NCBI GenBank assembly: GCA_963827655.1
Contig: CAWHCF010000041.1
Span: forward strand, 64,001 to 128,000
DNA length: 64,000 nucleotides
Source of the DNA: an uncultured Acidobacteriota bacterium
GTDB taxonomy: Bacteria; Acidobacteriota; UBA6911
Reading direction: 5' to 3'
The notes below the pieces were generated by a model. It saw nothing but the letters and a program-made list of their open reading frames with translations, was not told the origin of the DNA and ran no database searches. The position numbers were made by a program, and so were the translations under genes. Below, piece by piece: positions 1-64,000 of the stretch. Position 1 is the stretch's first letter; every line of letters starts with the position of its first letter.

Positions 1-543
1 GAGTTTCTCATGACACTCCACGCTTCGCAGCTCGTTCGATCGCCCGCTGGTGGTACCGGGAAGGTATCTCTCGCTACCCTCATGCCAGCCAACTCCTCAT
101 CTTGGCCGATACGGGTGGGAGCAACTCGTGCCGCTACTTTGCTCTGGAAGACGGAGCTCCGAAGACAGCTCTGCAACCGCTTTGACCTTACTATTACAGT
201 GGCTCACTACCCCACCGGAGCCTCCAAATGGAATCCGGTTGAACATCGCCTGTTCTCAGAGATCTCCAAGAACTGGGCGGGTGAGCCCTTAACCAATTAC
301 GAAAAAATCCTTAAGTTTCTTCGTACGACCGAGACTTACACTGGCTTGAAAGTAACCTCTTATCTTGATCGCTCTTTTTACCCAACCGGTGCCGCACCCA
401 CTACAGAACAGCTTCACCGGCTTCGCCTACGTCCACACAAAAGGTTGCCAACGTGGAACATTCACTATCGCACCCAATCCGTGAGATCATTACCGCTGCG
501 TCACGGACCGCAACCATGCGAACTTGAAACTTCGCGCGGCCCC
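1..543 (+). mobile_element. ISAzo13-family insertion sequence, 3' part (frameshifted transposase C-terminus plus right end)
   Basis: Translation contains VAHYPTGASKWNPVEHRLFSEISKNWAGEPL, typical of ISAzo13/Rhodopirellula-type DDE transposases. The expected WNYTIAP* end is recoverable with one indel (TGA 482-484). Putative right end ATGCGAACTT..GCGCGGCCCC|TTAG at 516-547. Confidence 0.85.
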
Positions 544-967
544 TTAGATGGCGATATTTTCCGGATCATGATCGCCACCGATGATCCGGGATTCCTGCCG
601 GGAACGGCCAGCCAGTGCGCGTACATTATATTCGAAATAGGCGCGTTGAGTCGGGACATTGCGCTCATAATCCATCAAATACTCTTTGGGCTCCGGGCTC
701 TGATTCGCCGATTGGATTTTGGCGAACCGACAGGTCTAGGAGACTTCTCTGAGAACTTCACTTCCCGACAGCGTGTGGTATATGATTCAAAAACAATTTG
801 GCTCGCAGAAGTTGACATAAGATTCCCGCAGCCACAAGAGTTAGGATAGACTGCTTCAACCCCCCAGTGTGTTAGTCCGGCTATCCACTCTCGCTGGTCT
901 GCGGCGATTCTCGCACTGACCCGGTGGGTAGCGACCCAACCATCAACGTTATCGAAAGCAGGTAGCC

Positions 968-3277
968 GTGGGATCGGCAGGGCAGAAGGAACTTTTTGTG
1001 GCTGGCCTCACAAGTGCGTTGGTGTGCATCGGCTACCTCTGGGTCTCGTGGTATGGCTTCGATTTACTCGAAGAGGGCTACTTTGCGACCCACTCTCGAC
1101 GAGTGCAGTTAGGCGGTCTGCCCTACCGCGACTTCTCCACGCCTTATACGCCCGGGATATTCTATCTCGGGGCTCTACTGATGGACTGGTTCGGTACTGA
1201 CGTCGTCACGCTGCGGTTGCCGCAGGTCATCAGCCGGGTCGTACTCAGCCTCGCTCTGTATTCGGCGGGGCGGCACCTGATGCCTCCGTTCTTCGCGGCC
1301 CTTCCTCCAGGACTCATTTTGATGCTGGATCCGGTGCCCCACCGTTGGAGTCTCCACCCAGGCTGGATCACCGCGGCGGTTGCCACTCTCGGAGTTTTGG
1401 CGATGGCTCGCTATCTGCAGACCGGGCTGGGCCGTTGGCTCCTGGTTTCCGGCCTTGCGAGCGGCGTGGGCTTCGCGTTCAAGCAGAACTTGGCTGCCTA
1501 CGGTTTGATGTCCGCGCTATGGCTGGTTGTCGTCGCCGAGCGCCACATGCCGCTTGTTCCGGCGCCTCGCTCGTGGCGGTGGTTGTTTCCGTTGCGGTTC
1601 ATTCTGCCGGCAGCAAGCAACACCCTTCCCTCCAAGCAGAGTGAACCTGGTGGGCGTCGGCTGGGACGCGCCGATGCGAGTGGAGAGCTCGGGGGGATCG
1701 CGTCGCAGGGAAAGGCCCGCTTCCGGATTGGCTCTGTGGCCAGCCGACTGCGGATTGGCCATCCAAATGGCGGCGCTCGCGCTCTTGCCGTTGACGGCAG
1801 TGGTGCTGGTGCGCTCGTATTTTTCGACCGTAGTGGCAGGGCTTCTGGTTCTGCCGCTAGCGGCGGTTTCGTGGGCTGCCGCGACAGGCGTGGCATTCCG
1901 CGGCCACGCTGCGGTTGGGAACGCATGCCCAGGGCCGCGTCGTGCTCACGCGCGAGGCAAGCTTCTACGCCCGTCCTCTCCTCTTGATGATCGGCTTCAG
2001 TGCGGTGACCGTACCCTGGCTAGTCCTGCTCATCAAAGCACTCCAAGGGAACGTCGCGCTTCTGCGTGGCTTCGTGGGAGATGTCGATCTGACCGCCTAT
2101 GTCCTCCCGATGCCGCGACTGAGAATGACAGACCGCGTGCTCCTCGTGGCGGCGGTGCTGCCCCCTCTGCTGCTGGTCGTGCGCTACAGCAGCAGCTGTG
2201 GAAGCGGCGTGGCGCAACGGTAGGATTGTGCGTATGCGTGGGGTTGCTCGCCGTTTACGTGATTGAGAGTGTCTCGGTCCGATGCCTCCAGTGCGGTCGT
2301 TCTGGGCGTGTGGGGAGCCGCCGGTCCTGCCTGGAGCCCTTATGCAGGCACCGGCGGCGACAACAGTGGCGTGCTGTTTCTGTACCTGCCGACGCTGGCC
2401 TTCTGGGCAGCGTTCGCGAAACTGCTACTCACGCTGCGTAAGGAACAAACAACACTGACGGGCGGGACGGCGCTCCGCCTATGGTATCTCACCGCCGGAT
2501 CCGCGCTGCTCCTGAACCAATACCCGCGCATGGACGCGGCGCACATGGTGTGGTCAGGTGGGGTGCTGCTGGTGGTGGGCGCAGACCTGCTGCACGTCTG
2601 GTATCAGTTTCTGCTGCGACAACTGCCCACGACCTGCGGTGGGCCGGCCGATCGGTCGTGGGGCTGAGCGTAGTGCTCCTGCCGATCATGGCGGCAGTCC
2701 CTCAGGCCTCGGATCGCCTCCACGGCTTGAGCCTGTTCGCGATGAGTCAAGCTGCAGCGCTCTCTCCCAGCAGGCTGGGACCTGTGCAACGCTATGTGCA
2801 ACTGACTCCGGCGCGGCGCGGGCGCCTCCGTCTGGGCGCCCGCCGATCAGGCACGTCCCATCCAGGAGGTGGTGGACTTCCTGCGGCAACATACAGCGCC
2901 CGGCGAGCCGATCTTCACCTACCCGGCCATTCCCGGCTTCTATTTCCTGGCGGATCGACCCAATGCGACGCGATTCAACCACCTCTTTGGCGGCATGGCA
3001 TCGCGGAGAGATCAGGAAGAGATGGTCACTCAACTCGAAGCGGTGCGTTACGTCGTGTGGGATGACAGAGGCGCGCACATCGTGGGTGGGTCCCGGGGAC
3101 AATGCGCGTCTCACCGAATACATCCACGCGCATTTCCGCGTGGAGCGCGTGCTGGGCATTTACACCATCCTGTCGCGCCACGCTGCAGGGCCGTCGTTAC
3201 TGGAAATTATCGGCCGAAAGAGAGCGGGAGCGCCTGTTCCCGTTGAGTATACCTGCTGTTTCTTCCGCCACCCTTAA
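968..3277 (+). pseudogene. Multi-TM GT-C/ArnT-like (PMT family) glycosyltransferase, multiply frameshifted
   Basis: N-terminal TM followed by EEGYF...GGLPYRDF..PYTPG, an FKQN motif, many TM segments and a C-terminal PGEPIFTYPAIPGFYFLADRPN domain, spread over ORFs 968-1987, 1527-2441, 1915-2223, 2263-2667, 2481-3065, 2869-3246 and 2558-3277. Confidence 0.7.
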
Positions 3278-3311
3278 CTCCAATCGCGAGGACGAATCGG
3301 TCGAGGAACTA

Positions 3312-3578
3312 CTGTTCCGGGCCTCGCACTCATTGACCCGAGACCTCCACTGACGGAACCCTACCTCCTCTCGTATCTGCAGCGCCTCGGGAAGTTTGAT
3401 CCACAACCGATTCTAGAGAGGATCCGACAAAAAGAATTCGACGTTGTAATTACTTCCGTGCATCCTGGAAGTTGGCGGGGTATAGATCACGTTGCACCCG
3501 ACCTTCGTAATGCGATAGCGGCCTCGTACAGACCTCAATGCATCCTGCGCGGGATCCCTCGTGCATTTGCCCCGTAAT
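3312..3578 (+). pseudogene. Orphan C-terminal fragment of another membrane glycosyltransferase-like protein
   Basis: Start-less open frame TVPGLALIDPRPPLTEPYLLSYLQRLGKFDPQPILERIRQKEFDVVIT..., resembling periplasmic tails of GT-C proteins. Confidence 0.35.
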
Positions 3579-3665
3579 CCGGGTCCTGTCAGCAGCGCTT
3601 TGGCACAGGACTTGGCAAACATCGGTTGTGTGCCAACTCCGCCAGAGTAGATGGCACCGGTCCTT

Positions 3666-4310
3666 CTAACTACTTTTCAACCGGGCGCGAATGAACATCT
3701 GCTTGCCGAACGGCTTCCAGCGAAAAGACAAATACATCCGGATGAGGATGGGTGAAACGGGCAGGCTCGATTTCACGGTGAGCGGCAGAAAGCGTGGCCG
3801 GCACTCGATTACCTGGTAGCCGTGCGCGTCAAGGAAGTCGGCGATGCTGATATGAGTGTAAACCGTCCTGTGGGTGTAATCATCGAAATACTCACGATAC
3901 GCGTAGTAGTAATTGGGCTGTAGGATGTTCAGCGTACCGCTTCTGACCAGCGCTCTCTTAAGCTGACGCAAGACAGAAGCAAAATCCTCCTGACTTATAT
4001 GCTCGAACACGTTACTGGCGAACACAAAATTCACCGACGAAGGTTCAAGGAACGACAGGTCGGTCACGCTGCCGGTTCGGCTTTCGATTCCGGGTTGCAG
4101 ATAGTTGACGAACTCATCCCAGGAATCCAGAGCAATCCTTCTTTTCGCCGCGACCTGGTTGATGAAGTGGCCGTACCCGGCGCCAAGCTCGAGGACACAA
4201 TCGCTCTCCGAAACGAGTCGGGAAAAGTGGTAACGCCACAATGCCCGCCACAGCACTTCCCGCCGCGCGTCGGGTGCGAATCGTGTTCGAAAGTACGCTT
4301 CCGAACTCAT
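3666..4310 (-). CDS. Class I SAM-dependent methyltransferase
   Basis: VLELGAGYG motif I and FASNVFEH; ATG at 4310 overlaps the upstream stop (ATGA). Confidence 0.85.
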   Translation of the reverse strand: MSSEAYFRTRFAPDARREVLWRALWRYHFSRLVSESDCVLELGAGYGHFINQVAAKRRIALDSWDEFVNYLQPGIESRTGSVTDLSFLEPSSVNFVFASNVFEHISQEDFASVLRQLKRALVRSGTLNILQPNYYYAYREYFDDYTHRTVYTHISIADFLDAHGYQVIECRPRFLPLTVKSSLPVSPILIRMYLSFRWKPFGKQMFIRARLKSS

Positions 4311-5290
4311 TTCAAATGCCAGCCGAAGCACAACCCTGCGATCATTCTGAGCCCGACGCGAAGCGCACGAAAATTGTTGACGTTGCCGCCCTTGCTGACG
4401 CCGACCCTGGGGTGAAACGTGATCGGGCATTCAACGACTCTTTCACCGATCGCCAGCGCAGTATCCAGAAAATGAGCATTGAACTCTAAATTGATTTCCG
4501 GGTTGAGCACGGGCATCAGCCGTTCGAGACTTCCTCGGCGAGCGAGCTTGTACGTAGTGCCCACGTCGGTGAACGTGCCACGCCCAAGATGTTTTAACTC
4601 GAGTAGCTTCCCGACGAAGAAATTGCCGTAATACATGAATGTCGAGAGCTGCGTGGAGTATTCGCGCAACTGCTCCACAATCCGCGTGCCGTTTACAATA
4701 TCGGCCTCATCAATGTACGCAAGCAACTTTTCGAGGTCCTTGGCGCGGAAAGTCATGTCGCCCTCGCAGAGCACGATCAAGTGTGCGGCTTCGTCCGCCA
4801 AGGCTTCCTGGAAACAGCGATAAACACACCTTCCGTATCCGGACATAGTCTCGGTGACCACCATTGCCCCGGCGCTGGTTGCGATAGCGCATGTCTGATC
4901 CCGGCTGTTGTTGTCGACGACGATTACGCGGCGGACAAGCGGATGGTTGCGAAAATCAGCAACCGCATCGCCTATGCTTTGTTCATCATTATAAGCCGTA
5001 AGGGCGACCACGACTTGCCGATCAAAAACTCGCTCCGGAGGTTTGCGTCTCAAACTCATACGCTTGGCCGGGAGCAGAAACGCAAGGTCCAGGGCCGCCA
5101 ACAGCAGTCCGAGTGTGCACGGAACCCCGCTGTACCAAACAACCGCTTCATTCCAGGTTCGATATGGTTCTCCGAGGCCCAGCAGAAGTCGAAAAACCGA
5201 AAATACCATACCGAAGAAATAGAGGGCTAAGCCGAAGAGTCCCAGCAGGACTCCAAAGAAGAAAAGAGGAATAAGACGTGTCCGGCGCAT
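4307..5290 (-). CDS. Glycosyltransferase family 2 (polyprenol-phosphate GT-like) with N-terminal TM helices
   Basis: LTAYNDEQSI, VVDNNSRD, GYG, CEGD (DxD variant) and R..GVSK motifs. Confidence 0.9.
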   Translation of the reverse strand: MRRTRLIPLFFFGVLLGLFGLALYFFGMVFSVFRLLLGLGEPYRTWNEAVVWYSGVPCTLGLLLAALDLAFLLPAKRMSLRRKPPERVFDRQVVVALTAYNDEQSIGDAVADFRNHPLVRRVIVVDNNSRDQTCAIATSAGAMVVTETMSGYGRCVYRCFQEALADEAAHLIVLCEGDMTFRAKDLEKLLAYIDEADIVNGTRIVEQLREYSTQLSTFMYYGNFFVGKLLELKHLGRGTFTDVGTTYKLARRGSLERLMPVLNPEINLEFNAHFLDTALAIGERVVECPITFHPRVGVSKGGNVNNFRALRVGLRMIAGLCFGWHLK

Positions 5291-6498
5291 TGTGGAAGTG
5301 TTGGCCGCGACGGCGCCGGCAGGTGTCGCAGTTTCTTGACGCTCGAAGAAGCGGCTTCATTTCCGGCTTCATTTCCGATATACGATCGGCCACATACCGC
5401 CGGGGGCATGCAGGATCGGGCAGTCTATCACGTCGTCCCCGGCTCACGGTCGTCCAAGGGCAACGGCGTCGTTATCGGCTGTTCACGACGGCTCCAGACA
5501 CCGTCCTACGGACGGCGACGGGAGAGTCTGAGCTTTGTCGACGAGGTTTCGTCGTCGGGATCGTAGTAACCCTGAACCGGCAAAGCGCTTCCGCTGAGGC
5601 GGTAGCGTGTCTGCGCAATTGCACCAAGTGCGAGTCCTCGCCGTAAGGGATGGAGGGCCGCGCTCACGCTTGGCTGAGCTATGCCGCGAGCACGGATCCG
5701 GTGCTTTCGGGCCGCATTATTCGCCGGAAGGTGGTCCAATATATCGCCCGATGAACATCGCCGTCGTGATCGAGCACCGCGCTCACGTCTCGCCAAAGAG
5801 CACATTGAGTCGAAAAAGCCTGCGGCCAAGCGAGTCTGGAAACGGTCGCGTTTCCGCACAGCCGTCATTCTACCTCAATGCACACGAAGCGGGAAACATC
5901 GTGCCAGGAGATCGAGGCGTCGTTAACTCCGACCGCGTCGTCCCAACGTTGACTATCACTTCTCGATTTCGTAAACAGTCATGACGAGGCGTGCGACAGA
6001 TTTGGGCTGGGTTTCCAGCAAGGCTGAACGAGCCTGACCGTGCTTCCGAACTCTTGCCGGCGACCACGGAGCAGGCCGCATCAGTCGAGCGATAATCTCA
6101 AAGCCTGCCTTCTCGATTCGAAACGGATGCTCTCTTTGAGAACCGCGCTCAACGCGTAAGATTCGGATACGGATTTCCGCTCACGACTGGTTCCTGGCGA
6201 TCCTGGATCAGTCCGCCGTCCGGAGACTGGAGAAACTCAAGTAACAGGCACTAAATGGCGGCAGCTTGGTGCCGCGTCGCGAAATGGCCAGTCTTTTGTA
6301 CGCATGTCAAATGCAGACCCTTGGGAGGTGAGATCGCTGATTGACGGGTCAATCAAACGGTGATAAAGACGATTCTATCTGACTGTGCGTCTAATGATAA
6401 TCGAATTTGCGCGGGCGAAGTCAAAGCTGGACAGCCGGCAGCAAGCTTGCGCACTCCGAGTCACTTGCGATCTTTTCGACGCTGTGAGGAGAAAGGTC

Positions 6499-8694
6499 AT
6501 GAGGCTACGTTTTTGGGGAGCTCTGGCGCTTGGGCTTGCCGCAAGCACGGTTTCTGTCGCCCAGCAGGAAGATCTTTCAGTTGTGGCCCGCTACATCGCC
6601 TGGACTGACGCGCCCAACTGGCTCCAGAAGCATCTGAATGCAATCGCCTTCAGTCAGCTTGCCGCGCGCCGAGAGCGCATCGGCAAGCTAAGAACGGCTG
6701 AGGATTGGAAGGCCCGCCGCCAGGAAGTCCGGGATGCTTTGGCCAAGGTCGTGGGGCCGTTCCCCGAACGCACTCCGCTCAATCCTCGCATTCTCGGCAC
6801 GGTCAAGAAAGAGGGCTACCGGATCGAGAAGGTGGTTTTCGAGTCCCAGCCGAAATTCTTCGTCACGGCCTGTCTTTTCATCCCGAATCAGCTGAACGGA
6901 AGGACGCCGGCGATCCTCAACGTCATCGGGCACACCGGTATCTCGTTTCGCGCTCCATCCTATCAGCGACTGCTCCTCAACCTGGTTCAGAAGGGCTTCA
7001 TTGTCCTGGCCATGGACCCGATCGGGCAGGGTGAAAGGCTTCAGTACTACGATCCGGCGCTCAAGACCTCGAGCGTAGGAGGGAGCACCGCTGAGCATTC
7101 TTACCTGGCCAACCAGTGCTTCCTCGTCGAAAGCTCCGCCGCCCGCTACTTCACCTGGGACGGAATTCGCGCGATCGATTACCTGGTCTCGCGCCCCGAC
7201 GTCGATCCAGCCCGGATCGGCGTTACCGGCCTTTCCGGCGGCGGCACCCAGACGGCGTATATCGCCGCCCTGGATGATCGAGTTGCCGCGGCGGCGCCGG
7301 CAAACTACATCTGCGGCTTGGAGCGGCTGTTCGCGTCGATCGGGCCGCAGGATGGGGAGCAGCACTTCAACCGCGGCGTCGCGGAGGGACTGGACCACGC
7401 CGACCTTCTCGAGGTCCGGGCTCCGAAGCCCACTTTGATTGTTGCCACTACCCGTGATTTCTTCAGCATCCAGGGGGCGCGCGAGGTCTTTGCCGAAACC
7501 CACAAGGCCTTTGAGGCCCTCGGAGTTCGCGAGAATGTTGAACTGGCCGAGGACGACTACGAGCACGGCTATACGGTCCGGACCCGTGAGGCGATCTACC
7601 GCTTCTTTCAGAAGCATCTCGCTCTGCCCGGCCAGGCGGCCGACGAAAAGGTCTCGATGGTTGGGCTCGAGGAGTTGAGGGTCACAGAGACCGGTCAGGT
7701 AAGCGATTCTCTCGGCGGCGAGACCGTCTTTTCACTCAACCGCGCCCACGCGCAGCGGCTGCTCGAGCGGCTCGAGCGTTCCCGCGCGGAGCTCGGCACG
7801 CATCTGCCGAAAGTGAAGACTGCAGCCCGGGAACTTTCCGGGTATCTCGCCCCGCGGGAGACCGCCGGCCTCGTCTTCCGGGGGCAGTATCAACGAGATG
7901 GATACACGATAGAAAAATGGGCGATGGCGGGCGAGGGGGAATACATCGTCCCGTTCCTCCTGATGATCCCTGCCGGTGTCTCGAATCCTCCGGGCGTCCT
8001 CTACCTGCATCCTCGAGGCAAGTCGGCCGCAGCCGGCCGCGGCGGCGAGATCGAATGGTTCGTCCGGCAAGGTTACGCCGTGCTCGCCCCGGATCTTCCA
8101 GGGGTGGGTGAAATCGGCCCGGCCGAGGCGCCGGCGGGACGGCGCAGCCTCACGGCGTTCCTCGGAGCGCAGACCGGCCGCAGCATCGTGGGAATCCGGG
8201 CCGGAGACATCGCTCGCTGCGTGCGCTATCTCGAGTCGCGCCCCGGCATCGACGGGCGCCGGATCGCGGCTGTCGCTCGGGGACCGATGACGATTCCGCT
8301 GCTTCATGCGGCCGCCTTCAACGATTCCATCGGAAGGATTGCGCTGATCGAGCCGCTGGTCTCGTTCGAGTCGGTCGTGATGAACCGTTTTTACAACACC
8401 GATTTTCCCGACACCGTCGCGAACGCTCTGACCGCTTATGACCTTCCCGACCTTGCGGCGGCGCTCGCCCCTCGGCCGCTGCTTATCGTGGGCCCTCAGG
8501 ACCAGCTGGGCGCCCCTGCCGGAAAGGATCAGGTGGAGCGCGAGCTTCGGGTCGTCCGCGCAGCATACGCGCACTCGGGCGCTGCGGCCAGGTTCAGCAC
8601 GACACGCTGGGAAGCATTCCAGGGCCCCGACGAGGTGCTCGGCGAGTGGCTGAGAAGCGACCAAAAGCCGCTGAGACCCAAAGAAACACCATGA
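6499..8694 (+). CDS. Secreted double alpha/beta-hydrolase (acetylxylan esterase-like)
   Basis: Signal peptide after RBS AGGAGAAAGG; GVTGLSGGG nucleophile elbow, DPIGQGER and APKP motifs; a second degenerate hydrolase domain. Confidence 0.85.
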
Positions 8695-9464
8695 ACGAAA
8701 TTGAGAAGCGCCGTCTCGACCAGGACGGATATCTCGTGCTCGAAAACTTCATGTCGCAAGAGTTGCTCGACGAGATTCGACGCCGCATCGAGGAAATCTT
8801 CATTGAGGAAGGAGACCGCGCCGGTTCCGAATTCAAGCAAGAACCGCAGACACGCCGGCTGGCAAACCTGGTGAACCGGGGTGAGATTTTCCAGCACGTG
8901 ATCGCGATGCCGAGGATTCTCGAGTGCATAGCTCACGTCCTGGGACCGGAGTTCAAACTCAGCAGCCTTAACGCGCGCTCGGCCAATCCACACTCCGACT
9001 GGGTACAACCGCTCCATTGCGACGCGGGGGCTATCCCGGACGCTCTCGGCTACTGGGTGTGCAACTCGGTCTGGCTGCTGGATGATTTCACGACGGAGAA
9101 CGGCGCCATCCGTATGGTTCCTGGTTCGCATCGCTGGGGCAAGCTGCCGCAGGAGGTCCTGGCCGACCCTGTGGCGCCTCACCCGGACCAGGTCCTGTTA
9201 ACGGGCAACGCGGGCGATGTCGTTATCATGAACACTCACATGTGGCATGGCGCCACCGCGAACCGCACGGCGGCGCCCCGTCGAGCGATGCACAGTTTTT
9301 ATTGCCGCTGGGACAAGCCCCAGCAGCAGCATCAAAAAGTGCTGATTCACCCTGACGTGCAACGACGCCTGAGCCCCTCGCTGCGCCGGCTGCTTGCCCT
9401 CGACGATCCTTTGAATGACGAGCTCAGCTCGAAGGACAGCGGGCGAAGCGGATTCCTCAAGTGA
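8691..9464 (+). CDS. Phytanoyl-CoA dioxygenase (PhyH) family Fe(II)/2OG oxygenase
   Basis: LHCD (HxD), [15 protein letters not shown] and WHG motifs; ATGA coupling to the upstream gene. Confidence 0.9.
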
Positions 9465-9529
9465 TCGCGGCGGAAAAAACCAACCTCCAAGACACGAAGA
9501 CTGTTGGGGGTGTTCGAATATATAAGTAA

Positions 9530-10035
9530 TAAAAGGCCGACGGTTCCCGGCTCAGGATCGACGACCCCGATCTGGACCCGATCTGGGAAGCAGTGCGCTC
9601 GACTAAAGCTCCCCGTGTTCATTCACACAGCCGATCCGCAAGAGTTCTCTCAAACCGATCGACTACACGAATGAGCGCTGGCTCGAGTTGGCCCTCTTTC
9701 CCGAACGGCGGTATTCCTCCGGATAAGATTCCCGCCGTTCGAAACGCTGATGACCGAGCGCGACAACTTGTTCGTCGCAAGCTCGAACACGATATTCGTG
9801 GCTGCGCACATGGGCTGGCACGCAAACGATCTCAGCGCGGCTCGGCAGGATGATGGACGAAATGCCGAATCTGTAGCCGAGGTAGGCGCCGTACTCTACG
9901 ATATCGGACGCCAGCCGCGCGCCGCGTACGACTTCTTCATCAAATACCAGGACCGCATTCTCTTTGGCAAGGATGCGTTCCAACCGGAAGAGTATCCGTA
10001 CTACTGGCGCGTTTTCGAGACGAACGACGAGTATT
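9530..10035 (+). pseudogene. Internal fragment of an amidohydrolase-2 family protein
   Basis: Across several frames: [61 protein letters not shown]. No start, truncated at both ends, bounded by ACACGAAG-type repeats. Confidence 0.75.
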
Positions 10036-10049
10036 CTCAGTGTCGTCGC

Positions 10050-10119
10050 GTCTTCGTGGTTAGAGCTGTCTAACAAATACCACTAAGACTCAAAGACACG
10101 AAGAAACACCAAGAATCTT
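10050..10119. repeat. 70-bp ACACGAAG-family hairpin repeat, copy 1
   Basis: Matches 14184-14253 with one mismatch; arms GTCTTCGTGGT / ACCACTAAGAC can pair. Confidence 0.9.
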
Positions 10120-10127
10120 TGATCCTG

Positions 10128-11435
10128 TCAGCTCAGGTCGAGCGCCATGGCAACTTTTCGATCGCGCACATACAGTCTGGTCCCGACGAGCGACGGAGCA
10201 GTCCAGGCATTACTGCTCAGGAGGGCCGCCTTGGCCAGCACTTTCACGCCTTCGGGAGATACCGTGGCTAGCGCCAGATCGCCATCCTCCTCGACCATGA
10301 TCAGCTTTCCATCGGCATAGACAAAACTCGTCTTTGAAAACGTCCGATCCTGCCACGCGATCTTTCCGGTCTTGATTTCGATGGCGCACAGGAACGCGGG
10401 GCCAAAATCGCCGCTCGACCCATAGACATAGTCTCCGATTCGAACCACGTTTCCGATGTGCACGCGCATCCGGTTGTTAAACCAGAGTTCCTTGGGAGTT
10501 GTCTTGCCGCCGGTACGATTCAATTGGATGACCCGGCTGCCCCCATCGTATGCCGAGCTGACAAACAACAGATTACCGTCGCTCCAAATCGGCGTGGTGA
10601 TATTTAGACCGTATTGGGTCTTATGGGGATGCGTCCACAACAGATCGCCGTTATCGGGATCCATCCCCGCGATTTCATTCGCCCCAATCATGACAAGCTG
10701 GTCCTGCCCGTCGACGTTTATGATGATCGGCGAAGACGGCCCCCACTCGAGGTCCTGTTTCTTCCAGGCCACGGTTCCGTCCTTTTGATTGAATGCCATC
10801 ATGAATTGTCCCGGCCCGCCTGCCGGAACAATGACCGTGTTCCGGTATGCGAGGGGGCTGCTGGAGTAGCCCCGGCCGCGGACCGGCGCGTTGAATTTTT
10901 TCTGTAGATCGATCGACCAGAGTACTTTTCCACTTCCCTTATCCAGGCAAAGCAACACTCCCATCACCCCGACAGTAAAAAGGCGATTCCCGGCAACAAG
11001 AGGAGTCACATGGGGTCCGGGCCCGTTTTCCATTTTCATCTTCGGGTCGAAAGGCGCGTCATAGCTGTACTCCCAGAGCGTCTTGCCGGTGTTCGCATCC
11101 ATACTGATGACAACATCCTGATCCACCTTCCCTGTTTCCTGGGCGACGCGGCGATACATGGTGTAGAGTTTGCCCTGCTCTACAGCAATCGCGGAATAAC
11201 CGTCGCCGAGGTTACGGGTCCAGAGCCGGCGCGGTCCGTTAGCCGGCCAGGTGTTCGCCAATCCCTTCGACTCGGCCGTGAAGTTCCGGCTCGGCCCTCC
11301 CCACTGAGGCCAGTCTGGCGTCGGGGAGGCGCCTGCGTATACGAGGAACAATCCCGTGATAACGACCAGAGAAGCGCACGCGAGCCAGCGGCGAACTTCG
11401 GAATAACTGTTTCCTGCGCGGATCCATGCAATCAT
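10128..11435 (-). CDS. PQQ-like (BamB-like) beta-propeller repeat protein
   Basis: Signal peptide, DWPQWGGP.RN, repeated D..TGK..W blades, C-terminal WTAP......LYVR. Confidence 0.9.
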   Translation of the reverse strand: MIAWIRAGNSYSEVRRWLACASLVVITGLFLVYAGASPTPDWPQWGGPSRNFTAESKGLANTWPANGPRRLWTRNLGDGYSAIAVEQGKLYTMYRRVAQETGKVDQDVVISMDANTGKTLWEYSYDAPFDPKMKMENGPGPHVTPLVAGNRLFTVGVMGVLLCLDKGSGKVLWSIDLQKKFNAPVRGRGYSSSPLAYRNTVIVPAGGPGQFMMAFNQKDGTVAWKKQDLEWGPSSPIIINVDGQDQLVMIGANEIAGMDPDNGDLLWTHPHKTQYGLNITTPIWSDGNLLFVSSAYDGGSRVIQLNRTGGKTTPKELWFNNRMRVHIGNVVRIGDYVYGSSGDFGPAFLCAIEIKTGKIAWQDRTFSKTSFVYADGKLIMVEEDGDLALATVSPEGVKVLAKAALLSSNAWTAPSLVGTRLYVRDRKVAMALDLS

Positions 11436-11487
11436 GAGAAGGCTCCTTTAAGTGCGGCCCAGGAAGGCCGGCCGAAAGCTTAGTACG

Positions 11488-11570
11488 TCTTCGTGTCTTC
11501 GTGTAGGGCTGCAAAACAATACCACCAGGACCCAAAGACACGAAGAAACACCAGGAATCTTGCCAAAAAA
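11488..11570. repeat. ACACGAAG-family hairpin repeat, diverged copy
   Basis: GTCTTCGTGTCTTCGTG...ATACCACCAGGACCCAAAGACACGAAGAAACACCAGGAATCTTGCCAAAAA is colinear with 14175-14262. Confidence 0.8.
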
Positions 11571-11753
11571 GAAACGACCGCACCCGCTAGTGATATGGTT
11601 TTGAGTTCTCGGTCATTGATATCCGATGCCTGACTGAAGATACTTGTTCGGCATTCTCGACGCAAGTAGAGGGCCACCGTGGCGAATTAAGTAGACTACT
11701 TAGGCCGGAACGGCGATGACCGTATCCACCAGACGCCATAGATCGAATTGCAC

Positions 11754-12611
11754 ATGCTGAAACGCCAGAAGTCGGGAGCTGTTCTTTGCCGTTCTTGTGG
11801 AAAGCTGGTCGGCGTGAACGACGAGAAATGTTTGAACTGCGGCCATTCGAACCCGGCCCTGTGGGGTTTTGCGCCGGCCCTCCGCCGCCTGGGACAAGAC
11901 CTCGGGTTCGTTGCAATCGTGATCGGCGGATGCGCCGCTCTCTATACCGCGACACTCCTTGTAGATCCCGAAGGAATCCGCACCACGGGTCTCTTTTCTT
12001 TCCTTGCTCCCAGCACGCGCGCTTTGTTCATGTTCGGCGCCAGCGGCGCGATGCCCGTATTCGTTTACGATCGGTGGTGGACGGTGCTGAGCGCTGCCTG
12101 GCTCCACGGTGGTTTGCTACACATCATCTTTAACATGATGTGGATCCGCCAGCTCGCTCCGGCCACGGCTGAACTGTACGGACCGGGGCGCATGGTGATC
12201 ATTTACACCGCCGCCGCGATCAGCGGCTTTGGACTGAGCACTCTGGCCGGCGCTTTCTTGGGGTCCCTTCCTCTTCTCCTTCGAGGCGCGCAGTTCACGA
12301 TCGGAGCCTCAGCGCCCCTCTTCGGTTTGTTGGGAGCCCTGGTACTCTATGGGCGTCGAAGCGGAAGCAGCTACATTCGCGCTCAGGCATTCGGCAACGC
12401 GGTCGTCCTGTTTGTGTTCGGTCTCGTGATGCAGGGAATCGACAACTATGCCCACCTCGGCGGGTTTGCGGGAGGGTACCTGGCGGCAAGATGGCTGGAT
12501 CCCCTGCGCCCTGAAAGAGTCGAGGACCAGATCGCCGGCCTGGCCTGCCTCGGGCTTTCGGCAGCGTCCATCCTCGCGTCCCTCTTTCATGGATTTAACC
12601 TCTTTCGATAA
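11754..12611 (+). CDS. Rhomboid intramembrane serine protease with N-terminal zinc ribbon
   Basis: CRSC...CLNC, WLHGGLLHIIFNM, catalytic GAS and AHLGG. Confidence 0.92.
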   Translation: MLKRQKSGAVLCRSCGKLVGVNDEKCLNCGHSNPALWGFAPALRRLGQDLGFVAIVIGGCAALYTATLLVDPEGIRTTGLFSFLAPSTRALFMFGASGAMPVFVYDRWWTVLSAAWLHGGLLHIIFNMMWIRQLAPATAELYGPGRMVIIYTAAAISGFGLSTLAGAFLGSLPLLLRGAQFTIGASAPLFGLLGALVLYGRRSGSSYIRAQAFGNAVVLFVFGLVMQGIDNYAHLGGFAGGYLAARWLDPLRPERVEDQIAGLACLGLSAASILASLFHGFNLFR

Positions 12612-12642
12612 GCAAAGAGGGCGCAAGAGAGACCCCGGAATC

Positions 12643-14082
12643 TCACGACTTGCCTGAAGCTTTCTTGCCCCCTTCCCGCAGCAATTGCTTCAACTGCTTG
12701 ATTGTCTCGGCATGCTTGGAGTCGTTGGCCAGGTTCTTCAATTCACGCGGGTCGCTGTCATGATCGTACAACTCGGTCCCTTTTTTCCCTTCGTCCCATT
12801 CCGTGTAACGCCAGCGTTCGGTCCGCACGCTCTTTCCCATGAACCTCTCCTGCGCGGCCCCGCGAGTGACCTGCGTAATAGCCGGCTCGTCCCACGCTTG
12901 CTGGGGATTGTCGAGTAGAGCCCGCAGGCTCGTTCCTTCCAGCGCCGGCGGAGCCGCCAACCCGCACAAATCCGCCAGAGTCGGGTAGAGATCGACGAGC
13001 TCAACCGTGCGCGGCGATGCCTTGCCGTTTCCTTTCCTTGAGGGCGCCGACACGATGAGGGGAACCCGCGCGGACTCTTCGAACAGGCTCATCTTCTGCC
13101 ACTGCCCATGTTCGCCCAGAAGCCAGCCGTGATCCCCAAAAAAAACGACGATTGTATTGTCAGTCAGCTTCAATCGGTCAAGGGCATCGAGTACCCGGCC
13201 AACCTGGGCATCCATAAAGCTGATGCTGGCAAAATAGGCGCGGATAAAGAGGCGAAGCTGATCCGGGGGGACGCCGTAGTGGGGCGGCGTAACCGATAAC
13301 GCGGCGGATGGCAAGGCACCCAGGTGGTCCGCAGGCTCCTGAGGCAGTACGATCTTTTCGAGCGGATAGAGGTCGAAGTACTTCTTGGGCGCGACGCAAG
13401 GCACGTGCGGGCGATAGAACCCCGTTGAAATGAAGAAAGGCTTGTCTTTGTTCTCTTCAAGCAGGCGGATCGTCTCGCTGGCGACTTTGCCGTCGGTCTG
13501 CTCTTCGTCTGTGCCCTCGGCCGCAAGCCAGCAAAGAGCCGAGCCCAGCCCGCGTTGCGGAGTGTAGTTGGTCAGCTTGTCCTCCTCATCTTTGTCGCGC
13601 CCGCGCGGATTGACCACGAGGTTCCACGATTTCTCGTCGTCAAGTCCGCTGGTGCCTATCTGGCCTGGAACGCCATAGTGGTAGAGCTTGCCGACGCGAG
13701 CCGCAAAGTAGCCGTTTTTCTGAAACAGCTGCGGCAGAGTGGTCGCCTCGGGCACGTTTTGACGGAAATGAGTCATGTTCTCGTAGACCTTGGTCGTATC
13801 GGGCCGCAACCCTGTGAGGAACGAGGACCGACTCGGGTTACAAAGCGGAAACTGGCAGTAGGCACGATCAAAGCGAACGCCCCTGCGCGCCAGCCGGTCG
13901 ATATTGGGCGACTTGACCAGCCGATGCCCATAGGATCCCAGCGCATTGTTTAGATCGTCCACTGCGATGAACAGAACATTCATTTTTCTCGAAGGCTGCT
14001 GCGACTGGGCTGAGAACTTCATTCCAACGACAGTAAAGGCGGCGGCTAGAAAAACAAGAAGCGCGAATAGTCGGCGACGCAT
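12643..14082 (-). CDS. Sulfatase (iduronate/choline sulfatase-like, S1)
   Basis: [15 protein letters not shown] formylglycine motif, GKLYH, RPH.P, GDHG; GGAGG RBS before ATG 14082. Confidence 0.95.
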
Positions 14083-14183
14083 CGAATTCCTCCTTTGGCG
14101 GCTCGAAAACAACCCGGAACGCGCATTGTCATACGAATGGGGTGGCCGGATCAATCCACTTGACGTTCCCGGCGTTTCTTCGT

Positions 14184-14253
14184 GTCTTCGTGGTTAGAGC
14201 TGTCTAACAAATACCACTAAGGCTCAAAGACACGAAGAAACACCAAGAATCTT
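14184..14253. repeat. 70-bp ACACGAAG-family hairpin repeat, copy 2
   Basis: Direct repeat of 10050-10119 with one mismatch. Confidence 0.9.
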
Positions 14254-14375
14254 GCCAAAAAGCAAGAAGTTACGACCCTGTAATACGAAGACTTGAAGAC
14301 ACCGTTTGGGTCACGACACACCATGAGACTTCAGGTTTATACTGTATGATCTGATCAGAAGAAGGAGAGACGCCC

Positions 14376-15026
14376 ATGGAACCAGAGATATCCGATTTGC
14401 GCGTGATGGCTCAACGGCTCGAAAAGCTCGAAAGACAAAACCGGAGGCTCATGCAGGGGGGAGTTCTGGCTCTGGCCGTCTTGTTCTCCATCGTATGGAT
14501 GGGACAAGCTCCTCCTCCTCGCAAGCTCCGCCCCGTCGAGGCGGACAGATTCATTCTAAAGGACCCGACCGGAAAGAAACGGGCGGAACTGATGATGGAG
14601 GAGACCGGCCCGGGCTTGGTGTTATATGACACCGCTGGGAAGCGTATCGGCCGATTTGGAGGAGTAAGCAACGGGGCCGGGCTCAGCCTGCAGAGTGTCG
14701 AGGGGGGGGCCAGACTCTCGCTCGTGTCTCAGCCCGAGGGCCCTTACCTGTTGCTCTTTGACGCCGAGGGAAAATTCAGAACTGAATTGGGAGCAGGCCA
14801 GAGAGGGCCCTACATGCTGCTTCATGACAGTGATGGAATCCCGCGTGCGGCTCTGGCCCTGGACAACGAGCAACCCAAACTTCACCTCTCCGATAGCCAA
14901 GGGTTCACAGCGATCCTGGGCAGCAACCCGCTCGTGACGGCGAATACTCAAGCCGTTCAGAAGACAAATGCCGCCTCCCTCCTGTTCTTTGGCAAAGACA
15001 GGGAGATTCTCTGGCGGGCCCCCTAG
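14376..15026 (+). CDS. Hypothetical membrane-anchored protein with ~22-aa beta-hairpin repeats
   Basis: AAGGAG RBS; short coiled coil, one TM, then repeats of the form P.L.L.D..G..R..L. Confidence 0.8.
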   Translation: MEPEISDLRVMAQRLEKLERQNRRLMQGGVLALAVLFSIVWMGQAPPPRKLRPVEADRFILKDPTGKKRAELMMEETGPGLVLYDTAGKRIGRFGGVSNGAGLSLQSVEGGARLSLVSQPEGPYLLLFDAEGKFRTELGAGQRGPYMLLHDSDGIPRAALALDNEQPKLHLSDSQGFTAILGSNPLVTANTQAVQKTNAASLLFFGKDREILWRAP

Positions 15027-15190
15027 GGTCGGCGCAGAAACAGGTCTGATCCAGGCCCCGAAGCGGCGCGAGTGGACCTGCGTACGCGGGTACGCGAGGA
15101 GCGAGCAATATGGCCAGGGCGGGCCAGCCAGACGCAGCCCAAACGGGCGCAACAAGAGGCTTGCCAGGCTGTAGCGCTGGCGTGAACACC
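15026..15190. mobile_element. Diverged MITE-like element starting in a TAG stop codon
   Basis: CTA|GGGTCGGCGCAGAAA resembles the MITE end GGGCTCGCGCAGAAA. Internal GGCGCGAGTGG..CGGGTACGCGAGGAGCGAGCAA is similar to the reverse complement of the 57201-57433 interior. Right boundary is uncertain. Confidence 0.5.
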
Positions 15191-15259
15191 TTTAAAGAGA
15201 GGAAAAAATCCCTGATTTTTACTCCCGGCCATCGGGGAAAGAAGTCCGCTGTTTATCTC

Positions 15260-15272
15260 CAAGTGGTTGATA
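15260..15272 (-). promoter_or_regulatory. IHF-binding site
   Basis: Minus strand TATCAACCACTTG exactly matches WATCAANNNNTTR, about 30 bp upstream of a sigma54 box. Confidence 0.65.
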
Positions 15273-15302
15273 TTTCGATTTGTAAATACCAAGCTTGTTT
15301 CT

Positions 15303-15318
15303 TGGCACGGTGATTGCA
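15303..15318 (+). promoter_or_regulatory. Sigma54 (-24/-12) promoter
   Basis: TGGCACGGTGATTGCA matches TGGCACG-N4-TTGCW, 70 bp upstream of the OmpA gene. Confidence 0.85.
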
Positions 15319-15387
15319 GTTGGGTTATGATGCAAGGGCTGTTAAACATCTTAAACTGAGGAGTTTCTTAGCCAGGAGGGGATTTCC

Positions 15388-16485
15388 ATGAGAGATTTCG
15401 CAAACCGCCAGCTGTACTTCGCGCTGGTTGTTGCTGTCGTGCTTGCGATTGCCTTACCCGCTACAGCACAACAGAGCACCGCCAAACCAGACGCCCAGAA
15501 GGCGCAGCCGACTCAAACCCAGGCGTCGCAGCCGGCCGCAAAAGCAGAGCCGACCGGTAAGAAAATCGAAGTCAAGGGTACAATCGTGAAGCGGGACGCT
15601 GATACCTTTACCCTGCGAGACCAGCAGGGCCAGCAAACCGTGGTAACGCTTAACAACGAAACAGAAGTCAAGGAAAAGAAGAGCAATCCGTTCCGCCGCT
15701 CCAAGAACTACGCAACGACGCAAATCATGCGCGGTCTCGTCGTGGAGGTCGAAGGACACGGTGATACCGGCAGGATTACGGCAGACGAGATCAGGTTCAC
15801 CGACGTCGACTACAGAATGGCTTCCTCAGTAGAGACGGCGGTGGTCCCAGTCGAGGGTCGCCTGACTCAGAGCGAGACTCGATTGACCCAGGCGGAAACC
15901 AACGCGCAGCGGCTTTCGGGTCAGGTTGACGAGCTGAGCGCCGTGTCGAATGCCGCCAAAGGCGGCGCCAAGGCGGCCCAGGAGACTGCGGATGCCGCCA
16001 TGGCAGGTGTCAACGAAACCAAAACCCAAGTTGCCGCAACCGGCGAAAGAGTGAACCGGACCAACGAACGGATTTCGTCACTGGACGATTATGATGTCAA
16101 GCAGAACCTTGTGATCAACTTCAAGGTCGGCAGCGCGGTTCTTTCGAAAGAGTCGCAAGCCCAGCTCGATACTCTGGCCGAGCAAGCGAAGACCGATAAG
16201 GGGTATGTCATCGAGGTCACCGGGTTTGCGTCCGCCGATGGGAATGAGGATTATAATCGCCGCCTGAGCCACAACCGCGCCGACGCAGTGGTCCAGTATC
16301 TGGCGGAAAACCACATGATCCCGTTGCGGCGGATCATTACTCCCTTCGGCTACGGGGAAAAGCAGCCGATCGCCGACAACGCGACTCGTGACGGCCGGCA
16401 GCAGAACCGCCGCGTGGAGGTCAAGATCCTGATGAACAAAGGGCTGACCGAGACAGCGAAGGCATCTGCGCCCACCGGACCCTGA
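15388..16485 (+). CDS. OmpA-family protein (DUF5666-like N-domain, coiled coil, OmpA C-domain)
   Basis: GGAGG RBS, signal peptide, GFAS.DG...YN..LS..RA.AV and NRRVEV. Confidence 0.92.
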   Translation: MRDFANRQLYFALVVAVVLAIALPATAQQSTAKPDAQKAQPTQTQASQPAAKAEPTGKKIEVKGTIVKRDADTFTLRDQQGQQTVVTLNNETEVKEKKSNPFRRSKNYATTQIMRGLVVEVEGHGDTGRITADEIRFTDVDYRMASSVETAVVPVEGRLTQSETRLTQAETNAQRLSGQVDELSAVSNAAKGGAKAAQETADAAMAGVNETKTQVAATGERVNRTNERISSLDDYDVKQNLVINFKVGSAVLSKESQAQLDTLAEQAKTDKGYVIEVTGFASADGNEDYNRRLSHNRADAVVQYLAENHMIPLRRIITPFGYGEKQPIADNATRDGRQQNRRVEVKILMNKGLTETAKASAPTGP

Positions 16486-16521
16486 CTGATAAAGGCATGA
16501 ATAGAGTTGTTCTTTGACCGG

Positions 16522-16558
16522 GCGGCTCGCTCCCAGTCGGGGCGAGCCGCTTTTTTTT
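16522..16558 (+). terminator. Rho-independent terminator
   Basis: GCGGCTCGCTCC-loop-GGGGCGAGCCGC stem followed by T8. Confidence 0.85.
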
Positions 16559-16588
16559 CTACCAGCATTCTCGAGGGGTGGGGTGATC

Positions 16589-17533
16589 ATGCAAGCCAAA
16601 CAAGCGATAATCAAGCTTGCTCTGGTTTCAATCCTCTCCGTTCCCCCCTTCTGCACGGTTCAATCCCAGACGCTTCCGGGCCAGACTCCCGTCATCCGCG
16701 TCAACGCGAACCTTGTCTCCGTTCCGGTATCCGTGACAAACAATGCGGGAGAACCAGTTCAGAATCTGCGAGCCGAAGACTTCAGAATCGAAGAAGATGG
16801 AAAGCCCCAGACCATTTCGAACATGGGAGAACCGGGCGAGGCCCGGATGGAGCTGGCTCTGCTGTTCGATGTCTCAGGGAGTCTTTTCCCCAAGTTCGAC
16901 TTCGCCAAGGAGGCGGCCTCACGGTTCCTCCAATCAATTCTTCGGCCCGTGGATGCGGTTTCCATCTACACCATCGGTGCCACGCCGCGACGCGTTCTCG
17001 ACAGGACCATGGGCGCGAAAGCCGCACTGGAGGGCCTGGCAGCGATTAAACCCAGTCGCGAGCAAACGGCCTTCTTCGACGCTGTGATGGCAGCCGCAGG
17101 TTCCGTGGGTCAGGGCGCGGCGCCGGATGCGAGACGCGTGGTCGTGGTCCTCTCGGATGGCGAGGACAACAACAGCGAGTCCAACAGGCTGGCCGGCACG
17201 CTTCAGGCGCTGCAGCGCGCCGACTGCATCCTCTATTCGATAAACCCGAGCGGTCCCTCGATTTGGCTGAACAAGGTCAGTCTCAAGGGGCACGAGGTGT
17301 TGAAGCAGCTGGCTTCTCAAACGGGAGGGTCGGCGTTCCTGCCCGATAAACTGGAGGACCTCGATGCGATATTCACGCGCATCGCGGCCGAGATCAAGGC
17401 CCAGTACCTGCTGGGTTACTATCCTCCCGACAATCCGATGGACGGCTCCTTCCGGCGCATTGCGGTACACGTCCCGAAGAGGCCGGAACTCCTTGTTCGC
17501 GCGCGCCAGGGGTACTACACTTCTAAACCGTGA
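16589..17533 (+). CDS. VWA domain protein (acidobacterial VWFA-related family)
   Basis: IRVNANLVSVPVSV, DVSGS MIDAS, LSDGED, QYLLGYYP and VRARQGY. Confidence 0.9.
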   Translation: MQAKQAIIKLALVSILSVPPFCTVQSQTLPGQTPVIRVNANLVSVPVSVTNNAGEPVQNLRAEDFRIEEDGKPQTISNMGEPGEARMELALLFDVSGSLFPKFDFAKEAASRFLQSILRPVDAVSIYTIGATPRRVLDRTMGAKAALEGLAAIKPSREQTAFFDAVMAAAGSVGQGAAPDARRVVVVLSDGEDNNSESNRLAGTLQALQRADCILYSINPSGPSIWLNKVSLKGHEVLKQLASQTGGSAFLPDKLEDLDAIFTRIAAEIKAQYLLGYYPPDNPMDGSFRRIAVHVPKRPELLVRARQGYYTSKP

Positions 17534-17595
17534 CTCGTGTCCCTGGTGTTTCTTCGTGTAGTCTCATGCTGGTTGAAACCTCTCGAAGCGTCCCT

Positions 17596-18375
17596 ATGAG
17601 CTTCCGCTCTCTATCATCTATCGTCCTATCGCTTGCGTTTCTCGCAGCCGCTGCTCGTGCCGGGACGCAGAATCAAGATCTCGCACCGCGGCCCGATCCG
17701 ACGACTTCACAGGCCGAACCCGGGCTGTCCAGATCGGACGTTATAAGAACCGCCGAAGAGTATAAAGCCAGCCTCGAAAGGTTGATCCCTTTCCAGGAAG
17801 CCTTCATCAAACGTGCCGCAGAAATGGCGGAGAAGCGGGAGATGCTTTTCGCGCAGGGTCTCATCTCGAAAGTCGAACTCGAGCAGAGTCAGGCCGAGCA
17901 AGCGGACGCTAAAGCGAAGCTGGAGGAGACTCTAACGAAGATTTCGGAATCGGCCAACCTCATTGCCGAAGCCAGGCTGGAGGAAGAGCTCGGGCAGGCG
18001 AAACCGCCAGACCCTGACGTGGTAATTCGCTACACAGGCCCTGAAATCTGGTCGCTCTCGAAACTGGTCAACATCGAGAGCTTTTTCGCCGCTCGATTCG
18101 GCCACACGCTGCCTGTGAGCGCTTTTGGTCAGACGGCGCTGCACGACCGCCTGGGTTTCATGCACGGAGAGGCCATCGATATCGCGCTGCACCCCGACAG
18201 TCCGCAAGGCCAGGAGTTGATGAATTACCTGCGCAGCGCCGGTATATCGTTCATCGCCTTTCGCACGGCCGTGCCGGGATCGGCTACAGGCGCGCACATC
18301 CATATAGGAAAGCCGTCGCCCAAAAGCATCGTCGACTCGCGGCGTGTTCGCAACTTCATAAGTAGCACCTCCTGA
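17596..18375 (+). CDS. Secreted coiled-coil protein with a putative M15/Hedgehog-like Zn-peptidase C-domain
   Basis: Signal peptide, coiled coil, then HGEAIDI (HxxxxD-like) and ATGAHIHIG (HxH). Family assignment is inferred. Confidence 0.6.
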   Translation: MSFRSLSSIVLSLAFLAAAARAGTQNQDLAPRPDPTTSQAEPGLSRSDVIRTAEEYKASLERLIPFQEAFIKRAAEMAEKREMLFAQGLISKVELEQSQAEQADAKAKLEETLTKISESANLIAEARLEEELGQAKPPDPDVVIRYTGPEIWSLSKLVNIESFFAARFGHTLPVSAFGQTALHDRLGFMHGEAIDIALHPDSPQGQELMNYLRSAGISFIAFRTAVPGSATGAHIHIGKPSPKSIVDSRRVRNFISSTS

Positions 18376-18497
18376 CGAAGTCCACCCTCCTGAGACCCGC
18401 CCGGCTTCATGAATCGAGTGAGCAAGTCCGTCCTCTGTCACCGTACCAGGAAGCGTCAGGTTCGACTGACTTCGGGCCAGTGCTGATTGCCGATTAC

Positions 18498-19307
18498 CTA
18501 TCTGGATGCGGGCGTGTTCGGAGCTTCGACCAGAATCTTGCCGGTAAGCAGGTAAGCGAGGGTCTGGTTCAGGTCACGCTCATCTGTGGCAGCCAGAACC
18601 AGCCCTCCCGCATCGCGGACCGCGTTGAATCGATCTGCCTTGATATCGAACGCCACGAAATAAATCGAGGCGCGATCCTGTTCGCGCTGCCGGGCGATCG
18701 CTTCCGCGACATCGCCCGGCGAATAACCGCGGGTATTCTGCCCGTCGGTAACGACCAGGATGTGGCGGCGCGAGAGACGGGTCGCGTCCAGGTCGCGCTT
18801 GGCTACGATCATGGCATCGCCGATCGGAGTTCCCCCTTCGGCCTTCAGGCCCTTCAGCGCGGTCTCCGCCGCCCGCAGATCCGGTGGCCCCAGCGGCACG
18901 GATTTCCGGCAGTGCGGCCCTCTATCGCGGGAACTGAATTCGTAGATGCCCAGGCTTATCCGGCGATCTTTGTGCTCGATGGAAAACTTCTCGAACTGAC
19001 GTACCAGCTCCAGGACGGCACGGCGCGCAATCTGGAGTTTAGGCTTCTTTGCTCCGTCGGCATCCTTAACTTTGTCCTTCATGCTTCCCGAAGTGTCCAG
19101 CACAACGATTGCGGCAGTGCCTTCCTGGAATTCGATGTCAGGCGGCAGGCGCAGTTGTTCCTCGACAGGATTTGCCGGCGCCGAGCCGGATCCACCAACC
19201 TGACGGTGGGGCTCGCAACTTGCAGCGAGAAAAGCGCTCAGGGCAACCAGCGCCAGACTCCAACCCGGCCCAGCCAGAGGCTTACTTTTGTTCGGGCGGA
19301 AAGACAC
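18498..19307 (-). CDS. vWA-domain lipoprotein
   Basis: Lipobox-like FLAASC; DTSGSM MIDAS, GGTP and VVTDG; overlaps the upstream gene end. Confidence 0.85.
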   Translation of the reverse strand: MSFRPNKSKPLAGPGWSLALVALSAFLAASCEPHRQVGGSGSAPANPVEEQLRLPPDIEFQEGTAAIVVLDTSGSMKDKVKDADGAKKPKLQIARRAVLELVRQFEKFSIEHKDRRISLGIYEFSSRDRGPHCRKSVPLGPPDLRAAETALKGLKAEGGTPIGDAMIVAKRDLDATRLSRRHILVVTDGQNTRGYSPGDVAEAIARQREQDRASIYFVAFDIKADRFNAVRDAGGLVLAATDERDLNQTLAYLLTGKILVEAPNTPASR

Positions 19308-20988
19308 TGATTTCTACTCGCCGATTCAGAGCGTGATTGGCGGACTCACCGGGATCGGCCGGCTGATCCCACCCTTTCCCCTCGATGGTGAACTTATTGG
19401 GATCGAACTTGAATTTCTCGATCAGAGAGCGCTTGATCGCCTCGGCGCGGGCGAGGCTGAGGTCGCGCACCGCCTGCACTGGAACGCGCCCCTTCATGCT
19501 GGAGTCGGTGTGCCCTTCGATCAGAATGACGGCTCGAGCGAATTGTCCTGCCAGGCGCGCCACCTGCTCGAGCGTCGCGCTTACATTTGGATCATATAGC
19601 TTGCCGGCAACAGTGGAGCCGCTCTCATCGCGCGCAGGCTCGTAAGGGTTCGCCGAATTCGGAAAGAAGTTGATCCGAATGGTCTGGGTCAGGATCGGAG
19701 CTTCTGCGGTGATCTTGCGAAAGCTGGCCGGCGTAAAGGCGGCGACGCTTTCGTCCTTGTGGTGCGCGAACATTCCTTTCTGCTGGATCTTCTGGACGAA
19801 GGTAAAATCCATCACCTGGTCGAACGACGCCGGAGCGTTGATTCGACCCAGCTCGCGATAGACGTAACTTGCGTTCTTCCACGTGCGCTCGAAATTCGTC
19901 GGATTGGAAGCATTCAGGAAAAACTGGATATTTTCCGCCAGGTTAGTCAGGTGCGCGTCGTTGCGCATCTTCATTACGTCTTCGGGTTTCATTCCAAAAG
20001 CATCCGCCATCCAGCGGGCCGCCTCCTCCGGTTTTTCCTTTACCAGATCCATCCCTTCGAAGATCCCGGCAATCAGTCCCTCAACCACCTCGGGATGATC
20101 GCGCACGAAGTCGGCGCGAACTGCGTAAACATCCGCAATCAGCTTGTTGGCGTCAGCCGTACTCGACAGGATGCGCGTCCCGGCAATACGTTCGGGGATA
20201 TTGTAGATATCCGGCGCCCACGAGACGCAGGCGTCCACTTTCTTGTCGGCCACGAATGCGGCCGCGGCTTCGAACGCCGTGGCCGTGTATTTCGGGTTGA
20301 TATCGGCAGGGCGAAGCCCCGCCGAGAGAAGCAGCGAATTCAAGTAGTATTCGCTGGGCGAATTCTGAGCCAGCGTGATGGTCCGCTTGCGCAGATCCGC
20401 GACCGATTTGATGGAGCTGCGCACCACAATCCCATCGCCGCCGTTTGACCAGTCAATCTGCTGAAGGATGCGGGGAGCGGTCCTGGAATCGCGCTGTAAC
20501 TCAGGCGCAAAGAGGGTCATCATGTCCACCGTTCCCCACAGCGTGTGGACCTCGCCGGCGGCGAAAGCATCGCGCGCCGCGACCGGATCGTCCATCAGGA
20601 CCATTTCCAGACGAAACCCGTGTTTCTTGGCAAACACGCTGTCGGGGTTTGGTTTTGTTCCCCGATTGGCCGCAATGACCGGAAGCCAACCGCCCCAGAC
20701 GTTGTAGGAGAAGCGAAGGATCTTCTCGTTCGCATTCCATTTATACTGGCTGACGCCCTTGACGGCGGGCAGACGATCGGCCGGGACGTACTTGTATTCC
20801 TTGACCGTAGTGACTCCCGACGTATCGGGAGCTTCGGTTTGCGGGCCCTCCGCTCCGGGAGTCGCAGCCGAGCGGGGTTGTTGGCTCTTGCGCGCGACGA
20901 TAATCGCGCCGGCCACAATCAACCCCACGATCAGCAGGATCGAAAGAAATTTACCCAAGGTCGTTAACCGGGCTCCTTCATTAGCCAT
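19282..20988 (-). CDS. ABC-type substrate-binding (NMT1/SsuA-like) protein fused to a C-terminal OmpA domain
   Basis: N-terminal TM; DWSNGGDGIV, W.PD and LIADV (PBP type II); EGHTDS..LS..RA..I and NRRVE (OmpA); GAGGAG RBS. Confidence 0.9.
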   Translation of the reverse strand: MANEGARLTTLGKFLSILLIVGLIVAGAIIVARKSQQPRSAATPGAEGPQTEAPDTSGVTTVKEYKYVPADRLPAVKGVSQYKWNANEKILRFSYNVWGGWLPVIAANRGTKPNPDSVFAKKHGFRLEMVLMDDPVAARDAFAAGEVHTLWGTVDMMTLFAPELQRDSRTAPRILQQIDWSNGGDGIVVRSSIKSVADLRKRTITLAQNSPSEYYLNSLLLSAGLRPADINPKYTATAFEAAAAFVADKKVDACVSWAPDIYNIPERIAGTRILSSTADANKLIADVYAVRADFVRDHPEVVEGLIAGIFEGMDLVKEKPEEAARWMADAFGMKPEDVMKMRNDAHLTNLAENIQFFLNASNPTNFERTWKNASYVYRELGRINAPASFDQVMDFTFVQKIQQKGMFAHHKDESVAAFTPASFRKITAEAPILTQTIRINFFPNSANPYEPARDESGSTVAGKLYDPNVSATLEQVARLAGQFARAVILIEGHTDSSMKGRVPVQAVRDLSLARAEAIKRSLIEKFKFDPNKFTIEGKGWDQPADPGESANHALNRRVEISVFPPEQK

Positions 20989-21000
20989 GGTTCTCTCCTC

Positions 21001-21131
21001 GATTGCAGATTTCGGATTGCAGATTGCGGATTCTATCGATCTCGGATTGCGGATTTAAGAACTCGTCAACAATAGAAATCTGCAGGTCTGTCAAGTCCGC
21101 AATCCGCAATCCGCAATCCGCAATCCGCAAT
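21001..21131. repeat. Inverted heptamer arrays (GCGGATT-like / AATCCGC x4)
   Basis: Degenerate GATTGCR units at 21001-21056 face AATCCGC x4 at 21101-21128, forming a long potential hairpin inside the operon. Confidence 0.85.
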
Positions 21132-21133
21132 TG

Positions 21134-21877
21134 TTAGGTCTTCTGGGCAGGGCCAATCTCCTTGGCCGCGGACGGACTCTCAGCCGACGCGGGCGCCTGA
21201 ATTCCCTGGCTCGCCAGAAACTCGGCCAGGGCGGCCTGTTCCAGCGCTTTGCGTTCGTTCTCTTTTTCCTGAACTTTTTCGATATCCACCAGATCTTTGG
21301 CGACACGCGCCTTGCCGGCAGACCTCTCGTAGCGCTTGGCCAGGATCTCTTCCACGCTTTTCATCGTGTCTCCGAGATCGCCCACGCTGAAAGCCGCATT
21401 TCCCAGCGCCGCCGCAGCCTCGGCCTGCGCTTCCTTGATCTGGACCTGCGAAAGCTGTTTTTCGAGTCTGCGCACCTTGTCCCCAAATTCCTTTTGAGCA
21501 AGCTTTGCCTGTCGCAGGTTCGCCTGATAGGCCTCTTCGGTTTCCTGAAGTTCCTGTGTATCGGTGACCAGATCCGCTTTCAGTTCCTGCAACTCTCGGG
21601 CGAGGCTCCCGGCCAGTTCGCTGTTACCTGCCTGATGATTGGCGAGGATTCGCCGCTCGAGTTCCTGGGCCCGGCCGGTTTTCCCCTTCACCTGGTTTTT
21701 CAGGCGTTCGGCGACCCCGGCCATTCGGGCCAGAGCCAGATTGTACTGCACCATCTTGGCGCGAAATTCCTGCCGGGCGGCTTCCATCAAGGCTTCAGGA
21801 TTCCGTTCTTCAATGCCGCTGATAAAGAGGCTCAGGAAGCCTCTAAATAGTGTTCCAATACGAGAAAACAACGCCAT
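21134..21877 (-). CDS. pspA: PspA/IM30 (ESCRT-III superfamily) protein
   Basis: Amphipathic N-helix MALFSRIGTLFRGFLS, E..NPEA.ME.A, long coiled-coil hairpin with G..ELA, and MKSVEE. Confidence 0.88.
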   Translation of the reverse strand: MALFSRIGTLFRGFLSLFISGIEERNPEALMEAARQEFRAKMVQYNLALARMAGVAERLKNQVKGKTGRAQELERRILANHQAGNSELAGSLARELQELKADLVTDTQELQETEEAYQANLRQAKLAQKEFGDKVRRLEKQLSQVQIKEAQAEAAAALGNAAFSVGDLGDTMKSVEEILAKRYERSAGKARVAKDLVDIEKVQEKENERKALEQAALAEFLASQGIQAPASAESPSAAKEIGPAQKT

Positions 21878-22036
21878 TGCGTTCCTCCCCTCGTAGATAG
21901 AAGACCCCGCGGTTCCGGGTGCCAGCCCCATGCGACCGCTACGACTCCGGCGCGTCCTGGAGCGTCTTCTGTGTCTGGCAGATTACACTCGTCTCAGGGA
22001 AAAATTCGGCCCATTGTAAGTCTTTTTGACATAAAA

Positions 22037-22329
22037 GAGCTCGCGCAGAAATAAGTTCGCATTCTGCTGCAGGCCCGAAGGCCAAGCATAGCTGGCGGTA
22101 TGGCGCGAGCGGAAGCTGGGTCGCAGGTAGGCCCGCGTAGGCCGGTAGCGTCAGCGAACGACCGAGGTCAAAGGCCGGCCGGTCGACCTTCGGCGCTCCC
22201 GCAGGCTACCCGACGGGCCTCGCGGCCCTTAGGTGCCAATACTCACCGAGCAGCTAACAGAAAACGAACCGGTTCATAATTGACCAGCGACACTCGCGCC
22301 AGAATGTGAAGTTATTTCTGCGGGAGCCC
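22037..22329 (-). mobile_element. MITE, 293 bp, reverse orientation
   Basis: Ends GAGCTCGCGCAGAAATAAG and GTTATTTCTGCGGGAGCCC; subterminal sequence shared with 40711 and 57201; abuts the TAG of 22329-22973. Confidence 0.8.
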
Positions 22330-22973
22330 TACGGTTCGTCCGCGGTGGTGATTACCGGGCGATCGATGAGATATCCGATCGCCCAGGCCAGGTCCCGCTC
22401 TACGGCAGCCTTCTTCTGCTGCCACTGGCGCCAGTGCTCCTCATCCTGCGCCGCTTCCCTGCGCAAGCCATCGAGTTCTTCCTGGAGTGACCGGACCTGG
22501 GATTCCAGTTCCGACGTTTTTCGGGCGCGCGCGGTGTTGCGCTGTTCCATCTTCCTGGCGGCGAATCCCTCGAATGCATCCAGCGCCTGGTCGCGGGCCA
22601 CAGCATCCCTCACCACCTCCTCGACCGCCACCTTTTCATTCGCCAGGATGTTGAGAATCGCCTTTTGGACCTCCTCCCGATCCTTCGACTTGAATTGCTC
22701 CGTCTTCAGGAGCTGTTTCAGCCGTTCGACCGTCCAGCCATGAGCTGCGGCCTTTACGCCCGCGGTCGCAAAAATCTGCTCGACCGGAACGGAGAGTTCA
22801 GCCGGTAGTTCGGCCAGAGCGCGCACTTCCTCCTGCCGAATCTCGATCAACAGGTCCTTAAGGCTGACAGTTCGGGTCTGGATCTTGGCGGGACGACTCG
22901 GACTCGTGGCCGGCCTCATTTCGACAATTCCGAGGCGATCGCCTACAGCACGCAAGAGGTCGATCAGATTCAT
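22329..22973 (-). CDS. Hypothetical helical/coiled-coil protein of the pspA operon
   Basis: 214-aa ORF with no TM and a C-terminal coiled coil, 19 bp downstream of the AAA gene. Confidence 0.8.
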   Translation of the reverse strand: MNLIDLLRAVGDRLGIVEMRPATSPSRPAKIQTRTVSLKDLLIEIRQEEVRALAELPAELSVPVEQIFATAGVKAAAHGWTVERLKQLLKTEQFKSKDREEVQKAILNILANEKVAVEEVVRDAVARDQALDAFEGFAARKMEQRNTARARKTSELESQVRSLQEELDGLRREAAQDEEHWRQWQQKKAAVERDLAWAIGYLIDRPVITTADEP

Positions 22974-22992
22974 CGATAAACCCGGGACGTCC

Positions 22993-24723
22993 CTAAATAA
23001 ATTTTCTCAACTCACCGATTCGTTGTTCCAGATACTCGGGGGTCAGCTCGCGGTATCGAGGAGGCAGGAACCTCGAATCCGTGCACTCTTTGACCGCGAC
23101 CAAATCCATGTACTCGAGCTTGCGGGTGTGTGCGCTGGGGCGAACCTCGTGGAAGACGTCCGCCAGGATCTCTTTCAGTGATTGGCGCGGCTCGGAGGCC
23201 AGCTCGTACGTCCGCAGGGCGCGAACCAGTACTCCTTCAATCTCGTTGCCGCCCAGCACCACGCTTTCCTTGAGGTCGGGAAGATCCGCCTCGGCCAAGG
23301 GAAACTTCAGCTTGCGGGCAATTGCCAGAAGCAGCGCGCGCATCTCTTCCGGAGTCTCCGGTGGAAAGAGAGGTATGTGCACATCGAGCCTCCCCTGGCG
23401 CTTCAAGTCGACTTCCAGCAGGTCGGGTCTTGAAGTGGCAAAGACCCAGATAATCCTGCCGCGATTTCGCGTGTCCGACATCTCTTTCGCGAGCATGGAA
23501 TAGACCCTGCCCGACAGGCCGCTGTCTCCCTCTCCCCCTTCCCGTTTTCCCGCCGCCTGGTCCGCTTCATCCACAAAAACCACAACCTGGCCCAGGGCGC
23601 GGAGCACCGAGAAAATCTTCTCGAGATTCGACTCCGTAGCCCCTACCCAGCGGTCCCGGAAATTCTTGAAGACCACGCAGGGTATCCCGAGTTCGCCGGC
23701 CCAGCATTGCACCAGGAAGGTCTTGCCGGTTCCGATCCGGCCGGCAATCAGGTATCCCATCGGAAGCGCATGGAGCGCTCCGCGTTTAAGAAGCTGGGTG
23801 TCCTCCCGCAACCAGGCTTTGACCGCATCGTGACCCGCGAGATTGTCCAACGTGAAGGAAGATTCAACGAACTCGAGCAGTCCCTGGCATTCTTTTTCGA
23901 TCATCTCCTTTTTCATGCGAGTCAAGAACGCCGACGTGACGGTTTGGTTCTTCTTGAGAGCGATCGAGAGGACTGTGCGCGCGCCGATCCGGCTCAATCC
24001 GGTCAGGCGACGCGCGAGGTTTTCGATAGGTACTTCGCACTTTGAAGGCAGATCCGGAAACTGCGAAGTCACGAGTATTTGAAGATAGTCGAGCATCTCC
24101 GTCTCGCTCGGCAGCGGAATCTTCAGAACGGCGACATGCGGGTTGTCGACAACCAGATCATTCAGATCGTGCAATCCCTCTGCAAGGAGCACGGTCACGA
24201 TGTTCGACTGGAGAATGGCGGGATCGTTTGCCCAGCTCAGGACTTTGACCACATTGGCGCTGAACGCACCGCCCAGCGCCAGGGGATCGCCGCGCGGAAC
24301 GACGAACTCCGCGAAATCAATCACGATCGCAATCTTGCGTGAAGGCGCCTCGCCTTTGCGAAGAGATTGAAGATTCAAGGTCCGGAGTAAATAGCGATCG
24401 AGGAGCTCAAGAGCAGGCCCCGGGTCACGCGTCTGGCCCAATGTGAATGCCTGTTCACCAAGAGCCTGCTTCAACCACTCCCCCCAGTCCTCGGATCCCC
24501 GGCTTAGGCGTATCCCCTTTCCTCGATCGTAATGCATCACGATTTCGTAGCTTTCGAACATCACCTCGTCCAGGAACGTCTTTAGCGGAACGAGCTTTCT
24601 TCCGGAAGGACCCGGCGCCGGGACAATGTCGAAGAGGTTTCCGTGAATCAAAAACTGAGCGACGGATCCCGATTTGAAGAGGTCGCGCATCTCCTCGGCC
24701 CACGAAGGGAGTTCGGAAGTCAC
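22993..24723 (-). CDS. Classic-clade AAA+ ATPase with degenerate N-terminal AAA-like domain (Ycf46/Vps4-like layout)
   Basis: Walker A GRIGTGKT, pore loop RWVG, Walker B VFVDEAD, sensor ATSRP, Arg finger KRQGRLD; AAGGAG RBS and GTG at 24723. Confidence 0.88.
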   Translation of the reverse strand: MTSELPSWAEEMRDLFKSGSVAQFLIHGNLFDIVPAPGPSGRKLVPLKTFLDEVMFESYEIVMHYDRGKGIRLSRGSEDWGEWLKQALGEQAFTLGQTRDPGPALELLDRYLLRTLNLQSLRKGEAPSRKIAIVIDFAEFVVPRGDPLALGGAFSANVVKVLSWANDPAILQSNIVTVLLAEGLHDLNDLVVDNPHVAVLKIPLPSETEMLDYLQILVTSQFPDLPSKCEVPIENLARRLTGLSRIGARTVLSIALKKNQTVTSAFLTRMKKEMIEKECQGLLEFVESSFTLDNLAGHDAVKAWLREDTQLLKRGALHALPMGYLIAGRIGTGKTFLVQCWAGELGIPCVVFKNFRDRWVGATESNLEKIFSVLRALGQVVVFVDEADQAAGKREGGEGDSGLSGRVYSMLAKEMSDTRNRGRIIWVFATSRPDLLEVDLKRQGRLDVHIPLFPPETPEEMRALLLAIARKLKFPLAEADLPDLKESVVLGGNEIEGVLVRALRTYELASEPRQSLKEILADVFHEVRPSAHTRKLEYMDLVAVKECTDSRFLPPRYRELTPEYLEQRIGELRKFI

Positions 24724-25578
24724 TGGCTCTCCTTGGTCCGCGCCGCTGGTGATTGGGGGCGGCTCCGCGAGCAGATCCTCCATGGCGCCGTAAATCTGCT
24801 GCTGCTCCCTGATCCACTGAGTCGTTCCACCCAGGGTCGTCGTGATCTGATCGATGCGTTCAGAGAGTGTTTCCGGGTCGGTCGACAGAATGGCCTGTTC
24901 GCGAATCAGCTCTACCTGTTCCTGAATCCGGGTCAACTCCGCGTCCAGGAATGCGAGCTTGTCGCGCGCCTCGCTCCTGCGCTCGAGACGCTGTCGTAGA
25001 ATCTCGCTCTGGCTCGACAGACTCTTGCGCAGCTCCTCGGTCAGCGAGTCTTCCTTCAGCCGCGCTTCGAGCTGCCCGATTCTCTCCTTCAAACGCGCCG
25101 AGTCCTCTTCCGCACCGGTTGATTCTCGCACGATCCGTTCAATCGACTGGCGGGTGAGGAGGAGGCGAAGGAAGATCCAGCTCAGACGCCCCAGCCCTTC
25201 TCCCTGCGTATCAATTACGGGCGCTGAGAGCGAACTCCGTGATTGCTGCTCCAGAATCGACCGGCACCGATGTTCGAACAGGCGGTACCGGCCCTGGTCC
25301 GCTTCGCCCAGTTGTCTGATCAGGCTGTTAAGTCTGGCCTGCCAGTCGCCTTGATTCCTGGCCAGCCGCGAGGCTACGACTGTTCGCTGAAAGCGCGGGT
25401 TGGTTGCGAGGAAGCCGAGATAACCCAGTTCAAGTCCCGCGCCGATAAGCCAGAATCCGGGATTCAAGATCCCTAGGAATCCGAAGAGGCCAAGACCGAT
25501 CCAGTTGGGAGCGACAAACATGCCCACCGGACGAGCATTGAAGGCTGCGCGGATGTAATCGCCCAAACCGAGTTTCAT
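24720..25578 (-). CDS. Two-TM membrane protein with long cytoplasmic coiled coil (appears fused to the AAA gene by one indel)
   Basis: Two hydrophobic helices at aa ~20-60 then a coiled coil; the alternative frame ends ARTKESQ* at a GTGA overlap (24720-24723). Confidence 0.75.
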
Positions 25579-26405
25579 GTTCCCTCTGCTGACTGCCTGC
25601 TGCTTTTGTCCACCCGGCGGAAGGCTTCTGTTACCACCGAAACTGCTTTCTTAAAATCAGGCCGTTCCTGTGCCACCAGCGGGGGTATCCCGGCCGAAGG
25701 CGGAATATTGTCTCGAATATCGTAGGCAATCTGGCCTGGCGCGTGACTAAAAATCCAAACCCGTTCGCCAAGGTAGACCGCCTCGGTCACACTATGGGTG
25801 ACGCACAAGATCGTAGGATGTATCCGGTGCCAGAGTTCAACCAGGAGTTCTTGCATCTCAAACCGCGTTGGCTCGTCGAGGGCAGAGAAGGGTTCGTCCA
25901 TGAGAAGAATCTGGGGTTCCATCGCGAGTGAGCGCGCTATGGCAACCCGCTGCTGCTGCCCTCCTGAAAGCTGATGAGGGTACTTGTGCTCATGACCCGA
26001 CAATCCAACCTGTTCGATAAGATTGCTGGCGCGGTCGCGGCGCGCATTTTTGTCCAGATTCATTTCAACTCTATTGATCTCGAGGCCGAAAAGGACATTA
26101 CCCAGCACGGTAAGGTGCGGAAAAGAGCTGTACTGCTGGAAGATCATTCCGCGCTCGCGACCAGGACCCGCTACCGGTTGCCCCTTGATCAGAACCGCGC
26201 CTTCCGTGGGACGCAAAAAGCCTGCAATCAGATTCAAGGCCGTACTCTTGCCGCACCCGGAAGGGCCGATGATTGTAACAAACTCTCCCCGATCCGCCAC
26301 ATCCGGGATTGCAAACGAAAGATCAGTAATTGCGGTAAATGCTCCGAATCGAACCGTTACACTGCGAAACTCCACGATGGGCGCCGGAGATGTATCAGCG
26401 TTCAC
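25575..26405 (-). CDS. ABC transporter ATP-binding protein (SsuB/TauB/NrtD-like)
   Basis: GPSGCGKS, LSGGQQQR, LLMDEPFSALD and VTH; GTGA overlap with the permease. Confidence 0.95.
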   Translation of the reverse strand: MNADTSPAPIVEFRSVTVRFGAFTAITDLSFAIPDVADRGEFVTIIGPSGCGKSTALNLIAGFLRPTEGAVLIKGQPVAGPGRERGMIFQQYSSFPHLTVLGNVLFGLEINRVEMNLDKNARRDRASNLIEQVGLSGHEHKYPHQLSGGQQQRVAIARSLAMEPQILLMDEPFSALDEPTRFEMQELLVELWHRIHPTILCVTHSVTEAVYLGERVWIFSHAPGQIAYDIRDNIPPSAGIPPLVAQERPDFKKAVSVVTEAFRRVDKSSRQSAEGT

Positions 26406-27211
26406 GCGCGGCTCCGCCGGTACGGAAAGAGGCGACTGCCGAGTTGTCCCCAAGCCTGATCGGCAATCCAGGAAATCAGCGAGATCACTATGATCGTGAG
26501 GTAGATGTGTTCTCTCGGGCCGCGCCGTCGCGAAATCTCGATCAAGTAGCCCAGTCCATCGACCAGTACGACGACCTCAGCGAGCACGAGATAGGTCCAG
26601 CCCACGCCGAAGGCCAGGCGCATCGAATGCCAGATGTCGGGCAAGGCAACCGGGACGAGCACCTTTCTGACTATCTGGAAGCGCGAGGCGCCCAGCGTGA
26701 AGGCTGTTCGCAGGTAGACGTCGGGAACGGCATCGATGGCTTTGGCCACAAGTGGCAAGAGGTAGATTCCAAATGCCATGGCCAGGAAAATGATTTTTTG
26801 CAGCTCGCCGGTACCGAACCAGGACATCGTGAGAGGCACCAGCGTCGCAATCGGAACGTACCCGCTCGCGGTCACAACGGGAGTGAACGCCGCGCTCGCG
26901 CTCCCGAAAGCGCCCATCAGAATCCCAAGGGGGAAGACGATCGCCAGGGCAAGGAGGTAACTGAGACCAACACGCTGCAGGCTGGCTCCGATATGGAGCA
27001 GGAGGTTTCTGTCGGTCAGAAGCTCGGGCACGCTCTGAAGAACTTCGCCCGGACTGGGAAGGATCGTGGGTGCTATGCTTCGCTCTTCCGCGGGTCCCAA
27101 GGTCAGGATCCACCACAGCAGAATCAGCAACGCCACCGGTACCGCGCCGAGAAGAATCGCCATGCTGCGGGGAACTTCCCCTCGAACCGCGACAAACCAT
27201 GCAGGTATCAT
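26402..27211 (-). CDS. ABC transporter permease (SsuC/TauC-like)
   Basis: ILPSP.EV, SLQRV, EAA-like loop TAFTLGASRFQI..KV..P.ALP, W..LV.AE and GLG.LI. Confidence 0.93.
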   Translation of the reverse strand: MIPAWFVAVRGEVPRSMAILLGAVPVALLILLWWILTLGPAEERSIAPTILPSPGEVLQSVPELLTDRNLLLHIGASLQRVGLSYLLALAIVFPLGILMGAFGSASAAFTPVVTASGYVPIATLVPLTMSWFGTGELQKIIFLAMAFGIYLLPLVAKAIDAVPDVYLRTAFTLGASRFQIVRKVLVPVALPDIWHSMRLAFGVGWTYLVLAEVVVLVDGLGYLIEISRRRGPREHIYLTIIVISLISWIADQAWGQLGSRLFPYRRSRA

Positions 27212-27652
27212 AGGTTTGACGACCTTACGCAAGTCAGATCCAGCATGTCAATCGTTCTACAACGAACCGTGGCGAGCCGCCCGGCACCCAATTAATTCCG
27301 GTCACGAGATTTCACGGAGCCCGATTGGATTCATGAGAATCGCGGAACCCGCGAGCGCCTGGTTCGTACACTAATCTTGTAATTTTGCATTATTCAATGG
27401 CAATTCTAGACACAATACATAAAGAACAACTGAAACCGAACCGTTGATCTCCGGACCGCATCGCTCAACACCTGACAACAAATACCGCCAAGCTCGACTG
27501 CATCAGTCCAAGTGTAACGTGCCGACGCCTTTTTATTCGGGGCGGAGCCTGGCTGGCGCGGAGGAGCACGCAGCAAGCGTGCGCACTCCAAAGGAGCGCC
27601 TTGGAGTGCGTTCGGCTTGCTTCGCCTCCCGCGACCGCGGTTTGCAAACCTG

Positions 27653-27905
27653 CTACTGAGATGTGGGCTTGATGTTTTGGTTGAGCCGGAAGAAATTCGT
27701 GCCGTCGTACTTTGCCTTGATCTCGAGGAGTCTGCCATAGTTCGAGCCGAAGCTCGCTCGAGTGAGACTGTCCGCGTCGTGCTCTTCAAGACCGAGATAG
27801 TTTAGATAAACTGCGCCGGTCGAGTGCGGCGCGAGGCGGTTCCACGCCTCCCGCACCCACGCGACATGCCGGGGTGTACAAGCTTCTCGGTGATCAGCAG
27901 GCACC
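27653..27905 (-). pseudogene. C-terminal BBE-domain remnant of an FAD-linked oxidase
   Basis: AWVR......APHSTGAVYLNY...FGSNYGRLLEIKAKYDGTNFFRLNQNIKP with no upstream FAD domain. Confidence 0.85.
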
Positions 27906-28231
27906 ACGACTCGGCCAAAGTCCTGCGTCAATCCAGCCGGGAATGTGCGAGCCGATCCCTGGGTCTCGCAACAACATCACTCGCCGCGGTGAGGTTCGCG
28001 ATGATTTCCTTTTGCCTTCGTTTATACCAGCGGATTTGGGGCGAGAAACCGGTCTCATTCGCGACACGTTGGTCGCGTTCCGGTCATGTGGTCTTGACCA
28101 CCGCCTGCGCTTGAATCCGAATCGAGCCAACCATCGGCCCAGTGACTGTTGAGCCTTTCTCCCCGTTATCACTGTTGAAGAAACTTGCTCAAAATTGACA
28201 ATCCAACATTCGGGGGGTGCAGCTTCTCGTC

Positions 28232-31200
28232 CTAATTGGCGGCCGTGTAGATATAGTCATTCGATTGCCATACGCCGCTGATCTTCGACCAGAGTCTCAC
28301 ATAGAGCGTGCTCCCATTGGTCGGCAGGCCGGAAACTGTTACCGACAGGCTTGCTCCTTGGGATTGAGTGTAGACCTCGTAACCTCCAGGGCTCGTCCCT
28401 ATGTACACCCAGTATTCGGATACTCCACTACCGACACTCCACGTGAAGGTGACTACGGAGGAGGTCAGAGTCGATCCGGGCGTCGGGCTCGTCATCTGCG
28501 CCTTAGTCGCGTTACCTCCCGCCGTGTAGATATAGTCATTCGATTGCCATACGCCGCTGATCTTCGACCAGAGTCTCACATAGAACGTGCTCCCATTGGT
28601 CGGCAGGCCGGAAACTGTTACCGACAGGCTTGCTCCTTGGGATTGAGTGTAGAACTCGTAACCTCCAGGGCTCGTCCCTATGTACACCCAGTATTCGGAT
28701 ACTCCACTGCCGACACTCCACGTGAAGGTGACTACGGAGGAGGTCAGAGTCGATCCGGGCGCCGGGCTCGTCATCTGCGCCTTAGCGCGTACCTCCGGAA
28801 GCCGCCGTGTAGGTATAGTCATTCGATTGCCATACGCCGCTGATCTTCGACCAGAGTCTCACATAGAGCGTGCTCCCATTGGTCGACAGGCCGGAAACTG
28901 TTACCGACAGGCTTGCTCCTTGGGATTGAGTGTAGAACTCGTAACCTCCAGGGCTCGTCCCTATGTACACCCAGTATTCGGATACTCCACTACCGACACT
29001 CCACGTGAAGGTGACTACGGAGGAGGTCAGAGTCGATCCGGGCGCCGGGCTCGTCATCTGCGCCTTAGTCGCGTTACCTCCGGAAGCCGCCGTGTAGGTA
29101 TAGTCATTCGATTGCCATACGCCGCTGATCTTCGACCAGAGTCTCACATAGAGCGTGCTCCCATTGCTCGACAGGCCGGAAACTGTTACCGACAGGCTTG
29201 CTCCTTGGGATTGAGTGTAGAACTCGTAACCTCCAGGGCTCGTCCCTATGTACACCCAGTATTCGGATACTCCACTGCCGACACTCCACGTGAAGGTGAC
29301 TACGGAGGAGGTCAGAGTCGATCCGGGCGTCGGGCTCGTCATCTGCGCCTTAGTCGAGTTATCTCCGGGAGCCGCCGTGTAGGTATAGTCATTCGATTGC
29401 CATACGCCGCTGATCTGCGACCAGAGTCTCACATAGAGCGTGCTCCCATTGCTCGACAGGCCGGAAACTGTTACCGACAGGCTTGCTCCTTGGGATTGAG
29501 TGTAGAACTCGTAACCTCCAGGGCTCGTCCCTATCTCCAGCCAGTATTCGGATACTCCACTACCGGCACTCCACGTGAAGCTGACTACGGAGGAGGTCAG
29601 AGTCGATCCGGGCGTCGGGCTCGTCATCTGGGCAGGAGCGGTGGTGCCGGTATTGTGTAGGTAGCCGTAAAGGTGGTGTTGGTAGCAGGAGTGGCAATGT
29701 TGTGGGCGGCCGCTCCTCCATCAGACCAGGAGACGAAAGTCCAGGTCGTGCCATTCACGTTTTGCGGTGAAACGGCTTCGAGATTTCGCATCAGTCCGGC
29801 CACGCCAACGAAGGAAAACGGCGTCGTGACAGGCTGGCCATCGAGCTTCATCTGCAATCCAGGCGGGATGGTTGCCAGACTCACGGTTGAGACGCGCGGG
29901 AGAATGTCCCGGAACGAACTGTGGGTCAGACCGCCCGAATCCTGGACCGTGAGGTGAATACGGTACCAGACATTGGGACTCGTCTCGCCCGTGGTTGGAA
30001 TTACAAAAGAGCCTGTTTGGGATCCTGATGTCGGCGGGACAAAAGGATGGAAATGATTGTCATGATGAAAATCCACTCGCCACGTGAAGGCTGAAGCTGG
30101 AAGGGTACCGTCCTCGGAATCCGTGCCGATGCCGGCGTAGCCGATAGTGTTACCGGCTGTATAGATGGTGCCGGCCGTCGGTTGCGTGATGCTGCCGGTC
30201 GGGGGACTGTTGCCGGTCACGGTGAGGACGGCCTCATTACTTGTGGCGCTTCCGTAGGAGTTGGTAACTACACAGCGGAATAACGCGCCACTATCCGAGA
30301 ACTGGGCCGCGATGGTATAGCTGGACGAACTGGCGCCAGAAATGTTGTTACCGTTCCGCTGCCACTGGTAGTAAAGGGGTTGGGCGCCTGACGCGGTCAC
30401 CGAGAATGTCGCTGGTTGGCCGACAGAGACAGTCTGGCTCGCAGGGTGTCTTGTGATGCCAGGCGTGGGATTGGCAGTATAGTCGATTCTGAAAACACTG
30501 CCCAAGCCGAACGCCAGATAGTACAAACTACCATCAGGCCCTACCTGAAGGTTCAACGGGTAACCAACATCGGTGGCAAACTCGACGACCGAACCGTCGT
30601 TAGGGTCAAGGCGATTTATCCAGCCGTTGCAGAGGTCCGAGAAGAAGTAATTGCCGAGATATTCGGCCGGAAAAGTCGGGAACGAAGGATTATAGAAAAC
30701 GCCGCCGGTAATTGCGCAGCCTGAAGGGGTGCCTCCATGCGAATAGGCAAAAAATGGTGTCCTGTATTGCGATTCATTGGTAGGACCTTCGGTGTCGGGC
30801 CAGCCGTAGTTCGATCCTGCGATGCCGTCGTTGATCTCCTCCCAGGTCTCGTTTCCCACATCGTTGATGAACATTCGCCCGGTGCCGGGCTGGAATGCGA
30901 AGGTAAAGGGATTGCGAAGACCCAGGGCCCAAATCGCCCGATTGTTGCCCGTGGTCGCGGAGTAGAAGGGATTGTCCGCGGGAATAGTGCCGTCTGGATT
31001 CAAGCGGAGTATTTTCCCGAGTAGATTATTCAGCGTCTGGGCGTTGGGCCCGAAGGCATTCTCGCCCACAGCGGCATAGAGCTTCCCGTCGGGACCGAAA
31101 TGAATGGCTCCGCCGTTATGGGCTATGGCGTTGCTCAGGTTGTCCAATTCCAGGATCACGACTTCGCTTCCCGGCACGGCCACATCGCCGGCGGCAGTGA

Positions 31201-31558
31201 ACCGGCTAATCCGGTTGTGGATCGCCGGTGTGGTTGCAGTGTAGTAGACGTAGAGATACTGGTTGGACGTAAAATTCGGATCGACGGCGACACCCAGCAA
31301 ACCAGCCTCGCCATTCGTAGGAAAGCTCACTGCGAGGTCCACGAACGACGTGGATAGCAGGGTCCCGTTTTTGATGACCCGCAAACTTCCCCATTGTTCG
31401 CAGACGAAGATCCGCCCATCGGGTGCAAGAGCCATTGCGGTCGGATTGAAGAGACCGGTTGCAATCTCTGTTTCGGAAAATCCACTCGGAAGGTTTGCGC
31501 CATAGAGTGAAGCTGAACTCAGCCACGCGACAACTATCAAACCAATATACCGATTCAT
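28232..31558 (-). CDS. Secreted PQQ-dependent sugar dehydrogenase (GSDH) with Ig/PKD-like domains and five tandem beta-sandwich repeats; two frameshifts
   Basis: GLLG.A.DP.F, HNGG.I.FGPDGKLY, GLRNP.F and EEIN....G.NYGWP; ITRHP.SQTV Ig domain; the frames join with indels near 29655 and 28790. Confidence 0.85.
28240..29633 (-). repeat. Five near-identical intragenic tandem repeats (~285 bp)
   Basis: Unit-start ATGs at 29627, 29342, 29057, 28774 and 28495 (spacings 285, 285, 283, 279). Confidence 0.97.
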
Positions 31559-31650
31559 GGGTGGTCCTTTTCGCAGCGCAGTGTTCGACCCACGCACTTT
31601 GCGAAGCGGTTCGCCTTCGCTGCCTCACCGTACCTAAGCGGAAAACAGTG

Positions 31651-32151
31651 GCTTGAAAGAGCACATCGATATGCACCCACTCGGCCAGGTCGCGATTGTT
31701 CCGGATATAACGAGGAGCCGGATCGAAGCGATCCGATCCGCGCTCGTGCCGCGCGGACCTCGACCCAGTACGAAACCAGGTAATCATCGTCAGGTACGAC
31801 GGTGCGGATCTGCTGGCTGATGGTTTGGGCGCCGAAGGGAACATCTTCCCACAGAAACTGAGAGATGTAAAGGCCGGCGACAGGCGCCGGGAGTGTTCCC
31901 TCGGAATAAGGTCGCAGGAGTCGACGGCACGGCCTTCGGTCCACGGAAATCAGAGAATCGCGACAGATCAGCTGCTGCGGCCTGGGTGAGAGGATTAGCG
32001 CCGTAATCGAGGTAATTCACGTCGCGGGTCAAAAGCCTGTCAGTAGAGTTCGGCAATCTCACCGGCTTCCTCGGCACTGTCAAAAGCCGGCGGTGGCTTC
32101 ATCGCGAGGTGATGGGAGTCGGATCCTTCAGCTCGAAGGGCAAGCGCTGCC
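31651..32151 (-). pseudogene. Decayed partial duplicate of the vanadium haloperoxidase gene
   Basis: Colinear with ~36472-36983 (e.g. LTRDVNYLDY..NPLTQAAAADLS, RYIRNNRD.AEWVHIDVLFQA) with substitutions and indels. Confidence 0.9.
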
Positions 32152-32226
32152 AGGGGATTACAAGAATACTCCGGCTAGAGGTAAGCCAACGATTCGTCGG
32201 AAAATGGCCAATGTCTACCTCACAGC

Positions 32227-34142
32227 TCATTGGATGTTGATCCGCGCCGGGTTGGCCATCTGCGCGTCGACGGTGAGGAGCACGTCTATCTCTCCGCGGC
32301 CGGCCAAGCTCCGCGGAAGCAGCAACTCTACTTGATCAATCCCAATGGAGTCCGGCTGCGCTTCGGTGGAGATCACTTCGGCATACGCACCCCCGATCGT
32401 GGCAATGACGGCCGAGAGTGAACTGCGGAACCGGATCCCGGTCCCCGACAAGATCAGGTGGATTCGATCGGTCGCGGCACCCAGATCGATCGGTCGCGGG
32501 ACGAATTTGTTTTGTTCCGCATCGAACGACGCGATTGGCTCATCAAGCGACGAGCCGTCGGCGCTAAGCCGACGCACCACAGCCGCCGCCACGCCCCGCC
32601 CGTCACCATTGGCCGTAAACAAACTCGGAGCGACTGTGTGGATCAGCGACACACCTGTGGAGACTGTTCCATCGCCGCTGGTGATGGTGACGGTCGCGGC
32701 GCCCGCGGCCGTTCCAGAAGGGATTTGGTAGCTGACTTGTGTCGGGGAGACGAACAAAAGTGGGGCGAGGCGTTCGACACCAGCGCTGTCTGTGACCTTG
32801 ACCGTAGTGCCAGCGAGTTGCACCGGCGGCGGGAGAGTGTCGGCTCGGATGCTCGCAGTGGCCAAGCTGTTGCCGAAGCCAACAACGACGCCTTCGGGCG
32901 CCAGTCCCATGATCCCGTAGCTGGCGGCCGAGACACTCGTGACCGTTCCTGACTGCGACTGCCCGAGGTCGAACAGGTCTGCGGTATCGAGCGTATTGCG
33001 CCAGTCGCAACAGCTTCCGTCGAAGCCTCCCACGATCAGGACTTTGCCGTTCGGAAGCAACGTTGCTGAATGAGCTGCGCGGTTTCTGCTGAGCGCTGTC
33101 GTAGCGATCCAGGTTTCCGTGGCCGAGTCATAAAGCTCTGCGCCAGCTACAGAGAAGTCTTCAGCATGACCCCCTGTCACCAAGACCTGTCCGTTGGCGA
33201 GTAGCGTCAACGTGTGCCCAGAGCCTACTAGGGTGGGAGCAGGTGTAGAACTCCATTCCCCGGTAGCTGGATTATACAAATGCGCTCTTCCGCCTCCCGT
33301 CACCAGGACCAGGCCACTTGCGAGCGGCGTCGCCCTCGTTCGGTCACCCTGACCAAATGCACAGCTAAAAACGGGAGAAGACGTGCTAGCGCTCCAGCGG
33401 CCTGTGGCAGGGTTGTACAGTTCCGCGACTTTGGTGCAATCCTTATTGGCAATGTACGCTGAATGGGAGCGGAGGCCAATGGTCAACACATTCCCGCTGG
33501 GAAGCAGCAAGGTATCATGAAAGGCCGGCGGCGTAGTAGGAGCTTCAGCATTGCTCCACGTCTCCGTAGCCGGGTCATATAGCTCAGCGCTGCGCACATA
33601 ATAAGGAAGACCAGTTCTGCTATCTCCGCCCCGGGTTCCTCCCACGATCAGCACGCGGCCATTCGGGAGGAGCGTCGCCGTGTGACCACTGCGGGCCGTG
33701 ATGAGTCTACTGGTTGTACGCCACCTCCCTGTGGCCGGATCGTACAATTCCGGGTTACCTGTTTCACTGCCTCCGGTAACCAGGACTTGGCCGGTTGGCA
33801 GCAGCGTCGCTGTGGTGCTACGAGAACGCGCTACGTTAAGGCTGCCGGTCGAGTGCCACGTTAATGTGTCCGGGTCGTAGATCTCAGCACTTTTTTTGGG
33901 GCCGGTTTGCCAACCTGCATTCCCGAAAATTTCCCAAGCCTCACCCCCTATCACCAGAACTCGGCCATCAGGCAGCAGCGTTGCTGTATGATACTCGCGG
34001 CCTGTGCTGAGTTTGCCGGTTGGAATCCAGCTAGGCACTCGCCTTGTTGGGCGAAGGCGTTGGGGAATGACGAAGTAACACAACACCAGCCCAGGACACA
34101 AAATCGGATGGACCAGCGGAACCGAATCAGGATGCCCAGCAT
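32227..34142 (-). CDS. Secreted kelch-repeat beta-propeller with Solibacter-type (TIGR03437-like) C-terminal domain; frameshift after the signal peptide
   Basis: Repeated R..HTATLL..G.VL..GG...AELYDP; SVSAAS, APLLFVSP.Q and PSLFTA..DGRG; GGAGG RBS and ATG 34142 give a signal peptide in another frame. Confidence 0.85.
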
Positions 34143-34270
34143 CTTCTTGCCTCCTTCCGCGTGCGGAGCGCATCGGAACCGATCCGGCGCCTGCAACAGT
34201 TAAGATAATTATACAACGGCGCGAGAGTTCGGCGTGGCCATTGGTTTTTTATACCGTGCGCAAACGTTCC

Positions 34271-34384
34271 GTAGCCGGCCTGACCGACGCGAAGCAATGG
34301 CCCACGCATTCTCATCCGAAGCTCATCGAGGTCCGCTTCGTCGATGACGGCCTTGCTGCCGGACGTGGTGGCGATCTCTATCAT
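34271..34384 (-). pseudogene. N-terminal remnant of an FAD-linked oxidase
   Basis: AAGGAG RBS; MIEIATTSGSKAVIDEADLDELRMRMRGPLLRVGQAGY fits the L...LRG.LL.PG..GY start of BBE-like oxidases, then breaks off. Confidence 0.7.
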
Positions 34385-34396
34385 TCGATCATCTCC

Positions 34397-34594
34397 TTAG
34401 CGTTCTGATGGGCTGGTCGGTGGCAGAAAACGGCCGATGAAGTCGAGGAGATCGTCCACGGAACGAAACTCTGAAGCCTCTCCGGAGACCACGTGCTCCA
34501 CCAAACCGGAAATCTCTCCAGCATCCAGGTCGACGCCGCGATAGAGCCGGAGGATGAACGAGCGATGAATCGAAAGCGCGTCCGGCTCTGTCAT
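34397..34594 (-). CDS. Small hypothetical protein (65 aa)
   Basis: Compact SFILRL...GLVEHVVSGE...FRSVDDLLDFI pattern; GAGG RBS. Confidence 0.7.
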   Translation of the reverse strand: MTEPDALSIHRSFILRLYRGVDLDAGEISGLVEHVVSGEASEFRSVDDLLDFIGRFLPPTSPSER

Positions 34595-34905
34595 TCTGCC
34601 TCATTGACTCTTTCGTGCGATTAACCTCGGGTACCTCATGCGGTGCGCACTATACAAAACAGTGGTTGGCAAAGATCCAGGTGAAACTGTGTTCAACCTC
34701 ATTCGGCTCTTCAGGCGTCCTTCTCCCAGAGGAAAAAGGACGCCCCGGCAGAGAGCCGTGAATTCACGGCGCCCAGCGAAACTCGAGGTGGTTCTCCGCC
34801 AGCCATCCCGCAGCGGCGCGGCCCAGGGCCAGCCCGCGGCTGGTTGCTCGTCGGCTAGAAAGTGGCCTACACTTTTCGTCCCCGTTGATTCCCTTTGGGC
34901 TGCGA

Positions 34906-35586
34906 CTACAGTACCGGCATCCCCTGCTGGAATATAAAGGCCGCCTGAAAAACCCAGGTGTGCTCAGGGCCTGGAAGGGGACCGTAGGTCATGCCATCGA
35001 TGTGGTAGACCAAAACCACGTGAACCTGGAAATTTTCCAGCCAGCAAGGCCCTATGCTTCCCTCGCCCGAGAGGGGTCCTGCCGGATTTGTTACCGAAAG
35101 CTGGCCTTCGCCGGCTTCGCTCGCGGTAAAGAAGTTCTGGATAGGATCGAGCCGACCGGCCCCGCCCCAGGCAATGAGCGGGGGATCAGTCGGGGCAAAG
35201 ATGAACAACCACACAGTGTAGACACCTTTCGGGACGAGCCCGCTAAAGTGCACAGTGGTTTTGGTCCCCTGGTTGATGCAATGGATCCCGGCCCTGCCTT
35301 CAGGAGTCAGGAATTCGCCGAATGTCAACTGGTGGCCGTCGGGCGCAAGGACCGGTAGTCGGACGCCCATAGGGTCGGGGCTACTATTAAAGATGAGGGT
35401 GCCCGCAGGCGTAGACATGGTAATAGGATTACCCATCCCGTCTACGATCGTTCCCAAGCCTGTCCCCAAGACTGGCTTGAGGTTGTCGTTGCGGATCGGA
35501 GCATCGGCTCTTATTGCCAGCGGAACCAGCATCAGAGCTGAAAGCATCACGACGGCACTCAGGTTCGCGATAGCGCGCTTTTTCAT
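34906..35586 (-). CDS. Secreted hypothetical protein
   Basis: AAGGAG RBS, signal peptide MKKRAIANL...AIRA; GLVPKGVYTVW and HVVLVYH.DG.TYG..PG motifs. Confidence 0.8.
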   Translation of the reverse strand: MKKRAIANLSAVVMLSALMLVPLAIRADAPIRNDNLKPVLGTGLGTIVDGMGNPITMSTPAGTLIFNSSPDPMGVRLPVLAPDGHQLTFGEFLTPEGRAGIHCINQGTKTTVHFSGLVPKGVYTVWLFIFAPTDPPLIAWGGAGRLDPIQNFFTASEAGEGQLSVTNPAGPLSGEGSIGPCWLENFQVHVVLVYHIDGMTYGPLPGPEHTWVFQAAFIFQQGMPVL

Positions 35587-35758
35587 AGGGTCTCCTTTTT
35601 GGTGATGGCCGGGATCTGGCCCGGCCGATTTCATTTGATCTTGTAAACACTGCGTCAAGACAACTCTGCTTCTTTGAATTCGATTTGTTTCCACGGCATG
35701 AAAGAACCGAGATGTCCTTCCGGCCATCTTCGAAACAGCGCCGAATTGCCCCTCGCTG

Positions 35759-37481
35759 TCACACTGTAATGGTGATGCCGTCGAACCTGGTCAGCGAGAA
35801 CCCGCCGAATTGCTCGTTAAACACTGCGCTGTGATCGGTCAGGACATTGATGGCAACGGCTTCGCCCAGCTTGAGCGACTCGGCATAATCGGAGCGCCAG
35901 TGAATGCCGGCGGCATTGCGTCCCATGGCAATGTTTGCGGCAAGTTTGTTCAAGCTCGCCACCGACCGTGAGGCTCGGCCCGCTATAAGGAACCAGCCCG
36001 AGCACCATCGGCGGTCGGGACAACCGGATTGGGAATGACAAACGATTCATCGAACCACGCCTTCAGAATCGTCACGCAGGCGCCCGCCACAGTGGCATGG
36101 CCGGCGCCGTAGGCGGGATGAGTGGGCGATCCTTCCGGAAAGGCTTGCGGTAAGAGATAAGTTCCGTTTTCTAGAAAGACGGCATCGAGCGCCGCCGAAT
36201 TCAGGATATCGGAATGGATCGGGTAGGTTGCGGCGCGGGTCACGTGGTTATGGATGCGTCCGCCGAAGGCCTCGGGCCGAAGACGCCGGTGCACGGACCA
36301 CTTCTGATACCAGACGGACTTGAGCGCGCAGGTCGCTACGGCACAGACCAGGCTCGCGATGTGCGGGCCGCCGAAGGTGCCAAAGCCGATCTGGGTGCGT
36401 GAATTCGCGTACGGATTGCGCGCGTCAAAAGGTGCTCCCATGCCGAACAGAATGAGCATGGCATTGAAGTAGGCCTGAAAGAGCACATCGATATGAACCC
36501 ACTCGGCCATGTCGCGGTTGTTCCGGATATAGCGAGGAACCGGATCGAAGCGATTCGATCCGCGCTCGGCGCCGCGCTGAACCTCGAGCCAGTCGTTGTA
36601 CGAAACCAGGTAATCATCGTCAGGAACGACGGTGCGGATCCGCTGGCTGATGGTTTGGGCGCCGAAGGGAACATCCTTCCAGAGAAACTGGGAGATGTAA
36701 GGGCCGGCGACGTCGCCTGGAGTGTTACCTCGGAATAAGGTCGCAGGAGTGACACTGCCGCCGGCCTTCGGTCCACGGAAATCAGAGAAGAAGCGACAGA
36801 TCAGCTGCTGCGGCCTGGGTGAGAGGATTGGTGCTGTAATCGAGGTAATTCACGTCGCGGGTCAAAGCCTGCCAGTAGAGCTCCCCTATTTCGCTGGCTT
36901 CCTCGGCATTGTCAAAGGCCGGCGGAGGTTTCATCGCGAGATGATGGGAATCGGATCCTTCGAGTTCGAAGGCGAGCGACGCCTGCGGATTGACGAGCTT
37001 GACTGTCCCACCGAGAACGATCGCTTCAAAATCGGAAGATCTGCCGGTGGTCAAGGCTCGAAGCAAGGAGTTGTAAGCATTGAGATCAACTTCTCCGAGA
37101 TTGTTATGCGGCAGAGCCTTGGAGTAACTGGCGATCCGGTTTGGATAGAGTTCTTCGTCGCCATTGGTTGGGTGGTCGGGAAGCGGCAGGTTCTTGTGGA
37201 AAAGGGCGGCCTCGTGGCGAATCTGATAGGCGCTATTGCGGCGCTGCTGCGGATTTTCGGGACCGATTTCCGCGGCCTCGGCGGCTCTTGTATCCAGGAG
37301 CGCTGGCAAGCCTACAGTACCGGCCCCCATCGCAGCCGCAGTAAGAGCCACCGAGCCGACCAAGGAATCGACGCCTTGTGTGTTTGCGAAAGGGAAAAGC
37401 GGATGCGCGATCAACCGCTGGATCTTCCCGGTAAGACTGCGTGTTTGCTGGCGGTTTCAGATGAGCCGTTCTCGGATTCAT
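35759..37481 (-). CDS. Tat-exported vanadium-dependent haloperoxidase (algal/cyanobacterial VBPO type); four +1 indels
   Basis: TRRRFLG Tat motif; K..WYQKW..HRRLRPE, PEGSPTHPAYGAGHA and ELNKLA.NIA.GRN.AGIHWRSD; indels near 37350, 36790, 36004 and 35954. Confidence 0.88.
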
Positions 37482-37695
37482 AGGTACCCCCTTATCGTGT
37501 TTCATGTCTGCACTGATATCATTGAAAAATCTCGTTAGGACGAAGCCAGAAATCCTGCCTCACCGCAGCGCGGTCGACGACGCCGCTGTGAAGCGCGCGA
37601 ATAGCCGGAGGCGGTCTGAAGTCTGGCGATTCTGGTCTCTCACCGTTTTCCTTGTGCAATACTCTCGTCGAATCGTTTAACACGAGGGACGGGTG

Positions 37696-37754
37696 AAGTC
37701 CTGAGGCAGTTCTGAAGAAGTTCTGAGAAGTTCATGCGCCGTGCGCATGAACTT
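37696..37754. promoter_or_regulatory. Helically phased direct repeats plus a perfect 12-bp inverted repeat between the haloperoxidase and regulator genes
   Basis: AAGTCCTGAGG, CAGTTCTGAAG and AAGTTCTGAGA at 37696, 37707 and 37718; AAGTTCATGCGC-CGT-GCGCATGAACTT at 37728-37754. Confidence 0.6.
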
Positions 37755-37762
37755 GACGAGAC

Positions 37763-40711
37763 ATGCGAAAGCCACGTTATTTTGTGTTCGAACCGTTCCG
37801 TCTCGACGTGCTTGACGAGCGGTTGTGGGAGCGCGAAAAGTGTGTCCCACTAGGGCACAAGGCGATTGCGGTACTGGAGTGTCTGCTTAGCCAGGCTGGC
37901 CAGCTGGTCACGAAGGATGACCTTCTGACGACGGCGTGGCCGGACACGGCGGTTGGCGAGGCGGTCCTGACGACCGCGATGCGGGAAATCCGCCAGGCGC
38001 TCGGCGATCAGGCCCGGATTCCTCGCTTCATCCAGACCGTCCACGGCCGCGGCTATCGCTTCATCGCGGCCGTCACTGAGACCAGCGTTCCCGCGCTCCG
38101 TACCAGGTCGGCCCGACTTGCGACCGAGGCCCACCCCCTCGCAACCTTCCATCATCCGCACGTGGCCGCCTCGAGCCTGGTTGGCCGTGAAGCGGAGTGG
38201 GCGCAACTGCACGAATGGTACGCGACGACGCTCGAGGGGAAGCGCCGGATCGGATTCGTCGCGGGCGAAGCCGGCATCGGAAAGACTGTGCTGGTGGAGG
38301 CGTTCGTTTCTGAAATAGCGGCGCAGGGAGAGGCGCGGGTCGGCCGTGGGCAATGCGTCCAGCAATACGGCGCCGGTGAGGCGTACTTGCCGATCGTGGA
38401 GGCTCTCGGACGGCTCGCACGTGACGGCGGTGCGCCCATCGTCGAACTCTTCCGCCACTATGCCCCAAGCTGGCTGATGCACCTGCCTTCGCTGGCGCCC
38501 GGCGAGGAATTCCAGGCGCCCACTCCGGTGACTCCGGAGAGAATGCTTCGGGAGCTGGCGGACGCTCTCGAGTTTCTCACTGCGCGCGATGCCCTGATCC
38601 TCGTCCTGGAAGATCTTCACTGGAGCGACACAGCGACCCTGGAATGGCTCGCCTACATCGCCCGACGCCGTGATCCGGCGCGTCTGATGATCGTGGGCAC
38701 CTACCGTCCGTTTGAGGTCCTGCTCCACAAGCACCCGCTGCGAAGCCTTACCGCCGAACTCCGGCCCTATCCGCAGTGTCCCGAGCTTGTGCTGGACTAT
38801 CTCTCGCGCGAGGCGGTCCATGACTACGTTCTACAACGATGTGGCCGGATTCCCCGGATGAACGAACTCGCGGAAGTGCTCCACCGCCGGACGGGAGGCC
38901 ACCCACTGTTTCTAACAACCATCGTGGACGAACTAGTACTCCAGAAACTCCTGGCGGGGGCTGATGGCGCCGGATTTGCAGGCGTTGACCCCCAGGCGAT
39001 CGCAAGTGTGATTCCGGCGAGTGTGCGTCAGTTTATCGAATACCGCTTCGAACAATTGTCCAGTGAAGAGCAGACCATTCTCGAAGCGTCGAGCGTGGCG
39101 GGAGACCCTTTCTCCGTCGCAGCCGTGGCCGCCGCCACATCCTTGCCGGAAGAAACCATCGAAGCATGCTGTGAGGCCTGGGCGCGTGCCGGCCAGTTTC
39201 TGACCGCCGGCGGCACCGTGACGTGGCCGGACGGAACGCTGGCCGCGCGCTATGGTTTTCGCCACGACCTCTTCCGCGAGGTAGTATACGCGCGTATCTC
39301 TCCGGAGCGGCGCGCGCGTCTACACCAGCGAATCGGCAGTCGTCTGGAAAGCGCCTACGGGAAGCGAGCGGCCACGATCGCCGCCGAGCTCGCAATGCAC
39401 TTCGACCAGGGTCGCGATCCCGGAAGCGCTGTGTTGTATCTTGAGCAGGCCGCCCGGAACGCCCTCGACCGGTCGGCGTATTCCGAAGCCGGCCGGCACC
39501 TCAACCGCGGACAGGATCTGCTGAAGGCGCTTCCCGAAGGCCGCGCGCGCCTCCAATCCGAGCTCGAGCTGTCTTTCCTGCTTGGCAAGGTACTCATGGC
39601 GACAAAGGGTTGGGGCGTCGCGGAAGTTGAGCGCGTCTTCGGCCGGACACGCGCCCTTTGCAAGGAGCTCAAAGACGAGTCCCGTTACCTCCAGGCGACG
39701 TGGGGATTAATGTGGTGTTGTGGGCGAGCCACGTTCGGGAAGACACAAGCAATGTGCCGGGAGATGCTCGCTCTGGCGCAGAAGCGGCGGGACCCGATCT
39801 TCCAGGTGGTTGCCCATATGGAACTCGGCGGCACAGCCTACACGCTCGGGGACCTCACCCTCGCTCGCAAGCACTTCCAACAGGCCGATGTCCTCTACAA
39901 CCCGCGCCAGCACCCATCCTACATCGCTCGCGTCGGTGTGGACGTAGGGCTGTTTTCCCGCAGTTGGGAGACTCATTTTCTATGGCACAGGGGCTACCCG
40001 GATCGAGCTCGCGCCAAGGCCGAGGAGACGCTGAATCTGGCCCGTCAGCTCTCTCATCCCCTCACTCAGGCGATCACGCTGGCGTACATGACGATGCTGA
40101 ATCAATTCCAACGGGATGTCGTTGAGACCGATCGGCTGGCGCAAGCCACGATCACCTACACGACCGAGCACGGATTTCCGTACTATCTCGCGTGGGCGGA
40201 GGTACTACAGGGCTGGAGCGTTGCCGTGCGAGGTGCTTCTGAGGAGGGCATCACAAAGATTCGGCGCGGCATCGAGGTGCTGCAAACGATGACGGGTTTG
40301 CGGTTGCCATATTATCGCGCTCTGCTCGCCGAGGCCTGCGGATGTAACGGTCGGATCGCCGAGGCGCTTGAGATGCTGGCCGATGCATTTGACGAAGTTG
40401 AGAAAACCGGGGATCGCTGCTGGGAGGCCGAGCTTCACCGGCTTCGGGGAGAGCTACTTCGGTCCGAGGTGATGAATCGGGATGACGAGGCCGAGGCCTG
40501 TTTCCAGACGGCGATCAAGGTAGCTCGCGGTCAACAGGCAAAATCGCTTGAATTACGCGCGGCGGTCAGCCTCGGACGATTGTGGCGCGACAAAGGCAAG
40601 GGGGCCCAGGCGCGTCAGCTGTTGGCAAAGGTCTATAACTGGTTTACCGAGGGGTTCGAGACGCACGACCTGAGAGATGCGCGGTCGCTTCTTGCGGAAC
40701 TCGAGTCTTAG
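37763..40711 (+). CDS. Winged-HTH (OmpR/CadC-type) + AAA_16 NTPase + TPR transcriptional regulator
   Basis: FRLD..GQLVTKDDLL...W...FIQTVHGRGYRF; LVGRE.E, GEAGIGKT, LEDLHW and GGHPLF; C-terminal AKSLELRAA...FTEGFET.DL. Confidence 0.93.
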   Translation: MRKPRYFVFEPFRLDVLDERLWEREKCVPLGHKAIAVLECLLSQAGQLVTKDDLLTTAWPDTAVGEAVLTTAMREIRQALGDQARIPRFIQTVHGRGYRFIAAVTETSVPALRTRSARLATEAHPLATFHHPHVAASSLVGREAEWAQLHEWYATTLEGKRRIGFVAGEAGIGKTVLVEAFVSEIAAQGEARVGRGQCVQQYGAGEAYLPIVEALGRLARDGGAPIVELFRHYAPSWLMHLPSLAPGEEFQAPTPVTPERMLRELADALEFLTARDALILVLEDLHWSDTATLEWLAYIARRRDPARLMIVGTYRPFEVLLHKHPLRSLTAELRPYPQCPELVLDYLSREAVHDYVLQRCGRIPRMNELAEVLHRRTGGHPLFLTTIVDELVLQKLLAGADGAGFAGVDPQAIASVIPASVRQFIEYRFEQLSSEEQTILEASSVAGDPFSVAAVAAATSLPEETIEACCEAWARAGQFLTAGGTVTWPDGTLAARYGFRHDLFREVVYARISPERRARLHQRIGSRLESAYGKRAATIAAELAMHFDQGRDPGSAVLYLEQAARNALDRSAYSEAGRHLNRGQDLLKALPEGRARLQSELELSFLLGKVLMATKGWGVAEVERVFGRTRALCKELKDESRYLQATWGLMWCCGRATFGKTQAMCREMLALAQKRRDPIFQVVAHMELGGTAYTLGDLTLARKHFQQADVLYNPRQHPSYIARVGVDVGLFSRSWETHFLWHRGYPDRARAKAEETLNLARQLSHPLTQAITLAYMTMLNQFQRDVVETDRLAQATITYTTEHGFPYYLAWAEVLQGWSVAVRGASEEGITKIRRGIEVLQTMTGLRLPYYRALLAEACGCNGRIAEALEMLADAFDEVEKTGDRCWEAELHRLRGELLRSEVMNRDDEAEACFQTAIKVARGQQAKSLELRAAVSLGRLWRDKGKGAQARQLLAKVYNWFTEGFETHDLRDARSLLAELES

Positions 40712-40864
40712 GGCTCGCGCAGAAATAACTTCACATTCTGGCGCGAGGGTCGGTGGTCAATCATGGACCGGTTTCCGTTCGACAAGCACGCTGAGGATCG
40801 CGCCCCTCCGGGCTGCGGGCCTGGGTGCTGCAGCAGGATGCCGAACCTATTTCTGCGCGAACCC
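40711..40864 (+). mobile_element. MITE, 154 bp, TTA target duplication
   Basis: TTA|GGGCTCGCGCAGAAATA ... TATTTCTGCGCGAACCC|TTA; the left junction forms the regulator's TAG stop. Confidence 0.88.
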
Positions 40865-40937
40865 TTAGTCCCGCGTCGGGCGCAGAAGCTTGCTTGCCCT
40901 TGGTTAATCGCTGAAGGCGGCAACCCTTTGTGCAAGC

Positions 40938-40978
40938 TTCCTGGTGTTTCTTCGTGTCTTTGAGTCTTGGTGGTATTG
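40938..40978 (-). repeat. ACACGAAG-family repeat (reverse orientation)
   Basis: Reverse complement CAATACCACCAAGACTCAAAGACACGAAGAAACACCAGGAA matches the 10050, 11488 and 14184 copies. Confidence 0.8.
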
Positions 40979-40997
40979 GTTTCGGGGAGTCGGGCCG

Positions 40998-43900
40998 CTA
41001 TTCCTTCTCTGCCAGCTTCTCGTTTGCTTCCCGCAAGCGGCCTGTCAGAAGGCGGATGATGGCGTTCATGATCTGCGGGTGGCCGCTCATCACCTCGAAA
41101 AAGTCTTCCTGAGTGACTTTGAGCAGAGTGGTATCTTCCAGCACCGCTGCATCGGCCGAGCGCGGCGCCTGATCGAGGACAGCCATCTCTCCCAGACACT
41201 GCCCCTTGCGCAGCACTGCCAGTTCCTTGCCCCCCTTTTGGATGCGGACAACACCGGCGGCCACGATGTACAGACAATCGCCGTAGTCTCCATCCGAAAA
41301 AATGGTGGCATGCGCAGGGAAAGACACTTCCTCGGTTATTTGCGCGACACGGGACAGGGTCTCCGCTGGAATCTCGGCAAATAGACTGACGGATTTGAGC
41401 AGGATCGTCTTTTCAAGCGTCGAATACATCGTTCGGACCTCCCTCTCGTGTGCGAACCGGCTCACCGGCACCACGCCGCTCAACCCAGCATCGCCTCGAG
41501 CCACGCGGGACACCAACTCACAGGTCAGCGGCGATACCGGAACCTTCTGCCAATCGATTGTCTTTGGACCTGCCTTGTCTCTCGTGCGAAATAGAAAATC
41601 CAGGGCAATCACAGATTCCCAGTCGTTGGCGGAGTAGGCCGCCTCCTCCAGGACGGCATACTGTTCTCGCGGTAAGTCGTCAAATAACTGGCCACCTATC
41701 TGGCTGCGTTGTTCAACCGACAGAGGTTCAACCAGGGGGCTGATTCGCCGCCGATCCTCCATGGGCAAGATTGTCTCGAACAACTCCAGGACAAAGGGCA
41801 AGCGCGCCGGATCCTTGGAGCGAATGGTCTGAATGCAGGTCTCGATCGGCGCGTCCGGAGTCGAAAGAACCTGGAGTTTGAGCAAGGGCAGGAGACTCAG
41901 ATTAAACTCGTTGGTGAAATGGTCGCGAAGCAAGCGGGCATCGTCCTCGGGGGGAAGCAGGTGTAGTTTCTGGTTCATCACGTAGGCCTTGCGGGTAAGT
42001 TTGTCCGCCTCTTCGGCTGCCTCGCCGGCTACCTGGCTGGGGATCGGGTGTCGCCGGGAGACCGCGAGCAGCGCATCCACGGTCTCCTGGTAGGCGCTGC
42101 GCTCCCGTTGTTCAAGCGACCGAGACAAAAGTCTGGCAGTGGCATCCCCTGGGTAACTCTTGAGCGTGCGCAGCATCCCGAGTTTCAGCCCTTCGGAAAG
42201 CCCGGGTTCTTTGAGCCGCTGCTCGATTTGGGCAATCACCTTCGCTTGAGGGAACTGGTTGAGAACGGAGCGGGCCAGCAGCGCGGTGCCGGGAATCGCA
42301 AGACTGGAGATAATCGCAGGCAACAACGCTTCGTCGCGGCGGCTGGCCGCGATGGCCAGGGCGGCTTCCCGAACCTCCGGTGTCCCGCTCTCCAGAAAAC
42401 CGATGAGTCGGGGGCCGGAAAGCATGGCAAACTCCTGATCCAACTGTTCCAGCGCCAGCGCCTGCTCACCGCTGGGCCCGTCGAGCATACCGTTCAGGAT
42501 CGCCCGGGCTTCTTCCACGGGTCCTTGTCTCAAGCGTAAAATGGCAGCCGCGGCCGCAGCCCTTAGCCGCGGATCGGCTGCCCCAAGGTGCATCTGTAGC
42601 TGGGGAAGGACGGAGTGGAGCCGTCGTTTCCCGGCCACGGCCATGGCGGCGCCGGCGATCTCACTTTGCTCGCCGATCGCCTTGGCCACAACTTCATCAG
42701 AGAGAACGACAGGGTCGTCGGACGCAAGCGTCAGAATACGCCGGCGCACCTCCTGGGAACCACTTGCGAAGAGTTCCCCAAGGGTATGGGCCCAGGGTCC
42801 ATGGGGCATTCGGTCGATAAGCTCCAGCGCAAAGAGTCGCTGAATTTCGTCGTCACTCCGGAGCGCCTTGTCGATGCTGGCCACGATGACAGAATCGTGC
42901 GCATCCAGCGCGAGCTCTTCGGTATCGAGCCCATGTTTTTCGATCGCGACCTCTAAGGCGCGCACATAGTAACCCTTCAACCGCATAGCGGTGAAAATCC
43001 AGACGGCGCAGGCCGCCAGCGTGAGAATGCTCAGGTACTGGAGCGCCAATACCTTGACCAGAAAGAAGCAGACGACACCCGAGGCTCCTTCCGCCACTGA
43101 CTTCATGGTGCCGCTGATCAACGGCTTGAAAGTCTGCCGCCTCTCGGGAGGCACCGGGAGCCAAAGCAGCTCAAGCGAAGAATGGTGAATGGTAAACTTC
43201 AAACTTTGGTCGGAAAATTTCGCCAGCACCGCGCTCGCCAAGACCGGCGCCACCAGGACTGCGGTCGCGCCCGCAATCGAGGCCAAGGGCAAGATCAGGA
43301 GCCCTGCAAGAATTCCGATTTGCGAAAGAACGAAACCTGTCAGCAGAAACTGCACCACGAGCGTGCTGGCGCCGGTCAGCGCGTAGAATTGTCCGAAAAA
43401 GCCTACCAGGTCTTCCTCGCTGGCGAACGACTCGCTGGCAATCATCTTGAACTGGTAGTCCACCACCATGGTCACAATGGTGGAGGCGGCGATCACGACA
43501 GCAATTGACACCAGATAGGCATCGAAGGTCCTGGGCTGCCTGACAGTTCCCCGGCGCGGTCTTGATAGTATCGCCGGCGCGCGTTCGAAACGGGCGGCAA
43601 CCTGGGATACGACCCAGGCGGCGACAATGAATCCGGCCACAACCAGGAGTAGCGACTCCGAACCAAACGCGCTGACAAATGGTTTCAGCGCCGAGCCCAC
43701 AACAATCGCCGCCACCGAGCCGCCGGCCGCAATCAGACCAAACAGCCGTTTCGCCTGCCGGAGGTCAAACAGGTCGGCGGCCAGCAGCCAGAATTGCAGC
43801 CCCATGATCACGATGATGATGTTCATCCAGACATAAAGAAAGGGGATGGCCCAACCCTCCATACGCAGGCGGATGGCGGGCAGCGAAGCGGCGAACACCA

Positions 43901-44162
43901 GGTTGGTAAGGGTGAGCAGTTGCCCGGGCGTCAGGCGCTGGGAAATCCGCCCGTAAAGGTTAACAAAAATGGCGACCGCCACGGCGACCGCCACGAACAT
44001 CAAGGGTAGCAGTGACTTGCTGTAGCGGCTCAGGAAATAGGCGTCGCTCGCAGATTTGCCTCCGATGGTAACCGCTACGACAGCGAAGTAATAGCAGAAC
44101 AGGGTTAGAACCTTGGGGATTTCTTCTCGACGGACGGTGGGGGCGGTCCGCAGGAACCTCAT
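40998..44162 (-). CDS. NTT/TLC (Npt1-like) MFS transporter fused to HEAT repeats and a cNMP-binding domain
   Basis: About 12 TM with FW.LA.D.FD.RQAKRLFG and DYQFK; helical HEAT repeats; EKTILLKSV..F, GD.LYI, GEMA.LD..PRSA. Confidence 0.9.
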   Translation of the reverse strand: MRFLRTAPTVRREEIPKVLTLFCYYFAVVAVTIGGKSASDAYFLSRYSKSLLPLMFVAVAVAVAIFVNLYGRISQRLTPGQLLTLTNLVFAASLPAIRLRMEGWAIPFLYVWMNIIIVIMGLQFWLLAADLFDLRQAKRLFGLIAAGGSVAAIVVGSALKPFVSAFGSESLLLVVAGFIVAAWVVSQVAARFERAPAILSRPRRGTVRQPRTFDAYLVSIAVVIAASTIVTMVVDYQFKMIASESFASEEDLVGFFGQFYALTGASTLVVQFLLTGFVLSQIGILAGLLILPLASIAGATAVLVAPVLASAVLAKFSDQSLKFTIHHSSLELLWLPVPPERRQTFKPLISGTMKSVAEGASGVVCFFLVKVLALQYLSILTLAACAVWIFTAMRLKGYYVRALEVAIEKHGLDTEELALDAHDSVIVASIDKALRSDDEIQRLFALELIDRMPHGPWAHTLGELFASGSQEVRRRILTLASDDPVVLSDEVVAKAIGEQSEIAGAAMAVAGKRRLHSVLPQLQMHLGAADPRLRAAAAAAILRLRQGPVEEARAILNGMLDGPSGEQALALEQLDQEFAMLSGPRLIGFLESGTPEVREAALAIAASRRDEALLPAIISSLAIPGTALLARSVLNQFPQAKVIAQIEQRLKEPGLSEGLKLGMLRTLKSYPGDATARLLSRSLEQRERSAYQETVDALLAVSRRHPIPSQVAGEAAEEADKLTRKAYVMNQKLHLLPPEDDARLLRDHFTNEFNLSLLPLLKLQVLSTPDAPIETCIQTIRSKDPARLPFVLELFETILPMEDRRRISPLVEPLSVEQRSQIGGQLFDDLPREQYAVLEEAAYSANDWESVIALDFLFRTRDKAGPKTIDWQKVPVSPLTCELVSRVARGDAGLSGVVPVSRFAHEREVRTMYSTLEKTILLKSVSLFAEIPAETLSRVAQITEEVSFPAHATIFSDGDYGDCLYIVAAGVVRIQKGGKELAVLRKGQCLGEMAVLDQAPRSADAAVLEDTTLLKVTQEDFFEVMSGHPQIMNAIIRLLTGRLREANEKLAEKE

Positions 44163-44165
44163 CTA

Positions 44166-44374
44166 GGGCTCACGCAAGAATAACTATACACTTTGGTGGC
44201 CGCCCGCCGGTCAGGCGCGGAGCGGCTCGCTCCTTGGACGCTCGGCGTGATCGCTCGTAACAAGAGGTTCCGAGCGACCGTGATGACGAGGGGCCCGAAG
44301 CCCGCGTTGCGCCCCGTTGCACCTGCCGGCTGCGCGTTCGCGCCAGGGTGCACGTTTAATTCCGGCGCCGGCCT
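44166..44374. mobile_element. Diverged MITE-like element
   Basis: CTA|GGGCTCACGCAAGAATAA left end, imperfect right end TTAATTCCGGCGCCGGCC; lies 3 nt from the NTT start codon. Confidence 0.5.
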
Positions 44375-44437
44375 GAGCAACCCGGTTTTACTATGGCAAG
44401 GTAAACCAGCTAGCGCAATGCGACCCAAAGAGTGCGG

Positions 44438-45076
44438 TCACTCGTGAATGAACAGATACTCTTGCATTCCATGTGTCAGGAGAAACGAATTGTGCACTCG
44501 AAAGCCGACCATCATGTGAGTGAAGTCGCGTGGGGTGTGACGAGGAGAAGGTCGCATTTGCGAAGACTCGAATATGTACATCAGGGTCTGCTCATCCAGA
44601 ATCTTAAACTGGGTGGGCCGGGCCGGGATCTCCTTCAGCCGGGAACTCATGGCGAAAAGAAGTGTTCCCGGCCGGCAAAAATCGTTGAGATACCGGATGA
44701 GCGCTCGAATGTCTTCGCTCTGAAGGTAGTCGAGTACATTCCAGCTCAGGATGATGTCAAAGCGGGTATTCTTCGGAAAGGGAAGCCATTCGCCGAATGG
44801 GGGCTCCTCGACAAGCTCGCCATTCTGGGCTGCAACCCGCGATGAATCGAGGGTCGAGTACAGATCTTCTATGTAGATCTTGCTGGCGAACTCAGTCAGG
44901 AATTCGACGTTAATCCCAACCGAGGTTCCAAGGTCCAGAACATGACATTTGCGATCACTTCGCAGCTTCTGGACCAAGGCCCTCAGTCCGAGCGACCGGT
45001 GGGTTTCAACTCGATCAGGAGACGCCTGAACTCGCTCTCCTAGTTCCTTCGGACCGCGTGAGAAACCCCAAGTCAT
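44438..45076 (-). CDS. Class I SAM-dependent methyltransferase-like protein
   Basis: VLDLG motif, FDIILSWNVLDYL and RPG; TAATG coupling to bactofilin. Confidence 0.75.
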   Translation of the reverse strand: MTWGFSRGPKELGERVQASPDRVETHRSLGLRALVQKLRSDRKCHVLDLGTSVGINVEFLTEFASKIYIEDLYSTLDSSRVAAQNGELVEEPPFGEWLPFPKNTRFDIILSWNVLDYLQSEDIRALIRYLNDFCRPGTLLFAMSSRLKEIPARPTQFKILDEQTLMYIFESSQMRPSPRHTPRDFTHMMVGFRVHNSFLLTHGMQEYLFIHE

Positions 45077-45648
45077 TATGTCCTCGAGGTAGAAGACTCG
45101 GTTTTGAATGGGGCAGCGCCTTTCGCCGCCTCACTGGCCATCTCGCCCTTCTGAGGAGCGTCACTCCGATGCTTGCTCTCGGCCGTCACGCTCTGCGGGC
45201 GCAGCTTGTCAGAGCTCTTCGGCTCCATGTCGATGCTGCCCTTGAACTTGGAACCGTCTTCCAAAGATACCCGAGGGGCAACGATGTTTCCCCTGACGCT
45301 TCCGGACTGCCGCAGCAGGATCTGTTCTTCGCCGTACAGATTTCCCTCGACTTCCCCTTCGATGGTGATCAGCCTGCCATAAATGTCGGCCTTGATGCGC
45401 CCGCTCTTTCCCACTGTAACGTTATTCTGCTTCAAATCAATCTTGCCCTCGACCTGACCCTGGATGATCAGATCCTCACCGCCCGTGAGGTCGCCTTTTA
45501 TCGAAATCGAGGGCCCGATCGTGGCTCCCTCCTTCCGCGACTCGACGGGATTGCTGCCGCCGCTGCTGCTGCTGCTGCTGCTGCGGGGGGGAGCCGGGGT
45601 CGCCGCCGGCTCAGGCTGCTGAGGAAACTCATTCTCTTTTTTCCACAT
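45076..45648 (-). CDS. Bactofilin (polymer-forming cytoskeletal protein)
   Basis: ATIG.SISIKGDL.G.EDL.I.G.VEG.I beta-helix repeats ending A.RVSLEDG.KFKGSIDM. Confidence 0.93.
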   Translation of the reverse strand: MWKKENEFPQQPEPAATPAPPRSSSSSSSGGSNPVESRKEGATIGPSISIKGDLTGGEDLIIQGQVEGKIDLKQNNVTVGKSGRIKADIYGRLITIEGEVEGNLYGEEQILLRQSGSVRGNIVAPRVSLEDGSKFKGSIDMEPKSSDKLRPQSVTAESKHRSDAPQKGEMASEAAKGAAPFKTESSTSRT

Positions 45649-45824
45649 AAGAAGTGCTCCTCGAAAAAGGTTGATTTTGGTTTAATCTATTGGCTCAACC
45701 CTCGGAAGTCAAGCCATTAGCCAAACCCGGCCTTTGGGGAGTCTTCGGGCGACGAGGACTCAAGGACGTCATAGAGACGCAAAGGAGCAATTCACCGAGC
45801 TTTAGAATGGTTTATTCTGGCGCA

Positions 45825-46553
45825 ATGAAATCCTCGCCCATCCGACGCTACTGGAAGGAAACCAGACGCCCGATCTATTCTGCGGCACTGGTACTCCCTT
45901 TCTTTCTGATCTACCATTCGGGCACTTTTCTGCTCAAGACAACCTATATCAATGGCGCCGACGCCCTTATCATACGAATCCTCAGTGCTTTCTCGGTCCA
46001 ATCGATGTTTGCTTCCGCCCTCCTCCTGCTCACCTGTTTCCTGGTCTGGCAATGGAGGACCCGCGGCGGCTGGCAAATCGACCTGATGAAATTGCTCTCG
46101 ATGTTCGGAGAAAGCTTACTGTTCGCAGGACTACTCTTCTTCTTTTCGGGCTGGCTATCGGTGTACCTGAATCGTGCCGTCCTCTTAGACAGCGATGCCA
46201 CGACTACTACCGCATACGGCCGCCTCGGCTTGCTGATACTGTACTGCGGCGCCGGCGTCTACGAAGAGCTGCTTTTTCGTGCGATTCTTCTGGGACTGTT
46301 GAGCCTGATCTTTAGCCGAGTCTTGCAGATGAAACCGGTGCCTGCCGCGGCCTGGGCCATGACGACTGCCTCAGCGCTCTTTTCTCTTTTTCACTACATC
46401 GGACCCGCCGGAGATCCGTTCTCTACCAGCAGTTTTCTCCAGCGCACGTTCGGGGGGCTTTACTTCTCCGCCCTGTTTCTCCTGCGCGGCTTTGGCGTAA
46501 CCGCTGCATGCCACGCGTTATACGACATCTTCGTCGGCCTTCTCGTCAATTGA
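45825..46553 (+). CDS. CPBP (Abi/CAAX) intramembrane metalloprotease
   Basis: EELLFR, FSLFH and CHALYD motifs in a multi-TM protein. Confidence 0.88.
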   Translation: MKSSPIRRYWKETRRPIYSAALVLPFFLIYHSGTFLLKTTYINGADALIIRILSAFSVQSMFASALLLLTCFLVWQWRTRGGWQIDLMKLLSMFGESLLFAGLLFFFSGWLSVYLNRAVLLDSDATTTTAYGRLGLLILYCGAGVYEELLFRAILLGLLSLIFSRVLQMKPVPAAAWAMTTASALFSLFHYIGPAGDPFSTSSFLQRTFGGLYFSALFLLRGFGVTAACHALYDIFVGLLVN

Positions 46554-46636
46554 CGATTGACGATTGACGATTGACGATTAAACTTTGTAGCGACAAATGG
46601 CCAAGTTTTCAATCGTCAATCGTAAATCGTCAATCG
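46549..46636. repeat. Inverted heptamer arrays ATTGACG x4 / AATCGTC x~4
   Basis: Complementary arrays at 46549-46576 and 46611-46636 fill the intergenic space. Confidence 0.9.
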
Positions 46637-46637
46637 A

Positions 46638-47306
46638 ATGCGCATCACCCATGTGATCTATGATCTGGACGGCCTGCTCCTCGACACCGAGCGCTTCTAC
46701 ACCGAAGCTACTCGGGACATCGCGCGGCGCTACGGCAAGACCTTCGATTGGTCGATTAAATCTCTGGTAATCGGGAAACGAGCCTTGGACTCCGCAACCA
46801 TCCTTACCAGGTCACTGGAGTTGCCCATCACTCCCGCTGAGTATCTGAACGAACGGAACGAAGTGCTCGACCGCCTGTTGTTGCAGGCCGAACCGCAGCC
46901 CGGCGCCGTTCAACTCACCGAGCACCTGCACCGCCACCGGATTCCCCAGGCCATAGCCAGTAGTTCGGACCAACGCACCTTTGAGATTAAGACCACGCGT
47001 CATCGAGATTGGTTCAGTCTTTTCCACTGCGTCGTGCTCGGAGATGACCCCGCAGTCGTGCATGGGAAACCGGCGCCTGATATCTTCCTGGTTGCGGCAA
47101 GCCGGCTGAACGCAGCGCCCGAGCAATGTCTCGTCTTCGAAGACGCCCCGTCCGGCGTTCAAGCCGCGCTGGCTGCGGGCATGCGAGTCATTGCTGTGCC
47201 GGACCCCAACCTGGATCGACGCGCCTTCGCGGGTGCGGACCAGATATTGAACCAATTGACTGAATTTGATCCATCCGCGCTCGGGTTACCACCCCTGATT
47301 TTTTAG
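46638..47306 (+). CDS. HAD-IA hydrolase (pseudouridine-5'-phosphatase/GS1-like)
   Basis: YDLDGLLLDTE, ASSS, GKPAPDIFL and VFEDAPSG. Confidence 0.9.
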   Translation: MRITHVIYDLDGLLLDTERFYTEATRDIARRYGKTFDWSIKSLVIGKRALDSATILTRSLELPITPAEYLNERNEVLDRLLLQAEPQPGAVQLTEHLHRHRIPQAIASSSDQRTFEIKTTRHRDWFSLFHCVVLGDDPAVVHGKPAPDIFLVAASRLNAAPEQCLVFEDAPSGVQAALAAGMRVIAVPDPNLDRRAFAGADQILNQLTEFDPSALGLPPLIF

Positions 47307-47325
47307 CGTCTTTGCGCCTTCGCGG

Positions 47326-48435
47326 TTACGCGCTTCTCTTGCTAAAGAGAAAATCGGCGATGCGCCGGGCGGCGATCGCCGCTCCTCCGTTTGCCATCGT
47401 CATGACCGGCTCCGGCTGATCCCAGAGCGATTCCAGTGAATCTCCGAGCTCGCCCCGGTAAAGGCGAACCGATGGAATTTCCTGCTGCTTCAGGTATTTC
47501 TGGATCGCCTCGACCAGGATGCGGCACTCCGGGAAATCCGGACGGTCGATATAGAGCAGAGGCTTCCGGTTGACCACACATTCGGAGACTATGCCGAATC
47601 CAGGTTTGGAAACCACGCCATCCACCGAAGCCAGGACATCGGCAAACGGAACGCGAACGCGGTCAATGGTGTGGATGTTTTTGCGCTGCCAGGCCAGTGG
47701 GAGAACCGTGAAGAATTCATAGTCGGTCAGACTTTCTACGTTATCCAACGCCTCAGGCTTCCACTCGAGTGTGGCGAACGAAAGAAGCACCCATTTTTTC
47801 TCGGTCCGGCAACCGGAAAGCTCCGCGATCTCCGCTCGCCGATTCCTGCCGGGCAAGGCGACCAGCGGAATGTCCTCAATGCGCGGAAATGCGGCCATCG
47901 CTTCGCTGAAGGGCAGTCGCAGCAACAAATCGGCCTGGGAATAACCTTCAGCAAAGTACTGCCGGAGAGTCTTCCAGCGATGGTCGCTCTCGACGTAAGC
48001 CGAATAGATCCAATCCCAACCGAAATTGCCCACCGCAACTCGCGGAATTCCAACCCGAGCTGCAGATTCCAGCGGAATCGCCGGAATATCGACAACCACG
48101 AGCCCGATGCCCCCAGCCTTGAGAAACGACACCTCGGCCGCAGTATGGACCTCCCTGCGCGCATAGAGCGCTTCCACCTTGCGCAGGGTGGCGGGAAGGT
48201 CGATCCGGACCGAGTCCAGCTGCACCATTCCGACATCGAATGAAGCCGCTCGGAAGGAATTCCCAGCCGCAGGCAGGCGGTTCTTCAGAAAAGAAACCGG
48301 AAGATCGCTGACGATAATGACCGGCACCTCGGGATAACTCTGGTTGAAAGCGCGAATGATGTCGGACGAGCGGACTCCATGCCCAAAGCCATGGGCGCTC
48401 ACGTAGTAAGCCAATGCAGTTTGTTTGGGCGGCAT
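47326..48435 (-). CDS. GT-B fold glycosyltransferase-like protein (resembles the L-arabinokinase N-domain)
   Basis: YYVSAHGFGH..RS, DVG..Q.DS, NFGWDWIY, KPGFGIVSEC and R..F.E. Confidence 0.75.
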   Translation of the reverse strand: MPPKQTALAYYVSAHGFGHGVRSSDIIRAFNQSYPEVPVIIVSDLPVSFLKNRLPAAGNSFRAASFDVGMVQLDSVRIDLPATLRKVEALYARREVHTAAEVSFLKAGGIGLVVVDIPAIPLESAARVGIPRVAVGNFGWDWIYSAYVESDHRWKTLRQYFAEGYSQADLLLRLPFSEAMAAFPRIEDIPLVALPGRNRRAEIAELSGCRTEKKWVLLSFATLEWKPEALDNVESLTDYEFFTVLPLAWQRKNIHTIDRVRVPFADVLASVDGVVSKPGFGIVSECVVNRKPLLYIDRPDFPECRILVEAIQKYLKQQEIPSVRLYRGELGDSLESLWDQPEPVMTMANGGAAIAARRIADFLFSKRSA

Positions 48436-48491
48436 GGGTATCAAAGGCTTGTCTGACGCTTTGCGCTTTCGTGATGAGAGAGTGTCGCCGT

Positions 48492-49385
48492 CTACTTTTC
48501 CCAGATGCCCTCGGGGATTGGCTTGGCTTCGACAATCTCGACCAGAACCTCATTCGGTGCGAGGACGAAAAAGCTCTTGAGTTTGTAATCCTCGCGCACT
48601 GAGATCGGCTCGACGATTTGAACGCCGGCTGATTTCATTCGCTGAAAGACCGGCTCTATGGACCGGAAAGAAAAGGCGACGTGATCGATGGCTCGGCCCC
48701 TGGTCGGCGCCAGAGCCTTGAGCGGCGGATCGGGCCACCAGGGCGGGACGGGCTCGGTGTCAGGCTTTCCAAAGATGATAAAATTCACATTATCGCAGCG
48801 GAACGCGTTGGCCCAGACTCCGCGGGCGGCAACCATGTCTTTGGGCTTCGGCACGTCCCGAGTTCGTAGTGGAATCCCCAGGTGGTCCGCGTACCAGGCC
48901 GCCGTCTCGTTGACGTCATTTGCAAACAGGTGGACGTGAGCGAAGCGGTGATGCCCCATGGTATTGATTTCCACCAGTTCCTTGTCGGGGCCGCTGATGT
49001 ACATGTAGTAATTATCGGGACCGCGCAGTGGAGTCAGGGGCGTGTGGAAGGTGACGCCCTTCTTCTTGAGCCACTCGTACTCGTTGGCGACGTCGACTCC
49101 GCCCCAACCGATGTGCCATATGCCGCTGCGCAACTCGCTCGGCGGCGGGGCTTCAACTTTGTTCAGAAGAATAAAGGAGCGTTCGGTAAAAAGCGCATCA
49201 GAAACGCCCTGGAACTTCGTGGGAGTGGCGCCAAAAACGCTGGTGTAAAACTGGATGCTCTTTTCCGGGTTGGTGACATTCAGGTGCACATGGTGGAAGT
49301 GGGCTCGTTCGTCTTCGGCCTGCGGCGAACTCCGGCCGGCCAGGGCCAGAACGGCCAATATCAGGAGCCACTTCTTCAGCTTCAT
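48492..49385 (-). CDS. Secreted two-domain VOC/glyoxalase-family protein
   Basis: Signal peptide; HHVHL, HIGW, ELVE, HVHL, DHVAF and VEIVE metal motifs. Confidence 0.88.
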   Translation of the reverse strand: MKLKKWLLILAVLALAGRSSPQAEDERAHFHHVHLNVTNPEKSIQFYTSVFGATPTKFQGVSDALFTERSFILLNKVEAPPPSELRSGIWHIGWGGVDVANEYEWLKKKGVTFHTPLTPLRGPDNYYMYISGPDKELVEINTMGHHRFAHVHLFANDVNETAAWYADHLGIPLRTRDVPKPKDMVAARGVWANAFRCDNVNFIIFGKPDTEPVPPWWPDPPLKALAPTRGRAIDHVAFSFRSIEPVFQRMKSAGVQIVEPISVREDYKLKSFFVLAPNEVLVEIVEAKPIPEGIWEK

Positions 49386-49427
49386 GACATCCCTCCTTGA
49401 TCCACCACAAAGACTCGAAGACACTAA

Positions 49428-49640
49428 GTCATTGGTCATTTTCATTGGTCATTGGTCATCATGAAAAATGACTAATGAAGAATCCCGCTGTCGGTTCATC
49501 CCATTTTTATTCCTCATGATTCCTCATTTCTCATTGGCACTAAGGTTCGTTCGGGACTCTGACGATTGCAAACAGCGCCAATTGTCAATCGTCAATCGTC
49601 AATCGTCAATCGTCAATCGTCAATCGTCAATCGTCAATCG
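49428..49640. repeat. Heptamer arrays (CATTGGT-like; AATCGTC x7)
   Basis: CATTGGT units at 49429-49460 with a short complementary arm; seven perfect AATCGTC at 49587-49635. Confidence 0.9.
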
Positions 49641-49643
49641 CTC

Positions 49644-49673
49644 TTGACACCTCCAAGTCGCGGTGACTACAGT
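49644..49673 (+). promoter_or_regulatory. Putative sigma70 promoter
   Basis: TTGACA-N18-TACAGT directly after the heptamer array and upstream of the PSD1 gene. Confidence 0.45.
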
Positions 49674-49692
49674 GAACCAGGGAGAAACCGAA

Positions 49693-52362
49693 GTGAACCT
49701 GCGCGGCCTGCTATCTGTCGTTTTCAGCATCGCAATGGCCTGCTCCTTCTCCCTCGCTTACCAGCAGAGTTCGGAAGAATTCTTCGAAGCGCGCGTCCGT
49801 CCGGTTCTGGTGAAGAACTGTTTTTCATGCCACACCAGCGCCCCGATGGGCGGCTTGAGGCTGGACTCGGGGGAAAGTCTGTTGAAAGGGGGAGACAGCG
49901 GACCGGCTATCGTAGCAGGCAATCCGGACCAGAGTCTCTTGATTCAGGTCATCCGCCACTCCCACGAAAGGCTGAAGATGCCCTTCGGGCGCGACAAGTT
50001 GAGAAACGAGGAGATTGCCGATCTGGCAGCCTGGGTCAAGAGCGGCGCCGCCTGGCCAAAAACCACGGCACCGGCCGCAGCCGCAACCCGGAGTGGTGAG
50101 TATGTCATCACGCCCGAACAACGGTCGTTCTGGTCGTTCCGGCCGGTTCAGAAACCGTCATTGCCTCAGGTCAAAGACACGAGCTGGCCCAGGTCTCCCA
50201 TTGACTTCTTCATCCTGTCGAAGCTGGAGGAGCGTGGACTTACGCCGGTGAGAGCCGCCGACAAGCGAGTCCTGATTCGAAGAGCTTACTTTGATCTTAC
50301 CGGGCTGCCGCCTTCGCCGGAAGAAGTCGACGCTTTCGTGCAAGACTCGTCTCCCGAAGCCTTCGCCAGACTGATCGATCGTCTGCTGGCATCCCCGAGA
50401 TATGGCGAACGCTGGGGACGCCACTGGCTCGATGTCGCGCGGTATTCGGATGACAAGCTCGATCCCACCGGTGAAACCCCTTACGAGAATTCATTCCGCT
50501 ACCGGGATTGGGTCATCAAGGCTTTCAACGACGACATGCCTTATGACCTCTTTGTGAAAGCGCAGATCGCGGGAGACCTTCTCGGAGGCGAAGAACCCGA
50601 GAAGCTTGTACCCGGTCTGGGGTTTTTTGCCCTCAGCCCGCAATTCCAGGACGATCGCGTCGATGCAACCACGCGCGGCTTTCTCGGGCTGACTGTCGCC
50701 TGCGCTCAGTGTCACGATCATAAATACGATCCTATTCCCACGCGAGACTTTTACTCCCTTCTCGGTATCTTCAAGAGCACCGAGTCCCACGACTTTCCCC
50801 TGGCCCCGGCTAACGTGGTGGCCGACTACGACAGCCTGCAGAAAAAAGTGGACGCACAGGAAGGCGCCATCAGGGAGTTCGTCCAGTCACAGAGCAGCCA
50901 GTTGAGCGAAATCCTGGCGGCCAAGACGTCCCGCTACCTGTCCGCTGTGTGGAGGGTCCTGGGCGAACCTAAAATGGATGTCCAGCTTGTGGCGGATGTG
51001 GAAAAGCTGGACAAGGAGACTCTGGAGCGCTGGATTGAGTATGTCAAGAAACCGGAAAAGGAACATCCATTCCTGAATAAGTGGAACGAGCGGCTGGCCG
51101 GCCCGGACTCACCCGAGCGGGAAAAACTGGCCGGCGAATTTCAGGATCTTGTCCTGGCCGTAGCGGCCGAAAAGAAGGCGATCGACGAGAAGAACAACAT
51201 TGCGCTGGGTGGCAACAAGGACCGGAGGTCTCTCACCAACGCCAATCTCCAGTCGCTTGAACGCGACCGCTATTTCCTGTGGCGAGATCTCTTCAGCGAG
51301 AGAGGAATTCTCTACTACGGCGATCGAAAGCTCGACCGTTTTCTTAGCGGCGAGTGGAAGAACCACGTCGATTCGCTGCGAGCCGAGCTTGCCAGGCTCA
51401 AGCAAGCGCTGCCACCGAGGTATCCGTTCCTGCACGCGATCCGCGATATCGACAAACCAGCGAACATGAGGGTTCAGCTGCGCGGCAACCCTGAGACGCT
51501 GGGAGATGAAGCGCCGCGCCGTTTTGTTGCGATTCTGTGCCCGGACGCCCCCGCCCCCTTCACCAAGGGGAGTGGCCGGCTCGAGCTGGCCGAAGCGATT
51601 GCGAATCGGAGCAACCCTTTGACCGCGCGCGTCATGGTGAATCGACTCTGGCAGCACCACTTCGGCCAGGGAATCGTGCGTACTCCGAGCAATTTTGGCC
51701 AGCTTGGAGACCGCCCGAGTCATCCCGAGTTGCTCGATTATCTCGCTCACCGCTTCATGGAAGCTAACTGGTCCATCAAAGCGATGCACCGGGAGATCAT
51801 GCTCTCAAACACCTATGCCTTGAGCGCCGAGTATTCGGCTCGAAACTATTCGGTCGAACCGGAGAACCGGCTGCTCTGGAGAGCGAATCGGCGTCGCCTC
51901 GACGCCGAAGCCTTGCGCGACGCCCTGCTCCAGGTATCCGGCAATCTCGATCTGACGATGGGAGGAGCGGCTGTCAAGATGACGGATCAGCACAAGAGAC
52001 GCACCGTTTACGGCTTCGTCAGTCGAAAGAAACTCGACGGTACGCTGGCTCTATTCGACTTCGCCAATCCGAACAACACCAGCGAGAGCAGGATTGTAAC
52101 CAACGTGCCGCTGCAAAAGCTTTTCTTTATGAACAGCGACTTCGTAGCGCTTCAGGCCAAGGGCCTGGTCGACCGGCTGAGCTCGCCGGACGGCTCCGAT
52201 GACACGTCAAGAATCAACCAGGCGTACCGGATTCTCTTCGGGCGTCTTCCAACAAAGAAAGAGTTGAAGCTTGGGTTGGATTTCGTACGAGAAGACAAAG
52301 GCGCCTGGCGGGAATACACTCAGGCGTTAATGAGCTCCAACGAGTTCGTCTATCTCAATTGA
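49693..52362 (+). CDS. PSD1 / planctomycete cytochrome c domain protein (PSCyt1-DUF1549-DUF1553)
   Basis: CFSCH and CAQCHDHK heme motifs; YGERWGRHWLD.ARY, NPLTARV.VNR.W, HPELLDYLA and NEFVYL. Confidence 0.95.
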   Translation: MNLRGLLSVVFSIAMACSFSLAYQQSSEEFFEARVRPVLVKNCFSCHTSAPMGGLRLDSGESLLKGGDSGPAIVAGNPDQSLLIQVIRHSHERLKMPFGRDKLRNEEIADLAAWVKSGAAWPKTTAPAAAATRSGEYVITPEQRSFWSFRPVQKPSLPQVKDTSWPRSPIDFFILSKLEERGLTPVRAADKRVLIRRAYFDLTGLPPSPEEVDAFVQDSSPEAFARLIDRLLASPRYGERWGRHWLDVARYSDDKLDPTGETPYENSFRYRDWVIKAFNDDMPYDLFVKAQIAGDLLGGEEPEKLVPGLGFFALSPQFQDDRVDATTRGFLGLTVACAQCHDHKYDPIPTRDFYSLLGIFKSTESHDFPLAPANVVADYDSLQKKVDAQEGAIREFVQSQSSQLSEILAAKTSRYLSAVWRVLGEPKMDVQLVADVEKLDKETLERWIEYVKKPEKEHPFLNKWNERLAGPDSPEREKLAGEFQDLVLAVAAEKKAIDEKNNIALGGNKDRRSLTNANLQSLERDRYFLWRDLFSERGILYYGDRKLDRFLSGEWKNHVDSLRAELARLKQALPPRYPFLHAIRDIDKPANMRVQLRGNPETLGDEAPRRFVAILCPDAPAPFTKGSGRLELAEAIANRSNPLTARVMVNRLWQHHFGQGIVRTPSNFGQLGDRPSHPELLDYLAHRFMEANWSIKAMHREIMLSNTYALSAEYSARNYSVEPENRLLWRANRRRLDAEALRDALLQVSGNLDLTMGGAAVKMTDQHKRRTVYGFVSRKKLDGTLALFDFANPNNTSESRIVTNVPLQKLFFMNSDFVALQAKGLVDRLSSPDGSDDTSRINQAYRILFGRLPTKKELKLGLDFVREDKGAWREYTQALMSSNEFVYLN

Positions 52363-52397
52363 GGCCGTCTTCTTATCAGAAGACGCGAGGAGACAGG

Positions 52398-53774
52398 ATG
52401 ATTACTCGACGCGACGCGCTCCGAACCATGGGCAGCGGCTTCGGAATGCTTGCGCTGTCAACCCTTATGAAGGGCTCGGAGTCCAGAAGTCCGCTGGCAG
52501 CCAAAGCGCCTCACTTCGCGCCCAAAGCCAAGCATGTCATCTTTCTCTTCCTCAACGGCGGGCCGTCGCAGGTTGATACCTTCGATCCCAAGCCGCTGCT
52601 TACCAAGCACCACGGCCAGCCGATGCCGACGCCTAACCTGAAAACCGAGCGCAAGACCGGGAACTTGCTGTGCTCGCCGTTCAGTTTCAAAAAGTACGGC
52701 CAGAGCGGAATCGAAGTGAGCGAAATATTTTCGCAGGTGGGAGAATGCATCGATGACATCTGCGTCATTCGTTCCATGCATACCGAACGGCCCAACCACG
52801 AGCCTTCGCTTTTCATGATGAACTGCGGCGACAGACTCCCTGGGCGCCCTTCAATGGGATCATGGCTCACTTACGGGCTGGGAACCGAGAACCAGAATCT
52901 ACCTGGCTTCGTTGTGCTCTGTCCCGGTCTACCCGTCATCGGACCGCAGCTCTGGAGTTCCGCTTTTTTGCCCGGAGCCTATCAGGGAATTCACCTGCCG
53001 AATAACGAGAAAGAGCCGGAAAAGCTCATCCCGCACATCCGCAACAAAGACCTCGCGCTGCCCGAGCAGAAACGCCAGCTCGATCTGCTGGGGAGGCTGA
53101 ATCGATTGCACCTGGCCCAGGAGGGACCGGATCCCCAGCTGGAGGCCAGCATTCAATCCCTCGAACTTGCTTACCGCATGCAGAGTGAAGCGCCCGAGGT
53201 TTTCGACCTTGCGAAAGAGAGCGAAGCCACGCGGCAGCGGTACGGCGACGGCGACTTCGCCCGCGGCTGTCTCATGGCTGCCCGGCTGGTCGAGCGGGGC
53301 GTCCGCATGGTGCAGATCTACTTCGGTAACGGCCAGCCCTGGGACAATCATGATGACATCCAGATTCACCGCAAGCTCGCGGCTAAGGCGGACGGAGCCA
53401 TTGCAGCGCTGATCAAGGATCTGAAGGCGCGCGGCCTGCTCCAGGAAACCATCGTGCTCATCGGCGGCGAGTTCGGCCGGACCCCGGTGGTCGAGGTCAG
53501 CGGTCTGGTCAACGTGCAGAACGGACGCGACCACAACAGCCACGGCTTCTTCATGCTGCTCGCAGGCGGCGGGATAAAAGGGGGCATCACTTACGGGGCA
53601 ACCGACGACTTCGGCTTCAAGGCCGTGGAAAAACCGGTTCACCCCCACGACCTGCACGCCACCATTCTGCACCTTTTCGGTCTCGATCACACCCGTCTCA
53701 CCTACCGGTACAGCGGCCGAGACTTTCGATTGACGGATGTACACGGCCAGGTGATCAAGGACATTCTGGCGTAG
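52398..53774 (+). CDS. DUF1501 protein (Tat substrate)
   Basis: TRRDAL, AKHVIFLF..GGPSQ.DTFDPKP, WD.H, EFGRTP, GRDH and DLHAT. Confidence 0.95.
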   Translation: MITRRDALRTMGSGFGMLALSTLMKGSESRSPLAAKAPHFAPKAKHVIFLFLNGGPSQVDTFDPKPLLTKHHGQPMPTPNLKTERKTGNLLCSPFSFKKYGQSGIEVSEIFSQVGECIDDICVIRSMHTERPNHEPSLFMMNCGDRLPGRPSMGSWLTYGLGTENQNLPGFVVLCPGLPVIGPQLWSSAFLPGAYQGIHLPNNEKEPEKLIPHIRNKDLALPEQKRQLDLLGRLNRLHLAQEGPDPQLEASIQSLELAYRMQSEAPEVFDLAKESEATRQRYGDGDFARGCLMAARLVERGVRMVQIYFGNGQPWDNHDDIQIHRKLAAKADGAIAALIKDLKARGLLQETIVLIGGEFGRTPVVEVSGLVNVQNGRDHNSHGFFMLLAGGGIKGGITYGATDDFGFKAVEKPVHPHDLHATILHLFGLDHTRLTYRYSGRDFRLTDVHGQVIKDILA

Positions 53775-53854
53775 CGCGCTTTAACGCCAAGACACGAAGA
53801 CACTGATTCGAACTTAGAGTCCTGGCGTCTTTGCGGTGAATTGACTGCTAATCT

Positions 53855-55153
53855 ATGCAAATAAGAACTCTGTCACTGATTGCAATACTGTTTGTTACGG
53901 CCCCGGCTGCTCGGGCACAAATCCGAGCCGGCGTCGGGGAGGGAAACATCACGCCGCCTGCGGGCACACCGTCGGCCGGCTACGGAAACCGCCTGGGACG
54001 CGGAATGACGGGCGTTCACGATCCTCTACTGGCGCGCGCGCTCGTGCTCGACGACGGAACCAAGACGATTGCGCTGATTGGGGTCGACCACCTCGGATAC
54101 AACTCCGCGATGGTGCAGGCCGTCAAGAAGGCGGTGCGCGAGAACCCGGCAACCGCGCGCTGGGAAGTCTATCTCGGATCCTCCCACACGCACGCCGGCG
54201 GGGGTGCCTACTTGAACCTGCCGGGGTTGGGTGAGCTCCTGGCGGGCAAATTTGATCCGGCAATCCTTCAACTCTATGTCGAAGGCGCGGCCAAGGCAGT
54301 CTTCGCCGCCGCCGCCAGACTCGAGCCGGCCAGAGTAGGGGTTGGGTACGGAACCGCCGAAAGCCTCAACCGCTACCGGGGAGACTGGCCGCCTAACGTA
54401 AAGACACTCGACGATGTGGCGGTGATCAAGGTAACCCGGGCAGACGGCTCTCCCCTGGGAGTCTTATTCAACTTCGCGGCCCACGCGACGGTTCTAGGCG
54501 GTTCGAACATGGAATTCTCGGCCGACTTCGTCGGTTACGCGCGCAAGCACACCGAGGCCCTGATCGGCGGAGGCGTAAGCTCGGTTTACTTCAACGGCGC
54601 CCAGGGAGACGTCGCGCCCCGCGCGCCCGGCAGCGGCGACGCTTTTCAGAAATGCGAAGCCATGGGAAAGGCTCTGGCCGAGGCGGTCAAGCGTACCTGG
54701 GATGCCACGGAGGTTTCCAGCCAGCTGAAAATCAATTCCGCGCATCACACCTATGAGCTCGAACCGAAAACCACCGGAACCGGCCAGGATATTCGCATCG
54801 GTTCGCAGTCTACCGAAGTCAACGCGATTGTATTCAATGACCGGCACGCGTTCGTGACCATTCCGGGCGAGCTGAGTTGCATCTATGACGCCGATATCAA
54901 GCGCTTTGGCGGATGGCTCGGCTTCACACAAGTCTCGATTCTCGGATTGACCAACGACGCCCACGGCTACATCATCACCCCCGAGTCGTGGCGGCACCAG
55001 ACCTACGAATCGTCTTTGTCGTTCGGAGGTGAGTTCTACGGAGAGCGATTGAAGGATGTGGTGTATGCGCTCTTGCATGCCCTCGAGCCCGCCGGTGCTT
55101 ACAACAAGGATAAAGCCAGGCGATCTTCAGTCCTCTCAGTCCCAGTCCGATAG
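53855..55153 (+). CDS. Neutral/alkaline ceramidase N-terminal domain protein
   Basis: ITP...AGYG.R....GVHDPL.ARA, SHTHAG, NFA.HAT, GAQGD, PGE and GYI. Confidence 0.85.
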   Translation: MQIRTLSLIAILFVTAPAARAQIRAGVGEGNITPPAGTPSAGYGNRLGRGMTGVHDPLLARALVLDDGTKTIALIGVDHLGYNSAMVQAVKKAVRENPATARWEVYLGSSHTHAGGGAYLNLPGLGELLAGKFDPAILQLYVEGAAKAVFAAAARLEPARVGVGYGTAESLNRYRGDWPPNVKTLDDVAVIKVTRADGSPLGVLFNFAAHATVLGGSNMEFSADFVGYARKHTEALIGGGVSSVYFNGAQGDVAPRAPGSGDAFQKCEAMGKALAEAVKRTWDATEVSSQLKINSAHHTYELEPKTTGTGQDIRIGSQSTEVNAIVFNDRHAFVTIPGELSCIYDADIKRFGGWLGFTQVSILGLTNDAHGYIITPESWRHQTYESSLSFGGEFYGERLKDVVYALLHALEPAGAYNKDKARRSSVLSVPVR

Positions 55154-55183
55154 CGTGTCATCCTTCCCGGAAAGCGAGAAGCC

Positions 55184-55957
55184 ATGAACAAACCCAAGAC
55201 CGTACTCATCACCGGCGCCGCAGGGAACCTTGGAGCCAAACTGCGGCAGCATCTGGAAGGACGGTATAGACTGGTGCTGCTTGATATCGATCCACGTGGC
55301 GACGGCGCGATCGTCCAGGCTGATTTGAGCACCTGGACCAAAGGCTGGCTCGATCTATTCCAGGGGGTCGACGCCGTAGTTCATTTTGCAGCCGACCCGA
55401 CGGCTTTTCAAACCTGGCCGAAGTTGATCGCCCCCAACCTGGATGTTCTGATCAACGTTTATCAGGCTTCGGCCCAGGCCGGCGTCAAACGCATGATCTA
55501 CGCCAGCTCGAACCATGTCATGGGAGGCTACCAGAATGTTCCACAACCGGCGGGAATCACCACCGACATACCCCCCAGGCCGGGCACGCAATATGTAGCG
55601 GATGGACAAGCGCGCGACTCAACACCATACGGGTCGGCCAAGCTGTTCGGCGAGCGGCTGGGCAAGTGCTATGCCGAGAGTCATGGACTGTCAGTGATTG
55701 CCGTGCGCATCGGGTGGGTCAAAGCCGGCGACAACCGGCCCGCGGACCTTCCTCTCGAGCGCGGTCCGTGGTTCCGGCTGATGTGGTTGTCGAATCGCGA
55801 TTTCTGCCATCTCATGGAACGCTGTGTCGAAGCCGATGTCGCAATGCCCTTCGCGGTTATCAATGGAATGTCGGCCAACACCGGAATGCGCTGGGATATC
55901 GAGTACACCCGCAAGCTGGTGGGGTACGAGCCGAAGGACGACGTCACGCGCGGCTAG
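55184..55957 (+). CDS. NAD(P)-dependent epimerase/dehydrogenase (uronate dehydrogenase-like)
   Basis: TGAAG.LG, ASSNH, YGSAK, RIG and WLS.RD. Confidence 0.88.
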   Translation: MNKPKTVLITGAAGNLGAKLRQHLEGRYRLVLLDIDPRGDGAIVQADLSTWTKGWLDLFQGVDAVVHFAADPTAFQTWPKLIAPNLDVLINVYQASAQAGVKRMIYASSNHVMGGYQNVPQPAGITTDIPPRPGTQYVADGQARDSTPYGSAKLFGERLGKCYAESHGLSVIAVRIGWVKAGDNRPADLPLERGPWFRLMWLSNRDFCHLMERCVEADVAMPFAVINGMSANTGMRWDIEYTRKLVGYEPKDDVTRG

Positions 55958-56003
55958 CTCCGCGTCCCCTTCGTGTCTTTGCGTCCTGGCGGTATTTGTT
56001 GCT

Positions 56004-57185
56004 TCAGACTTTCACAAACCAGCGGCGCCGGAACATCACGTACGAAACCGCGAAAAACAGCAAGACGTAGGTCAGAGCGTAGAGGAGCGAAGCATTTATG
56101 GGAGAAGCCAGCGGAGCGTAAATCCGGTCGAAAATAAATCGGCCGAGCGTCAGGCTCGTGCCGTCGTTTCCGGCAATCCTGATCACGCCCAATGTCTTCG
56201 CCAGAAGTCCCGCGAGTACATAGACGGCAATCGCGTTCATTCCATAGATGGCGAAAGGCATGGCCCATCGCTTGTATCCCTTCACATCCGCAAGCCAATA
56301 ACAGAATCCAAATATTACGGAAGCCATCCCGGCCATGAATACTGCGTAAGAACTTGTCCACAGGTTCTTGTTTATCGGGAGCCACACACCCATCAGCAGC
56401 CCCGCGGCCAGCAGCGCGCCCCCCGTGATGAGCAGCCCTGCGGTTTTCTCTCCCGGGCTTCTCTGAGAGCGCAGCAGGTGACCGGTAAGGATGCCAAAAA
56501 GTGTGGTTGCAATAGCCGGAAGCGTGCTGACGATACCCTCGGGATCCCAGGTCTTCGTGGCGGCCCACATGTGTCCGTTCAGAAACAGTCCGTCTATGTA
56601 CTGGGCGAGATTGCCTTCTCTATCCAGCACTCCCGCCCCGTAACCCGGGACCGGGACAAGCTTCATCAGAAGCCAATAGACGAGCAGCAGCCCTGCGGTC
56701 CAGAATGCCTGGCCGCGAATGCTCGTCGTGAGATAAATGACCGCCCCAATCAGATAGCACACGGCGATCCGCTGCAAGACTCCGGGGATCCGAAGAGTCG
56801 AAAGATCGTAATAAGGAAATCCGTTAAGAAGCAAGCCGAGGGCGAAGATCAGCGCGGCGCGGCGAATCGTGTGCAGCAGGAGTATCTTCCGGTCGGCTCC
56901 CTGTGCTAAACGCCGGGCAAACGACAGGGTCATCGCCACGCCGACTATCCAGAGGAAAAACGGGAAAATGATGTCTGTGAATGTCCAGCCGTGCCAGATC
57001 GCGTGGCGCAGCGGAGGATAGACGGCATTCCATGTGCCCGGATTGTTGACCAGCATCATGGAGGCTATGGTTGCGCCTCGAAATACATCGAGCGAGAGGA
57101 GCCTCGGCTGAGCGCCGGTATCGGGCTCCGGTTTACCCTGCCGGGACGCCCTCGTTTCTAGTTTCGGACTGATAATCGTCGACAT
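56004..57185 (-). CDS. Heparan-alpha-glucosaminide N-acetyltransferase-like (NagX/DUF5009) membrane protein
   Basis: RL.SLDVFRG, H..W.G.T.TD..FP.F, PGVLQRIA, DPEG and PINKNLWTSS. Confidence 0.92.
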   Translation of the reverse strand: MSTIISPKLETRASRQGKPEPDTGAQPRLLSLDVFRGATIASMMLVNNPGTWNAVYPPLRHAIWHGWTFTDIIFPFFLWIVGVAMTLSFARRLAQGADRKILLLHTIRRAALIFALGLLLNGFPYYDLSTLRIPGVLQRIAVCYLIGAVIYLTTSIRGQAFWTAGLLLVYWLLMKLVPVPGYGAGVLDREGNLAQYIDGLFLNGHMWAATKTWDPEGIVSTLPAIATTLFGILTGHLLRSQRSPGEKTAGLLITGGALLAAGLLMGVWLPINKNLWTSSYAVFMAGMASVIFGFCYWLADVKGYKRWAMPFAIYGMNAIAVYVLAGLLAKTLGVIRIAGNDGTSLTLGRFIFDRIYAPLASPINASLLYALTYVLLFFAVSYVMFRRRWFVKV

Positions 57186-57200
57186 GTTTCGCGCCCCTTA

Positions 57201-57433
57201 GGGCTCGCGCAGAAATAACTTCACATTCTGGCGCGAGAGTCCGGTGGTCAATCATGAACCGGTTTCTGTTCGCCAAGCACGCTGAGGATCGCGCCCCTTC
57301 GGGCCGCGGCCCGCAGGCCCGCTGGCTTTGTTGCTCCCTCCTCACGTACCGCGACGGGTATGCGTCGCCACTCGCGCCTCGCCAGCGGGCCGGGGGCCTG
57401 CAGCAGAATGCGAACTTATTTCTGCGCGAACCC
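57201..57433 (+). mobile_element. MITE, 233 bp, TTA target duplication
   Basis: TTA|GGGCTCGCGCAGAAATAA ... TTATTTCTGCGCGAACCC|TTA; the right TTA is the asparaginase TAA stop; the first ~100 bp closely match the 40711 copy. Confidence 0.9.
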
Positions 57434-57949
57434 TTAGCGGTCAGGTTGCTCCAAGTTAGTTTCTTCGAATTGCCCCGTCTTCCGGTTCTTCCTGACCCGA
57501 TCCCAGTGAAAGTATCTGCCGTTCATCGCTATGTAAACACCGGGCGAGAGGCTCTGAGCGAACGCCAGGGCGCTTCCTAAATTGAACAGACCATCCGAGC
57601 TCCCGAATTTGTACGGAATCATAGCTCCGGTCAGAACGATCGTCTTCTGACGGACGGCCTTTCCCAGGACTTCGGCCGTCTGCTCCATGGTATCGGTTCC
57701 GTGCGTGACGATGATTCTGGACTCGCGCGAGTTCAGACAATGCTTCAGTATTGTGCGCCTGTGCCGGTCCGTCATCTCGAGACTGTCGATCATCATAAGG
57801 GTTCGAACTGAAACCTTCAACCTGGAGCGCCCGAGCGCCAGCATTTCCGGAACGTGAGTGTCTTTAAAAAAGAGCGTACCATTCAGTTCGTTGTACTCTT
57901 TATCAAAGGTCCCTCCGGTTACAAAGATTCTAATCGCCGTTTTGGACAT
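57434..57949 (-). CDS. Short asparaginase-domain protein
   Basis: TGGTFDK, DSL.M, HGTDTM and TGAM.P. Confidence 0.9.
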   Translation of the reverse strand: MSKTAIRIFVTGGTFDKEYNELNGTLFFKDTHVPEMLALGRSRLKVSVRTLMMIDSLEMTDRHRRTILKHCLNSRESRIIVTHGTDTMEQTAEVLGKAVRQKTIVLTGAMIPYKFGSSDGLFNLGSALAFAQSLSPGVYIAMNGRYFHWDRVRKNRKTGQFEETNLEQPDR

Positions 57950-58012
57950 GACTCTTGCGTATGCCTCATCAACCACAAAGACACGAAACACGAAGAAACT
58001 CCAAGAATAACG

Positions 58013-58981
58013 TCATCTCACGGGAACCGCATTCTTCGCCACATAATCTTCGAGTTGATCGCCAGGTCCGATGTGGTGATAAGCCTCGGCATATTCAAGT
58101 CCGTATTTCCGTCCGACCTGCCGATCGCGCTCGCGAAACCTGAGATTGACATACTCCCGAATGGCAGCGTCGTCATCCCGTTCGAGCGCCGGAAGCCGCA
58201 GATTTCTGGCGGCCAGACTCTGTTTGAGCTGGCCTACCATATTCTTGATCATCGTCCTGTTGGCGCGGATCACCGACATCTTCTTGTCAATCGTGGAGGA
58301 AATGTCGACCACGCGGTTCACGAGCTGGGGACCGCGGGCAAAATAGTATTTTTCTTGCACGCCGTGCGGCTTCAGCCCGGCTGCAAAATGCTCCGGGTAA
58401 TCCAGCCTGCCGCCGGCCATCCAACATGCCGACTCCACACACTGCGCCGTAACATAGTGGTCGGGGTTTTCTTCGTAATGACCCCAGGGATCGTAGCAGA
58501 AGATCGTGTCCACCTTGAGCAAGCGAAAAAGAAAGAGCAGACGGGCCCGCATTTCGACTCGGGACACATCGTCCATTCGATGGTTGCGATAGTTCAGGTT
58601 GAAGACCTGTTTGAGCCCCAGCTCCTTCGCCATCGCCTCTGTTTCCCGCTCGTTCGCCAGCACGGTTTCGCCCATGCTGAGGTCGAATGAATCCTTCTCA
58701 TCGTTGCTGGTCCGGATCAAGTAGCCGGTATAACCTTCGTTCAGGAGTTTAGCTATCGTGCCGGCCGCGAAAATCGGGGCGTCATCCGAGTGAGGTTCTA
58801 TTACGGCGAGCACCTTGCCGGTGTGGGGTTTGTCTCGCGCCGGGCGTTCGATGACCAGGTCGCCGCCCTGGGTGACGTCTCCGGGCGCAGTCTGGCGCGC
58901 AGCCTGGCCGGCTACAGCTTCATTCGCACCCGAAAGGGCGCTTCCTGCGAGCGTCGCGCTGACAAATTCACGTCGATTCAT
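58013..58981 (-). CDS. PIG-L/LmbE family deacetylase (Tat substrate)
   Basis: NRREF Tat motif; PHSDD, ENPDH and YAE. Confidence 0.88.
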   Translation of the reverse strand: MNRREFVSATLAGSALSGANEAVAGQAARQTAPGDVTQGGDLVIERPARDKPHTGKVLAVIEPHSDDAPIFAAGTIAKLLNEGYTGYLIRTSNDEKDSFDLSMGETVLANERETEAMAKELGLKQVFNLNYRNHRMDDVSRVEMRARLLFLFRLLKVDTIFCYDPWGHYEENPDHYVTAQCVESACWMAGGRLDYPEHFAAGLKPHGVQEKYYFARGPQLVNRVVDISSTIDKKMSVIRANRTMIKNMVGQLKQSLAARNLRLPALERDDDAAIREYVNLRFRERDRQVGRKYGLEYAEAYHHIGPGDQLEDYVAKNAVPVR

Positions 58982-59173
58982 CATCATCCTCCGATTACAA
59001 TTCCTTGATGGGTGTCTTCTGCATTTCACCAAGACCCGAAGACGCTAAGGTTCGTTCGGGACTTCGCCCGAACGAAAGGACCCCTTGTGAACGACAGCAT
59101 GTTGGTTTGAACGTTTCACCAAGCGCTTAAGAACCGCTGAGCGTCACACATCATAATCGAATTTGGAGCCGCG

Positions 59174-60721
59174 ATGAATGGAGCCGAGAGCCTGATCCGA
59201 ACAGCCGTTGCCGCCGGAGTTGAAGTTTGCTTTGCCAATCCAGGAACCACCGAAATGCCGCTGGTGATCGCTCTCGATACAGTTCCCGGAATGCGCGCCG
59301 TGCTTGGACTCTTCGAAGGAGCTTGCACCGGCGCGGCCGACGGTTACGGCAGAATGTCGGGAAAACCGGCGCTGACGCTTCTCCACCTGGGTCCCGGATT
59401 CGCGAACGGCATTGCCAATCTACACAATGCGCGGCGCGCGCGGTCACCGATCGTAAACCTGATCGGCGACCACGCTACGTGGCACGTGGGCTACGATGCG
59501 CCTCTTACCTCGGATATCGTATCGCTGGCTAAACCCGTATCCGCGTGGGTCCATACCACGCGCACCGCAAGCGAAACCGCCAGGGATGGTGCAGAAGCCA
59601 TAGCGGCTGCGCTTCGCTACCCAGGACACGTCGCGACCCTTATCGTACCTTCCGATTGCCAGCAGGGAGAATCCGGGGGGCCGTTGGCCCCTCATCCCCG
59701 CCAGGCAGCCGCCTCGGTGCCTGAGAGCGCACTGTCCGATAGCGTGACAGCGCTGAGGAGCGGGAAACCCGCGGCGCTCCTGCTCGGCGGGCCTGCGCTG
59801 CTGGAACGCGGGCTCCGCGCCGGAGCGACCATCGCAGCCAGCACGGGCTGCCGGCTTCTGTGCGACACCTTCCCGGCTCGATTGGAGCGCGGCGCGGGGT
59901 TGCCGCTGGTGGAGAAGCTTCCCTATTTTCCGGAACAGGCTATCGAGATGCTCTCCCGATTTGCTTTCTTGATCCTGGCCGGAACATCCGCACCTGTATC
60001 CTTCTTCGGCTACCCAGGGATTCCGAGCCGGCTCACCCCGGCAGAATGCGCTCCGGTCGTCCTGTCGCGACCAGACGAGGACACTGTGGGCGCGCTCGAG
60101 GCACTGGCCGGCAGGCTGAACGCCGGCAAGGACAAAGGGATTGCGGTTCCGGCCGGGCGACCGGCTCGTCCCGTGGGCGCGCTTACACCCCGGAGTCTCG
60201 GTGAGGCCGTCGCAGCCCTTCAGCCCGAAGGAACGATCATCATGGACGAAGGAGCCACGTCGGGGCTTCCGCATTTTCTGGTTTCGGCGGGCGCGCCGCG
60301 CTTCACCTATCTAACCATCACCGGGGGCGCCATTGGCCAGGGACTGCCGTGCGCGACGGGGGCTGCCGTGGCCTGCCCGGACCGAAGAGTGGTGGCGCTT
60401 CAGGCGGACGGAAGCGGAATGTACACGTTGCAGGCTCTCTGGACCCAGGCTCGCGAGGGACTCGATGTCACGACGATTGTGTGCGCCAACAGGAGCTACC
60501 GGGTCCTGCGGGTCGAACTCGCCCGCGCCGGCGTGACGGAGCCCGGGCCGCAGGCTGTCGCCCTTACCGATCTTACGCGGCCGGTGATCGACTGGGTCGA
60601 GCTGGCGCGCGGTATGGGCGTACGCGCCGCGCGGGTCGAGACGGCCGACGCGCTCGTGCTTGAATTCGAGCGCGCCTTGGCCGAACCGGGGCCGAACTTG
60701 ATCGAGGCGATCCTGCCGTGA
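59174..60721 (+). CDS. Thiamine-diphosphate enzyme, acetolactate synthase large subunit-like
   Basis: [12 protein letters not shown]...GAADGY.RM, LHLGPG, GGAIGQG and ADGS.MYT.Q.LWT. Confidence 0.92.
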
Positions 60722-60788
60722 AGTCGAGAATCTTCGTGTTTTTAGCGTCCCGGTGTCTTCGTGGTTAGCGCTGGAGTACAATTTCGCG

Positions 60789-61211
60789 ATGAGACGAGAG
60801 ATCTCTGCAGGATGCGTGATTTACCGGAAAGAGGCCGATGAGATAAAGGCCGTGCTCATCCGCCCGCGAGATCGGGATGCGTGGGCGCTCCCTAAAGGGC
60901 TGCTCGATCCGGGCGAATCTTCCGAAGCGGCGGCCGAGCGCGAGACCCGGGAAGAAACGGGATTGCATGGCAGACTGGCTGCGAAGATCGACACGGTCAA
61001 ATACACTTACACGGCGAAATGGGAAAATCCCCCCTCCAAGGTATTCAAGATCGTCACTTATTACCTCATGGAGTATGTCGATGGAGATGCCTCGCAACAC
61101 GATTGGGAAGTGGAGAGAGTTGAGTGGTTTCCTATCGACGAGGCGATCAAACTGGCCAGCTACCCGTCCGAAAAAGCTGTCCTGAGAAAGGCTAAGAGCG
61201 CGCTGTTGTGA
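60789..61211 (+). CDS. NUDIX hydrolase
   Basis: Nudix box PKG.LDPGE....AAERETREETG. Confidence 0.92.
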   Translation: MRREISAGCVIYRKEADEIKAVLIRPRDRDAWALPKGLLDPGESSEAAAERETREETGLHGRLAAKIDTVKYTYTAKWENPPSKVFKIVTYYLMEYVDGDASQHDWEVERVEWFPIDEAIKLASYPSEKAVLRKAKSALL

Positions 61212-61442
61212 GCCGTTTCGTTACCCTGGTTTACTCCAAAGAGACCGTCTTTGGTGAATGACAATGCCGAAATTGTCACAAGGCCCCACGAAGAGCACCC
61301 ATGGACAAGAGAGATTCTCCTTGCAGGAAGAACCCTCCGCAATCAGCTTGGCGACCGAGCCGTCATCGAATCCGACCCATCCCGTTCTATCTTCTATTGG
61401 CCCGCTGAAGCAAATTCCGATTGGTCGTATGACCCTGGTGAG

Positions 61443-61763
61443 TCACTCCTCGCCCACATTCGCCTCGACACTGCTAATGTATGCGCCTCTGACGTGCAAC
61501 ACATGAACTCTTCGACCTTGGATCATAAACAGCACACGATAGCGTCCAACGATCATTTGCCGGATTTCTTCCTGGAACTCATCGTTCTCCGGCGCCAGCG
61601 GACAACCGGTTGGAATAGTTGTGAGCTGTTTCATCATCGCGGCGCGTAAGTCGCGTACCCACTTATGCGCTTGCGCCTTGCCCCAAACACGACACCCCCA
61701 GTCATAGGAGCGCTGCACGTCTGTCTGCGCCGGCTCCTCAATGACCACCTGATACTTTTTCAT
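61443..61763 (-). CDS. Type II toxin, RelE/ParE family
   Basis: Y.V.I...A..D, P..CPLAPE, IRQ..VGRYRVLF and VLHVR; lies downstream of the antitoxin. Confidence 0.88.
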   Translation of the reverse strand: MKKYQVVIEEPAQTDVQRSYDWGCRVWGKAQAHKWVRDLRAAMMKQLTTIPTGCPLAPENDEFQEEIRQMIVGRYRVLFMIQGRRVHVLHVRGAYISSVEANVGEE

Positions 61764-61769
61764 CGCCGC

Positions 61770-62054
61770 TCAGTCGAGCTTATTTGTGGAGAAGAACTCG
61801 GCAAAGAACTTATCGGCTGGCTTACCACGTTTTGCCTTCATGCTTTCGAGACCACTCCGGATGCCTTCAATTGCTTCCAGGCGCTCTTTGGCCTCCACAA
61901 GTCGCTGGTAGCTCTCGGCATCCTGCACGACCAGCGCAGCTCGCCCGTTTACCGTCAAAACCATCGGCTTCTTGGTCCTTCTCATTTGGCGCATGAGCTT
62001 GGCTGTATCGCGCTTGAAAGTGCTCAGGCTCTGAATGTCTCGTGCCAGTTTCAT
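61770..62054 (-). CDS. Type II antitoxin, Phd/YefM family
   Basis: IQSLS.FKR.T, P.VLTVNG.A.LVV.D..SY. Confidence 0.9.
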   Translation of the reverse strand: MKLARDIQSLSTFKRDTAKLMRQMRRTKKPMVLTVNGRAALVVQDAESYQRLVEAKERLEAIEGIRSGLESMKAKRGKPADKFFAEFFSTNKLD

Positions 62055-62100
62055 CTCAGCGGGCACCAGGCTGGCATCTCCTCAAGACATCAATGCCAGG

Positions 62101-64000
62101 TCAGGCCAATGGTTCGGTCACCGCCGCCACCGTGCGTTCGATTAGTGGCCAGCCGAAAATCGGCAACTTCTCGACCTGGGCCGCTCTTGGCCAGACGACG
62201 AGGTCCTCCCACTTCTCGACGATGAGCCTCTGGCCTCCCGCCAAAGACGGAGTCTTAAAATCGACGTGATAAACCGCAGTAGACAAACGATCAGGATCGA
62301 GACCGGAAACTAAAAGGGTCCCATCCTCACACGAGGACAAATCGCGCACGCGGGCAATGTTATTGGCGGGGGGACCCAGCCAATTAGGCATCGACCGCTT
62401 TTTATTGATGCAACTCATAACCGAGGCATGCGTGGCACACGCAAACCCGTCCTTTCCGTACATCCATAGGAAGTACGGGTCGACTGCGATTCCACTGTAA
62501 GAAGACATTGGAATTGGCACGTCGGCTTGCATGTTGCTTTGAAAAACGAAGATATCCTTTGAACCTTCAAGTGTTCCATATATGATCGAACCATTCTTCA
62601 AGAGGCCTTCCGGCATTTCGTCCTTATCAGGATCATCGGGTAAGATCGATAAAGGCATTGCAATACGAACCTGCACCATCTTGGGCCCTGTAACAGGCCT
62701 CCAATTGATCCTGTCGAATTTCTTGGGGGCATCCTTATTCCATGTGTACGCCTCCAGTGCGCCGCCTTGCTGCCAATCACGTGTGCCGTAAACCGTGAAC
62801 GTGTTGCCGGCACCCGGGACCGGCCACCAGTCCGAGAACAGGAGGCCAACGGTTGCGTCCTCGGGGCCCACATAATACGCGTCAAACGTCAAAGCAAGTT
62901 TCTTAGTGTCAAGCCTGCTATAGTATGAGTATTTGCCCGAGCCCGAGTCCAGAACCCAGATGTCGTATTGAGCCGAAGGGCTGTTTACGCCTTCCTTGGG
63001 TCGGGTTATCGACATCTTCCGGCAATGACCGAAAAGCGTTTTTTCAAATCGGTTTTCCTGGAAAGCCTTTGGTCCGGTGGCAACGTGTACGTAGCCGCCG
63101 CTGTAAGCGATGACGAACACCCCCCGCTTTCGGGCCACCGGCACGACTTTCTTCAGGAACCCTGCCGTTTGCGTGTTATTAACTTGTAGATTTTCAAACT
63201 TGACCTTTACTCTTCGCTGCAACTTTGCCCACTTCTGCGACTTCGCTGGATCCGGCGTTGGATCCCCGACGTATTTCTTGATGCGTTTTGTGTCATGCGC
63301 ATAAAGGTTCTGCTTCGTCACTGCGAGCATCAAGTGCATATACACTTCGCAGTGAAGATTTAGTATCTCAGGCCAACCGTCCAGATCTTGATTTCCCGCT
63401 TCCAGGAGCCAGTTGCGCACTTTCCTGATAGTCGTTACGATGTTACCCTCAACGAGGTTGACCTTGTTAAGTTCTTCTGCCAGCAGGTCCGGATCCTGGA
63501 CCCCTCCCCCTTTGGGGGGCTTCATAAACCTGTCGCAGACCTCTGCATAAACCTTGACTGCATCTCCAGCCGCGCCAACTTCGCTTTTCTTCTCTTCGGC
63601 GCCGAGATCTCTCATGAGTTTTTCGATCTGTTCAAGCAGATCCGGGGGTTTCGGGGCAAAGAAATTGAGGAGCATCGAGATCATGGAGAACAAAGCCCCC
63701 AGCACCGCGCCCGGTGGGCCGCCCGCAGTCGACAGGCCGCTCAAGGCAGACACCAGACTCGAGCAGATATCCATGACCGCTGCACTGCCGGCGATTGCAT
63801 CGGGTGGCTGCTGTCGGAAGGCTGTGACGGCGGCTAACGTGCCCTTCGTTATGCCAGGCAGGCCATTGGCCAGCGCTGTCTGGTAGAGCGCAAAGGCGCT
63901 CTTTTGCTCGGGTGTCCCGGACTTAGCGGCCTCCCGGCCTTCTTCGTATTCTCTCCTGAGGTTCCCGATCTCCTCCTTGAGTTGTTGGGTTTCGGCACCC
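62101..64000 (-). CDS. Large hypothetical protein (5'-truncated by the window) with a putative CrTX/Cry-domain-I-like pore-forming helical region
   Basis: The frame is open from 63999; AVTAFRQQPPDAIAGSAAVMDICSSLVSALSGLSTAGGPPGAVLGALFSMISMLLNFF hydrophobic hairpin, then a helical bundle and a beta-rich C-terminus. Confidence 0.75.
   Translation of the reverse strand, partial: GAETQQLKEEIGNLRREYEEGREAAKSGTPEQKSAFALYQTALANGLPGITKGTLAAVTAFRQQPPDAIAGSAAVMDICSSLVSALSGLSTAGGPPGAVLGALFSMISMLLNFFAPKPPDLLEQIEKLMRDLGAEEKKSEVGAAGDAVKVYAEVCDRFMKPPKGGGVQDPDLLAEELNKVNLVEGNIVTTIRKVRNWLLEAGNQDLDGWPEILNLHCEVYMHLMLAVTKQNLYAHDTKRIKKYVGDPTPDPAKSQKWAKLQRRVKVKFENLQVNNTQTAGFLKKVVPVARKRGVFVIAYSGGYVHVATGPKAFQENRFEKTLFGHCRKMSITRPKEGVNSPSAQYDIWVLDSGSGKYSYYSRLDTKKLALTFDAYYVGPEDATVGLLFSDWWPVPGAGNTFTVYGTRDWQQGGALEAYTWNKDAPKKFDRINWRPVTGPKMVQVRIAMPLSILPDDPDKDEMPEGLLKNGSIIYGTLEGSKDIFVFQSNMQADVPIPMSSYSGIAVDPYFLWMYGKDGFACATHASVMSCINKKRSMPNWLGPPANNIARVRDLSSCEDGTLLVSGLDPDRLSTAVYHVDFKTPSLAGGQRLIVEKWEDLVVWPRAAQVEKLPIFGWPLIERTVAAVTEPLA

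Follow-up and report, generated by a model that had tools for sequence, protein, structure and literature searches.

A conserved cluster of PspA, a Cdc48/VAT-related AAA ATPase and ABC transporter genes in an uncultured Acidobacteriota bacterium

Results

Gene content and layout of the cluster

The window, i.e., the whole 64,000-nt stretch of DNA that was analysed, contains a minus-strand gene cluster spanning 18498-27232, in which a permease, an ABC ATPase, a two-transmembrane (2-TM) protein, an AAA ATPase, a 214-aa protein, PspA, a TM-SBP-OmpA protein and a von Willebrand A (vWA) lipoprotein follow one another in that order (Table 1). Read from the DNA, a GTGA overlap at 26402-26405 couples the permease stop to the ABC ATPase start, an ATGA overlap at 25575-25578 couples the ABC ATPase stop to the 2-TM start, and the SBP-OmpA and vWA genes overlap by 26 nt, in agreement with the initial annotation, which had described co-oriented genes joined by ATGA and GTGA overlaps. 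Its description of an eight-gene operon stands for the gene content and the tight coupling, but the cluster has seven ORFs here, since the 2-TM protein and the AAA ATPase share one frame. Pfam and NCBIfam profiles found no pspB, pspC, pspF or lia-type genes in the cluster, as had been claimed, and no PspB or PspC match across the whole 90%-complete genome.

Table 1. Features of the gene cluster, in window coordinates
Feature	Position	Strand	Basis
ABC importer permease, TauC/SsuC/SaoP-like	26402..27232	-	Pfam and NCBIfam profiles
ABC ATPase, TauB/SsuB-like	25575..26405 (probable start)	-	Pfam and NCBIfam profiles
2-TM helical membrane protein, ~283 aa	24720..25578	-	sequence, AlphaFold2 model, relatives
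AAA ATPase, 576 aa	22993..24723	-	PF00004, NCBIfam, PDB matches, motifs
214-aa cytoplasmic helical protein, family unknown	22329..22973	-	ORF and model
288-nt dispersed repeat, MITE-like	22041..22328	.	contig comparison, in-genome matches
PspA/IM30, ESCRT-III superfamily, 247 aa	21134..21877	-	PF04012
TM-SBP-OmpA, membrane-anchored periplasmic protein	19282..20988	-	Pfam, NCBIfam, PDB matches
vWA-domain lipoprotein	18498..19307	-	VWA_2, signal peptide, MIDAS

The ABC transporter, binding protein and vWA lipoprotein

The permease, whose longest ORF begins at TTG 27232 (ATG 27211 in the initial annotation), matches BPD_transp_1 (Pfam, E 8.1e-17) as well as SaoP (5.5e-35) and TauC (5.9e-31) in NCBIfam, and is 59-77% identical in relatives. 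For the ABC ATPase the longest ORF runs from TTG 26453 (25575-26453), and the start is probably GTG 26405, which overlaps the permease stop. This protein matches ABC_tran (Pfam, E 1.6e-33) and a TauB-type NCBIfam model (3.4e-62), and its translation holds a Walker A (GPSGCGKS), a signature (LSGGQ) and a Walker B (LLMDEP) motif. The TM-SBP-OmpA protein combines an N-terminal TM helix, a solute-binding domain of the SsuA/TauA/NrtA family and a C-terminal OmpA-like peptidoglycan-binding domain, with Pfam and NCBIfam matches to OmpA (E 7.9e-11), NMT1 (4e-9) and SsuA_fam (1.2e-18) and PDB matches to Omp38 (2.1e-9), SsuA (9.8e-9), TauA (7.7e-5) and NrtA (1e-3). The vWA lipoprotein (VWA_2, E 5.5e-11) retains the DxSxS motif (MIDAS, DTSGS), and its signal peptide (...FLAASC) places a Cys after a hydrophobic N-terminus.

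The 2-TM protein and its junction with the AAA ATPase

In this assembly the 2-TM protein and the AAA ATPase form one uninterrupted ORF of 861 aa (22993-25578), and a GTGA at 24720-24723 is present with its TGA out of frame. In 16 close relatives the two are separate genes, and two additional bases are present there, as they are at 24738/24739 in near-identical contigs that come from three DNA runs on soil or rhizosphere. Split in this way, the two genes have a GTGA overlap, the arrangement given in the initial annotation; the TGA at 24720-24722 is the ancestral stop of the 2-TM gene. The protein itself comprises an N-terminal amphipathic helix, a TM hairpin, a cytoplasmic helical bundle and a Pro-rich tail, and its AlphaFold2 model is all helical (pLDDT 88.4, pTM 0.79). 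Its nearest named ESM Atlas cluster is the Rv2743c (PspM) family (score 0.86, 180 shared features), which serves as a lead only, and the Rv2743c profile had no match at the locus.

The AAA ATPase

The AAA ATPase starts at GTG 24723, with AAGGAG six bases upstream, and the gene call of the source assembly likewise gives 576 aa. It consists of a degenerate N-terminal AAA-like module, a classical AAA module that looks active from its conserved catalytic motifs, and a conserved, family-specific C-terminal extension (AVKECTDxRFLP...). The first module has LHGN where the P-loop GxxGxGK is expected; a profile of this module matches AAA proteins only (best E 3.5e-4) and also aligns to Cdc48/p97 modules. 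The protein matches PF00004 (E 3.4e-23), the NCBIfam models of CDC48 (65 bits), FtsH (59, the second-best), PAN (46) and CdvC (34), and, as its best PDB match, the D2 module of VAT/Cdc48 (E 1.6e-35). All 43 AAA sequences compared keep Walker A (GxxGTGK[TS]), Walker B (DE) and KRxGR; at the pore-loop position 32 of them have W, nine have Y and two have L (L030 and L031, from G030 and G027). The window's protein carries the RWVG pore loop and the KRQGR arginines, which supports the earlier description of the protein as a classical-clade AAA whose pore loop is aromatic and whose arginine fingers are in place.

PspA, the 214-aa protein and an inserted repeat

PspA lies in an ORF at 21134-21931, starts at ATG 21877 with GGAGG upstream, matches PF04012 with 34.9 bits against a cut-off of 33.9, and is the sole PF04012 match in its genome. 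It has an N-terminal amphipathic helix (MALFSRIG...) and a Pro/Ala-rich tail that ends in KEIGP. In an alignment of 29 operon-linked PspAs, with identity down to 20%, a C-terminal K..GP after a flexible linker is near-invariant. PspAs of two related genomes that are unlinked to the AAA gene end in ...LKKEMGE and ...KKKIGDSNG, and the K..G motif may be common to PspA tails in general.

The 214-aa protein matched no Pfam or NCBIfam family. It is modelled as a small helical domain followed by a single helix of about 84 residues (pLDDT 76.6), for which no recognisable fold was found (best Foldseek E 2.2; best VIA-align Z 6.4, on coiled coils). Thirty of its homologues adjoin the AAA gene in other loci, and it is restricted to operons of the window's type. 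Between this gene and pspA lies a gap of 450 nt. Of these, 288 nt belong to a repeat that inserted recently and that near-identical strains lack: in the contigs of X1, X3 and X15, 22040 is joined straight to 22329. The repeat has 77 matches elsewhere in the same genome and is no part of the system.

One soil RNA library yielded contigs 93-99% alike on the vWA, SBP-OmpA, pspA, 214-aa and AAA genes, which hints weakly at expression and does not prove it.

Conservation across genomes

A search with the AAA alignment gave 80 loci, 45 of which had at least 6 kb on both sides (full-context loci). PspA was encoded on the same strand near the AAA gene in 43 of these 45 (41 by tblastn and two by PspA HMM), and was missing within 10 kb in L069 and L071. 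The other partners were the 2-TM protein (41), an (SBP-)OmpA protein (40), the ABC ATPase (28), the permease (27), the vWA protein (22) and the 214-aa protein (9). By record title the loci belong to Acidobacteriota, Gemmatimonadota, Planctomycetota, Verrucomicrobiota, Eisenbacteria and proteobacterial MAGs. The gene set occurs far beyond chance, and its conservation in other genomes, on which the initial annotation had made its reading depend, was found in several phyla.

Ten of 20 loci from relatives contain the full set of eight parts, arranged as in the window. The set is also retained through at least five gene orders, among them a cyclically permuted form of the window's order and pairs of pspA and the AAA gene alone, and the 2-TM and AAA genes are translationally coupled almost everywhere. 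About one third of the loci lack ABC genes (17 of the 45 have no ABC ATPase nearby), therefore the core does not depend on the transporter; these loci still keep a related TM-...-OmpA protein beside PspA.

Discussion

The operon type and the idea of a Vps4-like system are already known. Ravi et al. 2024 (mSystems 9:e00847-23, PMC11237479) list, from genome comparison, an operon of PspA, 'inactive classical AAA + classical AAA', 'SIG+TM+Snf7', ABC ATPase, permease and 'SIG+PBPB+OmpA', exemplified by OGG56892.1 of Candidatus Handelsmanbacteria, and propose ATP-dependent membrane remodelling by analogy with Snf7/Vps4. The window's cluster shares these six protein types and very probably belongs to this operon type. 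The published order (PspA, SBP-OmpA, permease, ABC ATPase, TM protein, AAA) differs from that of the window, and is the commonest among the full-context loci (11 of 45), occurring also in the window's own class (G032). The window has two further genes, for the 214-aa helical protein and the vWA lipoprotein, the latter not named in those passages of Ravi et al. that were consulted; their Snf7 label for the 2-TM protein was not reproduced in our analysis. Our literature search found no experiment on the operon type, so that, as far as the search reached, the earlier statement that no functional characterisation is known holds.

The cluster resembles ESCRT-III with Vps4/CdvC in that a polymer-forming protein from the ESCRT-III superfamily stands beside a classical-clade AAA ATPase whose pore loop is aromatic and which carries arginine fingers, and in that a membrane-bound helical partner is also encoded. 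However, the Vps4 likeness drawn in the initial annotation does not extend to the architecture of the ATPase, which lacks an MIT domain and is built of a degenerate first and a second AAA module, whereas Vps4 has a single one. Judged by sequence, the ATPase is closest to Cdc48/VAT and not to Vps4, and lies nearer to Cdc48/VAT and FtsH than to CdvC. Given the lack of an MIT domain, of a single-module build and of a closest-family signal to Vps4, any Vps4-like role would be convergent. ESCRT-III/Vps4 offers nothing comparable to the periplasmic, peptidoglycan-bound and ABC components. With the type-II unfoldases Cdc48/VAT/p97 the ATPase shares its best sequence matches and the two-module build, but its first module has lost the P-loop, it lacks the double-psi barrel N-domain and it has a C-terminal extension of its own. 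The Psp and Lia systems (E. coli pspFABCDE, B. subtilis liaIH, M. tuberculosis clgR-pspAMN) similarly pair a PspA effector with an adjoining small integral membrane partner, whereas PspB and PspC are missing from this genome and a PspF-type or Lia-type regulator from the cluster. PspA and Vipp1 reportedly need no dedicated AAA for their assembly and disassembly, and passages of a 2025 review state that a Vps4-like ATPase appears to be absent in bacteria (PMC7619361).

We propose that the 2-TM protein would anchor the AAA hexamer at the inner membrane, as suggested by the near-constant translational coupling of their genes, while PspA would polymerise on stressed membrane via its amphipathic N-terminal helix. 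VAT and Cdc48 are substrate-threading unfoldases. The AAA might grip a PspA subunit, plausibly at the exposed Pro/Ala-rich C-terminal tail, thread it through the aromatic pore loops and extract it, and the polymers would thereby be remodelled or recycled much as Vps4 acts on ESCRT-III; we give such action of the AAA on PspA an even chance. In its favour are also the place of PspA as the sole PF04012 match in the genome and its near-invariant tail, while the two Leu pore loops, the two loci with no PspA nearby, the possible generality of the tail motif and the statements on PspA, Vipp1 and bacteria given above count against it. On the periplasmic side, the binding protein, tethered to the inner membrane and peptidoglycan, the ABC transporter and the vWA lipoprotein could serve to take up a solute connected with envelope stress or, alternatively, to report on periplasmic conditions. 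From the observed gene content, the integrity of the catalytic motifs and a linkage kept across phyla and gene orders, we infer all physical contacts, the direction towards disassembly and any signalling. Contact between AAA and PspA, PspA recruitment by the 2-TM protein and sensing by the ABC/SBP/vWA part, as put forward in the initial annotation, are likewise conjectures drawn from gene linkage.

The closest solved relatives, Cdc48/VAT, and the second rank of FtsH would also suit a motor for membrane-protein extraction and quality control of the Cdc48/Msp1/FtsH kind, acting on the 2-TM protein or on damaged membrane proteins while PspA only seals or stabilises the bilayer. The 2-TM and AAA genes, with their start/stop overlap, are indeed the tightest and most constant adjacency, but PspA adjoins the AAA no less constantly than the 2-TM protein does (43 and 41 of the 45 loci), pspA-AAA pairs without a 2-TM gene exist (L081, L095 and L099), and in the cluster Pfam and NCBIfam detected neither a protease domain nor a protease partner; we consider this motor rather unlikely. 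It is improbable that the cluster merely unites two independent, co-travelling modules, i.e., an ABC importer of the ordinary sulfonate/taurine/nitrate type with its binding protein and, apart from it, a stress module of PspA and the AAA. The permease, ATPase and binding domain do belong to ordinary type-I importer families with intact motifs, many loci lack the ABC ATPase, and the 450-nt gap before pspA divides the window's cluster, but most of that gap is the recent repeat. Moreover, ABC/SBP-OmpA stays with PspA and AAA in 28 of 45 loci through rearrangements and phyla, the binding protein is odd for an importer, its TM anchor and its peptidoglycan-binding OmpA domain lying at opposite ends, and its relative persists beside PspA even where ABC genes are gone.

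PspA could instead regulate the AAA, its release onto damaged membrane switching on an ATPase with another target, e.g., the transporter. This would fit the strict co-location of the two and has a precedent in E. coli, where PspA inhibits the AAA+ activator PspF, as passages of PMC7619361 relate, but PspF is an NtrC-type AAA+ protein with a DNA-binding domain, whereas the ATPase here has pore loops, lacks an HTH and belongs to the unfoldase type of the classical clade, and we find regulation quite improbable. An anti-phage defence system built around an IetA/IteA-like ATPase seems very improbable indeed: the matches of the AAA module to PADLOC IetA models (best E 2.7e-11) and to NCBIfam IteA (7.3e-8) are of a generic AAA-module kind and score far below those to Cdc48 and FtsH. 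The IetS protease partner is absent, and apart from a marginal match to TerY (vWA) and generic hits of ABC ATPase type (mad3 1.6e-30, mad8 1.5e-8 and a marginal AriA), the other components matched no defence model. The cluster is chromosomal, keeps its order within the family and is not island-like.

Gene content and operon type

The cluster genes all lie on the minus strand, where they are read as seven frames. As a gene set, the eight-gene operon of the initial annotation was a sound observation; its separate frames for the 2-TM protein and the AAA ATPase do not stand in the window, in which the two are one frame. The gene overlaps it had claimed, GTGA between the permease and ABC ATPase genes and ATGA between the ABC ATPase and 2-TM genes, can both be read in the DNA, and the OmpA protein and vWA genes overlap by 26 nt. 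Scans of the cluster found no sigma-70-like promoter sites, no sigma-54 motif and terminator-like sites at chance level, while a search of Rfam over 17500-29000 gave a single sub-threshold chance match and nothing else.

Frames of the cluster, with coordinates in the window and the family match or motif of each
Feature	Coordinates	Strand	Family match or motif
TauC/SsuC/SaoP-like permease	26402-27232	-	BPD_transp_1 (Pfam/NCBIfam)
TauB/SsuB-like ABC ATPase	25575-26453	-	ABC_tran (Pfam/NCBIfam)
Single 861-aa frame: residues 1-283 two-TM helical protein, last 576 AAA ATPase	22993-25578	-	
214-aa protein	22329-22973	-	no family (Pfam/NCBIfam)
PspA	21134-21931	-	PF04012, 34.9 bits vs cut-off 33.9
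TM helix + SsuA/TauA-family binding domain + OmpA-like domain	19282-20988	-	NMT1/SsuA_fam, OmpA
vWA protein	18498-19307	-	signal peptide with terminal Cys; DxSxS motif

Excerpts of Ravi, Anantharaman et al. (mSystems 2024, PMC11237479) describe bacterial PspA together with a two-module AAA protein, the first module being inactive, and a membrane-anchored "divergent Snf7" protein, with longer operons adding an ABC ATPase, a permease and a PBPB-OmpA protein; the proposal made there is a Snf7/Vps4-like ATP-dependent remodelling with a link to solute transport. In the window PspA adjoins an AAA protein whose N-terminal module is inactive and whose C-terminal module is of the active type, a membrane-anchored helical protein stands where this type has its TM protein, and the Pfam, NCBIfam and PDB matches of the transporter and SBP-OmpA parts agree with the type. 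The cluster is a further member of this published and experimentally untouched operon type, for which full-text literature searches, with other papers represented by title or abstract opening, returned no experimental study. The Vps4-like PspA-remodelling interpretation of the initial annotation is reasonable as a hypothesis, yet it was already in print (Ravi et al. 2024) and the ATPase is not a Vps4 orthologue. To judge from excerpts, a later paper by Makarova et al. stands in contrast to, or is undecided on, the Ravi et al. proposal. What the window adds to the type is a further gene order, recurrent vWA and 214-aa partners, a conserved PspA tail that may be a recognition site, and a hint of closed-genome carriers.

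Conservation and distribution

Conservation of the gene set in other genomes, on which the initial annotation had staked its reading, was borne out when neighbourhoods were compared, with all eight genes in the window's order at 10 of 20 loci from relatives and several of the others ending at contig edges. A wider search with the AAA alignment, using one genome per species, kept 80 loci, 45 of them with at least 6 kb of flank on each side. PspA was not seen by tblastn or HMM at two of these full-flank loci (L069 and L071).

Partner genes on the same strand as the AAA gene at the 45 full-flank loci
Partner	Loci	Remark
PspA	43/45	41 by tblastn + 2 by HMM
2-TM protein	41/45	
OmpA-type protein	40/45	
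ABC ATPase	28/45	
Permease	27/45	
vWA	22/45	
214-aa protein	9/45	

The order of these genes varies. The published order (PspA, SBP-OmpA, permease, ABC ATPase, TM protein, AAA) was found 11 times, the full eight-gene order of the window six times, with a seventh locus (L044) lacking only a vWA match, and a cyclic permutation of the window's order twice. An ABC-less form (TM protein, AAA, PspA, OmpA protein, with or without vWA) occurred 13 times, in a verrucomicrobial order the TM protein and the AAA flank PspA, and bare pspA-AAA pairs were also seen. What stays constant is the AAA ATPase with PspA, to which the 2-TM protein is usually added, its gene translationally coupled to that of the AAA.

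By record title the loci belong to Acidobacteriota, Gemmatimonadota, Planctomycetota, Verrucomicrobiota, Eisenbacteria and proteobacterial MAGs. An identity of 69-75% to the window ATPase is seen in records titled Acidobacteriota, Planctomycetota and Gemmatimonadota. Eight loci titled Planctomycetota or Gemmatimonadota (L035, L037, L039, L043, L044, L086, L089 and L096) have an AAA in this range, about as close to the window as many Acidobacteriota, and the same partners; several are in the window's order, and L037 and L039 are the cyclic permutation. Judged by these sequences, this suggests that the cluster moved horizontally as a whole or that contigs were mis-binned. Within the window's own phylum, 57 of 401 sampled genomes, from 47 of 228 genera, have the family-specific N-terminal module of the ATPase, a patchy distribution, and there is a hint that closed genomes, possibly from cultured isolates, carry the family, among them G056, G193, G306, G310, G364 and G391. 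One genome of the same family (G003, C11:184521-184940) has the 2-TM gene only in pieces (83% identity over residues 179-277 and 67% over residues 6-51), with no close AAA match reported at that site, and these may be the remnant of a lost cluster. Another locus (L017, G007:C691) carries the 2-TM gene, the AAA, two tandem PspA copies and a stray copy of the last 60 residues of the AAA, the ABC, SBP-OmpA, vWA and 214-aa genes being absent nearby.

The AAA ATPase

As a classical AAA (PF00004 clade) the C-terminal module is complete, with Walker A and B motifs, pore loop 1 and a second region of homology with two arginines, which in the window read GRIGTGKT, VDEAD, RWVG and KRQGR. GxxGTGK[TS], hhhhDE and KRxGR are each kept in all 43 family members, and the aromatic position of the pore loop is W in 32, Y in nine and L in two. 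The N-terminal 290 residues have LHGN at the P-loop position in the window, and none of the 43 sequences has GxxGxGK in this module; the profile of the module matches AAA proteins only, and weakly (best E 3.5e-4, from the Walker-B strand to the lid). On this sequence evidence the region is best described as a degenerate AAA-like module, and the two-module build matches the "inactive classical AAA + classical AAA" in excerpts of Ravi et al. 2024.

The nearest solved relatives are VAT and Cdc48 D2 (E 1.6e-35), and Vps4 is not among the best 60 PDB matches listed for the whole protein, which reach E 1.5e-17. By NCBIfam score, CDC48 (65.3 bits) and FtsH (59.3) come ahead of PAN (46) and CdvC (34.4). 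Vps4/CdvC (ESCRT-IV) has an N-terminal MIT domain that binds ESCRT-III tails. No MIT family was matched in Pfam or NCBIfam, therefore the AAA is not a Vps4 orthologue; moreover Vps4/CdvC has a single AAA module, whereas the window ATPase has two and its family signal lies nearer CDC48 and FtsH.

The junction between the 2-TM and AAA genes

In the window sequence the 2-TM protein reads uninterrupted into the AAA. The pair is found in 16 close relatives (73-79% identity over the AAA part) as separate genes in every case, in four of them in frame with an intervening stop and in twelve as separate matches, of which the seven checked are in different frames. The 2-TM proteins of the relatives end in ...K-x-S-Q-stop, and the window also encodes ...TKESQ-stop, one frame over, its out-of-frame TGA being part of a GTGA whose GTG is the AAA start, with AAGGAG upstream. 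Three public DNA sequencing runs from three studies (X1, X2 and X3) each gave one contig, about 97-99% identical over 24269-25386, with two additional bases at 24738/24739 that restore exactly the ...TKESQ stop, and the fused form is in none of these contigs. Among the 120 best database homologues none covers more than 69% of the 861-aa frame, and in the source annotation the ATPase is called as a protein of 576 aa (P0001).

Given the separate genes in relatives, the X1-X3 contigs, the lack of a fused homologue and the 576-aa call, eight separate genes are likely the true biological arrangement, and behind the fusion would be an error of the assembly or a 2-base deletion private to this genome. 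Were the fusion real, the motor would be covalently tethered to its presumed anchor. At 24738-24740 the assembly is two bases short of every near-identical public contig compared; as this shortfall may be an assembly error, other frames of the same genome could be similarly affected.

PspA and its tail

The PF04012 match, whose margin over the cut-off is thin, runs over residues 21-236 (profile positions 2-212 of 220), and a genome search found it to be the only one in the 90%-complete genome (35.1 bits), with no match to the PspB and PspC profiles. The start is most likely ATG 21877, with GGAGG upstream, giving a protein beginning MALFSRIG... From this probable start the protein reads MALFSRIGTLFRGFLSLFISGIE, a pattern common to all 29 operon-linked PspAs, and with amphipathicity judged by eye it has the N-terminal amphipathic helix (alpha0) of PspA/IM30. 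At the other end, K-x-h-G-P after a Pro/Ala-rich linker is kept in the 29 operon-linked PspAs at identities down to 20%, and is a candidate handle for the motor. PspAs without a linked AAA in two related genomes have similar ends (...KKEMGE and ...KKKIGDSNG), so the motif may be a general PspA feature. Three PspA paralogues stand in tandem in a related genome that lacks the AAA cluster (L114-L116, G022:C200); the ORFs beside them resemble, by eye from the translations, a membrane protein of the NfeD type and a flotillin/band-7 protein.

The 2-TM, 214-aa and periplasmic partners

The 2-TM protein was modelled with confidence (pLDDT 88.4, pTM 0.79) as an N-terminal helix, a TM hairpin, a cytoplasmic helical bundle and a Pro-rich tail. 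None of its 37 family members matches Snf7 (PF03357) at E up to 1, and the genome search had no PF03357 match at the locus at E up to 10, a search of little power because its Sulfolobus control was also below the cut-off. Alignment of the family with the operon PspA profile by hhalign gave a probability of 4.7%, a PDB sequence profile search returned nothing specific for Snf7/PspA kinship, and fold searches with the model gave generic helical matches only (Foldseek best E 0.25, Vipp1 E 1.6; VIA-align (wide) best Z 8.7). The published "divergent Snf7" label was not reproduced, which does not amount to its rejection. The nearest named ESM Atlas cluster is Rv2743c/PspM (score 0.86), the membrane partner of PspA in mycobacteria; this is a lead only, and the genome search with the PspM Pfam model (PF25587) did not match the locus.

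In its model the 214-aa protein has a small helical domain and, after it, a single helix of about 84 residues. It showed no relation to PspA by hhalign and no fold match by Foldseek; VIA-align (wide) gave coiled-coil matches only, a search that barely probed the N-terminal half, and ESM Atlas unnamed clusters only. The protein is confined to window-type operons, and two distant loci have a similar-sized protein at the same place with 18-20% identity to it.

The permease, ATPase and binding domain have the BPD_transp_1, ABC_tran and NMT1/SsuA-family matches of a type-I ABC importer, with the binding domain nearest SsuA, TauA and NrtA. All three parts score under the curated cut-offs of the named equivalogs (e.g., TauB 210 vs 357 bits), hence a solute cannot be named. 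The ABC-less form of the operon retains a related TM-...-OmpA protein; after it come a flavin amine oxidase with a Tat-like signal and then a vWA lipoprotein, in this sequence at L036 (14378-15853) and the other ABC-less loci. Excerpts of Ravi et al. 2024 (PMC11237479) tie other PspA operons to polyamine metabolism, and taken with the oxidase this link means that an amine may be a common periplasmic cue.

Proposed mechanism and alternatives

Classical-clade AAA motors with intact pore loops thread polypeptides, and PspA is a polymer-forming protein of the ESCRT-III family with an exposed tail. The simplest reading, to which we give about an even chance, is that a membrane-held AAA motor would extract PspA subunits, so that the polymer would be remodelled or recycled, with the periplasmic proteins supplying a solute or a signal. 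Complex predictions for the full-length AAA with PspA, run without controls, gave scores of 0.01 and 0.28, under the mark of 0.32, and speak neither for nor against binding. Alternatively, the AAA could be a motor that extracts membrane proteins, with PspA as a sealant, which we consider unlikely, or PspA could act as a regulator of the motor, for which we see a slim chance. That the cluster joins two unrelated modules seems quite improbable to us; linkage is kept through the shuffling of gene orders, which is good evidence of joint function. A defence system is a highly improbable reading, as PADLOC found no complete system's protein set, the AAA module giving only generic matches to IetA and the other matches being a generic ABC ATPase signal (mad3 1.6e-30, mad8 1.5e-8), a marginal AriA, and marginal TerY and LmuB.

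Extraction of PspA subunits by the motor could be part of something broader. We tentatively propose, while thinking it rather doubtful, that several diderm phyla hold a working ESCRT-III/Vps4 counterpart of an origin independent of Vps4. A Cdc48-derived tandem AAA unfoldase would be held at the inner membrane by the 2-TM protein, would recognise the near-invariant K-x-h-G-P tail of its own PspA, in function an analogue of the MIT-interacting motif, and would strip subunits from PspA polymers, with the peptidoglycan-tethered binding protein and ABC module reporting periplasmic damage. If true, this would overturn the current statement that bacteria have no ESCRT-III disassembly ATPase; according to an excerpt of a 2025 review, bacteria seem to lack a Vps4-like ATPase (PMC7619361). 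This operon type offers the most direct candidate for how bacterial ESCRT-III-family polymers such as PspA and Vipp1 are disassembled and reused, and would bring that question within reach of a test with two purified proteins.

RNA-library contigs, repeats and neighbouring sequence

In one soil RNA library the vWA, SBP-OmpA, pspA and 214-aa genes and stretches of the AAA are covered by contigs 93-99% alike. This hints weakly at expression of these genes in a near relative, with DNA carry-over a possible source of the contigs. In RNA run X15 contigs leave most of 24922-27232 uncovered, which, for contig data, is not evidence of absence.

Between the 214-aa gene and pspA lies a 288-nt dispersed MITE-like repeat (22041-22328) with conserved ends and a variable middle, which has 77 matching places in the same genome; near-identical contigs of three runs lack it and join 22040 directly to 22329. 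A second short repeat (21033-21100) in the pspA / SBP-OmpA spacer reached a summed contig depth of about 7800 in one run, and many contigs have other sequence in its place, with many loose ends at 21100 and at 21131-21133. On the minus strand at 28232-29627, where the only match was a sub-threshold DUF3823_C, two ORFs are made up of a repeat of about 95 residues in near-identical copies (…TSPTPGSTLTSSVVTFTWS.GSGVSEYW.YIGTSPGGYE.YTQSQG…), with long mirror ORFs on the plus strand.
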